Source: Zootoca vivipara (taxonomy: Eukaryota). From it: a stretch of DNA of 64,000 bases. The number at the start of each line of letters is the position of its first letter. The stretch's first letter is position 1. A program made the position numbers and the translations under genes. This document shows, piece by piece, positions 1 through 64,000 of the stretch. Location of the stretch: NCBI RefSeq assembly GCF_963506605.1, contig NC_083277.1, positions 9,238,001 through 9,302,000 of the forward strand, written 5' to 3'. The notes beneath the pieces are model-generated. The model was not told the DNA's origin and ran no database searches. It saw only the letters and a program-made list of their open reading frames with translations.

Positions 1-3000
1 TCCAACTCTACGATTCTAATATACAAAATTTAGGAGATGTTGCTGGACCTCAGCTCTCATCACCCCTGGCCATAGCTCGTGCTCGTGGGACTGATGGGCG
101 TTGTCGTTCACTAACATCTGAAGAGCCACCGGTTCCCCACACCTGCCTTATTGCTCTCCTCCAGGGTGATTGGGCAGATTAGAGCCAAAGTGAAGAGGCA
201 GCAGCACCAGTGGCAAACAGGAGGAGCCAGGGCTGCCTTGTGATCTGCCCACATCAATGCATCTGGGACAAAAAGGCAGAAAGGGGCAGCAAAGATGGCA
301 GAACTTCGCTACAAGAAAGGTTGTTGTGGCTGGGGTTTTTAGTGCAGAAATAAGGAGCGGAGGGCCGATAGAGAGAGGCATGATTATACATAAATGTGTG
401 CATGGCTTGGAGAGAATGTCAGGAAACAGTGTACCAGGCCCCTGGATACCCCTGGCTGTTGTTTGTTCAGTAAAGGAGCAGAGTAGCGGAACGTGGGATT
501 CCAAAAAGACACAGCAGGCAGGAAAAAACATTAGTACAAGTTTACTGTTTATTTTTACCGTTCAGTACCAGATCCCTGGCACGGCAAATCTTGGCTTGTG
601 CAGAGCAAAATCCAGTTTCTGCATAAAAAACACACCACACAAATGCAAAAATGTAAAACAAACAGAACAGTAGAGTGAAAGAATGAGAGAGAAAATGCTC
701 CCGGCGGACAATTGATACAGCTTATCCCGGGAGTGAACGGCCTTGGACAGAGATAACACAAGTCAGTGCACAAAACATCTGTGCTGTCTATGTCTTCTAA
801 AAGACCAGAGAACTTTTAAACACTAGAATGTACCAGAAGGCTTCTGATCGTTTCTATATATCACCATTCCATGGCAGAAAAGGCAGAGAGAACTTATTTC
901 TTTCCTTCTCTTAATACTAGAGCCCAGTGGGTTTATTCATTGAAGCCGAATGTCGGAAGAGTCCGGAGAGATTAATAATAATAATAATAGTAATAATAAT
1001 AATACCCGTATATAAGACGTATAAGACGACTGGGCGTATAAGACGACCCCCAACTTTTCCAGCTAAAATATAGAGTTTGGGATATACTCGCTGTATAATA
1101 AATACGACCCGGCGTTAAGATTTTCCTGGGTTAAAAAGTAGTCTTATACGCAGGAATATACAGTACTTATACCCCACCGATTTGGCTGGGCCTCCCCAGC
1201 TACTCTGGGTGGCTTCTAACAGGATATTAAAAACATAATAAAAGATCAAACATTAAAAACTTCCCTAAACAGGGCTGCCTTCAGAGGAAGGAAATAACTT
1301 CTTCACACATTTGCTCCCACAATATTGCATTGCAGGGGGCTGGACTGGATGACCCTCAGGGTCCCTTCTGACTGTACGATTTTGGTATTTGTTGGAAGCC
1401 ACCCAGAGTGGCTGGGGAAACCCAGCCAGATGGGTGGGGTATAAATAAATAATAATAATGAAAATAAGATTCTGATTCTATGATTGTAAGATGTAGGGAT
1501 GGCCGGCAAACGTGGATGGCTTTAAAAGATTAGATAAATTTAGGGAGGATAAGTCTGTACCTATCAATGCCTGTGTTCTCCCTCCACTGTCAGAGGCCAT
1601 ACAGTATATACTCCCAAATACCAGTTCCTGGGAATCACATGTGGGGAGTCCTGTTGTGCTCACGTCCTGCTTTCCAGATGTAGCCAGTTGGCAACTGTGA
1701 AAACAGGATGCTGGGCTCTTACCGATCTTAAACTTGAACCAGCACAGCTCTTTTTATACTGACATGTAAGTAAACCTTGCAGAGCAGATTAAGTATTTTG
1801 CCCTCTCCCACCTCTCATCCCGTCCACAACAGGGGGGGGGGGGAAGGATCAGAATCCACCTCTCCCTAACCCATTCATCCTGTCTTCAGCCATAACAGAT
1901 GTGCATCCGCCTGTCTCGAGAGACAATGGAGTGTGCCTCTGGGGGTGAAGTCAAACTGCTGCGATAGTGACCTCCATGGGGCACAAGTCTGGAGGTCCTG
2001 AGCTGCCCAGAGGCCAAGGTCTCCTGTCTCAACCTCACAGATGTGGTGCAAAGAAAAGGAAAGCAACATGTACAAAGTTGCTTTGTACAATTCCAACCCT
2101 CACCCCCTCTGCTATAAGATATTTCAAAAGTAGGGCTGCAACATAGATTTTAAAAATTTTAAGATGGTAAAGTTCAGCACCCTGTTTCTAAGAGCGGCCA
2201 AGCAGATTCCTCTTGGGAAGCCTCCGAGCAAAGCATGAAGGCAACAGCAGCCCATAGAACCACTGAGCTAATTAAATTAGTGCCTCCTTCCCCAACCTGG
2301 TGCCCTCCACTTGTTTTGGACTACAACTCTCAACAGCCTCAGCCAATGGAGTGCCTATGGAACCTACATGCCCAGAAGCAGTCTACCTACCTGGTGATGA
2401 GCAGCAGGGAGAGGGCCCTTGCCTCCTTTCATAAGAGAGGCAGAAGTAAAAGGCAAAGGGATTTATTTTTATAAATTCCAAGAAGGCAGCAAGATGACTT
2501 GAAGCGGCTTCAAAAAGTGGCACCCAAATTGGAAGTCACCAGCAGAAGCTCTGAAGACTCCAGCAGCATCCAACAGAAAGGCAGATCGACCACTGCTGCC
2601 TGCAAAGCCGCGCCACCAGATGACATCACAAAATTCCACAGCAACCAACTGAAAACAGGCCTTTTACAGCAACAAGGCCCAACACTTCCAAGTGCAGGTA
2701 GGGGCCTGCATGGGGGGGGGGGCGAATAGGGGGCAGGGATAGGTAATGGGTCAGAACAGGGTGGGGGGAGACACAGGGATGAAACCTGCCCTCTCCACAG
2801 TATCTTGCCTCGGCTTTGCAGACTAGGCTGAGTGGATTTAGGGGCCTCCCTGGGTGGGGGGTGGGCGAATAGGCAGCAGCATAGAATCAAGTGAATATGG
2901 GCCTTTTACAGGGCCTTGCCTTTGGGTAGAATAAATGTTATTTCACATAACACACGTGGATAGGGGAGTCATTTATAGTATGAACTGCTGTGGCTCCTTA

Positions 3001-3653
3001 AAGGGCAGCAAGTCTAGAGTTAGCTGCAGAGAAAAATCAGGTTTTTTACATATTCACTTCAGTTACCTCCCTGCTTTTGTATTAAAAACCTAGATTACTC
3101 CATTGTGATCCTGAATTTATCCCGCATTTTACTGAACTGTTGATTTGGTCACATTTGAAATTTACTGGTATGTGGTGTGGCAAATTGGGGTGGGCGTGCT
3201 TTTAAATGTCAGGCATCTTGATAATTATTCAGTTCTACAAAGCTATAATGTTCGTTGTGAGCTGCTCTGGGACAGAGGTTCTTGCGGAAAAGTGGCATTC
3301 GAAGAAATTAAACTAAGCTGTGGTAAACCTGCTGTTGGGACTCAACAGCCCTTTGGGTTTCCTGATGTTCTTAGGTTCTTCTTTCATCTCTGCAGAATAT
3401 AATTACTGAATGATACGGAAAGGACGTGCGCAATAAGGTCTCGCCATCAGCAATGAGACATGACTGTGGCCCGATGCCCTCCCCTTCCTTTCGCACCAGT
3501 TAAAAAGCACATGCCAACGGATAACGGCAGTAAATGCCAAGAAACTGGAGATCTCTAAAAGCAGACAGGTGACCTTACTTTATTGTTCAGCCATTTGCTC
3601 CTCCATGGATGCCCAGTGAGACAGTACTCCCCACCCTCTAAGCCAATGTATAC

Positions 3654-4012
3654 ATTATTATTATTATTTATTATTTGTATTCCACCCATGTGACTGGGTT
3701 GCCCCAGCCACTCTGGGCGGCTTCCAACAGAATATAAAAATACAATGAAACTTCAGATATTAAAAACTTCCCAATACAGAGCTGCCTTCAGATTTTTCCG
3801 GAAAGTCGTGTAGTTGTTTATCTTTTTGACCTCTGACGGGAGGGCATTCCACAGGGTGGGCGCTACTACTGAGAAGGCCCATTGCTTGGTTCCCTATAGC
3901 TTCACTTCTCACAGTGACGGAACTGCCTGAAGCCCCTCCATGGAGCTGGACCTCCATGCCCAGGCTGAACGATGCGAGTGGAGACGCTCCTTCAGGTACA
4001 CAGGGCCGATGG
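3654..4012 (-). mobile_element. L2 LINE 3' fragment overlapping the end of gene A's CDS
   Basis: Homologous to the L2 copy at 12177-12589; L2 frame reads GPVYLKERL...AFSVVAPTLWNALP; (AAT)n tail. Confidence 0.9.
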
Positions 4013-5222
4013 CTTCTTGCGTGCGAGAGGAGGCTTGACTTCTGAGTGAAGCCCTTTCCGCACTCCAGGCACTTGTATGGCTTCACCCCAGTGTGGGTTC
4101 TTTCGTGCTTGAGAAGGTTGGAGCGATGGCTGAAGCTCTTCTCGCAGACCGAGCACTGAAACGGTTTCTCCCTCGTGTGCGTCCTGTGGTGAACGACGAA
4201 GGCCGACTTGTCCCGGAAGCTTTTGGGGCAGTCTGGGCACTGGAAGGGTTTTTCTCCCGTGTGGATCTTCTCGTGCTGAACCAGGCCGGCGTTCTGAGAG
4301 AAACATTTCCCACACTCTGCACACTTGTACGGCTTCTCGCCCGTGTGGGCTCGCTTGTGTTTCATGAGGGATGAGCTTTCGACAAAGCTCTTATCGCACA
4401 CCGTACACTTGTAGGGCTTCTCTCCCGTGTGGAGCCTCTCGTGAGTGAGGAGGTTGGTGCGATGCCGGAAACGCTTGCCACACCCTGAGCACGGGTACGG
4501 TTTCTCCTCGGTGTGGATTCTCCTGTGCACGACAAAAGCGGACCTGTTCCTGAAGCTTTTGGGACAGTCAGGACACTGGTGCGGTTTCTCGCCCGTGTGG
4601 ATTCTCTGGTGTCGGTTAAGGTCAAATCTCTGCCTGAAGCTTTTCCCGCAGTCTGGGCAATGGTAGGGCCTCTCTCCCGTGTGGATCCTCACATGAGCCG
4701 CAAGCCCGCTGTGCCCTCTAAAGCTCTGACCGCAATCTGGGCAAACAAAGGGCTTCTCTTGCCGGTGGGTTCTTTCATGTGCCGTAAGATCCGATTGCTG
4801 GCTGAAGTTCTTCCCACATTCCGAGCAATTGAAGCGGTTCTCCCCGGTGTGGATTCTCTGATGGGCAACGAGGACATTCCTACTGCAGAAGCTCTTCCCA
4901 CAGTCGGAGCAGATGTAGGGTTTCTCTCCTGAGTGCATTCTCTGGTGTTCGGTGAGGTCCGCCTTGCAGCGAAAGGACTTTCCGCACTCAGCGCATGTCT
5001 CACCCTTGAGGAATCTTTGCTGGACTGGCATGGCAGGGAGCTGGAAATGAACGGATTTGCCTTCTTCATTATGGGGGTGAGTTTCCTGCTGGTTTTCGGA
5101 TGCTTCTCCCCAGTAAGGATAACGGGATACAGTCCGTTCTGCTCTCCCTGGCAGCATCCAACGTAGTTCAGCTCCTTCAGAATTGATCGGCAGATTCTTC
5201 TTCCAAGATGCCCTCTCATTGT
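3760..5222 (-). CDS. Gene A last coding exon: 12 C2H2 fingers plus an L2-derived C-terminal tail (model 7670-6906, 6167-6047, 5222-3760; ~782 aa)
   Basis: 12 CxxC-x12-HxxxH repeats with TGEKPY-type linkers; acceptor ttttttccaacag|AC is in phase 1 with the upstream exon. Confidence 0.92.
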
Positions 5223-6046
5223 CTGTTGGAAAAAACAAAGGATCCTTACAAAGGGAGGTTTCCCTTTACCAGGAAGAAATTACACAGCAAAGAAGGGGTT
5301 TGGGGCCCATTGATTTGAATGACCACCTACAGGAACCCACGCAAGCCCTAAGAGTGGCCTCAGAGATCCTGCTTGCTAGTGGATCTATAAGGTCAGTTAG
5401 ATTACCCAGCTGTGAGTCTTGAAGGCTGCTCCCTGCCAAGCCCTTTCCACCAGGCCTAGGGGGCGGGGCCCACCCTCACCAGCTCTACTAAAGAGGTTCC
5501 TGGTGACACCAGAGGGACATCGCTATGCCTGACAACAAACAGTTGGATTCTTTTGCCCCATCTTTTTGTGCCTGCCAAGCAGCCGTGTCATGCTTATGAT
5601 AATATTTTATTCTCTTGTTAATTATGCTGTTTTAAATGTGCATTTTATATTTTACTTTACTTAGCAATGTTTTTTTTGAAATGTTTAAGTTTTTATTTTG
5701 TTAACTTTGTTTGTGTGTTAAATATGTATTCTGTATTTGGTCTCCTTTGTAATGTTTTATTTTATTATCTTTAAGATCATATTTTAGTTTTCTGTTAATT
5801 ATGTTGCTTTGACTGTGTACTCTATATTTGACTTTCTTCAAATTGTTTTATTGATGTTTTAATATTCTGTAAACTGCTTTGAAATTTTTCTTAAAAACAC
5901 AAGGCAGTATAGAAATGAAATAAATCATAATCAAAATAATAATAATTGGTGGGCACTAGATCTGTGGGCAGAGCCTTTATTGTGGTGGCCCCTCATTTGC
6001 ACAACTTGCTCCGCAAGAGAACTCCCTCCAGCCAAAGACTCCTTAC

Positions 6047-6167
6047 CCAGCCAAGGGGCATCAGCAGCCGAATCCTCCACTCTGGTGAGCGGCCACTCAC
6101 CGGAGTCTGACAGAGCCCCGTCAGCCTCAGGGGAATCATCCGCTTTCTCCTTGAAGGGCCAGAGGAC
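6047..6167 (-). CDS. Gene A linker exon (121 bp, degenerate KRAB-A-like)
   Basis: tttcag|GTC...TGG CTG G|gtaag; phase 0 to 1 joins the SCAN and finger exons in frame; VLWPFKEKADDSPEADGALSDSGEW... Confidence 0.8.
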
Positions 6168-6905
6168 CTGAAACAGCAGAAAGAATGAGTCAAAGAAATG
6201 GGTGCGAATGGCCTGAGATTCAGGGGTGGGGAACCTCTGGAGCTTCTCCAGATGCTACGGGACTCCAATTCCCAGGGGTCAGGGGAACGGGAGTCCAGCA
6301 AGATCTGGAGGGCCACAGGCTTCCTGGCTTCGACTGAGTCAGGTCATTGGCCTAACTTTCACAGTATTGCCTACACTGACTGGCAGCAGCTCTCCAGAAT
6401 CTCAAGGAGACCTTCTTCAGGCAAAGGCTGTCCTCTGCGCTGTCTTTGAAGGGGGATGCATTAAACACTCCAGCTGGTGCAGGATGTGGCAGCCCATCTC
6501 AAGACAGGGACTGGAGCACAGGAATCCATCACTTCTGTGTCCATATAGCCTCCCTCTTCTCTCAAGATGGTGGATACAGAGCCCTGAAGGGCCAGAGACC
6601 AACACAGACTGCCTGTTCACAGCAGTGGAAGCTGGTCCGTTAGGGCAGAGAGTGCCTTGCCCACCATCCCCTGTCTTCCCCCAGCAAGTGACGTTCTAAG
6701 GTACACTGCCTCGGAACCTGGAGGTTCTACTTTGCCAATACAGCCAACCCCTGCTGATTCTGCCAGATCCCATTTTCGAACCATCCAAGGGAGCAGTCAG
6801 TCCAATGCATATTTACAGTCGGCAAAAACTGCCCCTAATGGCTCGCCCTCAGTCCTTGCCATCATTCCTTTTGTTCTTCCCAGGACTGATCTCCTGCTCT
6901 CTCAC

Positions 6906-7670
6906 CTGTTGTATTTCGTGCTCGTTCTCTTGCTGCCTCTCCAGGAAATCCTCCGCCAGGCCGACTGCCTGACCGCAAGTCTCCGGCCCGCCTTCTCTGA
7001 CCCAGTTCTGCATCTCCGGGGGCAGGACAGCCAGGAACTGCTCCAGGATCACCAGCTCCAGGATCTGCTCCTTGGTGCGCCTCTCTGGCTGCAGCCACCG
7101 ATGACAGAGCCTCCACAGCATCCCACAGAGATCTCGCGGCCCCTCGGCCTCCTGGTAGAGAAACTGCCTGAAGCACAGGCGCTCCACCTCCTGGCTGGGA
7201 GCCTCCTTCTTCACTTCCCCACGCTCCATGGCCAAAACGCTGTGGGTGGGCTGGGGGACGTCTCCTCCAGGGCCAGGCAGATGGCGGATCACCCTGCCTC
7301 GCCCAGACTGCAGCCCGATGTCTGATCGCCCCCCAAAGGAAGCCTGAGTGTCCCTTGGGCCATTGCTGTCCAGCTGCAGGCTTCCTGGTTCAGGCTGCGG
7401 AGACCGCACAGCCTTCAGGAGCCCCTGACACTGAGCTTCCCAGCACTCCTCCCGAGGCCCTTCCTCGGGTTCCTGCTTAATGTGCTCTGTTATGGGCCCT
7501 TCCCACAATTCCTTGAGGCTCTCTGAGCGGACGGCCAAGGAGCCTGTTCCTTCAGCCTCCTCCGGTTCAGACTCCGATGCCTCCTCCTGGGCCTCCGTCT
7601 TCACTGTGTCCTCCATCAGGGCATCTCGGGGGACAGCCCACACAGCTGCGTTCCTGCGTTCGGACGCCAT
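6906..7670 (-). CDS. Gene A SCAN-domain exon
   Basis: [51 protein letters not shown] is the SCAN signature; donor CAG|gtgag at 6905; exon begins at 7779 after an acceptor; ATG at 7670. Confidence 0.9.
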
Positions 7671-8640
7671 CACCTCTCTTAACTCCGGGGCTTGGCAGGG
7701 GTCACTCACACACTGCTATCCCATGTTTCTCGGTGATGTCAACTGCCAGGTCCAGGATTTTTTACAAGGCCTTGTGCCTCTGCAAGGAAAGAGAATCAGT
7801 GGGAGCTGCAGCAAAAAGTTGCAGCGTGGAACACTCCTGCTCAGGATGCTCCATTCCGTTCTCTGCCCCCATGTTTTCCATCCCACCAATCATCAGCCAG
7901 TATTCCGTGCATACTGAGCATGCTCAGTCCTCTGGGAACTGTAGCTCTGTGAGGGGAAATGGGGGGTCTCCCAACAATCTCAGCACCCTTAACAAACTAC
8001 AGTTCCCAGGATTCTTTGGGGGAAGCCATGACAGTTTAAAGTGGAATTACATTGTGCTAAATGCATAGTGCAGATGGCACCCTGATTACAGCCCTTTCAC
8101 ACGAGAGTCCAGTGTTCTAGTTTCCCACTGCGCTTTCTCATATTCAGAAGCTGTTCATTTCATTTTTGCAGGGTGGGAGAAGAAGTTGCTGCCACTATTT
8201 CTAATCAACTGGCAATCAAGAAGCCTTAGTGATCTACTGCAAATCACCCCATCTGACTTCTGACCACCCCTGAAGACAGATATAGGCAAGATATAGCCAT
8301 GAAGAATAATCCTTGATAGACTTTACGTTTAAAAGGCGTGGGGGTGGGATAGAGAAATCCACAGAGGATGTTCTAAAACTCACCACAGCTCCGTGGAACC
8401 TGCATGTTCAGGAGCAGTTTACCTGTGATCACAAGATGCTGGAGGCAAAGACAGCAAGAGATTTGCCGCTGCCTCGCTGCCTCTGAGCATCCCAGAGAGG
8501 TCTGGCTGCCCACTGTTGGGAGCGGGAGGCTGGTCTGGGGGGTTTGTCTGATCCAGCAGGGAGTCCTCTTAGACCCCTAAAGCAAACCTTCCTATTCCAG
8601 GTGAGCTCTCTGCTCCTCCCTCAAGGCTCTTCTCACTTAC

Positions 8641-8800
8641 CGGATTCCCTCCCAGGAGCTGAAAAATCTTTCTCCAGCCTCTACTTTGCAGCAAAGAAAA
8701 GCACCATAGAGTCGCTAAGGGGGAGAAAAGGAAGAGGAGGGCCTTCAATAGTCGTAACAATTTCCGTCCGAAGTGGCGCTCTAGAAATCACGACTCTCTC
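8641..8800 (-). promoter_or_regulatory. Probable non-coding first exon/TSS of gene A; divergent promoter region shared with gene B up to ~10000
   Basis: Strong minus-strand donor CCG|gtaagt at 8640; local CpG enrichment at 8750-8800 and 9745-10010. Confidence 0.45.
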
Positions 8801-10245
8801 AGCTTAACCCTTTATGACAACCAGAGCACAGAGGGGGCTTTCCTTTGTATTTTTAAAATATCCCTCGCCTGTGCCAAATTGGAAGCATCAGATTAGGTCT
8901 GGCAGTGCAAATAAAAACCTACGTGTGCATGCATTTTATCCAAGGAGGGGCTGTAGTTCGGTGGCAGAGAGCATATGCTTGACATGCAGAAGATCCCCTG
9001 TGGCCCAGCCCTTGGTATCGGCCATTTAAAAGGCGAAGGGAAGGACCTTTCTGTGCTTGAGACCCGAGAGAGCCGCTGCCAGCCAGAGCAGGCAATACTG
9101 GCCTTGGTGAACAAATAGGCTAACCTCTGGTACGGAACAGCTTCGGGGGCAAACATCTTGCTAGCTGTGCGCATACAAAAAAGAGAGTTGGGAGAGTCAG
9201 GACAATGGCCCATCGAGTCCAGCATCCTTTTCCCACAGTGGCCAACTAGAAGCCTGTGGGAAACCAGCAAGCCGGATCTGGCCTCAAGAGCCCCCCTCCT
9301 CTCCTGTGGCTTCCAGCAGCTGGGACCCCTTACTCTGTGGAGTTTGGGCACAGAGGCGAGATTTGAACTGAGGTCTTCGCCCTGAGCTCCTCCCATTGCA
9401 AGGATTTGATGTGCTAATTATGGTATTTATTATTTTTCACCTTTATTTCTTCAAGAAGTGGTATTCATGGTTCTCCCCCTCTTCATTTGATCCCTACTAC
9501 AACCTTGCAAGGTAGGCTAGGCTGAGAGGCAGTTGCCTGTCCAGCTTCCTGGCCCAGTAGGGATTTGAACTCAGGTCTCCCCCGGTCCTAGTCTAGCACC
9601 CTTAAATACTACATCACATTGGCTCTCGTGTGTAGACATCATACATTAAAAGCACATTCTCCTTCCCCCCCGAAAAAAAACCAGAAACATAAGAACTGTA
9701 GTGCAAGGGTGCAGGGCAAACTACAGTTTCCAATATATGCTCTATGACGTGCGTCTGGGCGTGCCTAGTTGCAATTCGGCTTAAGGGTTAAAGTGTGCGA
9801 GTTTGCACCCCTAGAAAAGCGAAAGGGAAGAAAGGGAAGATCTGCAAAGGGGCTGAAGTCATTTCCTGCCCCTCCTCTTTTAGGGAGATGGTTGTGTGTT
9901 TTTTTTAGGGGTGTTGCTGTTCATTGAATTGTTTCGTGGCGGAGATCAGCGCCTGCGGAGCCTGTCTGCTCAAAGAGGATTTAGGCGAGAAGACCCGAGA
10001 CGGGGAAGCAGGAAGGCAAAAGTGGGGGGTTTTCATGGAATAATATGCAAAGGATGATGACTAGGAAGACAGCCTAGTTTGTGGATCCTGAAAAGCAGGA
10101 TTTTGCAAGCAAGCAAGCTGTGCAATCAGTGATTTATCCTGCTTGTCTTTTTTTAATAAAATGTTCTTCTGTTCAAATTATAAAAAGGTTTTATCCTGTT
10201 TTTCAAGATCCTCGAAGGTTTTGTGTTGCTGATAGAGCTATATTG

Positions 10246-10279
<34 letters not shown>

Positions 10280-10855
10280 ATTCCCAGACACCCCAAATAT
10301 CTGAGGGGAGCAGGTCGGGAGTTGCAAACTTGCGAAAGGTGCACTTATTTATTGACACCTCACACGTGTGTTTTTGGAACCCACCCAGTTTTCGGCGTCC
10401 GAAATTGGTTTAAACTATTTTTAAATCTGGATTTTAAACAGTTGTAACCTGTCCTGCTACTGAAGGGATGGCAATAAGCAGCCACCACCGCAATAATCCT
10501 AATAATAATATTTATTAGTAACAAATGTTTTCGCTATTTTTAATTTAAAAATTTACTTTTTTGGTAAGCTGCCTTGAGACCTGCCGGTGAAGGGTGGGCA
10601 ATAAATGGGCGATGTGAAGCTCAAGAGCAGCGGGGACACTTAATCCATGGTGCTGCCTATCATTCTCCTGCTGCTGACGACACACGCTTCCCTTCCCAAC
10701 CTAAGAAAGGAAGAACCCGAAAACGCACCATTTTTAAGGACCATGCGCCAAGATGGTGCTTTTTGCATATGGTGGTGGATTTAAACCTGTTCCAAACTGC
10801 CTCATTGAATTTGGCAATGCTGAGGGCACCTCATGGTCAAGATGGCCTGTTTCTC

Positions 10856-11012
10856 ATAGAATCATAGAATTGTAGAGTTGGAAGGGACCCAAGGGGTCAT
10901 CTAGCCCAACCCCCTGCAATGCAGGAATCCTGCCCACAGCCATCCCTGGGTGGGCTTGAACCAACAGCCTTCTGGTTAACAGCCAGGCAGGCGCACTGAC
11001 CCATTGCCCCAC
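10856..11012 (-). mobile_element. tRNA-Asn(GTT)-derived SINE with a CR1 3' tail
   Basis: Head GGCTGTTAACC...GGTTCAAGCCCACCCAGGGA resembles tRNA-Asn; same CR1 tail as 61191-61330. Confidence 0.7.
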
Positions 11013-11046
11013 CTCTTACCTCTCTTGGGATCCTTAACCGTTTCAG

Positions 11047-11167
11047 GTGTCGTTGCCGTTGATGGACTGGGCCGCTACCTTCCCCGAGGCAGAGGATGCT
11101 CCTTCAGACAGTGCACAGAGGCTCGTGTCCCAGGGAGTCAAGCAAGAGGATGGCCAAGATTTGCTGG
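11047..11167 (+). CDS. Gene B linker exon (121 bp, degenerate KRAB-A-like; ATG at 11062)
   Basis: tttcag|GTG...CTG G|gtaag; VSLPLMDWAATFPEAEDAPSDSAQRLVSQGVKQEDGQDLL; phase 1 matches the acceptor at 17574. Confidence 0.75.
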
Positions 11168-11377
11168 GTAAGATGAACGTAGAATTGTAGAGCTGGAAGG
11201 GACCCCGGGGCTCATCTAGTCCAACCCTCTACAATGCAGGAATCTCAGCTAAAGCATGCAAGACAGATGGCCACCCAGCCTGCGCTTAAAAACCTCCAAT
11301 GTGTACTTGAGCAAAGAAAAAAAGAGGAGCAGAACCTTTGGGGAGGAGAAGCTTAGTGGTGGAGCATCTAGGCCCCA

Positions 11378-11427
<50 letters not shown>

Positions 11428-12175
11428 GAATTTATATACCTCCCTATACCCAGGGGTTTCAGAGCGGTTCACAGAATAAAATTAAGATATAAAACCACAA
11501 AATCTCTAATAAAAATAAAGGCAGCAACCCAATACCCCCCAAAAAAAACATTTTAAAAGGGCATAGGATGTAAATCAGATCAACCAAATTCAGTTCCCAG
11601 CATCTCCAAACCAGACTGGGAGAGATTCCCCGGTCTGAAACAACCAGAGTAGATAACACTCTGTTAGGTTGTACCAATGTGTCAGACTTATCAATAAAAT
11701 CTTTATTATGGTCATAGAGCAGCCTAACGTGTCTGACTTAGCATAAGGCAGCTTCCTATGTTCCTATTTAAACAGCTGTTCATTAGAACCAAGAGGCCTA
11801 GAATATTAGTTTGTATTTAAGCAAGGAGGGCATCTCTGGTAGGGTTGCCCGAGTATAAAAAGTAAAAACCAGAACACCTTTCTTTAAAGGGAAGCCCCCC
11901 AAATTGTTGAGCTCCCCCCCCCCTAAGATCAATAAAAAAGCGCCACCTTTCAGAAATTCCCCGCCTTTGAAATCCCAGTAATGCCCAGGAGAATCCAAAC
12001 ATATGACAGCCCTAATCTCTGGGTAAGGATGGGTGGGAGAGACCCCCTGCCTGAAACCCTAGATAGTGGCTGCCAGTCAGGGTAGACATTACTGAGCTAG
12101 GTGGACCAATGGTCTGGCTCCCTATAAGGCAGCTTCCTAACTCTGGTACAAGAAACCTGTGAAGTCTTTTGCAGT

Positions 12176-12176
<1 letters not shown>

Positions 12177-12218
<42 letters not shown>

Positions 12219-12589
12219 TATTTATACCCCGCCCATCTGGCTGAGTTTCCCTAGCCACTCTGGGCGGCTTACAACAGAAACATTAAAATACACTAATTTC
12301 TTAAACATTAAAAGCCTCCCTAAACAGGGCTGCCTTCAGATGTCTTCTAAAAATCTGGTAGCTGTTTTTCTTTTTGACATCTGATGGGAGGGCGTTCCAC
12401 AGGGCAGGCGCCACCACCGAGAAGGCCCTCTGCCTGGTTCCCTGCAACTTGGCTTCTTGCAATGAGGGAACCGCAAGAAGGCCCTCGGAGCTGGACCTCA
12501 GCGTCCGGGCAGAACGATGGAGGTGGAGACGCTCCTTTAGGTATACTGGACCGAGGCCATTTAGGGCTTTAAAGGTCAGCACCAACACT
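12177..12589 (-). mobile_element. L2 LINE 3' fragment
   Basis: LTFKALNGLGPVYL...RAFSVVAPALWNALP...FRRHLKAALF is a typical L2 ORF2 C-terminus; (AAT)n-type tail. Confidence 0.88.
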
Positions 12590-13254
12590 GTGCTGTGCTC
12601 GGAAACGTACTCCCTTCGACAGGAACTTGAAAAACCTGAAATTTCTGCATACGTTACCAATTTGCTGCTGGGCCAGGTTCAAGTTCTTGTGTTAATTTAC
12701 AAAGCCCTAATCAACTTGGGCAACCACATGACCTGGAAGCTGTACGCTGGCTCCCTCAGCCAATAATGCGAGATGAGCGCCACAACCCCAGAGTCGGTCA
12801 CGACTGGACCTAATAGTCAGGGGTCCCTTTGCCTAATCAACTTGGGCAAAGTACCTTAAGGAATGCCTGGTTCCTAATTCTTGCCCTTTGGTCACCGAGT
12901 CTTCTCATGGGGCACTTTTGGTAGCCCCACACACCCCTGAGATTTGGCTGGCTTTTAGCAGGGATCGAGCCTTTAGCGTGGCAGGCCCTGCCCTGTGGAA
13001 CTCCTTGCCAATAGAGGTTCTGCATTATCAAAAACTGTATTATTCAGAGAGGCCTAAGATTCTTTACCCACCAGCTCTTACTGACAGGTTCAACATTTGA
13101 AGTTGTAACATTGAGTTTTTGTTTGCTAGGCTGCCTTGTGAAATTTTATAAATCAATCAATCAAGAAAGAAGAAAAAATAGATGTGAATGATTCTTGAAA
13201 CCTAACCATCTGCAGGTCTTGCTTGGGGGAAAATAATACGAGTGTAACAAATTA

Positions 13255-16200
13255 CAGTGATGCCTCGCAAGACGAAATTAATTCGTTCCGCGAGTCGTTT
13301 CGTATTGCGAAAATTTCGTCTTGCGAAGCGCGGTTTCCCACAGGAACGCATTGAAATTTAATTAATGCGTTCCTATGGGCAAAAAAAAGTCAGAACAAAG
13401 GCAAATTTGGTTTACAAAGTGTTTATTAAGTGGTCTTTAAAGGCATACATACTGTACAGAGGATTTCAAAAATTTCAAGCGCAAAACTTCAACTTTTTAA
13501 ACATGACAGAAAAACTTTTAAAAATCAGCAATCATGAGGCAGGACCATGTGACCTGAGGCTCAACACTGAAACTGAGCAGAAACAGTCACGAACAGTCCT
13601 TGGACTGTGCAAACTCTTCAGAAAGTACATTTTTAAGGCATGTAAACAGGGGCATCATACAGAAACCAACACAGAAACTTTTTAAAATCAGCAAAGGACT
13701 CTCTAAGGCTCTAGGGAACACTTTTACACAAACATTTTAAGGTGACCAAGTGAGGCTGAAGTGTCTCAACCTACAGGACCAGTCTTTTAAGTCAGGAAAC
13801 TGGAGGCAGACAGAACGGTCTCCACATCACAGCAGCAGTCTCTTACTGTATGCTCCCAGAGCTGCAGAGGGTCTCAGCATCACTTCTCTAAGTTACCAGA
13901 CAGCTTGGACAATGCTGGACAACTTGGAGAAGGCTTCAAGGCTTGGCTTCTAGAAGGACGAGGAGGAGGAAGAAGGCAACTGGGCACCACTGGTAGAAGC
14001 AGCAGGTTCCTCTTTCACTCTTTGCTTCTTCATGATGAACCTCTCCATGGTCTGCCGCTTCAGCCGCCTTTTCAGCACCCTTCTGAAAGAGGACATGATC
14101 CTTGTATCAAACGTGTTCGCAAGGTCACGTGCCAGAGCCTTGTCTGGGTGGTGCCGCTGTGCATAAGTCTGCACATTTTTCCACTGTTGGCAGATGTCCT
14201 TCAGTTCCGTGGAGGACAGCTGTTCCTCACCTGTCGCTTCTTCCTCTTCCAAAGAGGCCTGCTCCTGTGTAGCCTCTGCCTGCAGTTCGACCAGCTCCTG
14301 GGTGGACAGCTCCTGGTCGTGGTCCTCCACCAGCTCGCAGACGTCCTCCTCTGTGACCTCAAGGCCCATGGTCCTCCCCAAGGAAACAATGTCCTCCAGC
14401 ACTGTGGACTCTGGTGCAGGCGCGGAAGCGTCAGAGTCACTTATTGCCACACAGTCTGGCCACAGGTTGCGCCAAGCGGAATTCAGAATTCTCTGGCTGA
14501 TCCCGTCCCAGGCCGTGGTGATCATCTTCACGCAGCTGACGATGTCGAAGTGGTCTCTCCAGAATTCACGCAGGGTGAGGTTGGTGCAATCGGTCACCTC
14601 GAAGCAGCGCCGGAAAAGCTCCTTGGTGTAGAGCTTTTTGAAATTGGCGATGACCTGCTGATCCATTGGCTGCAGTAGTGGGGTGGTGTTAGGCGGCAGG
14701 AACATGACCTTTATGAAGCGGAAGTCCTCTAACAAGTCTCCCTCAAGGCCTGGAGGATGAGCAGGAGCATTGTCCATCAGAAGCACGGCCTTCAGCGGCA
14801 GGTCGTTGTCCAGCAGGTACTGCTTGACTGCAGGGCCAAAAGCCAGATTGACCCAGTCCACAAACAGGACGCGTGTGACCCAAGCCTTAGCGTTGGATCG
14901 CCACAACACGCTCAGCTGGTCTTTGTTGACCTTGTGCTTCTTGAAGGCCCGTGGGTTCTCGGACTGGTACACCAGCATGGGCTTTATCTTCAGGTCACCG
15001 CTGGCGTTGGCGCAGAAGAGGAGAGTCAGACGGTCCTTCATGGGCTTGTGGCCAGGCAGCTTGGCCTCCTCTTGAGTGAGGAAGGTCCTTTTGGGCATCC
15101 TCTTCCAAAACAGCCCGGTCTCATCGCAGTTGAAGACCTGCTGTGGAAGGTAGCCCTGTGTCTTCACGACCTCCAGGAACTCCGTGGCAAAGTCCTCAGC
15201 CGCAGGGACATCGGGACTGGCAGCCTCTCCATGCCTGACCACGCTGTGGATTCCAGATCTGGTTTTGAACCTTTCAAACCAGCCTCTGCTTGCCTTGAAG
15301 ACTTCTGGCTCGGCTGAGGTTCCTGGCTCTTGCTGTACGAGGTCTGCGTGCAAGGCCTTGGCCTTCTCACAAATGACAGCCTCAGTCACTGTGGCCCCTG
15401 CACGCTGCTTCTCTTCCAGCCAGATGAGCAGCAACTTCTCCACCACCTCCAGAACAGCTGGCCGGTTCTTCACGATCCTGGTGACTCCCTTGGCTACATC
15501 TGTCGCAAGGATCTTCTCCCTCATCTTCAGGATGGTCCCGATGGTGGATGGATTCCTCCCATACTCCCTGGCGAGGTCTGTCACTCGCAGGCCTCCGTCG
15601 TGCTTCCAGATGATCTCCTTCTTCATTTCTAGCGTAATCTTCTCCTTTGTCCTCTTCCCGGCCTCTGCAGGAGCAGCCTTCTTGGGACCCACGTCAGCAC
15701 GCTTGCTATGTTCGCAAAAACAAAAGGCAGTGCTTCACATCCGCTTCACACACACCTTCCCACCCCTGGCCAAACCTGCCCGGGACAAACAAGTGGCATA
15801 ACAGCCCCCCCCCCAACAAAGGTGAAGCTAATCTCCCTACCTTTCCACTGCTTGAGATGTCCCTGTGAAGAAGCTCCTTAAATCCTGGTCTGGAAAAAAC
15901 AGTTGCAAATGAGTTCCACAGATTCCCCAAACTGCTGAAAAAACTCCCCTAACCTCCCCAAAACAGCAGGCCAAAACTGGCCAGCTGGCCCCCCCAAAAT
16001 GTACCTCAAACGCTGGCCACCACTTCCCAAAAGTTATGAAAAGTTCAAAGAAACTTCCCTTAGCTGCTGGTAGTAGGTTCCCCAAACCTCTGCAAAAGAA
16101 TAAAGAAAACCTGAACCCCCCCAACCCCAAACCCTCAAAAAAGTTTGGAAAATGTGGGGAAGATGCTCAGAACAGTTCACCAAATGGTGGCAAAAAAGTT

Positions 16201-16557
16201 CTGAAAACCTTCCAAAAAGCTTCCCAAAAGGATTGCTAGGAGTTGGTGAACTGTTCAGAACACGACCAAAAACAGGGTTTTCCCACAGCACAGGCCACAG
16301 TTGCTCCTCGAAGTCAACCCTGGAACTGTACGTGGAGAAGTGAGCCCAGGCTGCATTGGGGAGGCTTTTTAAACCTCCAGGCACAATGCATCCTGGGTAT
16401 TAACGGTTGTGTGATTCAAAACAAACAAACAAAAAATCATCTTGCAAAGCACGGCCATAGAAAAATTAGTCTTGTGAGTCACCAAAAAAAATCGCAAAAT
16501 GCTTTCGTCTTGCAAGTTTTTTGTTGCGTGAGGCATTCGTCTTGCGAGGCATCACTG
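13255..16557 (-). mobile_element. Full-length Tigger/pogo DNA transposon (3303 bp) in the gene B intron
   Basis: Perfect 22 bp TIRs CAGTGATGCCTCGCAAGACGAA, TA on both sides, subterminal TTCGTCTTGCGA repeats. Confidence 0.95.
13950..15692 (-). CDS. Tigger/pogo transposase (HTH_psq/CENP-B-like HTH plus DDE_1, DD36D)
   Basis: Uninterrupted 580 codons; motifs FKASRGWFERFK, VFNCDETGLFW, LLMDNAPAH, LQPMDQ; first codon is GTG. Confidence 0.93.
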   Translation of the reverse strand: MGPKKAAPAEAGKRTKEKITLEMKKEIIWKHDGGLRVTDLAREYGRNPSTIGTILKMREKILATDVAKGVTRIVKNRPAVLEVVEKLLLIWLEEKQRAGATVTEAVICEKAKALHADLVQQEPGTSAEPEVFKASRGWFERFKTRSGIHSVVRHGEAASPDVPAAEDFATEFLEVVKTQGYLPQQVFNCDETGLFWKRMPKRTFLTQEEAKLPGHKPMKDRLTLLFCANASGDLKIKPMLVYQSENPRAFKKHKVNKDQLSVLWRSNAKAWVTRVLFVDWVNLAFGPAVKQYLLDNDLPLKAVLLMDNAPAHPPGLEGDLLEDFRFIKVMFLPPNTTPLLQPMDQQVIANFKKLYTKELFRRCFEVTDCTNLTLREFWRDHFDIVSCVKMITTAWDGISQRILNSAWRNLWPDCVAISDSDASAPAPESTVLEDIVSLGRTMGLEVTEEDVCELVEDHDQELSTQELVELQAEATQEQASLEEEEATGEEQLSSTELKDICQQWKNVQTYAQRHHPDKALARDLANTFDTRIMSSFRRVLKRRLKRQTMERFIMKKQRVKEEPAASTSGAQLPSSSSSSF

Positions 16558-17075
16558 TATTTTCTTTCTACACATCTAGCACATTCAAAATGCAGTCTTC
16601 CCCTCAAATAATTCTGGGCACTGCAGTTTGTTAAGGCTTGCTGGGAATTAAAAACCAAAGGGTCTGCAAGAATGTTTCCATTAAGACACACACTATATAA
16701 AATAAATACAAGTAACTCAAACTTGTGTGGACTTAACTTGTGCATATTTAGCTTCATACACTTGGGGGGGGTTTAAAAATTTAAGAGGGAGCAGGCGTCT
16801 GGGGGAAAAGACTTTGGCAGTCCCACCCACCGTTGTTCATTCTTTAAGCAACCAGCTTCTGCAGTCCCAGTGCCTCACCATAGCTCATCCATCCACAGTC
16901 CATGAAAATACAACTTACTCAACCCATGTTTTACTGCACATATCAGAACCCTCCTTGTACCTTATATGTTGTTTTTCACTCTAACATTCCGCTGTTAGGT
17001 TCCTCTTTAATTGGTTCTTACCAGTCTTGTGGTCAGGTTGCATTCTTCGCTGATAATGGGCCTAAAACTAAGATA

Positions 17076-17258
17076 CTGTATATTCCTGCGTATAAAACTA
17101 CTTTTTAACCCAGGAAAATCTTCTCAAAAGTCGGGGGTCGTCTTAAACGCCGGGTCGTATTTCTTATACGGCGAGTATATCCCAAACTCTATATTTTAAC
17201 TGGAAAAGTTGGGGGTCGTCTTATATGCAGAGTCGTCTTATACGCCCGAATATACGGG
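17076..17258. mobile_element. Tc1/mariner-pogo-type MITE; second copy at 1005-1163
   Basis: GTATATTC..GCGTATAA inverted ends, TA flanks. Confidence 0.75.
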
Positions 17259-17458
17259 TAGTTGTTTATTTCCTTGACATCTGATGGGAGGGCATTCCAC
17301 AGGGTGGGCACCACTACCGAGAAGGCCCTCTGCCTGGTTCCCTGTAACCTCACTTCTCGCAGGGAGGGAACCGCCAGAAGGCCCTCAGAGCTGGACCTTA
17401 GTGTCCGGGCTGAATGATGGGGGTGGAGACACTTGTTCAGGTATACTGGGCCGAGGCC
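17259..17458 (-). mobile_element. L2 LINE fragment
   Basis: Same family as 12177-12589. Confidence 0.8.
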
Positions 17459-17573
17459 CAAATTATCTGTCAATAGGGAATGCTTGCTCCTTCTTTTGGG
17501 GACTGATGAAATAGTGGTCCAGTTAACTGATGTATGTTCCCCTTGGCTCTCATTTCTTTCTCTGCTCCAATAG

Positions 17574-18583
17574 GAGGATGCTGGGAAAGGGGAAATGAAG
17601 GTGAACCAGGAGGAGCGTCTACAAAAATAGAAGACCTAGACGTGGATGTTAGCACCAGTACTCAAGATGAAGCAACGAGGCACCAAGGCAGAAAAATGCC
17701 CACCAGAGATAAGCGCGGGAATCCCTCCAATGACAGCAAAGATGGGGAGGCCCACAAAACCCCAGCCCATCTAGATGTGCAGGAGGAAAAGAGAAGGAAC
17801 AAGTGCCCTGTGTGCGGGAAAATGTTTTGTTCTAAATCACGCCTTAAAGTACATCAGAGAATCCACACCGAGAAGAGGCCCTATCAGTGCTTTGAGTGCG
17901 GGAAGAGTTTTAGGCAGAGCGGGCATCTCTCTCAACATCAGAGGATGCACACGGGAGAAAAACGGTACAAGTGCTTGGAGTGTGGGAAGAGCTTCAGCCA
18001 GAGCACCTACTTTATCCTGCACAAAATAACCCACACGGGAGAGAAGCCGTTCACGTGCCTGGAGTGCGGCAAGAGCTTCAGTCACAGCAGGCGGCTCACC
18101 ATACATCGCACGATCCACACAGGGGAAAGGCCGTACAAGTGCAAGGAGTGCGGGCAGAGCTTCAGCCAGAGCACGCACCTTACATCTCACCAGAGAATCC
18201 ACACCGGGGAGAAGCCGTACAAATGCCAGGAGTGCGGGAAATGCTTCAATCAGAGCACGCACCTCACTTTGCACCGGAGGATCCACACCGGGGAGAAACC
18301 TTACCAGTGTTTGGAGTGTGGGAAGTCCTTCAGCCAGAGGCCGCACCTTACTTTGCACCAGAGAATCCACACGGAGGAGAAGATGTACAAATGCTCAGAG
18401 TGCGGAAAGAGCTTCCATCGAAGCGACCACCTGACTTCGCATCTGAGAGTGCACACAGGGGAGAAGCCGTACCAGTGCTCACAGTGTGGGAAGAGCTTTA
18501 GCCGAAGTGCAATCCTGACTAAGCATCAGATAACCCACAAAGGCAGAGAAACTCCCGTGGGAACAGAGGAAGGCTCCGCCTGA
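17574..18583 (+). CDS. Gene B zinc-finger exon, 9 C2H2 fingers (~371 aa protein from ATG 11062)
   Basis: Polypyrimidine tract and caatag|GA acceptor; 9 canonical fingers in ORF 17534-18583. Confidence 0.92.
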
Positions 18584-19983
18584 GCATTTCCTGGGGTCCA
18601 CTTCCTCCTTGGAAATTCTAGCCGGTTGTGACGCACTGCCGTTCCAGTTACGATGCGGCTCCAGAGAGAGGGTTGACATGTGATTACATTGTATAGCAGC
18701 ACGATCCTTGGGTATCCTGGATCAAATGGAATGTGCTTCAAATGTCATTCATACGCTCTTTACACTAGAGTTGGAGAATCCCATAGCTGTCCTCTGGATC
18801 AAGTCCCCTTAAGCCCCAGTCAGTATGGCTGATGGTCGGGAATTACGAGTGTTGTAGCCCAATAGAATCATAGAATCATAGAGTTGGAAGAGACCACAAT
18901 GGCCATCCAGTCCAACCCCCTCCCAAGCAGGAAACACCATCAAAGCATTCTTGACATATGCCTGTCAAGCCTTTGCTTAAAGACCTCCAAAGAAGGAGAC
19001 TCCACCACACTCCTTGGTAGCAAATTCCACTGCCAAACAGCTCTGAGGGTTAATAACTTCCGAATAACTTCTGAGGGTTCACAGGTATCCTATCCTTACT
19101 GCAGATCAGTGGTTCCCAAACTTTTTTCGGGTCAGCGTTTCAGTAAACTTGAAACCCTTTCAAAAGCATTATTCAGGATAGCAGTTTGCACAACTCACTT
19201 AAGACATTAACACAACAAAATTCCAAACAGCAACAATTAAAGTGCACGTTGATTTAAAATCCAATTTAAATGACTTAGTTTATTTAACAAACCGGTGAAC
19301 TTGATCTGTTTTGTTGTAGGTTTTTAAACAGGTTGAGTGGTTTTCTGTCGTGGTTGCTTTAGCTGTGATTCCTGCACTGCAGGGGGTTGGGCTAGATGAC
19401 CCCTGGGGGTACCTTCCAATTCTCCTGTTGCCTCTTAGCCCCCAGCTGGGAAATCCCACTCACCCCAGGGGGTGGTACTACCCATTTTGGGAACCACTGA
19501 TCTCGATTAAAGAACTCAACATACCGTAGGTGGAAAATCCTGTAAAATGAAAATTGTATTGCTCACATAGCACATTCCCAGCCACGTTCTTTATTAGCCT
19601 TTTTCAGCCTAGTGCCCTCCAAATAATTCAGACTATTTTGCTGTCTCTTTCTCTGCAAAAAGTCACCTGGAGTTTGAGGGATCCTTTCCTCTCTGCCCCA
19701 GATGGTAGCTTCTATTTAAACAAAAAACCAAAACCAAAGGGGTTTGTCGATAAGCAGCTAGGGTACTTCTTTCAAGTAGATGGGCTGGTGGAAGTATGTA
19801 AAATGTATAAAATTGCCTTATTTCATCCTTTCTTTGTCAAATCATTCCAGTTTTATTAGTTTCAGACTAAGACCTGAGAGACCTGGGCTCAGATCCCCAC
19901 TTAGCCAAGAAAGGGAGGCAAATATTGGCAGCCTACCTCCCGGGGTTGTTGTTACGAATAACACGATCACAGTCGTTCAAGAC

Positions 19984-20119
19984 CAGGCATAGGCAAACTC
20001 GGCCCTCCAGATATTTTGAGACTACAATTCCCATCATCCCTGACCACTGGTCCTCTTGGCTAGGGATTATGGGAGTTGTAGTCCCAAAACATCTGGAGGG
20101 CCGAGTTTGCCTATGCCTG
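19984..20119. mobile_element. 136 bp palindromic hAT MITE; near-identical family at 40941-41076, 48906-49041, 49556-49691
   Basis: CAGGCA..TGCCTG ends; 8 bp TSDs TTCAAGAC and CTCTGGAA. Confidence 0.9.
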
Positions 20120-20431
20120 TTCAAGACCCTGGAAGGCAGGTCTTGTCTTGTATATTCTTCGAATGAATTTTTAAAAGAACGAGGAAGCAAATCCTGCTAT
20201 TTGTTTTTATCCATTTGTACATCGTTGGTGATATTAATAAAGAAACGAGCCTGTCTTGGGTAGTAAAATGCATGACTGAAAGCTACTCTGGAAAGCTTGG
20301 AGTGGGGGGAAGAGAACTGTTACCATGGGATAGGATGGGGGAAATGGCCCTTGCCTTGTGCAACCGGCTTCCTGTATTTGCAACAGGATGGTCGTTATCA
20401 TACACTTCTAGTCCCAGGGAACATTTATTCA

Positions 20432-20668
20432 GGAGAGAAGTGAAGTTACAGGGAGAGCCTTCTCAGCTGTGGCACCCTCCCTGTGGAACGCCCTCCCATC
20501 AGATGTCAAATAAACAACTACATATCTGACTTTAAGAAGACATCTGAAGGCAGCCCTGTTTAGGGAAGTTTTTAATGTTTGAGATTTTATTACGTTTTTA
20601 TATTTTGATGGAAGCTGCCCAGAGTGGCTGGAGAAACCCAGACAGATGGGTGGGGTATCAATAATGAA

Positions 20669-20713
<45 letters not shown>
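20432..20713 (+). mobile_element. L2 LINE 3' fragment
   Basis: Same family, with a (TTA)n tail. Confidence 0.8.
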
Positions 20714-20715
<2 letters not shown>

Positions 20716-21021
20716 GCCACACAGGTGCGTCTGTCAAGGTGGCTGGCACACACACATTCACAGAAGGACGAGTTCATTGCCCCATCAGCCTTCTGATCAA
20801 TCCTAGGTAACTTGGGCAAGCCACAAAGGGTAAAGTTCAATTCACAGTACAGCCACACACACCAACTGATACAACAAAATACAAATACAACATTTAACAG
20901 TAAGTCAGAAAGTGAGAAAAGCCTGCGGGAGGTCAATGGTCCATCAAGTTCAGTTTCCTGTTCTCAAGGTGTCCAAGCAGATGACTCAATTCCGCTGGTC
21001 TCTGCGCTGTTCCATAAAATA

Positions 21022-21223
21022 AAAAAGGTAAAGGGACCCCTGACCATTAGGTCCAGTTGTGACCGACTCTGGGGTTGCAGTGCTCATCTCGTGTTATTAG
21101 CCGAGGGAGCCAGCGTACAGCTTCCAGAGCAGCACACGGAAACGCCGTTTACCTTCCCGCTTTACCTTACCTATTTATCTACTTGCACTTTGACATGCTT
21201 TCGAACTGCTAGGTTGGCAGGAG
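21022..21223 (-). mobile_element. Sauria (Squam1-type) SINE fragment; second copy at ~12718-12830 (+)
   Basis: GGGTCCCTTTACCTTT-type tail and body shared between the two copies. Confidence 0.75.
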
Positions 21224-21283
21224 CCAAACACATTAAAAATACATTAAAAACACCTGGCCTACAGCTCTCCTCAGGCTGTACTA

Positions 21284-21525
21284 CAGTCAAACCTCAGTTA
21301 TCAAACATACTCTGTTCTGGAAGCCCATTCAGCTTCCGAAACGTTTGACAACTGAGGCGCGGCTTCTGATTGGTTGCAGGAGCTTCCTGCGCTCAAGCGG
21401 AAGCTGCATTGGATGTTCGGCTTCGGAAAAACGTTCGAAAACAGGGAGCATTTGCTTCCGGGTTTTCGGCGTTCAGGAGCTGAAACGTTTGGAAATGGAG
21501 CTGTTCGAGAACCGAGGTTTGACTG
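21284..21525. mobile_element. Tigger-type MITE
   Basis: TIR CAGTCAAACCTC, TA flanks. Confidence 0.82.
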
Positions 21526-23873
21526 TATTTAGCTGCATTTTATTCATTCAACAAATGTTGTGTATCACTTGACTGCAAATGAAACCTCAGCAGTTTACAA
21601 AGCAGATGAAAAATGTCTGTAGAAACCAATGTAAGTAACAAGTTTATATAAAAAGGTGAAGAACCAGGAGTTTAAAAAGTATACGTTCTAAACTAGTATT
21701 CCAGATTAAAACACACATCAATTTCACATGTCCAGGTAGGATTCCCTAAACAGAAAAGATTTTAGCAGGTGCTGAAAAGGCACCTGCCTAATGTCAATGA
21801 GCAGGGAATTCCGAAGTGTAAAAGCTGTCACACCAAAAGTGTAGAATGAGCATTATTCTCAGCCCACCTTAAAAAAAAAAAACTACGCTTCCCAGGATTC
21901 TTTGCAGGAAGCCATGACTGCTTGAAGAGGTATGGTACTGCTTGAAATGTATAATACAGATTGAGCCTAAGTCCACTGCAAAGGATTTGGACCCCCCAAA
22001 GGGAGGAGAAGGGGAAGGGAATGAACCCAGGGAACAGCTGGTTATGGGCATTTATTATGGAAGCCAGAGAACAGAAAGACAACTGGAAAGGAACTTTCTG
22101 GATAAGTAGGACTTTATTTACTGACTAGCAGCCTCATACACAGGCAATCCTAAGGGCTGTATCCAGCGAAGTCCTACTCAGAGAAGACCCACTGAAATGA
22201 ATGGACCCAAGTTAGTCATGCCCATTCACTTCAATCGGTCTACTCTCTGAGTAGGACCAGCACTGGATACAACCCTAAGTAACAACGACCACAACAAAAT
22301 CACTGCAGTTTTTAAATCAGTGGTTGAAATCAGTGCTGTTCTGAAGGGTCCAGTCAGCCATCTTGATTCAAAATGGCATCCAGCTGTATCCAAACACAGA
22401 AGAAAGCCTGTGTGTTGAACGCAGGGACAGTAATTGGAAATTAGGTCACAATTATCTTATGAGGTGTCCAAAAATGCACATTAAACAGACAAACAAGATT
22501 CCAAAATATACAGTGGATTTTTTAAATCCAGGAATGGGGAGCCTGTGGCCTTCTGGACGTTGTTGGATTCCAGCTCCCATCAGGCCCTGCCAGCATGACC
22601 AACGGTCAGGGATGATGGGAATTGGAGTCCAGCAACATATTGAGGGGCACCAGCTCCCCATCCATGCTTCAAGCGCCATCTATAAGCTCCCCAGCTGCAC
22701 CTGAAATCACCTTCTTGCGGCAAGTTCACACATGCATTGTTCACCCCTCATTAAGTGAATATGCCAAGGGATCACACAAAACCCACTTTTCCAGGGGAGG
22801 GGATCACACATCACTGCCCGTATGTTGGTTTTTTTTACTTATTTAATGTGTTTTATTTTATTTTTATGCCCCACCTTGCAAGGATTTCCCCTTAGCAACA
22901 ACCTTGTGAGGCAGGCTAGGCTGAGATCTTAAGTGCTGCTTAGGACTTTGGGGAAGGATACTTAAGTGGTGTGTTGAACCAACTGGAAATGCCGACCCAA
23001 GCGCTATCAAATTCAATATATTTATGACTGAACAAAGGCCAAGGAAGTCCAACTCAGTCATGTTTGACTTCAAATTGAGGAAACTTACAAAAAAACTAAG
23101 GAATTAGTATAACTTATAAAGAATTTTGAAAAGGGAAGTCAAAGGGGTCAAATCTCTGTCCCAAAGTGGGGCGGCACCAAAACCTCAATAACAGAAGCTC
23201 AGCTAGAATGCATATCCGAAATTGGAAAGGTGCCACCAGAGCCAAGAGGATGCCAGCATGGTTAATGAGCAGAGTCAAGGAAGAGATTTGAGGCAAGGAG
23301 GCATCTTCCAGAAAACGCAAGTCTTGTCCAAATGTAGGGAACAAAATGGAACACAAACTTTGGCAAAATAAATTCAAGCAGACGCTAAGGGATGCTGGGG
23401 GGGGGGAGAATCCAAGGAGCACATTGCTTAAAAAGTAAAGAACAACAATGCACACAGGAAGTGTAAATGGCCAGCAGACTTTGAAAAGCTGGTAACAGGG
23501 GATCAAGTTAATCAATTTTGTTGAATTAAACTAAATTATTGCAGGGGGTTGGACTGGATGACCCTCAGGGTCCCTTCCAACTCTACGGAATAGTTCTAAC
23601 TGGATTTAGAATATATGTGCAATTAATTGTTCCTGTTTTGAATTTTATTGTGTTGTTATCTTCCTTAGCAGGTCGTGGAAAGCGCTATTCTGAATAATGC
23701 TTTTCATAGGGTAGGGGGCACTGGGGGTGAAAAAGTTTGGGAACCACTACACTAGCCCAAGGTTCCCTAAGGAAGCCTTATGGCTGAGTGGAGATTTGAT
23801 CCCGCGGGTCGTATTCAATGCTAGTCCTACTCAGAGTAGACACACTGACATTAAGGGACATGACTGATGTACT

Positions 23874-24008
23874 AGTTACAGGTAGGTAGCCCTGTTGGTA
23901 TGACATAGTCAAAACAAAATTTAAAAAATCCTTCCAGTAGCACCTTAGAGACCAACTAAGTTTGTCATAGGTATGAGTTTTTGTGTGCATGCACACTTCT
24001 TCAGATAC
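23874..24008 (-). mobile_element. Second Penelope-like fragment, hammerhead core mutated
   Basis: Reverse-complement homologue of 47378-47508. Confidence 0.65.
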
Positions 24009-24217
24009 AGGTTCTTTCATTTCAATGGGTCCGCTCAAACTGGGAGTGAATTGACTACAACCTCGGATATTCACAGTCTTAGCCGGACGCTCAAACCACG
24101 ACACCAGAGTGCATTGTGCATAGAAGTGAGTCGTTGGGGCCTGTAGGTCTTTGGGGCCTACTGAACACTATGCTGCCCTCCCTCAAAACAGTTGCTCAGT
24201 TCAAAACGTGACTTCTG

Positions 24218-25155
24218 TTAAAAATCAGTTGGCGTGGGGGGGGGGGGCTGTGGGATCTGCTCGGAATGAATCCGCTTATGCCTATTCAGGCTAGAGGCTC
24301 CCGTGAAACCTTTGCCACAGTCAGAGCATTCGTATGGTTTCTCTCCTGTGTGGATTCTCTGGTGCGTCACCAGCTTAGGCCTCCGGCTGAAGCCTTTCCC
24401 GCAAACCGAGCACAGGAACGGCTTCTCTCCAGTGTGGGCTCTCTCGTGGACGCGGAGGTGCGACCTCCGGCTGAAGCCTTTCCCGCACTCGGGGCATTTA
24501 TGGGGCCTCTCTCCTGTGTGGGTTCTCCTGTGCAAAATCAGGTTCGACTGCTGGCTGAAGCTCTTCCCGCACTCTAAGCAGGTATAAGGCCTCTCCCCTG
24601 TGTGGGTCCGGTGGTGCTTAATAAGGTTGGCTCTTTGGGCGAAACTCTTCCCACACTCTGAGCAGATGTAGGGCCTCTCGTCGCTGTGGGTCCTGCGGTG
24701 CCTGCTGAGGCTTGAGCAGTCGCTGAAGCTGGTCCCGCAGTCCGGGCATTTGTACGGTTTCTCCCCCGTGTGTATTCTCTGATGACTGACAAGGTCGGCT
24801 TTCCGGCTGAACCTCTTCCCACAATCCGAGCATTCGTAAGGCTTCTCTTCCAAGTGCATTCTCCAATCTTCACCATGGTCACTTCTGCAAAGCTGCCCAC
24901 ACTCAGTGCAAGAGATCCGTCCCTCACCTTTGAAGATTCTCTGGTGGTTAGTTGCTCCATTGAATTGTTTGCAACAGCCTTGAGGACAATGAACTGAGCT
25001 TTCATTCTCGGGTCCACTTCCCATGCGACTCTCGGAGGCTTCCCAAAAATCAGGATGGGGGGGAATGTGCTGGTCGCAGCTCCCTGACAACATCCAAAAT
25101 GGCTGCACGTCTCCAGAAACTTCTGTATGGGTCTTCTCCTTCCTCAAATTACTTT
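24218..25155 (-). CDS. Gene C zinc-finger exon: 7 intact fingers and 1 degenerate finger (model 29365-28628, 26932-26806, 25155-24218; ~600 aa)
   Basis: C2H2 array in ORF 24218-25225; acceptor ttctag|AA in phase 1. Confidence 0.9.
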
Positions 25156-25231
25156 CTAGAATACCAAGGGGGAGAATGCAGAAACTAAATGATTCCCTGA
25201 ACAACAGTGGGAAAGGGATCCTCAAATCACA

Positions 25232-26240
25232 TTTTTTTAAAAAAGATTTATTTATACCATCAATACATTCAATACAGTTCCATTTCTACAATTTCACCAA
25301 CATCAAAAAGAAAAATAATGAAGATAACAGAAAAGGAAAAGTACATTACAATTCATTACATCTTTTCCCCCTCTCAATTTCCTGTCACCCTTTCCACTTT
25401 CCTTCCCCTCCCCTCCCCCCCTCGACTTCCCCCCATCGCTTTTCCAACTTCTGTTGTATCTTTGTTACCATTTGTGCATTCTGTATTCTGTACAATTCTA
25501 TATTCAATTTATTTCTAATTCTGTTTCTATATTATTTTCCTTCATATCTCCTATTCTAAGCATGTTAGCATATCATCCTTTGAGTAATGTTTCTTCATAT
25601 AATCCTCATACATTTCCATTTGTTTTTCAATTTTAGTTTTGACTGATTTCTTACCGCTGCTGTTAACTTTGCCATTACCAAATATTCACTAAATATAGAA
25701 ATCCAATCCTCCATTGTTGGTACCTTTGATGATTTCCAATTAATTGCAATTACCATCCTTGCTGCTATGCTGGCGTATAAAAAGACTTTTTTTATTTCCT
25801 TTCAGTATTTCTTCATTAATCAAGCCTAACAAATACATCTCTGCATTTTTTATTATTGATTTTTTCATCATTTTCTTGATTTCCTCATGAACAACTATCC
25901 AAAATTTTGAAATTTCTTCACATGTCCACCACATGTGTAGAAATGTTCCTGGTTCTTTATTACACCTCCAGTAGAGGTTGGTTTTTAATTTATATATCTT
26001 TGCCAATTTCATGGGTGTTAGGTACCATCTATAAAATATTTTTAGAAAATTTTCCTTTATATTATTAGAGGCTGTAAATTTTATATCTTCTCCCCATAAT
26101 TTATCCCATTGCTCCGTGTAAATTGTACGGTTGAGATCTTTAGACCACTTTAACATCACCTCTTTTGTTCCTTCCTCCATCAAATCCCAATCTAATAATA
26201 GGTTATATGTTTTAGATAATAATTTCTTATTATTTTGTCA
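25232..26240 (-). mobile_element. L1-clade LINE 3' fragment
   Basis: KIFYRWYLTP...RC...GTFLHMWWTC ORF2 C-terminal motif; G-rich 3' UTR; A-tail. Confidence 0.8.
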
Positions 26241-26805
26241 AATCACATTTTAATAAAACAACAGGAGACGTGAATAAAGAAGATATCCTTGGATCCCCAC
26301 GTATAATTTTATTGAAATCCAAATCAAATACAAAGAACAAGACACCCACACTCTGAAACAAAGATATATTTGCAGATTGGCTGCAGGAGCTTCCTGCAGC
26401 CAATCAGAAGCTGCGCTTTGGAAATCAAACGGACTTCTGGAACGGATTCTGTTCGACTTCCAAGGTATGACTGTACTGATATATCACAATGTCTGAAATG
26501 AGGATGGTCACGGTTTTCCCCACACTGCAATTTTTGCATAGCGCGCGCGCGGACACACACACACGTATCATGATTCGCAATACATTGCCAAGTCAAAAAC
26601 TATGAAATGGATAAGACAATATCAAATTCAAACCAGTTTCAAGCGATATTCGATAAAGCGCCCAGCCCTACAGCGTGTGCAGAATTCGGCAAGCAGCAAG
26701 ATTGGGTTGGAGGGAACACCTCCTACCAGAACCGTGGGCCAGACTCATCAAATGTCTTTTGATAAAGCCCCTAACTCTGAATCCAATAACAGAAAGGGTC
26801 CTTAC

Positions 26806-26932
26806 CCTCCATGGTAACATCCAAGTCCTCCTCTTGTTTGATCTCCTTCAGGGCTGGCGTCTGGCACAAGTCGAGGGGTTCCGCTTCTGCTGTAGGAAGA
26901 CAATCTGGCTTATCCCTGGGTGACCTCATTAC
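26806..26932 (-). CDS. Gene C linker exon (127 bp, degenerate KRAB-A-like)
   Basis: tttcag|GTA...GAG G|gtaag; phase 0 to 1; VMRSPRDKPDCLPTAEAEPLDLCQTPALKEIKQEEDLDVTME. Confidence 0.8.
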
Positions 26933-27608
26933 CTGAAACAGCATTGAGAAACAGCATTTCATTCACAGGTGCATATATATTTAGTTAAGGGAAAAGGCAA
27001 GTTAGGCAGGGGAACGTAACAGAGGAGCGGAGAAGGCAGGCAAGAGAAATGTTTTTCTCCCTGTGTCTTGTACCACTAGAACTCGTGGGCTTCCTCCTAG
27101 ATCAGTGGTTTTCAAACTTTTTTCTTTGGGCCACACTTTCAGAATAAAAATTTGCTCACACCCCGCACCACATTTTTTGTTGATAAGAAATACCGGTACA
27201 TTGGAAAACATTGCTAGGATTGTCCTCAGTATCACCTGATGCTCTGGCTCTCATTTTGAACAGATACCTATGCATATTCTGCAAATAATATATATACATG
27301 AGAAGAGCTTGATGGAACAGGCCAGTGACCCATCTAGCCCAGCATCCTGTTCTCATAGGGGCCAACCAGCTGCCTGGGGGGAACCCACAAGCAGGATCTG
27401 AGCACAAGAGCCCTTTCCCCCCTTCTGTTTCTAGCAACTGGTGTTCTGAAGCATTACTGCCTTCCGCTCTGGCGGTCGAGCACAGCCATCATAAGCCCTC
27501 CCCTCAATGAATGTGTCTAGTCCTCTTTTAAAGCCATCTAGGTTGGTGGCTATTGCTGCTTCTTGTGGCAGCGAGTTCCACAGTTTAACTATGCATGAAG
27601 GGCTTTCT

Positions 27609-27610
<2 letters not shown>

Positions 27611-27652
<42 letters not shown>

Positions 27653-28288
27653 TTATTATTTATACCCCGCCCATCTGGCTGAGTCTCCCCAGCCACTCTG
27701 GGCGGCTCCCAATCAAATATTGAAACAATACAGCATTTTTAAATAACTTTGGACAAAGGGTAAAAAGCACAGGTGTGTGTGTGTGTGACTGGGTTTGCAA
27801 AAGGACGACCCCCCAAAAAAAATTCCTGGGGAAGTGGAACAGGTATGAGTGAATTATTCTTGCTTTATTTCTCTTCTCCCCATTTTCACCCGATACATTT
27901 AGCTGGTTGGGTTTTTTTTAACAAACAAAATTTTCTTGGGTTTACTTTTCTTTTCTTTCTCCCAGGATGTCTGGTTTGAGGGGAAATGTTCAGAAATCTA
28001 CTGGCTGGCAGCTTTAACCAGCAGTGTGTTTAAAAATAAATAAATACATTATATTGTAAAAAAAAAAAAAACCCATACAGCATTAAATATTAAAAGCTTC
28101 CCTAAACAGGGCTGCCTTCAGATGTCTTTTAAAATTAGGATAGCTGCTTATTGCCTTGACATCTGCTGGGAGGGCGTTCCACAGGGCGGGTGCTGCTACC
28201 AAGAAGGCCCTCTGCCTGGTTCCCTGTAACCTCATTTCTCGCAATGAGGGAACTGCCAGAAGGCCCTCGGCCCTGGATCTCAGTGTCT
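27611..28288 (-). mobile_element. L2 3' fragment split by a ~337 bp poly(A)-tailed insert
   Basis: L2 homology resumes after a duplicated ATACAGCATT. Confidence 0.75.
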
Positions 28289-28627
28289 GTTAGGAAACTT
28301 CCAACATTCAGCCCATTAGTTTTGGCATTAGGAGAGGGCAGGAAACTCTGCCACTGAGCTCTGGCCCTTCCATCTTGATGAGTGACCTGAGGTTTTGCTA
28401 ATCCTGCACAGAGAAGGACAGAGCCTTTACTCAGTGTTCTTGTGCCCCAAAAGTGGCTTACAGTTAAATAATCCCTGGACTACAACTCCCATCATCCAAT
28501 GCCTATTGGTCACACTGGCTGCGGCTGATGGGAGTTGAAGTCTGGCAAATATCTGGTTTCCCATCCCCGGAATAAACAAAATAAAGCAAGGCTGAACAAA
28601 AACCACTCAGTTATCAAACACAGCTAC

Positions 28628-29365
28628 CTCCTTCTTTTCTTCCTCCTCATCCTGCTGCTGCCGCATCAGGATATCTTCCACCAAGGCCACCGCCTGGGAG
28701 CAAGTCTCTGGGTCCCAGGCCCTAATCCTGCTCTGGATTTCTTTCGGGAGGAGGGCCAGGAACTGCTCCAAGACCACCAGCTCTACAATCTCCTCTTTGG
28801 TACGCCTTTCAGGCTTCAGCCACTGGTGGCAAAGTTCGCGGAGCCTCCGGCACACATCCTGCGGCCCCTCCGCTTCGCGGCAGGAGAAATGTCTGAAGCG
28901 CAGCCGCAGAGTATCCTCGGTGACCGTCTCCCCCTCTGGGGCCTCTTCCTTCACTTTCCCGTCGCCTGCCCCATCTTGGGGCAGCAGGGCTTTGTGCGAC
29001 TCCTCCAAGTAGAGGCCTGGCGGGAGTTTGGTGGCCCTTTGTCCTCTAGCTGCGCCCCTAACGCAATTGTCCTGCGGGGCGGGCCGTGGCGGTTGAGAGC
29101 AGCCCCCGTCCAAATGAGGCGACTCGAGCGCCTTCACAAAGCCCTGAAGTCGAGCTTCCCAGCTCCGCTGCACCTCTTCATTGCCTTCCCGGTTTGCCTG
29201 TGGCGGAACGTTTCTTTCCCAGAATCCTCTAGTGCCCCCTTCCTGGATCTCAAGAACCAGACTCTGCTCCGTTTCTGGGTCCGGCTCCTCAACCTTAATT
29301 GTAGTCCAGGGGGCAGACTTTAACTTTACACCCAGTGTCGATACATCGCCCCACTCTACTGCCAT
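28628..29365 (-). CDS. Gene C SCAN-domain exon
   Basis: RFRHFSCREAEGPQDVCRRLRELCHQWLKPERRTKEEIVELVVLEQFLALLP; strong Kozak AAAATGG; donor GAG|gtagct. Confidence 0.9.
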
Positions 29366-30799
29366 TTTCCACTGCCGCCTGACCTGCAGTGGCCAGTTGT
29401 TTTCAGAGAAGTCCACGGGCAGAGAAGGTGACTTATACAGGCAGAATTTAGGAATCTGGGTTAAGGAAAAGAGGCTTCTCCCTAATGGAAGGGAAAGGCA
29501 ATTAAGACACATTAGACAAAACCTGCAACCTCGGGCCCCATCTGAACCAAACACTTAAGGCAGTATAGGAAGAATCCTGGGAAGTGGTTTGTTAATGGAG
29601 CTAAGCATTGTTATGAGAAACCCTATCCCCTTCATGGATCTACAATTCCCAGAATGTCTTACTGATCAATCCCTCTTCCCAAAGAATGCTTGACAATGGA
29701 GGGAGAACATTGCCATTGTGGCTAGGAGACATCAATGGTCTTATCCTCTATTAATTTACCTGATCTTTTTTTAAAGGTATCTGTATGTCAGCGGCCATCA
29801 CTACACCTTATAAGGAAGGAAGGTTTTCTCTTTTCTCATTGCTAAAAGTCAATTCAAGATCCCTTTTAAAAGCTGGAGAAGCCAGAACTTGCAGGGCCAG
29901 CTACACTGCCTGGCATTACTTTTTCTACACAGCTGTGAAAAGTGCTGGAGCCCCAGCTGAACTTCTTCCTTCTACACAACCATTAAAGGTGCAGGAGCCC
30001 TGAAAGCTACACTTGCTGAACTTCTAAGCAACTATACACAGCTATGATTGGGTGTTATCAGCATAGTGAAGGTATTCTGCTCCAGAATACTGCTGTAAAG
30101 TTGACTTGCATTTTAACACATCACTTTATTTTACAATGCATCAATCAATAAACTGCTAATTTATTGATAGTTTGTTAGATCAACTTGTTTTTAAATCTGA
30201 CTTTTATTGATACTTTTTAATATCTATTTTATCTAAAGTAAAGGTGCCTGGCAGTTTTTAAGATGTAAGCAGTTTACAAATCCCATTAATTAACAGCTGT
30301 CTTCTATGCAAGTATGCAGAGCTATGATCAGTTTTATCAGAACAGTGATGGTATTTTGCAAAGCCGACTTGTATCTTAGCATATAATTGTATTTTACTGT
30401 GTTGATTTATATATATATATATTGCATTTTAAAAGATCAACCTTTTTTTAAAAAAACAACAACAACAAACTGACTTTTACCAGTACTTTTTAAATGTACG
30501 TTTTATTTTAAGTGAGTTGCTTGGGATTATATATATTTTTTAAAAGATTTAAGGAGTTTACAAATCCCATTAAAGAAAGATAAAATATGTTGAAGGTGCA
30601 CCTGCTGCTGCTGCTGCTGCACCTCCTCCTCCTGTACTATGATTCAGAGTGCAGGAGCCCTGGCAGCTGCACCTGTTGAACTCCCTCCTTCTGCACAAGG
30701 AGCCTTGCGAGCTGCACCTGCTGAACAACCATTAAAATTCCCCCTGCAGCAACCATTCCAAGTGCAGGACTCCTGCCCTCTTCCTGCACCTGGGCACCC

Positions 30800-31150
30800 T
30801 AGTATCCTAAGGGGCGCGGGGGGCTTTGAGACCCTTCCCTTCTCCACGGAAGGGGGTCGCGGCCAAGGACTGAACTCAGCAGCACCTGTTTGCAGAAGAC
30901 CAGCCCGGAGCCGCCTCCCTCCTCCGCCCTTCTCCGCTCCTCTGAACCCGCCGGGAAGAGGCTCCCGGTGTCCGCCAAAGTCCGCCTCCCCACGATGGGC
31001 GGGCCAGGAAGTCCCGCCTCCGCCGCCTCCTTCTCCCCCGCATGTGGAGGTCCCGGGAGCGGGAGGACTGTCCGCTCTAGCACTCCGAACTCGCTGCGCT
31101 TAACCCTGAGAGAGCCGCTCCGAAGCAGGGCGGAGCTGCCTTCTGCCTCC
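30800..31150. promoter_or_regulatory. CpG island, probable promoter of gene C and possibly of divergent gene D
   Basis: GC/CpG-rich with GC boxes; lies between the 5' ends of genes C (-) and D (+). Confidence 0.7.
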
Positions 31151-32128
31151 CCTCTGTGTGTTAGTGTGCTTGTGCCTGAGAAGGTGTGTTGTGTGTTTGT
31201 GTGCTGTGTTGTGCAGCAGGAGGAAGAGAGCTTGTTGGTTTCACGATAAAGCTCAACCTGCACGGAAATGAAGAAAGTTCTCCTTTGCTGCTGCTGCTGT
31301 ATCATTATCATTATCATCATCGTCGTCGTTATTATCATCATTATTATTATTATCATCATCATCATTATCAAGGCCAAACCAGATGCCTTTTCTGGGGACC
31401 ATAGAATAGTAGTCTTGGAAGATACCCCAAGGGTCATCTAGTCCAACCCCCTGCAATGCAGGAATCTCAGCTAAAGCACCCATGACAGATGGCCATCCAA
31501 CCTCTGCTTAATCACCTCCAAGGAAGGAGAGTCCACAACCTCCCAAGGGAGTCCATTCCACTATCAAGCAGCTCTCACAATCAGAAAGCTCTTCCTGGTG
31601 TTTAGTCCGAATCTCCTTTCTTGTAACCTGAAGCTGTTGGTTCGGCTCTCACCCTGCGAAGCAGGATAAAACTTTCTGACTGTGGAACGGATTCCCTCAG
31701 AAGGTGGCGGACTTAAATTTTTTAAACAGAGGGCCATCTGTTAGGGATGCATTAGTTGTGATTCCTGCACTATTTTTTTATTTTTGGTAGGGGTTCAACT
31801 AGATGACCTCTGGGCATCCCTTCCAAGTCTACGATTCTACAATTCTGTAAGGCAGCTTTTGAATTTCTTCACTCGGAGTGTAAAAAGCAAAGAGTCCCTC
31901 TAACTGGAGGTGGAAAACATTACACACCTGTATCCTCCACCCTGGCTTGTGAAACTTTCCGGGGTCACTACAGTCTCCCTCGGAAGGTTGTGGCCTCTCC
32001 TTCCTTGGAAGCTTTTAAGCAGAGGCCCTCTGTCATGGATGCTTTAGCTGAGATTCCTGCAGTGCAGGGGGTTGGGCTAGATGACCCTAGGGATCCCTTC
32101 CAACTTTAGGATTCTTTAATACCTCATG

Positions 32129-32147
32129 CGGCCACCAGGGGGCCCCG
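32129..32147 (+). promoter_or_regulatory. CTCF-like site
   Basis: CGGCCACCAGGGGGCCCC closely matches the CTCF core CCACCAGGGGGC. Confidence 0.5.
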
Positions 32148-32648
32148 GAGGTTGCGCTGGGAAAGACAGGAAAGGGGATCCCGTCCTGCCTTAAATGATC
32201 GACTCTGCAAGGGGCTGCCTGGGCTTCCCATGCATTTTATTTTGCACGGCTTGGGGGGAGCGGCTGTCTCCGTGGGGGAGCCTTGCTGCAGCCCGGGTAA
32301 GTTTCACAAAATGCAACTAAAGGGTGTGCATTTTGGGGTGTGGGTAGGTGGGTGTATCTGGGATCCGGCTTGCAAAAAAGGGGAGGATGCCAGCAATGTG
32401 GCCTGTTTATTTCTGTGTCCAGTAGAGCACAGTAGAGGTAAGATCTGAGGCCCTGAAATTGGATACAAGAAGCTCTATGTCCTTGTTGCCATTTTTAATC
32501 TCCATGGGTCTGTGGAGGGAAGGAACTCACAAGCAAACTGATCTGCGGGTGCATTGATATTAATTTTAATTTTTATCTACTCAGGGCTACGTTCCTAAGG
32601 AATAGGAGCCCTTTTCTTTTTAATAAATGCCAATCCACTCGGGATTAT

Positions 32649-32686
<38 letters not shown>

Positions 32687-33762
32687 TAGATAGGTAGCCA
32701 ATTTACTTCAGATTTATTGTATTTTTTATTGCCAGAGGCAGATGTTCAATAGGGTGAAAAAGAAATCAAGAAACCAGGCTGCATGGAACTGTCTGGGGTC
32801 TGCTGCATTTGGGAACAAAGGCTATCAGGAAACACAAAGGCATGAAAAGGCTGTCAGAGAGATCCCATGAGAAAACATTTGTCATATATTGCCTCTGATG
32901 TCTTCTGCACCTGGGGGAGAGATCCACTCTGAGAGAGTTTTTTGATTCAGACCGTTCTAAATAAATATAAATAGATATGTCTTCCAGGCACATTTCTTTC
33001 TTACAGAGATGGGGGTGACCCCTGCCCCCCCCCAGAGGTTGTGGGGCTCCCAACTCCCATCAGCCCCTAGCCCCCTTGTCAGTTTTTCAGGACTGGAGTT
33101 GTCAAGCAGGCGCCCAAAGTGTTGTTTCTGTTGTTGATATGGTTATGATTAGTTTCAGTTACATGCCTAGTAAGTTACCCCATTTCCTCTCCTCAGTTTT
33201 TGATCACAGTATGTTAAAGCCCAGTGTATGTTGTGGATTAAAACAGGCCTGGCTAAACTCTGCCTGGTGTTGGACTTCAACTCCCACCAGCCCCTGCAGC
33301 CAGTATGGCCAGCAGCAGGGGTTGATGGGAGTTGGAGTCCAGCACCACCTGGAGGGCCACACAGACTCCCTCATCCACATAGCTGCCAAGTTATCCCTTT
33401 TTTTCAGGGATTTTCCATTATGCTGAATAGGCTTCCTCGCGAGAAAAGGGAAAATTTGGCAGCTATGCATCCATGGTCTAGGAGCAACACTTCCGCTTTG
33501 GGTTCAAGAGGGCCCAGGGCTTCCAACTTCATGAATGGGAAGGAGACTGCTGAGTCTTAATCAGCAAAACCAGTTGCATATTATTATTATTAATTAATAA
33601 ATAATGCAATTTGTATACTGCCCTCCATCCAGAGATATCAGGGCAGTTCACAGCATAGAGGCCTGTAGTAGGAATGCCAGCCTTGTAGCCTGACTCCTGA
33701 GTCCTGGCTGGTTTGTGTCTTTCTGTTCCTACATGGAGTTCAGGGGCAGAGCAACTGCTTCC

Positions 33763-33814
<52 letters not shown>

Positions 33815-33819
<5 letters not shown>

Positions 33820-34190
33820 TTTCATTTGTTTATTTTGCTTTCAGATCAAAGTTTTACAGTCACATATCCAATTTACAGCATAAAAACAAGATTCCAAAGA
33901 ATCTCCCAGACTTCCCTCCTCCTCTTTGTGGGTCCTATTGTTAGCCATTTCCTCCTGCATCTTTTATGATAGTCCAAATCTTTTACATCTCCATTATGTC
34001 CAAAATTCAACATTAAACTACAAGTGTTATTCCAGTCCTACTAACAGTTCTAACGGTTTACAATGGTTTTTAAGATAAATTATAATTCCCCCCCCCCCCA
34101 TCTCTTATTAAAATTCTGATCTTCCTGATTTCTGATTCTTCCGGTCATTTTTGCCAATTTGGCATAATCCACCAACTTAATCTGCCAATC
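33815..34190 (-). mobile_element. L1-clade LINE 3' fragment
   Basis: Purine-rich 3' UTR and degraded ORF2 end (WQIKLVDYAKLAKMT). Confidence 0.55.
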
Positions 34191-34569
34191 TCTGGCATCT
34201 CCCCTTAAATCAGGGACAGGGAACCTGTGACCCTCCAGAAGTTGCTGGACTCCAAATCCCATCAGCCACTGTAGCCAACGGTGAGGGATGGTGGGAGTTG
34301 TAGTCTAATATGGTGGCAGATTCCAAAGTGCAGGGTCCCTTCATGAGTGCCGTAGCTACTCCCCCTTACAGCCACTCTCCTCCTAAAATGATACGACCTT
34401 CATATACAGTAATTGTTTAATTATATGAACCACCCTGAGATCTATGGGTATCGGGCAGTATACAAACTCTGGAGAGCAAAAATATCTGAGCTTTCTGTAG
34501 CCCATGATTTCCCAAGACTTCAGAAAAGAAGCCCATCCTAAATATCACTTTCTTCATCTTTCACATACA

Positions 34570-34958
34570 TTTGTTGTTGTTGTTTAGTCGTTTAGTCGTG
34601 TCCGACTCTTCGTGACCCCATGGACGAGAGCACGCCAGGCACTCCTGTCTTGCACTGCCTCCCGCAGTTTGGTCAAACTCATGTTCGTAGCTTCGAGAAC
34701 ACTGTCCAACCATCTCGTCCTCTGTCATCCCCTTCTCCTTGTGCCCTCCATCTTTCCCAACATCAGGGTCTTTTCCAAGGATTATTCTCTTCTCATGAGG
34801 TGGCCAAAGTATTGGAGCCTCAGCTTCACGATCTGTCCTTCCAGGGAGCACTCAGGGCTGATTTCCTTAAGAATGGATAGGTTTGATCTTCTTGCAGTCC
34901 ATGGGACTCTCAAGAGTCTCCTCCAGCACCATAATTCAAAAGCATCAATTCTTCGGCG
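34570..34958 (-). mobile_element. BovB (RTE) LINE 3' fragment
   Basis: Reverse complement of the 63537-63795 family; (CAA)n tail. Confidence 0.9.
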
Positions 34959-35003
34959 AAGAATTTATTATTATTAAAAAAAATAATACAAATTTTAATA
35001 ATG

Positions 35004-35042
<39 letters not shown>

Positions 35043-35685
35043 GCACTGTAACAGTTGAAGCCGCTCTCTCTGTGTTTTGCCTTTTGGCTAGATCTGCTAT
35101 TTTACCTGTGCACATACTTGGGCAGATGGTTGGGAACGCTCCCATATAGAATCATTGTAGAGTTGGAATGGACTCCCACGTGGTCATCTAGACTAACCCC
35201 CTGCAAAGCAGGGATCTCAAGCATCTGTGGCAGATGGCCCTCCAACCTCTGCTTTAAAAAAAAAACCTCTGAGGAAGGAGAGTCCGCCACCTTCTTTCAG
35301 AGTGACTTAAATTGTGTGTTCTGTGAAGTCCCATTGTACATAAAAGAACTTGTAGCTTCTCTCGAACCCAAAGCTCCTTGTCTTTTCAGTCTTTGGAGCA
35401 GGCAGGGGCTAAAGTTGCATTCTGGGGTCTCCCTTTGACGTTTCTTTATACAGGGGCGGCCACCGTAAGGTCACTAACAGGCTGCCCTGGTCAGTTGGCG
35501 TGTTCTCCTGGATTTCTAGATATTGCCATTTCTCATGTCAGAGTTGTTGTGTCCTTGTCCTCTTCTTTCGTGTAGGGACTGGCCTTGTTTTACGCAGAGG
35601 CAAATGACAACACAAGCCGGCTTCACTGGAATGTTTGTGAGCCAAGATTCTCAGCATATTTCTCTTTGCCCAAAGACACTGCAAG

Positions 35686-35707
35686 ATGGCGCTGGACTCC
35701 AAAACAG
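35686..35707 (+). CDS. Gene D start-codon exon (MALDSKT; exon about 35576-35707)
   Basis: AAGATGG Kozak context, donor CAG|gtaaga, phase 1 matching acceptor 37142, in-frame stop upstream. Confidence 0.6.
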
Positions 35708-35892
35708 GTAAGACTCTGGCTGTGACAAGGATGGGGGATCTTTATCACCTCAAGGGCCACATTCCCTTGCAGCGGCTACATCCCAGTGGTGGGTGAAGCA
35801 TATAATACCCTGCATTCGAGCCGAAGAATTTATCTGAATGGCACCAAGTGAACTAATAATTCACCTTAGTTGGTCTCTGAGCTACTGGACAT

Positions 35893-35943
<51 letters not shown>

Positions 35944-36199
35944 TATATATATTGCGTCAGACCAACACGGCTACCTACCTGAATCTAATAATTTACCATT
36001 GACTGAAACAAGGATGCGAAGCCTGCATTTTCCTTCAGATATTTTGGTTGGACTACAACTCTGATTATTCCTCTCCGCTGGCTATGTTGGCCTGAGCCAG
36101 TGGGAGTTGTAGTCTAGCAGTTTGTGGAGAGCCACAGATTCCTTCTCATTCCTACTGGAATGGGAAACAATTCAAGCTTTGGAATGCAACTTAATAATA

Positions 36200-36600
36200 G
36201 TTGTCTTTTTCTTCTTTGGCAATCGCTCTTAGCCGAGCAAGATTGTCTTTAATGAACACAGTCTTAACGGTGTGTCCAAAAGTGACTGTAGAGGCCAATT
36301 CTGGATCCACACCTTATTCTTGCCTTCCTCTTAGCATGTTTCTGCCTTTCTTCCTGAGTTTGAGCATCTTCAAAGCCCACGACACCTTTGGTAAAGGCTC
36401 TTCTCCAATTGGAGCACTCGCAGGACAGTGTTTCCCAGTTGTCAGTGTTTATACTACTCTACATATTTTTAGATTTGCCTTGGGAGAGTCTTTAAACTGC
36501 TTTTGTTGACCACCAGCATTACGCTTTCCATTTTTAAGTTTGGAATAGAGTAGCTGCTTTGGAAGACGATAATCCAAACAGCATGACCAGTCCAACCAAG
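36200..36600 (-). mobile_element. Second RTE-clade LINE fragment
   Basis: Homologous to 59424-60320; degenerate GGQQK..K motif. Confidence 0.7.
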
Positions 36601-37141
36601 TTGTTGTTTTTGTATATAAAACAAATAAAAAATGTCCCAGGACCTAATGCAATAAATATATTTTTTGTCTACAAAAAATTTGTTGTTCCCAAAAAAATTT
36701 TAAAAACACTTCTGTAAGGCAATTCCTTTGATTTGATCAATTTCTCTTGCTGGTAAAAGGATGCAAGCATTTGGATTTCACAGATTAGTTTCATCGGGAT
36801 GAAGAGATTGGCAATTTAAATTTTCAGCTAAATGAACAATAAAGGGTGCTATTACTACTACTACTACTACTAATAATAATAATAATAATAATACAGTAAT
36901 AAAATTTGGATACTGCCCTATACCTGTAGATCTCAGTTAACCTATGGAACTCTCTGCCACAGGAATGGCCACCAAACTGGATAGCTTTGAGAGGATTAGA
37001 CAAATTCACGAAATATATAGCTTTTGATAACAACTAGCTCTGCTATACCTATTTCACAGGTAGAAATGCTTCTGAATACCAGAAACCACAAGTGGGGAGA
37101 ATGCTCTTGTACTCATTTTTTTAAAAAAAATCTTGTCGTAG

Positions 37142-38673
37142 GTTGTGCTTCCATGACTGAGAGTGAGGAGATTTCTTTACACCTCGAGCTCTCCGGACCC
37201 GGAGCCTTACCTGACAGAACCAAAGAGAGCATTTCCACATCTCATGTGCAGGAAGAAGCATCTGTAGATCTCGCAGGTAACCCCATGGATCAGAGGAGGA
37301 GTGTATCCCAAGAGGGACTCTCGGCAGATGTCGGTGAATCGGAAAATGTGCAGGCACTTGGGAAGGCTGGCAGACGCAAGCTGCGCATCGGGGAAAGTGC
37401 AGAGCCTGTCTCCCATCGCCTTAGACGTCAAAGAATCTACAAAGCAGAGAAAACCCGCAGTTGCACGCACTGCGGGAAGCACTTTGGCTGGAGAGTGAAC
37501 CTATTGGGAGAGAAAACCCAGGCAAGAGTGACATGCTCAAGCTGCGGGGAGCTGATGAGTCAGAGCACGCAGCTCCCAGTGACCAGGAAAATGCGTAAGA
37601 GGGAGAAAGCGCATCAATGCACTGCCTGCAAGCAGGTCTTTGCGGGGAGCTCAGAACTGGCTGTGCATAAGAAAGTCCACAAAGCAGAAAAGCCGTACAA
37701 GTGCCTGGATTGCGAGAAGCGTTTTTGCTCCAAGGCAAACATGCTCAGGCACCACCAAATCCATACCGGACAGAAACCGCATCAGTGCTTAGTTTGCGGG
37801 AACACCTTCCGGCAGCAGGAGCAGCTGATTGCGCACGAGAGAACACACACAGGCGAGACACCCTTCCACTGTGTGGTGTGCGGGAAAGACTTCAACAGGA
37901 AGTCGGTCTTCCTGACACATCAGAGAATCCACACGGGCGAGAGGCCATACAAATGCTCCTTCTGCAACAAGCGGTTCATACGCAGGGCCTACCATGCTAT
38001 CCACGAGAGAATCCACGCCCGGGAGAAGCGGTACAAGTGCTCCGAATGCGGGCAGAGCTTTAACTGGAATTCGGAGTTCATCGAGCACTTGAGGACCCAC
38101 ACGGGAGGGAAGCCCTACAAGTGCCTAGGCTGCGAGAAGCGTTTTGGCTGGCACTCGGACCTTATCAGACACCAGAGAATCCACACGGGCGAACGGCCCT
38201 ACAAGTGCGCCCACTGCCGGAGGGGCTTCGTCCAGAGGGCGCAGCTCCTCTTGCACGAGAGGACCCACACCGGGGAGAGACCCTACAAGTGCTCCTACTG
38301 TGGGAAAAGCTTCAGCCGAAGCTCGGTCCTCATCAGGCACCTCCTACTGCACACCGGGGAGAAGCCATACAACTGCCTGGACTGCGGGAAGAGCTTCTGC
38401 GAGAGGGCCCAGCTCGTTTCCCACGAGGTGACGCACGCCGAGGAGAAGCCCTACAAGTGCGCGGACTGCGGGAAAAGCTTCAGCTGGAAGTCGGCCTTCA
38501 CTCGGCACCGAAGGATCCACACGGGAGAGAAACCCCACAAGTGTCCCGATTGTGGGAAGAGCTTCATTCGAACCACCCACCTTGCCACCCACCTAAGAAC
38601 CCACGGGCGGGAGACAGACAGTGATGCTTTAATCGGGGAGGACATTTTAAATGAAGGTGGTGGCTTAGTGTAG
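37142..38673 (+). CDS. Gene D zinc-finger exon: 12 intact and 2 degenerate fingers (~517 aa protein)
   Basis: C2H2 array in ORF 37024-38673; acceptor gtcgtag|GT. Confidence 0.92.
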
Positions 38674-41600
38674 AATGAAGAATCCCTGCAAGGAGCAGTG
38701 GCTGAGATAGGGGGTTGCCATGCCAACCTTGCCAGCCAGACTCCCAACTACCCGATTTCGTACTGCTGTCTAGTCCAGGGAGTGGCAGCCACTGCCTGTC
38801 AGCTTCCTCCTCTTTAGTCTCAGTGTTTCCCTGGAAGAATTCAGCAGGGAAGATGGCAGGACAGAACTAGAATTAATCGGCTCTGCCTGACATTGGCTCT
38901 CTGGCGCCACCTACCGTCAGGCTTCCTGTGTCCCGCCCCACCAGGCTAAACAGTCACCACCCACCACTGCATACAGAGGGGTAACCATCTCAACGTTTGA
39001 AGCTTTGGGCTGGCATAGCAGAGCGCGACCCAAAAGCCCTCTGAACAAATCATACCTCAGCCGCGAGTTCGCTAGTTGGCCTTGGCCAAGCGCCCAGTTT
39101 TAAGAGCCTCGACTTCCCCTTCTAAACACCCGTGTAAAGAATTCTGGGAACTGTAGTTTGTTAAGGGTGATGAGAGACATTAGGGGACACACCCACCCAC
39201 CCCAGCCGCCTATTCCGCTCACGGCGCTCACAATTCCCAGACCGATTTTCATTCCTTCTTCCCAGGGAGTTGTAAATGTAGCATTCTGAGGGAGAATAGA
39301 GGGGATCTCCCAACACTCTTACAGTTCCTGGGGTTCTTTGGGAGAAGCCATGGCTGTTTAAAGTGGTACCATGCTGCTTTAAGTGTATCTTGCAGGTGGG
39401 GCCGCACTGAGATAATATCAGCGGTATGCGCTTTGTATGGCGAGGGAGAATGAACCAGAGTTGGGGGCAGAGAAGTATGGGATGGCTGAGCTGGGGTAGC
39501 ATGGGGGAAATTCGTCAGAGCCCCTCAAAGGAAACTCTGTGTGAATCTTCAAGCCCAGAAGAGGAGCCATCATTGCTGTTACAGCAGACGGAGATTCACA
39601 TCTAGTTCCCAAGATTTGGTCCTATGAGGCAAAGGCGCTAGTCCTCAACGTAAGAATGTGATGTATACGCCTCACTGTTGTTATTCTTTTGTTGGTGATG
39701 TTCTTCTGTTTCCTTGTGTCCAATGCAGTCTTTACTTCTCTTGAGCCCATCTCTTACATTGCTTGATAAAGCTAGTTGGTTTATCTCTAGTTCTTCTCTT
39801 TCTCACTCTGCCCCCTGTTAACAGGGCTGGGATACAAAGAACATGCAGGTTTTATGCTAAATGTCATGGACGTGTGCTTGGAGTGTATCTGACACACAGA
39901 CAACTTTCTTCTTAGGATCAGGACCAAGGAGAATCTGCTGGTATATTTTTTAGTTGAACTCATATTTGCACAGCACTGATTGGCCAGTCCTGAATTGGCC
40001 AGTCCTTGTGTCAGTCCTGAATTTTCAGAGTTGGGCTGTTGCACAGCATTGACTGTCACTCATGAAACAACGAACCCTCCCTTACTGGAACAGACTTAAA
40101 ATCTGCTCATTTAATCTGGGAGAATTATTATTATTATTATTCAATCAAAACATTTCCAGTCAACTGGTCTAACCATTGGATGAACTTAATGTTGCAGCCC
40201 TAACTGAAACACACACAAACATTAAATAAAACAGACTACATATTATTAAAATGTTTTAAAACAATCAAAAACAAAAGTGATCTCTGCAGCAAGGCAAATG
40301 GATTACAGAAATGTAACACAGTGGATTAGCAAGTGAATGTAGCAAGTGGATTACAGAAATGTAACACAGGCAGGAATTCAACAGGTGCAGCAATGGGTGT
40401 AAGCTTGCCCTTTTAATTTCTGCATACTGTGGTGCCCCTGTTAAGAGTTAGCTAGGGATATTAATACTACCTGCCAGGTTTCAATATAAACTTCCTTGAC
40501 TGTGGAGAATCGGAACAAGAGATTTGGTACAGCTTGACGTATCTGAAATGAGAGCTGAGCGAAAGGAGGCTCGTAATGCCCACCTCAAATAAGAGATGAG
40601 CATCAGAATGCCAAATTCTTCTCTGGCTGAGATTTAAAATCTGTGCCGGAGAATAATTTCAAGATTAACTTGCCCTCCAGCTATGCAACACACCCACCCA
40701 CCCTGCATGGCAGCTCTGAAGGGAAGGGATGTAGCTCAAGGAAGGCCTGCTCTGGACGCAGAAAATCCCAAGTTCAAACACAGGCATCTCCAGTTTAGGT
40801 CTGGGAAGGATTTCTGCTTGAAAACCTGGAGCACTGCTGCCAGTCAGTGTAGACCGTATTGAGCTAGATGGACCAGTGGTCTCACTCCGTATAAGGCAGA
40901 TTACTACAAAGCTTCTATCTCCCCAAGAGTTCCTCTGGAACAGGCACCCCCAAACTGTGGCCCTCCAGATGTTTTGGCCTACAACTCCCATGATCCCAAG
41001 CTAACAGGACCAGTGGTCAGGGAAGATGGGAATTGTAGTCCAAAACATCTGGAGGGCCGAAGTTTGGGGATGCCTGCTCTGGAACCACTCCTAGCCACAC
41101 AAAATGGAAATTTATTACTGACAGGTTTTATGTGGAGAGGAAATTTGGAATGGGGTGTTTGGTACAGGCGCGTGGATGCTTGAATTTGGATTTTCTTGGT
41201 GTTATGGCTCTGAGCCAAGACTGTTCAGAGGCAAAGACCAAAAGCAGCATAGAGAGGGACTTGGTTCCTAGACCTTCGCAGATAGTCCCCCCATCACTGT
41301 AGGATCCTGCACCCCGTCCCCTGGGAACTGCTGCCATCAGCCTCACCCAAGTTGTTGCCCTTCCAAACCTCACCAGCTCCAACTGGCATAGCATGATTTC
41401 CCCAGGTGCCGACACAGCCTCTAGATGTGGGGTTGCGACTCCCATAATCCCCCACTGGGAGTTGTAGTTCAGCAACAACTGGAAGGCCGTGGGCTAGTCC
41501 CCACAGCTACTGATGAGAACATCATGGGCTAAAGGACTGTTATCCATTAATTTACAGCAAGTGTTAAATCGGTTTCATCCACAGATGGGATCTTGACTAA

Positions 41601-41813
41601 AAACGAGGCACTCAACACATCCCACCCAATGGTGGTTTCCCAAATTGTGGCTGGGTTTGGCGGCGTGCTTTTTAAGAGACCCAGGTTCAAATCCCCACCC
41701 CTCCCTCAGCTATGAAGCTCACTTGGTGGCGTTTTTTGAGGTAAAAGTCAGCCTCATCTACCTCAAAGGATTGTTGGAAGGATAAAATGGTGGGGGAAAC
41801 GGAGCCTTTAAAT

Positions 41814-42318
41814 CAGAGCTTTCCAAACGGTGTGTCGTCTGAAATGTGAAGGTCTGTCACGGGAATGCTCCCGGGGGCTAGAAAAGGGTTAGTTTAACCC
41901 AGGGGGTTCCCAAGCTAAGACCCGGGGGCCGGATGCGGTCCAATTGCCTTCTCAATCCAGCCCGTGGATGGTCCGGGAATCAACATGTTTTTACACGAGT
42001 AGAATTGAGTCCTATTATTTAAAATGCATCTCTCGGTTATTTGTGGGCCTGCCTGGTGTTTTTACATGAGTAGAATGTGTCCTTTTATTTAAAATGCATC
42101 TCTGGGTTATTTGTGGGGCATATGAATTAGTTCATTATTATTTTTTCCAATATAGTCCGGCCCCCCACAAGGTCGGAGGGACAGTGGACCGGCCCCCTGT
42201 TGAAAAAGTTTGCTGACCCCTGGAACCTCTGGTTTGCCAGTAAAACTGAATTGCTGTGTCAAAAAATAATGCATGTCTAAAAAGTGTGTCACCAACATGA
42301 AAAGTTTTGAAAGCTCTG
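41814..42318. mobile_element. hAT MITE with a second hAT MITE nested at 41900-42222
   Basis: CAGAGCTTTC TIRs; 8 bp TSD CTTTAAAT. Confidence 0.85.
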
Positions 42319-45300
42319 CTTTAAATTCTTTGGGAAAAGAAGTCTATAAACAGATTTATTCCAAGTTGGGGTGTTTGTGTGTGTGTGTACATCTTATCTA
42401 CATAGACCAAGAGTATTGACTTAACCTAAGTACCAGTAATATATATTTTTTAACCATTAGGACAGGGAAGCCCCCTCCAGATGGAGCTCCGACACCCATC
42501 AGACACAGCCAGAAAGGTTAGGGATGCTGAGAGTTGTAGTCCAAGGGTGTGGCAAGACAACCAGCGTGGAAACATCCTGCTTTTGCAAAGATCATTTTAT
42601 TCAGCTTAAGAAATAAGGCAGAAACGATACTCAAAACAAAGCATATTTGTATTCAAAGCAAAGCTAGAGATGAAGAGAGAGAGAAAGCGAACAATACCAT
42701 TTTATAAAATAAAACAAAAATCAGCAAAAAGGGATTAAAAAGAGCTACACACAGGCAGTCGGTTTGTTTGTTAGGACTGTTCAGTAACACCTCCCCTTTC
42801 TTGCTAGTAGCGTGCCAATTTTTCGGGGGAAATTCATGGCCTTAAATAAACCCTAGACTGCAACACAGTAACCTGTGGCCCTCCAAACATGGACTACAAC
42901 TCCCATTATTCCTGACCATTTTCCATGCAGGCTGGGGATGGGAACTGAGAGTTCAAAAACATACTGAAGGCTATAAGCTCCTGTGTCTTGTGTACACCAG
43001 TGAAGATTCTGGTGGTGTAGATATAGATCAGGGCTGGGGATCCTGTGGCACTCCAGAGGTTGTGGGACTACAAATCCCATCAACCTCCAACCCATGGTGG
43101 CTGCAGGGTTGATGGGAGTTGGAGCCGAACATCCTCCAGAGGGTCACAGCTTCACCTCCTATATTGCTGGCAGGAATGAAATGTGTGATTCTTCCTTCTG
43201 CGGTTATTTTTTTTTAAGTAACCACACAACTTTTAGACAGCAGATTCCTGTATTTGGGATCTAGCACAGCGGTAAAGGGTCCCCATCAGATGCCACACTC
43301 CGAAGAGGCCTTTCCTGAATACCGGCATAGATTCTCCAGAGTTATGCGTTTATCTGAAATAAGTGACAGAAACCTCACACGCAGAGATTTGAAAGTGCAG
43401 CTGTGCTTTTCTCCCTCTTTATAATCTTTTTCCAGGATCTGAAGCCCGTGGGTGCCAGACTTCTAAATCCACTCTTCTCCCTGGCTTGAAAGCTCGTCAC
43501 GTAAAGGGAGAATCCGACAGTGTTTTCTACTTTCAAACGAGGCATCTGGGCCATGAGATAATGGTACCCACATCTGAAAAAGGGACTACTTCTGAACCAA
43601 GTCAATCTAAGTCAAGATTTGTTGAACCGGTGGTAGAGAGGAAAGTATCGCTCAAGATCCCCATCCCTAGTTGAGAAGCTCAGGAGTGGGGTGAAGGGGG
43701 TGGGAATGACCTTGTGAGGCCTTTAGGGCCTTCTAAGGCCAAGATGAGGAAATGGTAGCCTGCCACATGCTGCTGGACTACAATTCCTGGGTCACCTTTG
43801 AGGGGGCTGATGGGAGATGCAGTTCATCAACATCTGGAGGGCCAAAGGTTGCCTCAGGAAGCACAGCAATGGTCAGGGATGACCGGAGTCCAACAAGATT
43901 TGGAGGGAATCAGGTTGGGGAAGGTTACTGAGGAGAATTATTTGCTGGAGAAACTTTTTTTGTCCCTTTCACAGAAACTCCCATGATTCTTTGGGCTCGT
44001 GCCCAATTGTCTAAAACCGGTGTGAGGAACTACAACTCCCACTGCTCCAGTAAGCATGGCCAGTAGTCAGGGAATTGTAGTTCAGCAACACCCAAAGGTT
44101 CCCTGAACCTGGTACGAGGTGTTGACAGTCTCCAGAGGCAGAAACGGCAAAAAACGGTTGTCCTCCCGGGTGTTGCTGGGCTACAACTGCCATCATGCCC
44201 AGATGCTGTGTGGGCTGGTGTTGATGGGAGATGGAGCCTAACACCATATTTGAGGCCAGAGGTTCCCCATCTCTGCTCTAAGGCCTTGTCTCCACAAAGA
44301 ACGGAATGAGGTGGCAGAGTCCTGAAGTGTAAAATGGGGCTGTAACTTCTACTGAGCCGCATTTTAAAAAATGATTACTCACTTAACAAACTCCCTTGCA
44401 AGGAGTGGTCTGGGCTAGACTCTTTCCGCCTTATCTGCTAGCTTTCTCCTTTCAACCAAACATATCTGTGTGATTCAAAAGGGGCGGGGTGGTGCCAGAC
44501 CCTTTTCTGGATTCTATCACCGCATCCTGCTCCATCTTTAAACCAAAGTCCAATCCTGTGTCCATTCCAGCAGTTAGGAGATGTTTGAAAAAAGTATGTG
44601 ATAAAACAAAATCAGATGCCCCAGCAAAAAGCCCACCCTCAGCGTGACAAAGAGGAGACAGTTCACAGATGTACATATATAAAAATAAATAATATCACAT
44701 ACACTGCTAGTTGAGACTGCTACCCAAGCCAGGTGCTAAACAAGACAAAAAATTGAATTCATTTCCCACAATCAAAACGTGATTCATCTAAAAAAGAAAG
44801 CCAGATCTGCTTCTATTCCTGGTCCATTCCTATTATGCTGCCACGGTTCCAACCCATTTCTCAGCATAAAATGGCCGGCATGGATTCGAATCCTTTGCCA
44901 TGTGCCAACACATGGACCGGCACCTCAGCCGGCTCAGATTGCCGGTCAGTGCTATTCCCATTCTGCCACCCCAGCTTGGATCCCCCTTGTCCTGATGGGC
45001 AGTTCTTCATAAACTTATTCTGTGGAAATCAAAGCCCAGGCGAAATTCATTTGCCAAATCCAAGCAACGTTGCAGTCCGTTTAAGGCTTGACAGCGAGGG
45101 GGTTATCTGGGCCAAGCCACAGCATGAATCAATGTCAAAATGGCTGCCCAATTCCCAGGCCAAACCCTCCTCTTCCTCCTCACCAGATAAAATTAGGCAA
45201 GGATTGAGGGGGGAGACAAATGGGGTAGGCCTCAAACCACGTCACCATCCCTCTTATACACAATCTTCTCCCCCCCCCCATGCTTTCCTTGCTCAGTGGT

Positions 45301-45715
45301 CTGGAAATGTCCATTGTTTTGCCACAAGGAGAGAACCGTTAGGCATACGGGCCTGTTCTTGCCAGGCAAAGGCCTTTTCCTGCTTCCTTGGAGACTGATG
45401 GAGAACATGGTGTGGTGTTGCTAGGCAGCAGCCTCACAGCTCTATAGCTCCTCTTCCTCAGGAAGCCCAACATGGAGAAGGGTGAGCCGTAGGGCCAGAA
45501 AAAAGAGGAGGAAAGAGAAGGAAGCAGTTAGCCCAAAATGGAGGGGAGGGCCGCCCCATCCTTTTCACAGCTATGTTTGGAAAAGGCCCATCGGCTCTTC
45601 CTTCACTGACCAGACAAGACTTCACCCTCAGCTGTGGCACAGATCTTTGCTGCCATCCTTTCAGCTGAAAAAGGGTGCAAGAGGTCACCGGCCAAAAGGA
45701 AAGGAAAAACGCTTC

Positions 45716-47124
45716 TCACATCTTAGCCTCACTTCCGTCCTCTCCTTCTCCTTCTCCTTCTCCCACCTCTAGGTAGGCCTCTCCGGAGGCTTGTGTGAGG
45801 TCGGCCATCAGGCCCAGGTTGACGCACTCGGGGCATTTCTCCGGGCTCTCGGCGGCCGATGAGAAGATCTTCCCGCAGTCAGCGCATATGAAAGAGTTCA
45901 CGCCCAGGTGGCAGCGCTGGTGTCTGATGAGGGCCGCCTTGGCCTTGAAGCAGCTCCCGCACTCAGGGCAGACGTAGGGCTTCTCGCTGGTGTGCGTCCG
46001 CTCGTGGGCGATGAGCTGGGAGCTCTCACGGAAACACTTCCCGCAGCCGAGGCACATGTAGGGCTTCTCGCCGGTGTGGGAGCGCTCGTGCGCCACCAGG
46101 CTGGAGCGCTGGATGAAGCCCTTGCCGCACTGCAGGCAGATGTAGGGCTTCTCCCCGGTGTGGGTCCGCTCGTGCTTGCTGAGGCTGGAGCGCACGCTGA
46201 AGCTCTTCTCGCAGTAGAGGCACTGGTAGGGCTTCTCGCCGGTGTGCGTCCGCTCGTGGGCGATGAGCTCCGAGGTCCAGTTGAAGCCCTTGCCGCACTC
46301 CAGGCACTTGTGGGGCTTCTCGCCCGTGTGGGTCCGGATGTGGGCCATGAGGTGCGAGTTCTGGCTGAAGCTCTTCCCGCACTCGGAGCAGGTGTAGGGC
46401 TTCTCTCCGGTGTGGATGCTCTGGTGGCGGATGAGGTCGGCGCTCAGGCTGAAGCCCTTGCCGCACTCCAGGCACTTGTAGGGCTTCTCCCCCCGATGGC
46501 TCTTCTCGTGCAGGACCAGCGTCGCCTTCTGGCTGAAGCTCTTCCCGCACTCGAGGCAGGTGTACGGCTTCTCCCCGGTGTGGCTGCGCTCGTGGATGAT
46601 GAGGCTGGAGCGCTGGTTGTAGCTCTTCTCGCACAGGAGGCACTTGTAGGGCTTCTCCCCAGTGTGGGTCCGCTCGTGCAGCTGCAGGTGGGAGCTCTGG
46701 CTGAAGCGCTTGTCGCAGTGGGAGCACTTGAAGGGCTTCTCCCCCGTGTGCGTCCGCCCGTGCGTGTTCAGCGTCGAGCGCTTGCCGAAGCTCTTCCCGC
46801 ACTCGTTGCACTTGTAGGGCTTCTCGGCCGGGGGCGGCTTCTCGGCGCCCGGGCTCGCCACCCCAAAGCCCTTCGAGACCTCCGGGCCTTTCTTCTGCAG
46901 GAAGCTCTGCTGCACGGCGAACTCGCTGAAGTCGAAGAAGCCCCTGCCGAAAGGGATGGAAATTGGTCCCCGGCTGTCCAGAGAGTGGCCCTCGGATGCT
47001 CCGGCCTGGCCTTCCCCCCGGGGGAAGCTGACCTCGTCTCCCCCCCACATCATCCGGTTCAGCTGCAGCCGCTCCGAGCTCCCCAGAGAAGGCTCCCCTT
47101 CCTTGCTGTGGCCTAACCAGCCGG
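45716..47124 (-). CDS. Gene E zinc-finger exon: 11 C2H2 fingers plus a terminal CxxC-x13-CxxC
   Basis: ORF 45716-47053 extends in frame to the acceptor ttcttgcag|CC (phase 1). Confidence 0.92.
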
Positions 47125-47367
47125 CTGCAAGAACGAGAGTGTCAAGACAGGAAGAGAATTCATCAAAAGGAGCAGCAGAAGAAGATTTGGCTAAGCAAAG
47201 GTTGATATTATGCAGGCACCATTTGGAAGCAAGGTTCTAGTCCTCATGGGTTGTATTTCAGACCCACTGAAATTAACTAAAGCGGCTAAGTATTAGGTCC
47301 ACTCATTTCAGCAGATCTACTCCAGCTGCAAAGATAGAACTGAAATCAAGCCGGCAACTTACATTAA

Positions 47368-47510
47368 GATACATTGGCATCTGAAGAAGTGTGCATGCAC
47401 ACGAAAGCTCATACCAAAATAAAAACTTAGTTGGTCTTTAAGGTGCTACTGAAGGAATTTTTTTTATTTTACTTCGACCCAGACCAACACGGCTACCTAC
47501 CTGTAACCAG
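47368..47510 (+). mobile_element. Penelope-like element fragment containing a minimal hammerhead motif
   Basis: 12 bp direct repeat AACTTACATTAA on both sides; CTGAAGA-A-stem-GAAA core. Confidence 0.65.
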
Positions 47511-47649
47511 AACTTACATTAAATTACCTAGTGGCAGCCAGTCCATTAGGCTACTCCATCGCCTCTGCTGAGGAAGCCTGACTGCATTTGGCCATCCTTG
47601 AACTGACATCAACTAGCAGCCAATCCATCAGGCTACCTGAACTCTCGCT

Positions 47650-47938
47650 CAGCCCGGACACTGAGGTCCAGCTCCGAGGGCCTTCTGGCGGTTCCCTCTG
47701 GCCTTCTGGCGGTTCCCTCCCTGTGAGAAGTGAGGCTACAGGGAACTAAGCAGAGGGCGTTTTCGGTAGTGGCACCCACCCCATGGATGTCAAGGAGATA
47801 AACAACTATCTGACTTTTAGAAGACATCTGAAGGCAGCCCTGTTTAGGCAAGTTTTTAATGTTTGATGTTTTATCGTGTTTTTAATATTCTGTTGGGATC
47901 CACCCAGAATGGCTGGGGAAACCCAGCTGGATGGGTGG

Positions 47939-47991
<53 letters not shown>
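47650..47991 (+). mobile_element. L2 LINE 3' fragment
   Basis: Same family, with an (AAT)n tail. Confidence 0.8.
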
Positions 47992-47992
<1 letters not shown>

Positions 47993-48341
47993 CCATCTGA
48001 GTCAGTCATTATAAGAACTGCAACTTCAAGGAACGGGTGCAGTTGCTTTTTTCCTCCCCCCCCCTCACTTTTTCCACATGCATTGTGTCTTTCGGATTGG
48101 ACATCTTTTCAAGTTACTCTTGAGCATTTTCAACCTAAGAGGGGGGCAAAAATGCTTCAAATAAAAGAGGGTTAGAAGCAAACTAGGCAGCTCACTGCAA
48201 AGAGAGATCTAAGCAGGTAAGGGGCATGCATTTAAAGGGCACCCGCCCTGGGATCTGTTGTTTCCCCTTCAGAGCTAAAAAATCCCCAAACCCTTAACAA
48301 ACAAATGTCTGTCTGCCCAACGCTGAGTGGAAGATGCAGAC

Positions 48342-48448
48342 CTTTGAGTCTCAGCATCATCTCCTGGAAGGCAGGGCTGTTCTGACACAGATCACCGTAT
48401 TTCTGTTTCAGCTCCTCAAGTCTCTGCACCAGCGTGTCCTCTTCTTCC
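48342..48448 (-). CDS. Gene E putative exon 5 (coiled-coil-like EEEDTLVQRLEELKQKYGDLCQNSPAFQEMMLRLK)
   Basis: cctcag|G...AAA G|gtctgc; phase 2 to 1; donor is weak. Confidence 0.5.
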
Positions 48449-49187
48449 CTGAGGATTATGAGGCAGTGGGAGAGAGGAGTGGGGGAATAGGTAAACAGGA
48501 AATGAACCATGTAGATAGCTTTATGTTTGAACAGCAAAAAAGACTCTACATTAACTGAAAGCCTCCTAAATGCACAAAAGGTCCTGGGTTCGTATCCCTG
48601 TCAAGACCTTCAGCACAAAATACCACAGTGAAGTGTTTTATTTTTACCATTCCTTGCAGGAAGGATGGGCAACAGGGGTAAGGCTGCCTAGCCAGCAATG
48701 GCCAGAGATGATGGCCAGAGATTCCAGCAACATCTGGAAGGTTGTAGGTCATTCTTATCTTACGACTCGGCCCTGATTTCCCAAGCCCCAACACCCTATG
48801 CTGGCTCTTAATGGACATGGCTATTGTAGGGTCATTAATTTCACTTCCCAGGATTCTTTGGGGGGAAGCCATGGCTGTTTAAATTGGCACAATACTCCTT
48901 TAAACCAGGCATCCCCAAACTGCGGCCCTCCAGATGTTTTGGCCTACAACTCCCATGATCCCTAGCTAACAGGACCAGTGGTTGGGGAAGATGGGAATTG
49001 TAGTCCAAAATATCTGGAGCGCCGAAGTTTGGGGATGCTTGCCTTTGAATGTATGGTACGGATGGGGCGTCAGATCTACACAAGTATGACGGTTCCCACC
49101 CCCACCTCTGGGATAAAGGCCCTAAAGCAGGCAGATTCTTACCTGATTTCAATGCTTCCCGAATCCTACAAGGGAAGGGTGTTGGTG

Positions 49188-49190
<3 letters not shown>

Positions 49191-49250
<60 letters not shown>
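49191..49250. repeat. (GA)n microsatellite; also (GATA)n at ~32649-32686 and (TTTA)n at ~35891-35943
   Basis: Direct inspection. Confidence 0.95.
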
Positions 49251-49256
<6 letters not shown>

Positions 49257-49765
49257 AGAGAAAGGCACAAACCATGAGCTGTACAGGGAAAAATTGTTCA
49301 CTTTCTTACAAAAAATGAGAGCCCAGCAAGAGCAACAGGCAGCAAGTTGCTGGCATCTGTCCCAAGGGGCAATGGAGCGCACCTCCAGGGATGAAGTCAA
49401 ACTGCAGTACCAAAGTGACCTTCCCGGGGCGCAAGCCTGTACAGAGGTCCGGGGTGAAATTTTTAGATTGTTCTCTTGCACTTGTTTTTAATGTCCATTT
49501 GGAAAAAGGAGCTAATAAAAATGGACAGCAGCTGTGGAACTCACTGACAGTAGACCAGGCATCCCCAAACTGCGGCCCTCCAGATGTTTTGGCCTACAAC
49601 TCCCATGATCCCTAGCTAACAGGACCAGTGGTCGGGGAAGATGGGAATTGTAGTCCAAAACATCTGGAGGGCCGAAGTTTGGGGATGCCTGCACTAGACA
49701 GTAACTGGACAGTTACTGCAATGGTAACACATTTTCTCTCTCCTTTTTTAAATATATAGATAATA

Positions 49766-50053
49766 CAGTGGTACCTTGACTTACGAACGACAACCGAATT
49801 TTTCGACTTACGAATGGGGGTAATGGCCGCGCGCTTACGAATGTCTCGACATCCGGAAAAAAAATGTGGCGGTTTTAGATAGGGATTTTTCGACTTACGA
49901 ATTTTTAGATAGGGTTGCTTCGACTTACGAATTTTTCAGTTTCCGATTTCCTATGGGAAATCCCGTTTCCAATGGCGTTTTTCTACTTACGAATTTTTCG
50001 ACTTGCGAAGGTGCCTTCGGAATGGATTAAATTCGTAAGTCGAGGCACCACTG
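49766..50053. mobile_element. Tigger-type MITE
   Basis: TIR CAGTGGT.CCT.GACTTACGAA, TA flanks, internal CGACTTACGAA repeats. Confidence 0.88.
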
Positions 50054-50861
50054 TAAATATATAGATATTAGAGAGGTTGAGAAAGTGCCAGGGCACAAAA
50101 TGGCAACCATGGTGGCGTGGCGTAACACTGATGAGCAAAAAAATAGAATCAGGACCACAAGATGATATGGGCATGCCCCCCAATCAATGGGGGAAGAGGC
50201 ACCCACATCAACCCCTGCCAGTCACAGGGAGAAGCTCTTTGCACCTCTCCCCTGTTCAGCGCAGAAGGGAAGGAAGGAGCCCAGTCCTCTCATCCAATGA
50301 AATGTGGGCATGGTTAAGAGGGAGTTTTTAATTTAGGAGAAGCTGAGGCAGTGCAGACAGGAATTCGGCAAGAAGAGCAAAGGGTCTCCTGTACATTGTG
50401 GACTTTTCTGGGGATATTTACGAAGGCAGGTGCCACTGCTGGAGGTACTGGCAGGCATGCTGGCATCCTTGGGCAGTATGCTGGCAATCCCTGTAGCTTT
50501 GGGTCAATAAGGAACCTGCCCACCCGTGTCAGATCAACTATTGAGTCTGCATACCCTACTGAACTCCACCCCAAAAAAACCTTACCACCATCCCCTCGCT
50601 GCTATTTCCTTCTTCTCCATCCTCTTCCTTCCTTTCTTTCTTCAGGTCCATCACTTCGGAATCCGGCAACACCTTCCAATGAATAAAAATTTCTAAGATC
50701 AACAGAAACCAACGGCCACCACTTCCTCCTTTTGAGGATTTCCTTTTTAAAGAAATATGCAGCTCCAGTGTCTCTCTTCAAGTTTCATCCCAACCTAGCC
50801 ACAAAGTCTACCCACATTTCCAGCCTTAAGGCCCCCCTGATACCACTTCAGCTATGAAATA

Positions 50862-51102
50862 CAGTTGTACCTTGGATCCCGAATGCCATGGTACTCGGAC
50901 GTTGTGGCGCCCAAATGCCGCAAACCCAGAAGCAATTGCTCTGGTTTGTGAATGTTCTTTGGAACCCAAATGTCCGACGGGGCTTCCAATTGGCTGCAGG
51001 AGCTTCATGCAGCCAATCAGAAGCCACGCTTTGGGTTCTGAACGTTTTGGAAGTCAAACGGACTTCCGGAACGGATTCTGTTCGATTTCCAAGTTATGAC
51101 TG
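50862..51102. mobile_element. Tigger-type MITE; partial copy at ~26375-26473
   Basis: CAGT-type TIRs, TA flanks, internal ATTGGCTGCAGGAGCTTC.TGCAGCCAAT palindrome. Confidence 0.8.
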
Positions 51103-51349
51103 TATACGTGTTGGTGCTAACATATAAAACCCTCAAACAGCTCAGGACCACTTTAGTTGGGAGATTGAATGTTTATCCTAAAATTCCCAAAGGCCTCAGA
51201 AGTAACCTGGGACAGGGCTTTTAGCATGGCAACCCCTGTTCTGTGGAATAGCACTCTTGTCGAGACACAACAAGCACCCACTTCCTGGAAGCGATCAAAT
51301 CTCATTTTGGTTCCAACGGTCCTTCCCAGCTGGCTAAATGCGTCTTCAC

Positions 51350-51444
51350 CATGAGCAGTCATTTGTTAGGGCTTTAGTCCTTGTTTTAAAAGCACTCGTT
51401 TTCGTTGTTTTATTCTTCTCTTCCGCGCAAATGGCCTTGGGATG
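51350..51444 (-). CDS. Gene E putative exon 4 (HPKAICAEEKNKTTK...)
   Basis: aaccag|CAT...TG|gtgaag; phase 0 to 2; only one frame is open. Confidence 0.4.
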
Positions 51445-51635
51445 CTGGTTTAGCAGGATATTAAAAATCATCAAGCTCATGGCCCATAGCGATGATACGT
51501 GCAGAAGCCTCAACAAGGGTTGAATATATTGTATCATGGTTTATTCCTGCAACCACTTGCCAATTACCAAGCCCAATTCAAGGCATCAACACGGACAAAC
51601 AAAATTCCCAAACTCCCTGCCTCATCTCCCTAGAC

Positions 51636-52271
51636 CAGTGGTTCCCAACAGGTGGTCCGGGGACCCCCAGGGGTCCGCGAGCTATGCCAGAGGGGTCCGC
51701 AAGATGCTATTAGAATAAAAAATATATTAAATATATTTCGTATGATAACAGATTTTTTTGTTTTGGCCGCTTCCTGCATGAGCAGAGTCTAGCGCAAAAC
51801 TAGAATTAGATAGAGGCAGTAGTTTTGCTGTATGCCGTTAGGTGGCGCTTTACAAACACTACTGTTTTGCAAAGAGGCAGCGCGCGCATTCTACTAACGC
51901 TCACCTCCCCAAGATGCTTTGCGCGCGTCGGCTTCATTTGTACGCTACTGCGCAGGTACCCTGTCTTCTCCATTCCCCTCCCTGGCACGCGCTGCCTCTT
52001 TGCAAAACAGTAGTGTTTGTAAACAAAGCGTTTTTCGCGGAAGCTACAGTTCGTGGTTAAAAATGGACCGTTGGTTAAAAAGTGGTTCGTTAAAACGACA
52101 AAGGCCTACAGATGAAGAGGAAGAACTGTAAAAAACGTATAAATATAAAATATAAAAAGATTCTTAATTTGGCTCTCACTTTTTAATTTTAGGATTAGGA
52201 ATTAATGGGGGTCCTTGTCACAATAGCGGCTCGATGAGGGGTCTTCGAGAAAATTTTGTTGGGAACCCCTG
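51636..52271. mobile_element. hAT non-autonomous element
   Basis: CAG.GGTTCCCAACA TIRs; 8 bp TSD CCCTAGAC. Confidence 0.9.
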
Positions 52272-52395
52272 CCCTAGACAAACTACTTTAAAATTGCTGA
52301 TGGTCTCGGAATTTTTCCTCCTTTATTTCCAGGAAAATATCTCTGACTTTTTTTCCAAGAAAAGTTAGCTACAACTCTAAAGAAAAACCACCCCT

Positions 52396-54446
52396 GGCTT
52401 CCGGTTGACCACGCCATCTTGCTCAGACGGGGGTCCGCACAGCGGAGCGGACCTCGGCGCTTCAGAGGTGGAGGGAATCGTTCCAGCGAAACGAAACCTC
52501 CTTAAAAGCCCCAAATCGAGCTTTTTGGGGACAGATTTTGCCTGGCGGCGCCAAAAGCAGGCTCTCTCCTCCCCGGATCGGCTTTGTTTAAGCCCCCGAG
52601 AGCGAGGAGGTGAACCGCGGCGGACAGGCTGACATTGCTGCTCTGAGAGTGCGAAGCTGCGAGTCTGGGAAGTGGAGGTGGCCAATTCTTCAAAGAACAC
52701 TCAGCAAATGAATAGACTGTGAGTAATTTGGATTCTTTGGAATGTAAATTAAGGCAACAATTTGGACCTGGGAGAGAGGGGAAAAGAGGAAGCCACCCCC
52801 CCCCCACGGTAACATAAGAGACAGTAAACAGAAACCCGAAGCCGTAAACAGAAGATTTTAACTTAAAAGGATTCCTCAAAGGCATCAAAGAGAATCTCCC
52901 CTAAATGCAGGGTAAAAGGGGAGAGAGACTGTTGTGATTGCCCTGCAGAATGAAGTTAAGACTAAGAAAGACCTTTCTTTTTCTCGGGAGCCGGCAGCCC
53001 AGAAAACCCAGTGAGCTGACCAGGATTTATAGTTAAATTTTATTTCTATCTTTATCTCTGGACTTTTTGGAAATTCTTTTTTGGTTTATATGCTTTTGAA
53101 ATGTGAGTTCGAACTTTATTTTTAAGAATGCAGCCAGCTTGTTAAAATGGAGTCGAGAAAATAGACTGCGATCATATTCCACCCCATGTGACAAGTTTTG
53201 ACCTTGACAGGACTGAACTATGTCAACAAAAAGGTACCCGCCTGAGTTTCAGCGGACTGTTTTGACCTTAATGTGGGAAGCAAGAATAGAACTATGTCAA
53301 GAGGAGACACAACGGCTAGTGTTACAGCAACAATTCCAGATTGTGATGACAGAATATGATTTCCTAGAAGATGAAGCTTTTGAAACTGAGGAGGATGAAT
53401 GTGGGAATGACAATGATGAGGACTGTGATGATTTAACACAGGATGAAGCCCATCACGAAAAAAATGATGATTTTACTCTACAAAAAGTTGGATGGAGTGC
53501 CTCCCCTTCGAGGGGGGCACGACTGGACTTACTGGAACTCCAGAATGACCACAGGGAAGAAGGAAAAATTAAGCAGAGAAGAGAAGAAGCTCAGGGGTCT
53601 GATATGGAGGCCTGGATGGCAAAAGACTGCAAACAGGGGGTGGGGTGAAGGGAAAGTGAAGTGGTGATTGTAAGGATGGGTTAATAGGACTATAACTGGA
53701 CTGCTGACTATGGAACTTGCTGGATTGGTGGGGTGGAGCCGGTACTCGGGGGGTGTAAGGTTAGTTTGGGAATAGTTATAGGTTTAAAAAGTGAATTGAT
53801 TCTGGAAAAAGGTGAAAATATGGAGGCCTATAGAGGGGTAAAAATTAGGCACGGGAAGAAAAAATGGGAGTTTGATTTCTCAGTGATTGGACAATAGGCG
53901 AAAATGATAATAGTTTAAAAGTGGTACAAGATATAAAGGTGTATGTTATAAAATATGAACTATGAAACTGTTGAAGATGATAAATAAGGGAGGAAAACCG
54001 GGGAAGGGTGGGAGGGTGGGGAAGCCCACAAAATATGGTTTAACAATTATGAATTTAACAATTATGATGAATTTTTATTTTTTTTTGTCTTTTTTCCTTT
54101 TTGTCTTTTTTTTTTCTTCTTCTCTTTTTTCTCTTTTTCTCTTTTTGCATTTTCTTTTTTTTTGGTATGACAATAGATGGTTGGATGGATGAACTCCTGC
54201 GTACTGCCCTGGTTCACTGGAGCTCCCTGGTGGCAGGGGGGGGCTTGGGGGGCAGGGGAGGGGGAGGAGGACAGAAACCCAATCATAAAATGGACCACTT
54301 CTGACTGATCACCTGCGTGGGATACTTCTGTGGCAGGGGAGGACCCATGGAGGGGGGTGGGAAGAAGGTGGAAAAGGTGTTTATGTATGTACCATCTTTT
54401 GTAATTTGTAAAAATCAATAAAAATTATGTTTAAAAAAAAAAATAA
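52396..54446 (+). mobile_element. Non-autonomous L1-type retroelement, apparently full length
   Basis: 18 bp TSD TAAAGAAAAACCACCCCT at 52378-52395 and 54447-54464; CpG-rich 5' end; G-rich tract; AATAAA and poly(A) tail. Confidence 0.85.
53220..53648 (+). CDS. Orphan acidic 142 aa ORF inside the L1-type element
   Basis: ATG-initiated ORF in the element's sense orientation; no domain recognised. Confidence 0.35.
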   Translation: MSTKRYPPEFQRTVLTLMWEARIELCQEETQRLVLQQQFQIVMTEYDFLEDEAFETEEDECGNDNDEDCDDLTQDEAHHEKNDDFTLQKVGWSASPSRGARLDLLELQNDHREEGKIKQRREEAQGSDMEAWMAKDCKQGVG

Positions 54447-54479
54447 TAAAGAAAAACCACCCCTCCGGCTGATCAGTAC

Positions 54480-54602
54480 CTCATTGCTTTTTCCACATTC
54501 CTCTTTCGTAGGATCCTCGATCATCAGTTCGTCACTGCTGCTTTCTTCTTTAACCTTCTCGATGTCTAATAGATCGCCAAGACTCTCCTGCAATTTCTCA
54601 TG
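54480..54602 (-). CDS. Gene E putative exon 3 (HEKLQESLGDLLDIEKVKEESSS...)
   Basis: ccattttcag|CAT...GAG|gtactg; 123 bp, phase 0-0. Confidence 0.6.
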
Positions 54603-56543
54603 CTGAAAATGGGGGGTGGGAAGAATGAAACCCTTAGGATCGGAATTGGAATAACATTCCTGATCACCACGGCAGTGTCTGTGGTTTAAAAAGGTTTCAG
54701 CAAGCAGCAGCAGTTGGGTCACCATGGTTCCCTTGGGAATCCGGCTTACATTATTCTGTCTGCCATTTGTGCAAGCGTCGGTCACAGGCTCCACCTTCTC
54801 TGACAGAAACCATGGTTTACTGGGCACATGGCTGAATTACTAGTTAGAAATCAGTCCTGGTTTCATAACTGGGGATTAAATCGGTTTCCTGGTATGGGTG
54901 TAACAGGAAACCATGGTTTAAACAATCCACAGGCCGGCACCTCAACTCGATGTACAGTACATGTACCTCGACATCTTGCAGTGACGTAGATGTACTTTGA
55001 GTAGCTTGGAAATCAGACACAAGCTGGCTGATAAGCCCAGAAACCACCAGGCAGAACCACTCACACCTCAGACCAGTTTTGTGGTGGGTTTTTTTGTTTT
55101 GTTTTTTACAGTATTACATTTAACAGCTTACACAAGGGCTGGGGAACCTTCCAGATGTGGCTAGGCTAAGTTTTATCTCCTACTTCACAGATGTGGAACC
55201 TGTTGCCCTTCAGGAGTTCCTGGACTACAAGTCCCATCATCCATGGCAGTGCTGGCTGGGTGGCTGATGGGAGTCAGAGTCCATCAGCATCCGATGGCCC
55301 TATAGGCATTGTTTACTGGTTTAACTGGCTGTAAGGCTTATGTTCCGATTTCTAAAGTTCCTTCTACACTGCAGGAGTTGACAAATCATACGCAACTTCT
55401 GCAAGAATTCTGATGAAACAGTTTGTTATCCTCAGACCAAATAATTATAGCAACGGCTAATAAAATGACATCAAATGCAAACAACTGCTATTTTAAAAAA
55501 GCGTATCTGGACAGAAGTTACATGGACACATTATCAAATCCTGAATTACACAAGAATGTGCTTGGCTCTCATCTGAGCGTGCCAAAAATATCAACGCTAA
55601 AAGTAGCATCTGCTGTGAAGACAACTAAGTAATCTATAAAGCCCTATTCAAGGCTTTCTTTTTAAAGCAGGAGGCGAGATGTAACTGCCTTGGTTCAAGA
55701 TAGGGAAGTGGTGGAGAACCAGTCTGGTATGGCTTGCCTCTGAAGGACGTCAAAAATAGGAAGATACCTTTCATTTCCATTCCAAGCAGTTGAATTGTGC
55801 CTAACTGGGGCGAGGAAAACTAGCTACAGGTCCTTTTCCAGTTATCTCTGGAACCAGCCGCATTGGTGCAAAGCAGCGTTCGAAATTCTCCAGGCGCATT
55901 TTGCACCTGGCTATTGGCCATTGCAACCGAGTGAAGATTGCCGGGTGCCAGGATGGCACCTGAAGTCTCCACCATCTGGAGGTACATGCCTGGGGATCAC
56001 TGGATCTTGACTATTTTCACATCCTGTAGAATTATATCCGGTTTCTGCACAATCGGAATGAATTTCAGGAACCAAAACATTGCATTGAAAAATACAACTG
56101 TCGAACCGCCTGGCCCAGAAATGGCGCCTAGGCGTTCCGTTTTGGCAACTGTAACCCTGTTTTTTAAGGAGCCGTTTGATGCCTAGCTTATATATTTGAG
56201 TTTTGTAACACTGGTGCAGAGGTGGGAATATCTGCCACAGATACAGAAAGCTGCCTTATACCAAATCAGGACATTGGTCCAGCCACCTCAGGACTGTCTA
56301 CACTTAATGAGAGTGGCTCAGGCCAGGAACATTCCCAGTTCTTTTTGGATATGTTGAGGATTGAACCCAGGAATGTACAAGAGATGTTCTGCCAACTGAA
56401 CGACACCCCTCCTCATAAAGGCTTTCAGATCTCTTTCTTGACTTTTGGCACCCTAACATCACCGAGATAATCTCCTAATTTTTTTGTGCAGCACGCCAAG
56501 GGCTTACGGAGCCCTAGAAAAAACAGGAGAGGATGTTCCTAAC

Positions 56544-56684
56544 CTTTAACTCCTCAGTGGCAGCTGATGCTTCAACTTTAACTTTCTCGTCGTCAATCAG
56601 CATCTCCTTTCTGTCCACTGGCTTCTCAGGCTTAGCTTCTCCTCTCTTTTGTTTAAGGAGGGTGAGGCGCTCCTTCGGCACCAC
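56544..56684 (-). CDS. Gene E putative exon 2 (VVPKERL...MLIDDEKVKVEASAATEELK)
   Basis: tttttcttcag|GTG...AAG|gttagg; 141 bp, phase 0-0. Confidence 0.65.
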
Positions 56685-57523
56685 CTGAAGAAAAAGAGAC
56701 ATCACCTGCTTGCTGATTTGCTTTAAGGTGCCAGGGACGGAACCTGAACATTTCTACCTTTGAAATATTTGCCCAATTCGTCCCAACTAATTAAAGGCCA
56801 CAAATTACGTGGCAAGGCCTTAAATCATGTGCATGTTTCACCAGGAGATCTTCCATCTTTATCAGGGGGAATACTAACCTCTTCTTTCCTATAAGTGTAA
56901 TAGACTAAGTGGCGCGTTTCTAATAATCTCAAGAATTTATTTCCAAAAATAAGTTAACCTCTGGCATCCTACCACCACCACACTTACTGTCTGTATGCTC
57001 ATATATGTCTTTTATGTGAACCGCCCTGAGACCTCTGGGTACAGGGCGGTTGTTGTTGTTGTTTAGTCGTTTAGTCATGTCCGACTCTTCGTGACCCCAT
57101 AGACCAGAGCACGCCAGGCAGGGTGTATATACAGGGCGTATGTACAGGGCGGTATATAAACTCAATTAATAATAATAATAAAAACAAGACCAACCCCCCA
57201 GAGTCCCTGTTCAGTATCAAACACTATTTTGCATGCAATGTAGCCATCTGTCTATTGATGTTTATTTTAATTATTTTACTCAGTTGTGTTTTTTTTAAAT
57301 AATGTTGTAAGCCGCAGTGGCGTGTTTTTATGGTATACTATATAAAGAATTATAAAGAAAATAATTAACTGGGGTGGGAGGAAGCTGACAATGAGAGTTA
57401 TCCCTTCCATCCTCTGAAAAGCTCAGGGACCATTCTGCCCTCACGCATTCTCTCCCCACAACCATCATGCTGTTTTGACCTGTTCTGAACTTACTGTAGA
57501 AATTGGGAGTTCTTGGTGAAGTC

Positions 57524-57989
57524 CAGAAATAAACAGTAAATTGCAAGAACTCGGGCCAGGAGGAAGACGAATTTCAAGTAAATCTTCAAAAGGTTTTATT
57601 TATGTAATGATGAATTCAAATAGGAATCAATTCCAGTATGATTTTTTGTTTAGTCGTGTCCGACTCTTCGTGACCCCATGGACCATAGCACGCCAGGCAC
57701 TCCTGTCTTCCACTGCCTCCCGCAGTTTGGTCAGACTCATGTTTGATATGATAGGCAAATAAAAATAAATTCCAGTGGGAAAAAAATCCCAGGACAATGT
57801 TTTAATGGTCAGAGTGTACCAAACATTGCTGATCCTGGGATTTTTTCACTGGAATTTATTTTTATTTGCCTATCATACTGGAATTGATTCATATTTGAAT
57901 TCATCATAACAAACTAAAAACTTTTGAAGATTTACTTGAAATTCATCTTCCTCCTGGCCAGAGTTCTTGCAATTTACTGTTTATTTCTG
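57524..57989. repeat. Long inverted repeat (foldback) with a BovB fragment inserted at 57643-57746
   Basis: Arms of ~170 bp are reverse complements; the insert is flanked by TATGAT. Confidence 0.9.
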
Positions 57990-58895
57990 TTGAGAACTTA
58001 AGCACTATAGAAAAGAAGATAAATGAGGTTAATGGCATAAAAGCCGTACAAAATTAAAGTATTGTTATGAATATTACTACAAATCTAAAATACTGATTAT
58101 TGAAGTAGAGTTGAAAAATGAAATCAGAATCAGCAAAGCTAGAATTGTACAAGGAAAAGGGATGAGAGATGCTCAAAAGAAGGGATATTTGTAGCCATTT
58201 TTTCCTTGGAAGGAGACTCCCCCACCCCCAGTTATCAAAGAAAAGCAAGATTACATTCCATAGATATCCAACCACATGAAAGGATTTGATAAATCGTATG
58301 CCCAAAACGCATGCATTACAACTTCTGCAACAATTTTGATTCAACATAGCTTACTATCATTAAAGCAAAACCATTTCAGCAACATCTAATAAAACTATAT
58401 CAAACAGCAAACAACTGTTGTTTTTAAAAAGTGTATCTGGATAGAAGTTATGTAAGACATATTACCGAAACCAAGAATGTGCTTGGCTCGCATCTGGGCA
58501 TACTAAAAGCATCAATGCTAAAAACAGCATTTGCTGTGAACACAACTTGTTTGACTAATCTAGAAGGGTGGACTGATTAAGTTGGACCAATTCAAAATTT
58601 TATTTTTATAACAGGAGACGCTGAACGCATTGTTTCAAGATAAGGAACAGGGAGTAGTGATGTACTGGTGTGGTACGCAGGTCTGGCCGGTCTCCAAAGG
58701 ACATTACAAAAATAGAAAGATGTATTTTATTCCTGTTTTAATAAATTTAATTGTACTTCTGCATTTTAAAATATTATCATCATTTAAGTTCTATACCACT
58801 TAATAAAATATTTTTAAGTGGTATACAGAAAACTGAAACAACCTAAGGTCTAGCAGACCCTGCCCTAGAAAAGCCACAAATACTTTAAAAACCTA

Positions 58896-59198
58896 GAATC
58901 ATAGAGTTGGAAGAGACCACAAGGGCCATCCAGTCCAACCCCCTGCCAAGCAGGAAACACCATCAAAGCATTCCTGACATATGGCCATCAAGTCTCCACT
59001 TAAAGACCTCCAAAGAAGGAGACTCCACCACACTCCTTGGCAGCAAATTCCACTGCCGAACAGCTCTTACTGTCAGGAAGTTCTTCCTAATGCTTAGGTG
59101 GAATCTTCTTTCTTGTAGTTTGAATCCATTGCTTTGTGTCCGCTTCTCCGGAGCAGCAGAAAACAACCTTTCTCCCTCCTCTATATGACATCCTTTCA
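58896..59198 (-). mobile_element. CR1 LINE 3' fragment (others at ~18864-19040, 31400-32115, 35147-35290)
   Basis: GFKLQERRFHL.IRKNFLTVRAV.QWN.LP..VVESPSLEVFK.RLD; (GATTCTAT)n-type tail. Confidence 0.9.
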
Positions 59199-59423
59199 GA
59201 CTTAGGCTCAAAAACCCAGCTGAAGAGAAGGTTTTTTAGTCTGGAGCCTAAAACTCGACAAAGGGGGCTGCAGGCAAGAGTCCCTGGGGAGAGGATTCCC
59301 CAAACTGGGAGCCACCACTGAAAAGGCCTGTTTCTCGTGTTGCCGTTTTGCATGTTTCCCACATGGATGATGATCACAGGGTTTGCAGGAAGATTCAAAT
59401 GGAGAGAGGTGGTCCTCAAGGTC

Positions 59424-60320
59424 CTCTTCTTCTTCTTTGGAGATCACTTGTAGCCAAGTAAGATTGTCACCAATTAATACGGCCAATTCTGGGAGCCAGT
59501 GTGGTGTAGTGGTTAAGAGCGGTAGACTCGTAATCTCGGGGAACCAGGTTCGCATCTCCGCTCCTCCACTTGCAGCTGCTGGGTGACCTTCGACTAGTCA
59601 CACTTCTCTGAAGTCTCTCAGCTTCACTCACCTCACAGAGTGTTTGTTGTGGGGGAGGAAGGGAAAGAAGAATGTTAGCTGCTTTGAGACTCCTTAGGAT
59701 AGTGATAAAGCAGGATATCAAATCCAAACTCCTCCTCTTCTTCTTCTTCTTCCACAGTGGGATCAAAGGTTTCCGGGTGGGAGCTGATCATGGTGAGGAT
59801 TTGCTAAGCGTGCCTTCCTCTTAGCACTTTTCTCCCTTGTGTCCTGAGTTCAAGCTTCTTCAAAGCCCATGACACCTTTGGTAAAGGCTGTTCTCCAACT
59901 GGAGCGCTCGTAGCCAGTGTTTCCCAGTTGTCAGTGTATATACTACATTTTTAAAGACTCGTCTTGAGAGAGTCTTTAAACCTCTTTTGTTGACCACCAG
60001 CATTACGCTTTCCATTTTTAAGTTCAGAATAGAGTAGTTGCTTTGGAAGACGATCATCAGGCATCCGCACAACATGACCAGTCCAACGAAGTTGATGTTG
60101 AAGAATCATTGCTTCAACACTGGTGATCTTGGCTTCTTCCAGTACACTGGTATTAGTTCGCCTGTCTTCTCAAGTGATGTGCAAAAAAAAAATTGGAAAT
60201 GCCGTTGATGGAATGTTGGAGATGGCGTTTATAAGTGGTCCATGTTTCACAAGTGTACAATAAGGTTGGTAGTACAATACTGTAGCTTTGTAAACAATCA
60301 TTTTGGTTTCCCTGCAAATG
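59424..60320 (-). mobile_element. RTE-clade LINE 3' fragment interrupted by a SINE
   Basis: LLYTCETWT, GGQQKRFKDS, degenerate HCGR..RIG knuckle, (GAA)n tail. Confidence 0.75.
59491..59750 (+). mobile_element. Squam3-type tRNA/CORE SINE
   Basis: A/B-box head, CORE-like body, (CTT)n tail. Confidence 0.8.
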
Positions 60321-61190
60321 TCCTGGTCGAGGTATTGGGATCCTGATCCACATAAGGCTTTATGGGTCAAAACCAGCACTTTGAAACTAACTGGTAGCCA
60401 GTGTGGGTGGGCCAGGATCATTGTGTGCCCAGACCACCTTGCAACCTGGCTGGGAGGTTCTGCACCAACCGCAGTTTGTGAACCACCAAGAAACATTTAA
60501 ACATTTCAGCGTAGTATAGCATCAAAATGACTATTATTTTTTATTTGCAGAGTATGCCCAGATTTTTTTTCAAAATGCGAGCAAGAACATTGAGTGATGC
60601 TGCAAGCTCACGACTCTCATTGAGTTTGTATACATACTTAAGGTACGAGGCTTGTTTATAATTCATGTTCCTATGTGAATGCATTGTTTTACGCTTTCTA
60701 AGTGTCGCACGATTATATTATAAAGTAGTTTTGTTCTACGTTATAAATCAAGCGCTGCAAGGTGTTGTTTCTTTTTGCTTTCCAAAGTATTTCTTATCAA
60801 ATAAAAAACTGGTGTGGTCTGAGCACATTTTTATTCTGAAAGTGTGGCCTGGAGAAAAAAGTTCGAAGAACCACTGTTTTAGAACATATGAAAGGCTCAG
60901 CTATTGGATAAAGTTCAGCACCCTTTTCTCACGGCAGCCAATCAGATGCTCTTTTTATTTTATTTTTTAAAAAACCTAGAGATTTCAGGGATTGAACCCA
61001 GGACAAAGCAAGCATTCTCCCATTGAGCTACAGCCTGTCCTCAGATAATTAGGAACAAAGGGAGCTGCCATATCAGCTCCCTTTGTTGAATCAGACCCTT
61101 GGTCCATCTAGCTCAGTAATGTCAACACAGACTGGCAGCAGCCTTCCAGAGTGCCAGGCAGGAGACCACCACCCCTTCCCCAGTCCTACC

Positions 61191-61330
61191 AGCTGGGATA
61201 GCTCAGCCGGTACAGCAGGAGACTCTTATCTCAGGGTTGTAAGTTCGAGTTCCACGCTGGGCAAAAGAGTCCTGCATTGCAGGGGGTTGGGCTAGATGAC
61301 CCTCGGGATGCCTTCCAACTCTATGATTCT
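61191..61330 (+). mobile_element. tRNA-Lys(CTT)-derived SINE with a CR1 3' tail
   Basis: Head resembles tRNA-Lys (TAGCTCAG.CGGTA.AGCA.GAGACTCTT...GTTCGAG), followed by the CR1 terminal sequence. Confidence 0.75.
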
Positions 61331-61662
61331 ACCTGGAATTGCCACTGGTGTTTGGACCTGGGGCCTTCTGCATAAAAAGCAGATTCTCTGCCACTAATTT
61401 TCCTTCCTTCCCCAGAAAAAGTGGGGGCAGAACCTCAGATTTGTATTGATTTTTTAAAAAATTGATTTTTTGGGGGGGGGCAGGCGCTCCCCTGCCTCCC
61501 CCTTGGCTACGCCCACGCAGCTGTGGTTTGAACCTGCAAACTCCTCCATTCAAAAGCAACACTCTAATCCAGACCAGTTAATACAGCTTTTTTTTTTAAG
61601 GAAATTATCTTTGTTGAATGTGGACCTTTGCCTGCTCCTCTTTCCTCCCTGATAATTCCTAC

Positions 61663-61704
61663 CTGAATTTTCTCTTCTGCACCCTTTTCAACTCCAGCGT
61701 CCAT
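61663..61704 (-). CDS. Gene E putative start exon (MDAGVEKGAEEKIQ)
   Basis: ACCATGG Kozak, donor CAG|gtagga, acceptor before 61711, just downstream of a CpG island. Confidence 0.6.
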
Positions 61705-61819
61705 GGTAAAGCTAGGGTGATCGAGGAAATGTTGTGCTCCTAGTGGGGGAGGGGGAGAGGGGAGGGGATGGGAGGAAAAGAAAAGGGAGTTTTAATTTTT
61801 TTAAAAAAAAATGATTGAA

Positions 61820-63300
61820 AGGGAAAGCGGGTGCGGTGGGAGAGAAAAAGCAAGCAAGCAACCCGGTTCCTTCTCTCTCTGGGGGCGTAGAAAAGTCGTG
61901 AGTTCAAGTTTGCAGCGCTACCAAGGCTCCATCGTAGAACATTTGCTTCCCGATCTCCTTCCGCATCATGAAAAAAATCAGGAGGAGCAATCGCTTCGAT
62001 CGAGAGCGGTCAGCGGTAGGCCCCACGTGCTGCTGCGCCGAGCCCCTGAGCACGTGCAGAGTGCAGATCGTAGCACCACCCACCTCTCCCCGGGAAGCAG
62101 GCACAACCTAACTTCAACTCCCCCCCCCAAAAAAAAAACAGGGAAAAGAAAAGGTGGCTGCGGGCGGAGGCGCAAGGAGAAGAGAACATCCAAATATGAG
62201 GCGAGTTGTTATTATTGTTGTTATTATTCTTATTATTATTATTAAAAAATGCTTTAGAGCATGTGCAAAAAGTCTTCCCTTGCCCGCCCCCGTACCCCAA
62301 CCTACGGAAACGGATGGCGAAGCGCAGCCAAGCTCGTCTGAAGGCGCCGAGAAGTCCGTCCGGCAGGCGGAGGGTGATGCAACAGGGAAGGCCAGGCTCC
62401 TTCTGAGCATGTGCAAAGCGCGCCCCGCTACCCTTTCCTGCAAGGATCGCCCACCCACCAGCCCGCCCACACCCACCTAGGACTTGGGGCGGGGGAAGGC
62501 GGAAATCGTTTAAGAGAATGCCTCTGAGCATGTGCAAAGTGCACCCCTCTCTTCTTCCCCCGCCCGCAGGTTAAAAGATCCTTTCTTGTGAAGGAAAGCG
62601 GGAGGAAAATCAATAATATAAATATACTACTAATACTGCAAATCTGTCGGAACAGCTCCAGCGGAGCCCAGCCTCTCTAATTCCCGAGTCTTTGGGAGGA
62701 ACGTCTGCATTGCTAACTTAAACCGGTTAGCAACCCACTCGCTTCCCCTCCCGCGGAACCCTGGGAGTTGTAGGGCGGTAGACCCGGAGCGGCCATTCAC
62801 CGCGCGGCCTCCGGGACTACAACTCCCAGGGTTCCTTGCGAGGCGATGGACGCGGCGAGCTTTGCAAGAGGTTCGGAGCAGAAGCGCCTGGAGCAGAGAC
62901 CAGTCTTGCAGGGAATAACGAGTCAGTCAGTGGGGGATAAACCTTCAAAGCAGGGGGCTTTTGTTTTCATTTATAGTTTCTTTACTTCTTGCCCTTCTCC
63001 TTGCCCCGCTTCTGGAGTTTGATTTCTTTTCAGGAAACCGGTTTGAAACCGGGTTAAAGGGGCGCCGTGTACACTCGGGTTCGCGTCGCTTAAGGAAAGG
63101 AGACTTCTTTCCCCGCTGCCTGTCTCCCGCGCCCCTCGGGGTCCAGGGATCTAGGACGGACGGAGGCGCGGGCTGAGCTCACCGTTCACACGGGCAGTGC
63201 CCGGGGACAAAACCCGGCGCGGCTGCCCGCTTTTGCGAAGCGGAGCAATAAGGAGAGGAATCCGTGGCTTCTGCTTCCGCTCCGCTAGGACTAGCCAGGG
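61820..63300. promoter_or_regulatory. CpG-island promoter of gene E with paired ZNF143/THAP11-like motifs and four GAGCAYGTGCA boxes
   Basis: High CpG density; inverted CTACAACTCCCAGGG pair at ~62760-62830. Confidence 0.7.
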
Positions 63301-63536
63301 TCCTCCTGTGGCCACGAAGGGCTCATCATCATCATCGAATTTGTATACCGCCCTTCATCCATGGAACTCAGGGGGTTCACAACATGAAATTACAATACAA
63401 AAAAACCCCTCGCAAAATACATAATAAACGTAAGAACAAAAGCAAACCAATAATCCCAATCCCATTACCCATTTAAGGGCATTGGATGTCAATCAGCCAA
63501 AGGCCTAGAAGAAAAGGAATACTTTCTCCTGGTGTA

Positions 63537-63795
63537 GATCGTGAAGCTGAGGCTCCAATACTTTGGCCACCTCATGAGAAGAGAAGAATCCTTGGAAAAG
63601 ACCTTGATGCTGGGAAAGATGGAGGGCACAAGGAGAAGGGGACGACAGAGGACAAGATGGTTGGACAGTGTTCTCGAAGCTACGAACATGAGTTTGACCA
63701 AACTGCGGGAGGCAGTGCAAGACAGGAGTGCCTGGCGTGCTATGGTCCATGGGGTCACGAAGAGTCGGACACGACTAAACGACTAAACAACAACA
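63537..63795 (+). mobile_element. BovB (RTE) LINE 3' fragment
   Basis: LQYFGHLMRREESLEKTLMLGK...RRRGRQRTRWLD...VHGVTKSRTRL; (CAA)n tail. Confidence 0.92.
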
Positions 63796-64000
63796 TGTTG
63801 AGCACAAGAATTAAGAGCAAAGCAAATAAAGAGTTGCCAAGTTTTTCTTTGGAGGGGGGCTCCTCTGCCTTTTGCAGCCATGTGACAGGCAGAAGTTACT
63901 ACTATTATTTATCGCTTCTTTATGCTGTGAACAACAACAACAACAATTTATTATTTATACCCCGCCTATCTGGCTGGGCTTCCCCAGCCACTCTGGGCGG

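What the first reader, a model, noticed from the sequence alone, without database searches (positions are those of the whole stretch)
3654..4012. Gene A's C-terminal ~80 aa and stop codon come from an L2 LINE read in a shifted frame
Seen: L2 homology starts at the last His codon of finger 12 (AGC CAT CGG CCC TGT GTA CCT GAA GGA GCG vs L2 GGCCTCGGTCCAGTATACCTAAAGGAGCG). The L2's own frame has stops, while the ZNF frame stays open to 3760. Compared with sibling copies in this window, this copy has a frame-preserving 3 nt insertion and has lost the TAG/TAA they carry in that frame (TTT TAG AAG vs TTT CCG GAA). The L2 tail also supplies an AATAAA near 3670. Inference: the insertion truncated the array or removed the stop and was exonised. 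Caveat: this frame is already open for roughly 70 codons in the 12177 copy, so length alone does not show selection.
Basis: partly seen in the sequence, partly recalled or inferred. Interest (0 to 1): 0.7.

Follow-up and report, generated by a model that had tools for sequence, protein, structure and literature searches.

The report
LINE fragment replaced zinc-finger protein's tail
A piece of a jumping gene landed in the last coding exon of a duplicated lizard zinc-finger gene and now supplies its final 82 codons and its stop; the transcript carries it and related lizards share it, but the new tail changes at the rate of non-coding DNA, so it is likely a tolerated passenger of a kind already known from human zinc-finger genes.

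Summary
A 5'-truncated LINE copy (3654-4009, minus strand) begins at the last His codon of finger 12 of a SCAN-C2H2 gene. Read one base off ORF2's frame, it gives 82 codons and the stop (3760). A paralog 226 kb away shows the empty site: 12 fingers and a short acidic tail. So no finger was lost; about 18 nt are missing, and the old tail now lies behind the LINE. An RNA contig bridges the junction and the stop. Two Podarcis proteins carry the same tail and stop, and three other organisms' contigs bridge the junction without gaps. The copy belongs to an older subfamily whose majority sequence already lacks both TAGs and is open to the same TAA. Changes since insertion are 23 replacement to 5 silent, against 228:90 in non-coding copies (p=0.28). 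Frame survival is suggestive but not significant. Best reading: a tolerated, predicted-disordered tail, like the Alu tails of ZNF91, ZNF394 and ZNF669. Translation is untested and the L2 clade label is recalled.

The parts
3654..4009 (-). 5'-truncated non-LTR retrotransposon copy (L2-type; clade label recalled): last 85 codons of ORF2, short 3' UTR, (AAT)n tail
   Evidence: longer family copies carry an RT domain, Pfam RVT_1 E 7e-37
3763..4008 (-). 82 new C-terminal codons of gene A, read one base off ORF2's frame; Ser/Gly/Pro-rich, predicted disordered
   Evidence: pLDDT below 50 for residues 407-486
3760..3762 (-). TAA stop supplied by the element; the first stop of this frame in the old-subfamily majority
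   Evidence: same C-terminus in P. raffonei and P. lilfordi
3939..3941 (-). 3-nt insertion, probably a GAG slippage duplication later mutated (inferred)
3799..3801 (-). CCG where younger subfamilies have TAG; old-subfamily allele
3772..3774 (-). TTG where the young subfamily has TAG; CpG-decayed TCG of older subfamilies (P. lilfordi keeps Ser here)
3667..3672 (-). AATAAA inside the element's tail; use as poly(A) signal not shown
3567..3647 (-). Displaced ancestral C-terminal coding stretch, now 3' UTR; about 82% identical to the paralog's tail; holds a second AATAAA (3584-3579)
4009..4995 (-). 12 C2H2 fingers, all complete; finger 12 at 4071-4009
3760..5222 (-). Coding part of the last exon of gene A
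   Evidence: RNA joint 5222-6047 in all 4 runs
6047..6167 (-). Second coding exon
   Evidence: RNA joints; spliced model
6906..7670 (-). First coding exon, with ATG and SCAN domain

Best explanation
A 5'-truncated LINE copy sits in the last coding exon of one of two duplicated SCAN-zinc-finger genes, where it replaced the short native tail and stop with 82 codons from a shifted frame that was likely already open in the donor subfamily, and the new tail is likely a tolerated, predicted-disordered passenger rather than a selected domain. Shown: the insertion point, the empty site in paralog B, the displaced old tail, all 12 fingers intact, transcription through junction and stop, and sharing with Podarcis and three unnamed organisms. 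Inferred: insertion by target-primed reverse transcription with a 1-nt 5' microhomology and a 12-18 nt target-site truncation; timing in the lacertid stem near the duplication; tolerance because the stop stays in the last exon (so no nonsense-mediated decay; general knowledge), the DNA-binding array is untouched and paralog B keeps the old form; translation of the tail.
For: Empty site: gene A matches paralog B up to 4009 and again from 3647; B has 18 nt between these points, then its tail and stop. B-type proteins of Zootoca, P. lilfordi, P. muralis and Rhineura end shortly after finger 12. Expression: three spliced joints in 3 raw RNA runs, and a contig spanning 3706-4345 with 1 difference, from a run whose contigs are spliced. 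No listed joint leaves the last exon. Sharing: P0002, P0005 and P0007 carry the tail; contigs of 3 of the 4 other-organism runs laid bridge the junction with 0 gaps. Donor: this copy is 88.3% like the old (O) subfamily majority against 84.1% and 85.6% for the two younger ones, and it groups with 13 of 14 O copies at support 91/83. The O majority is open to the same TAA. Neutral-like change: 23 N:5 S against 228:90 in 21 O copies, Fisher p=0.28. The coding part is 11.6% from the majority against 9.8% for O copies. Tail amino-acid divergence from Podarcis is 11-12%, against 2.4-2.7% in the fingers and 4-5% in the linker.
Against: Only 1 of 8 near-full O copies is still free of stops and frameshifts in this frame; the rate is about 1.5 disruptions per 246 bp. 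The chance of none is roughly 0.23 along the Zootoca line, 0.28 on the other lines and 0.05 jointly, with assumed branch lengths. Between species, visible differences are 6 silent to 6 replacement against a null silent share of 0.30, p=0.12. The last 24 residues are identical between this protein and P. raffonei. The O group was picked with patterns that hold the stop-free alleles, so part of the grouping is circular; unpatterned sites such as 3701 and 3693 also link this copy to O. A majority sequence is only a proxy for the donor, and errors in it inflate N in this frame. There are no peptide data.
Confidence: 0.7

Rival explanations
1. The tail began as a passenger but is now under weak purifying selection, mainly its last 24 or so residues, as a disordered interaction, stability or localisation module of the diverged paralog A.
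For: Same stop and no gaps in three named species and in the pieces seen from four unnamed organisms. In 3763-3830, 5 of 6 visible between-species changes are silent (p about 0.01-0.03, window chosen after seeing the data). Gene A has its own recognition-helix residues in fingers 2-6, 8 and 12, kept between Zootoca and Podarcis, so the gene itself is constrained.
Against: No deficit of replacements or of total change against the donor subfamily. The whole-tail between-species test is not significant. No Pfam domain, no predicted fold.
Confidence: 0.22
2. The long open frame is a genomic curiosity: most mRNA ends or is processed so that the tail is rarely translated, or the protein is degraded.
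For: Raw-read depth over 3759-4009 is low in 2 of 3 runs (0.4 and 0.5 on the gene's strand). No peptide evidence. The 3' end of the mRNA was not mapped.
Against: There is no stop between finger 12 and 3760, so any mRNA with this exon must read into the element. One contig of depth 23.5 spans 3706-4345; the third raw run has depth 15 there; no alternative joint is listed.
Confidence: 0.05
3. One reading: the insertion cut the finger array short, and selection then removed in-frame stops to lengthen the tail.
For: This copy lacks the two TAGs that the commonest subfamily has (8968 copies with the second TAG).
Against: The paralog and the outgroup have the same 12 fingers. 183 copies share the TAG-free second site. 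All 7 fetched copies picked only for the first site also lack the second TAG, one having TAA instead. 16 copies match a pattern free of both.
Confidence: 0.03

Closest known systems
Alu-derived C-termini of human ZNF91, ZNF101, ZNF394, ZNF433, ZNF669 (PMC6924539; passages and sections 16, 19, 24 read)
   Same: A retroelement enters the last coding exon of a tandem C2H2 gene's main isoform by hijacking an existing exon and extends the C-terminus. That paper finds dN/dS not different from 1, with only weak evidence of selection for ZNF394.
   Different: Here the donor is LINE ORF2 coding DNA read off-frame, in a lizard. The addition is longer (82 residues against 1-33). No finger is displaced, unlike ZNF91. 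No stop or frameshift was seen across the few species checked, whereas 24 of 36 Alu exons have them across primates.
LINE-protein co-option, e.g. Lyosin, an L1 ORF1p-MYL4 fusion in sauropsids (PMC12129022; abstract and outline read)
   Same: LINE coding DNA becomes host coding sequence in reptiles.
   Different: Lyosin uses the element's own frame, comes in by alternative splicing and is under purifying selection. Here the element's frame is broken by two stops, the frame is shifted, and no selection was shown.
L2-clade LINEs of fish (UnaL2, HAmo LINE; PMC2653535, passages read) and ZfL2-2 insertions (PMC2666801, passages read)
   Same: Non-LTR RT, 3' end in a short tandem repeat, 5' truncation, and insertion with a short target-site truncation (a class described for ZfL2-2, 20 bp or less).
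   Different: No tree with named L2 references was built, so the clade assignment is a recalled resemblance.

Membership tests
Non-LTR retrotransposon (LINE) | ORF with a non-LTR-type reverse transcriptase, continuous with the inserted piece | tested here: met
   L117 ORF: RVT_1 E 7e-37; best PDB hits are L1 ORF2 and R2 proteins; the L110 ORF runs from the RT into the segment inserted here
Non-LTR retrotransposon (LINE) | Copies share a 3' end and are variably 5'-truncated | tested here: met
L2 clade | RT phylogeny groups with UnaL2, Maui and CR1-2_DR | not tested
The label rests on recalled motif resemblance.
L2 clade | 3' end in a short tandem repeat rather than poly(A) | tested here: met
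   (ATT)n, (AAT)n and related trinucleotide ends; criterion from PMC2653535 passages; also true of other clades
L2 clade | AP endonuclease domain N-terminal to the RT | not tested
   No full-length copy was fetched
L2 clade | Conserved 3'-tail stem-loop recognised by the element's protein | not tested
   Not folded
TE-derived C-terminal extension of a C2H2 gene (PMC6924539 class) | [quoted passage not shown] | tested here: met
TE-derived C-terminal extension of a C2H2 gene (PMC6924539 class) | Peptide evidence of translation | not testable with these tools
   No proteomic or ribosome-profiling data
Exapted (selected) TE coding sequence | Purifying selection on the TE-derived residues | tested here: not met
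   23:5 against 228:90, p=0.28; between species 6:6, p=0.12; power is low
Exapted (selected) TE coding sequence | Frame kept beyond neutral expectation | tested here: inconclusive
   Rough P of 0.28 on lines independent of how the locus was found, 0.05 overall
SCAN-C2H2 zinc-finger gene | N-terminal SCAN domain plus tandem C2H2 array | tested here: met
   SCAN E 4e-37 and 12 zf-C2H2 stretches; no KRAB hit in the full-length ortholog P0002

The most novel reading that the evidence does not exclude
After a gene duplication, an off-frame piece of LINE reverse-transcriptase DNA became a functional new C-terminal module of a lacertid transcription factor, with its last 24 or so residues now held by purifying selection alongside the paralog's new DNA-recognition residues: a dated natural case of de novo domain birth from a ready-made alternative reading frame, with the ancestral state kept next door.
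Probability: 0.2. Interest if true: 0.55.

Novelty: new member of a known kind. Interest (0 to 1): 0.3.

Why it matters
As it stands it is a clean lizard example of something known from human ZNF genes: zinc-finger C-termini tolerate retroelement sequence. Its value is as a test case. The empty-site paralog, the displaced old tail, the donor subfamily and the post-stop part of the same insertion give built-in neutral controls for asking whether an 82-residue off-frame tail has gained a function. It also shows a trap for scans like this one: comparing an old insertion with the commonest (younger) repeat subfamily creates false 'lost stop codons'.

Tried and rejected
Array truncation: rejected. 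Selected stop loss: rejected. The 3-nt insertion as a sign of selection: weak, since 10 of 43 indels in non-coding copies are also multiples of three and a 3-nt insertion at this site occurs in 19 other copies against 12579 without it (patterns differ slightly). A homolog search among longer proteins with the tail found none of 88 candidates (weak evidence). No A-type protein of P. muralis or Lacerta was found in the three searches, which does not show absence. No indexed run was on record as RNA (no RNA holder listed); expression rests on the raw RNA runs and spliced contigs laid. In run X11 no contig bridged the junction, although pieces with this locus's own alleles cover 3757-3852 and 3872-4007. 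The poly(A) site could not be mapped: sibling repeats swamp 3508-3758, depth in 3257-3507 is near zero, and no cluster of read ends was listed there. The between-species count left out six rows (3837, 3857, 3864, 3975, 3977, 3999), where sibling copies dominate depth. Paper searches (listings only) showed no paper on this locus. PMC2203978 passages added nothing. No supplements were read; those of PMC6924539 hold the per-gene alignments. Earlier scan notes did not bear on this.

Full report
Observation. The minus strand holds an open frame from 5222 to a TAA at 3762-3760 with 12 C2H2 fingers. From 4009, the T of the last His codon, to an (AAT)n end at 3654, the DNA matches a repeat with five long window siblings at 72-81% and the 39 best other genome copies at 81-85% (40 of 7626 candidates scored). 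The gene reads this DNA one base off the element's ORF2 frame, giving 82 codons; the ORF2 frame has two stops. Longer copies carry a non-LTR reverse transcriptase (RVT_1 E 7e-37; L1 ORF2 and R2 as best solved relatives) in the same ORF as this segment. 'L2' is a recalled resemblance that fits the tandem-repeat 3' end; it was not tested by a tree.

The gene. RNA reads define introns at 5223-6046, about 6168-6905 and 7773-8640. The spliced product has 782 residues, SCAN plus 12 fingers, and equals the C-terminal part of the Zootoca vivipara RefSeq model XP_060126910.1. In run X1, whose contigs are spliced and have no depth in three intron bins, one contig spans 3706-4345 with one difference, bridging junction and stop. 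No listed joint leaves the last exon. Raw-read depth on the gene's strand over the tail was 15 in one run and about 0.5 in two, with only about 6 in 100 of each run read. The mRNA's 3' end is unresolved: AATAAA occurs at 3672 (element) and 3584 (host), and depth is near zero in 3257-3507.

The empty site. A paralog (B) lies about 226 kb away in the opposite orientation. A and B align from 8833 to 4009 and again from 3647. B has 18 nt between these points and continues into an acidic tail and stop. In A those 18 nt are missing, 6 nt follow the repeat end, and then the rest of the old tail is recognisable at about 82%. B-type proteins of Zootoca, P. lilfordi, P. muralis and the amphisbaenian Rhineura end shortly after finger 12; P0008 has 12 Pfam fingers, and P0003 and P0004 align finger for finger. 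So the insertion removed the tail and stop, not fingers. A 1-nt 5' microhomology, no duplication and a short deletion fit the short target-site truncation class described for ZfL2-2 (PMC2666801, passages); a later deletion cannot be excluded.

Age. P. raffonei and P. lilfordi proteins have the same tail and stop (9 and 10 of 82 residues differ). Contigs from 3 of 4 other-organism runs bridge the junction with no gap; the fourth covers most of the tail in two pieces. The Rhineura proteins found are B-type only. A and B differ by about 23% in the 3' UTR over two branches, and the insertion differs by about 12% from its subfamily majority over one branch. This fits insertion near the time of the duplication, in the lacertid stem (inference).

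The 'lost' stops. The commonest subfamily has two TAGs in this frame (8968 copies of the second). But 183 copies carry this locus's allele at the second site, 10 at the first, and 16 match a pattern free of both. All 7 fetched copies chosen on the first site alone also lack the second TAG, one having TAA. An old group O (21 copies: 7 and 14 of 16, two duplicates dropped) has a majority 88.3% like this copy and open to the same TAA. In a tree of 68 rows this copy joins 13 of 14 O rows (91/83) and stays outside the young clade (97/95). The selection patterns make this partly circular, but unpatterned sites agree (3701: 11 of 15 O copies against 1 of 29 young ones). The 3-nt insertion looks like a GAG duplication, seen in 19 other copies.

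Selection. Against the O majority the tail has 23 replacement and 5 silent changes; O copies scored the same way have 228 and 90 (p=0.28; without CpG sites 19:4 against 179:63, p=0.46). Total change is 11.6% against 9.8%. Between species, the differences visible outside stretches swamped by sibling repeats are 6 silent and 6 replacement, null share 0.30, p=0.12. The tail diverges from Podarcis about as fast as the host's N-terminus (11-12% against 9-14%) and faster than linker (4-5%) or fingers (2.4-2.7%). Against pure neutrality: O copies suffered 10 frameshifts and 10 new stops in 3315 bp, and only 1 of 8 near-full copies stayed open. The rough chance of no disruption is 0.23 on the line to this genome, which is biased by how the locus was noticed, and 0.28 on the other lines, with assumed branch lengths. 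In the last 23 codons 5 of 6 visible changes are silent, but that window was chosen afterwards. AlphaFold gives the tail pLDDT below 50 with no secondary structure, from an alignment of only 4 rows.

Mechanism and verdict. Most likely the element inserted into a redundant gene copy just past the last zinc ligand. The shifted frame was open by inheritance, the stop stayed in the last exon, and the fingers were untouched, so the allele was tolerated and fixed. The tail is probably a passenger (0.7); weak later constraint remains possible (0.22). This matches the Alu-derived C-termini of five human ZNF genes, which mostly show no selection (PMC6924539, sections 16, 19, 24), and differs from own-frame LINE co-option such as Lyosin (PMC12129022, abstract). 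Four paper searches (listings only) showed nothing on this locus. It is a new member of a known kind; interest 0.3.

Noticed in passing
window 4009-8833 against L033 907-5186 (G000:C2, about 9011400-9015700): Paralogs A and B show patchy identity: 96-98% in introns 1-2, the SCAN exon and fingers 9-12, 82-83% in fingers 4-8, 77% in the 3' UTR. N-termini share species-specific residues within each species. This suggests ongoing gene conversion between inverted copies that spares the diverged fingers.
   Followed up: partly
window 4010-4995: Gene A differs from B and Rhineura at recognition-helix residues of fingers 2-6, 8 and 12, and these changes are kept between Zootoca and Podarcis: a likely change of DNA specificity after duplication.
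   Followed up: no
G000:C15, 0.98-28.7 Mb (e.g. L038-L045): 12 of the 19 other repeat copies with the 3-nt insertion lie on contig C15, 11 of them within its first 13 Mb, and they seem to belong to different subfamilies. Unexplained: local gene conversion or a local source element.
   Followed up: no
window 13950-15734 (-): A 594-codon open frame that looks like a Tigger/pogo-type transposase (recalled resemblance); the RefSeq model P0006 fuses it with neighbouring zinc-finger genes and gene A, probably a mis-joined annotation.
   Followed up: no
window 7773-8640: The 5' UTR intron has a GT donor, but its acceptor end as laid is not AG; possibly an allele difference or a shifted joint.
   Followed up: no
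window 7932-8028: RNA reads and contigs show strand-switching joints and high depth here, as from a palindromic repeat.
   Followed up: no
window 6101 and P0007: A P. lilfordi model uses an earlier donor in the second coding exon, 18 residues shorter; a GT donor-like site exists at the same place in the window.
   Followed up: no

Follow-up and report, generated by a model that had tools for sequence, protein, structure and literature searches.

The analyses reveal that the element at positions 52396-54446 of the window (the whole 64,000-nt stretch of Zootoca vivipara contig NC_083277.1 that was analyzed) is a young member of a superfamily of 1.9-2.3 kb elements that is itself large and old. 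In the reading we favor, to which we assign a probability of roughly 70%, these are multi-subfamily retroposons lacking a reverse transcriptase (RT) and an endonuclease. They are likely copied in trans by L1 ORF2p and carry a selected ORF of their own; the encoded protein probably serves as an adaptor into the L1 particle. The initial annotation had proposed a recent, L1-mobilized, non-autonomous insertion. This is borne out by top copies that are 98-99% identical, have L1-type heads and are flanked by their own target-site duplications (TSDs). The depth of the family goes beyond that account, and the 5' UTR intron and the 3' twin hairpin are new features, absent from it.

The studied copy lies on the plus strand between exact 18-bp direct repeats (52378-52395 and 54447-54464), as originally described. 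The first T of the repeat may be tail-derived, leaving a 17-bp TSD; with this assignment the bottom-strand nick falls at CTTT/AG, the L1-endonuclease-like site proposed earlier. The element starts at 52396 with GGCTTCCGG, followed by CGCCATCTTG. The YY1-like motif annotated at the 5' start is present, but in the orientation opposite to the ATGGCG of the published 5' consensus for lizard clade-1 L1 (PMC5381506). The CpG-rich head (52396-52718), homologous to the heads of one L1 clade and swapped between subfamilies, is likely an internal Pol II promoter plus first exon. Its first 324 nt have 58% GC and a CpG o/e of 0.85, compared with 40-45% GC and 0.28-0.40 elsewhere, in keeping with the leader of about 300 bp noted before. 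At the end of the head sits a putative donor-like GT(A/G)AGT (52719-52724), conserved at +291 to +330 in 15/15 full-headed subfamily representatives. A 200-nt 5' UTR GT-AG intron (53011-53210), recognized by its exact loss in one copy, has its acceptor 9 nt upstream of the ATG of the main ORF. The coordinates and length of this ORF (53220-53648, 142 aa) are reproduced here; its product combines a long N-terminal helix, an acidic disordered middle and a GVG-stop, and belongs to no known family. This frame is the longest in the element, which therefore has no RT or endonuclease frame, consistent with the absence of such remnants in the earlier reading. Farther downstream lies a conserved, G-rich twin-hairpin RNA domain (54173-54375; GUGGCA loops at 54230-54235 and 54330-54335), which other subfamilies often carry in duplicate. 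The annotated AATAAA and poly(A) occupy 54417-54446 (signal at 54417-54422, tail at 54433-54446), and the last 35-50 nt resemble an L1 3' end.

The insertion is antisense to a 123-nt host exon (54480-54602, minus strand), whose GT donor at 54479 is 15 nt from the TSD, close to the 16 bp or so first estimated. This exon is probably part of a C2H2 zinc-finger gene with a finger exon at 45716-47236, the linkage being our own reading of the locus. C2H2 zinc-finger arrays at 17855-18503, 24469-24701, 38013-38566 and 45955-46830 identify the window as a zinc-finger gene cluster. Read on its minus strand, 52396-54446 presents a T-rich, acceptor-like stretch right after the host donor and three poly(A)-signal-like hexamers; these sequence motifs might interfere with the splicing of host transcripts or with the formation of their 3' ends. 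An inverted repeat at 51849-52023 (39-nt arms, 97% complementary, 97 nt apart) is MITE-like.

A DNA search of the lizard's own genome (1.44 Gb, 48 contigs) returns 1536 candidates; the best 40 were scored, and all are near full length with 98-100% identity. Among the 30 fetched copies, 28 have a 15-20 bp TSD of their own, located at pyrimidine/purine-rich sites, so the genome-wide search suggested at the outset finds many copies that share their ends but differ in their TSDs. One of the remaining two has 7 bp only, and the other a spurious repeat match. Between TSD and head, 12 of the 30 copies have 1-4 extra bases, mostly purine, which presumably come in part from cap copying. Exact-motif counts give 150 for the studied-type head and 265 for an older in-frame insertion. 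The ORF-start motif occurs in 577 + 8 = 585 copies, setting the size of the studied subgroup (copies of the same type as the studied one) at 585 or more. TSDs are also found at 26 of the 30 loci that were selected through an internal motif (one doubtful, 10 bp), with clear 5' truncation in only 2 of the 26. Two copies have unusual surroundings. The first 1065 nt of L167 (G000:C2:4666544) are 100% identical to the studied copy and are then broken by a 2.75-kb LINE fragment, which is in frame with the small ORF and creates a 967-aa fusion frame. L165 (G000:C1:12728372), a young copy, is nested in opposite orientation within an older family member.

The family extends well beyond the studied subgroup. 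Diverged RNA reads lead to subfamilies with 82-88% and about 75% DNA identity. A distant group (64 matches) consists of TSD-flanked elements of 1.9-2.3 kb, with ORFs of 133-152 aa that share only 24-32% identity with the studied ORF. Common to the superfamily is a layout of head, ATG 0.75-0.85 kb in, MST..F..VL, QQ, acidic middle and GVG-stop. Over the ORF tree, the types of head are shuffled, and strong branches force at least four changes. The studied stretch also occurs in sequencing runs under four organism labels (no RNA run is among the matches listed), and contigs from the two most distant labels align with head, 5' UTR and ORF pieces. The literature searched lists no description of the element family, and an existing entry in Repbase or Dfam is possible. 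A SINE is rejected by the L1-like head, the selected ORF and the absence from the element of any Rfam match at gathering level (tRNA/7SL/5S Pol III head).

The ORF is intact in 30/30 top copies, 23/30 motif-picked copies and 25/50 distant loci, and is stop-free in 149 of the 150 best protein matches in the genome. For the distant group, eight disjoint pairs yield a pooled ORF dN/dS of 0.58 (p 4e-7), with values below 1 in 8/8 pairs (0.39-0.95, two of them at 0.91-0.95). The other five frames of the same pairs range from 0.78 to 1.39 (one at p 0.017), and 12/12 non-coding control frames fall at 0.91-1.22. In this group, the dN/dS check proposed with the initial annotation separates the ORF from its controls. 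On the studied-subgroup tree (52 of 57 intact rows used), dN/dS is 0.45-0.54 for internal and 0.71-0.87 for terminal branches; as 2/12 non-coding control frames reach 0.52 and 0.57, this test cannot decide the matter by itself. Of the gaps, 31/64 in the ORF have a length divisible by three, versus 21/123 in the UTR (p 1e-5), a comparison biased by the choice of intact ORFs. Neutral-frame simulations are still open in 10/1000 cases at 0.2 changes per site and in none at 0.5. The constraint is real but loose (dN/dS about 0.5-0.6). The suggestion that the element possibly has its own protein is thereby strengthened: the ORF (133-162 aa) is open across subfamilies and under purifying selection, with dN/dS 0.58.

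These data leave little room for the view that the element is a processed pseudogene or a neutral deletion derivative and that nothing but the youth of its copies has kept the ORF open. The 98-99% identity of the top copies and the divergence of the ORF DNA, which in the studied subgroup is as fast as that of the flanks, do fit such an origin. The selection and indel tests speak against it, however, as do the L1-type head and the frame itself, which is open with matching start and stop positions across lineages up to dS 0.65. No parent gene was found in protein searches of the genome, in which the best candidates only were scored. We regard this explanation as extremely improbable. Its two specific forms, raised at the outset as possible refutations, are themselves refuted: a single-copy processed pseudogene with an intron-containing parent by the 585 copies and by the fetched own-genome protein matches, all of which are 2-kb elements, and a simple deletion derivative with an unmaintained ORF by the retention of the ORF across copies and subfamilies.

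The first three codons of the ORF are invariant, silent sites included, which hints at constraint on the RNA. In-frame length changes of 3-66 nt are tolerated. Along with the weak constraint and the remodelled middle, these properties would suit an ORF of nearly free amino-acid sequence that serves only by being translated, loading ribosomes or stabilizing the RNA and bringing it near newly made ORF2p. We consider this unlikely, because the controls are clean and dN/dS falls clearly under 1, because F, V, L, QQ and GVG persist despite synonymous codon changes, and because the models predict a helical N-terminus for either deep group.

Structure models of two proteins, covering both deep groups, consist of an N-terminal helix of about 50 residues (pLDDT 85-96) and an acidic disordered remainder. 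They speak against reading the N-terminus as an IS3-like helix-turn-helix, which is therefore rejected. The studied protein has a pI of 4.3 (4.2-5.3 across representatives), and the last 30 residues hold 4-11 K/R. No RRM, CTD or RNA-binding domain is found in the acidic protein. Searches of Pfam, of a word index (protein and alignment), of 1.84 billion representatives and of PDB folds identify no relatives, and the Atlas search with the studied protein gives no match; the ORF that resembled nothing recognizable at first sight thus matches nothing in any protein library searched. Pfam misses true lizard ORF1p too, and Transposase_22, which matched neither the genome nor any control, is uninformative. 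There is no significant match to 36 ORF1p of the same genome (best domain E about 0.004, composition-biased), and the comparison with ORF1p that had been recommended, run profile-profile, returns a probability of 0.1%. This profile test is low in power, since the studied protein barely scores against its own distant relatives: only 5.3 bits against the profile of the distant group, a value equaled or exceeded by 70/3000 shuffles. Such a score indicates that the middle has been remodelled and that little sequence is shared. In content, the protein is not an ORF1p.

The ORF could nevertheless descend from one, as a coiled-coil start that was fused to the acidic tail when an L1 lost internal sequence, in the manner of a heavily degraded HAL1. 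The small ORF occupies the position of ORF1 behind an L1-type 5' UTR and acceptor, the ORF1p of this genome begin with a coiled coil and carry an acidic tail, and the limited power of the profile test would allow such a relationship to be missed. Nonetheless, the results against the 36 ORF1p, the missing RRM and CTD, and the absence of the 3' hairpin domain from 40 full-length L1 loci make this origin possible but doubtful. It is compatible with our preferred explanation of an adaptor-encoding L1 passenger.

The link to autonomous L1 was assessed with 40 full-length-scale loci from the same genome, many with intact ORF1 and ORF2 (ORF2 about 1250 aa). These L1s start with G(G)ACTTCCGG, carry the published 5' signature of lizard clade-1 L1 (PMC5381506), and resemble the element in TSD lengths and in their last 35-50 nt. 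The nhmmer profile of the element 5' UTR matches the first 340-406 nt of 4/40 loci (E 3e-15 to 2e-5), all four in one clade. The UTR comparison called for earlier therefore yields a homologous head and similar 3' ends. The small ORF and the 3' hairpin domain are in none of the 40 loci, and no autonomous parent is present among 11 fetched loci that have the head but no listed ORF match. The description of the element as a 'half-L1'-like parasite holds in that it is non-autonomous with an L1-derived head. It does not hold in the strict sense of HAL1, because HAL1 encodes ORF1p and the studied protein is without RRM, CTD or detectable ORF1p similarity.

Nine ATGs precede the ORF, and the intron (53011-53210) contains five of them. 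One copy (L163/L184; G000:C8:66766619, minus) lacks exactly this segment, from GT to AG, and retains the complete head and an intact ORF, flanked by a 17-bp TSD of its own. Its junction has one G; a deletion via the local CAG microhomology would leave two, so the loss does not match that mechanism. Short spacing is seen in one of 86 copies with a listed head and a listed ORF, and the intron is kept in 584 of 585 motif-bearing copies (spliced copy, 1/585); the other seven matches in the junction search are point variants. This single reinserted copy demonstrates that the 5' UTR intron can be spliced, and its removal would be expected to favor translation. The genome search gives 0 matches for copies spliced from the head-end donor (the first predicted intron). 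The distant group also has a pyrimidine tract upstream of the ATG. Among the autonomous L1s, the 5' UTRs of L069, L075, L199, L202, L205, L206 and L208 place a pyrimidine tract and AG 4-9 nt upstream of the ORF1 ATG, and in several of these one-clade L1s a donor-like motif occurs between +272 and +320. The sequences suggest a 5' UTR intron in lizard L1 of one clade and, given the AG and pyrimidine tract upstream of ORF1 in this related clade, the splice layout of the element is probably inherited.

RNA reads from two raw runs (about 6% of each) were mapped to 52100-54080. Reads across the element are biased to one strand and come mostly from diverged copies, with 35/493 and 84/1610 at least 99% alike. 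Neither a splice joint nor a 5' start pile-up is seen in these portions of the two runs within this span. The identical 5' ends and L1-head homology point to an internal Pol II promoter in the head, as first annotated, but a pile-up of RNA starts at the 5' end does not accompany them. Separately, L112 (G000:C2:6131756, minus) is an older copy and contains a premature stop. About 470 reads of one run cover its head; these extend upstream of the element and are therefore probably part of a host transcript.

The 200-nt 3' block is present in 19/20 representatives, nine of which have it twice, and folds into two hairpins (z -5.2). Double changes occur at 21/38 consensus pairs, a number reached by 0/500 shuffles and by no slid control, with the structure derived from the same alignment in which it was scored. 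GUGGCA lies in a hairpin loop in 49/55 cases versus 366/1100 when shuffled. No Rfam match to the domain is found in the window or in 11 loci. Ribozyme, H/ACA, SRP-Alu and CTCF identities of the domain are rejected: HDV-like ribozyme, H/ACA RNA and SRP Alu domain give no covariance-model match in the window and the 11 loci, and CTCF or other readings are without Rfam support or inconsistent by eye across the alignment.

The pairing of a small protein with a structured RNA recalls Rev. By this analogy, protein made from spliced RNA would bind the 3' twin hairpin and export or protect the intron-containing template. A 5' intron, a small helical protein, a repeated structured 3' element and an unspliced template suit this layout, as do the 4-11 K/R near the C-terminus. 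The protein has no arginine-rich motif, however, an NES-like pattern is found in only 8/20 representatives, and related autonomous L1s have acceptor-like sites before ORF1 without the protein or hairpins. We judge a Rev-like role to be quite improbable. A broader proposal is rather unlikely as well: that the family would form a third class of non-autonomous LINEs, L1 parasites in which both a protein other than ORF1p and an RNA element cognate to it would have evolved. Like a complex retrovirus, it would use spliced mRNA for protein and unspliced RNA as genome, and the protein would bind the GUGGCA hairpins and either bring the RNA to the ORF2p of L1 or export it from the nucleus.

Returning to the L1-passenger explanation, the cycle would begin with transcription from the L1-derived CpG head, as its homology and the identical 5' ends suggest. 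Unspliced RNA is the usual template, as the 584/585 copies that keep the intron show. The 5' UTR intron can also be spliced out, as one copy demonstrates; this removes 5/9 upstream ATGs, to the presumed benefit of translation. Target-primed reverse transcription at pyrimidine/purine-rich sites, probably by the L1 enzyme, would then leave the observed 15-20 bp TSDs and A tail. We hold these four steps, together with the selected ORF, to be highly probable. The fifth step is tentative, at somewhat less than even odds: the N-terminal helix may assemble together with the coiled coil of ORF1p, or else bind ORF2p, while the twin hairpin would serve as an RNA handle, an adaptor role modeled on that proposed for the HAL1 and HeT-A proteins.

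Among known systems, HAL1 of mammals is likewise non-autonomous, with an L1-derived 5' UTR, one ORF, a poly(A) end, TSDs and long-lived subfamilies (PMC5753468, PMC5786205). In contrast to HAL1, the family encodes not ORF1p but an acidic protein of 133-162 aa without RRM/CTD or detectable ORF1p similarity, and it adds a 3' twin-hairpin domain not found in the sampled L1s of the genome. HeT-A (Jockey clade) and Ag-Sponge (CR1 clade) are also protein-coding non-autonomous LINEs, but they belong to other clades, and their protein corresponds to ORF1p/Gag; the HAL1, HeT-A and Ag-Sponge proteins are proposed to multimerize with proteins of the autonomous partner (PMC5786205). Lizard clade-1 L1 (PMC5381506) shares the GACTTCCGGT-like 5' start, a long 5' UTR with a CpG head, an AT-rich 3' end and head replacement during evolution, in line with the head homology to four L1 loci of the genome. 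The element differs from it in having no ORF1p/ORF2p, a length of 2 kb versus 6.3-6.8 kb and a reversed YY1-like motif; the words 'splice' and 'intron' do not occur in that article. In human L1 SpIREs, too, a spliced 5' UTR transcript is, rarely, reintegrated as a genomic copy, and the splicing there is characterized as a dead end with no benefit for translation (PMC5860796). Here, by contrast, the acceptor lies 9 nt from the ATG and most of the upstream ATGs fall within the intron, an arrangement from which a benefit may be supposed.

The published non-autonomous LINEs that code for a protein encode ORF1p, and reports of bipartite LINEs without an ORF are confined to RTE, Ingi, Vingi and R2 (PMC5786205). 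In the family described here, a probable L1 parasite, a small protein other than ORF1p has persisted across many turnovers of subfamilies, as have an intron and a structured RNA element. The family also points to an intron in the 5' UTR as part of the layout of one lizard L1 clade. Finally, it bears on the standing question of how a passenger RNA overcomes the preference of L1 for its own RNA, and because the parts of the element are compact and separable, this contest between passenger RNA and L1 preference becomes directly testable.
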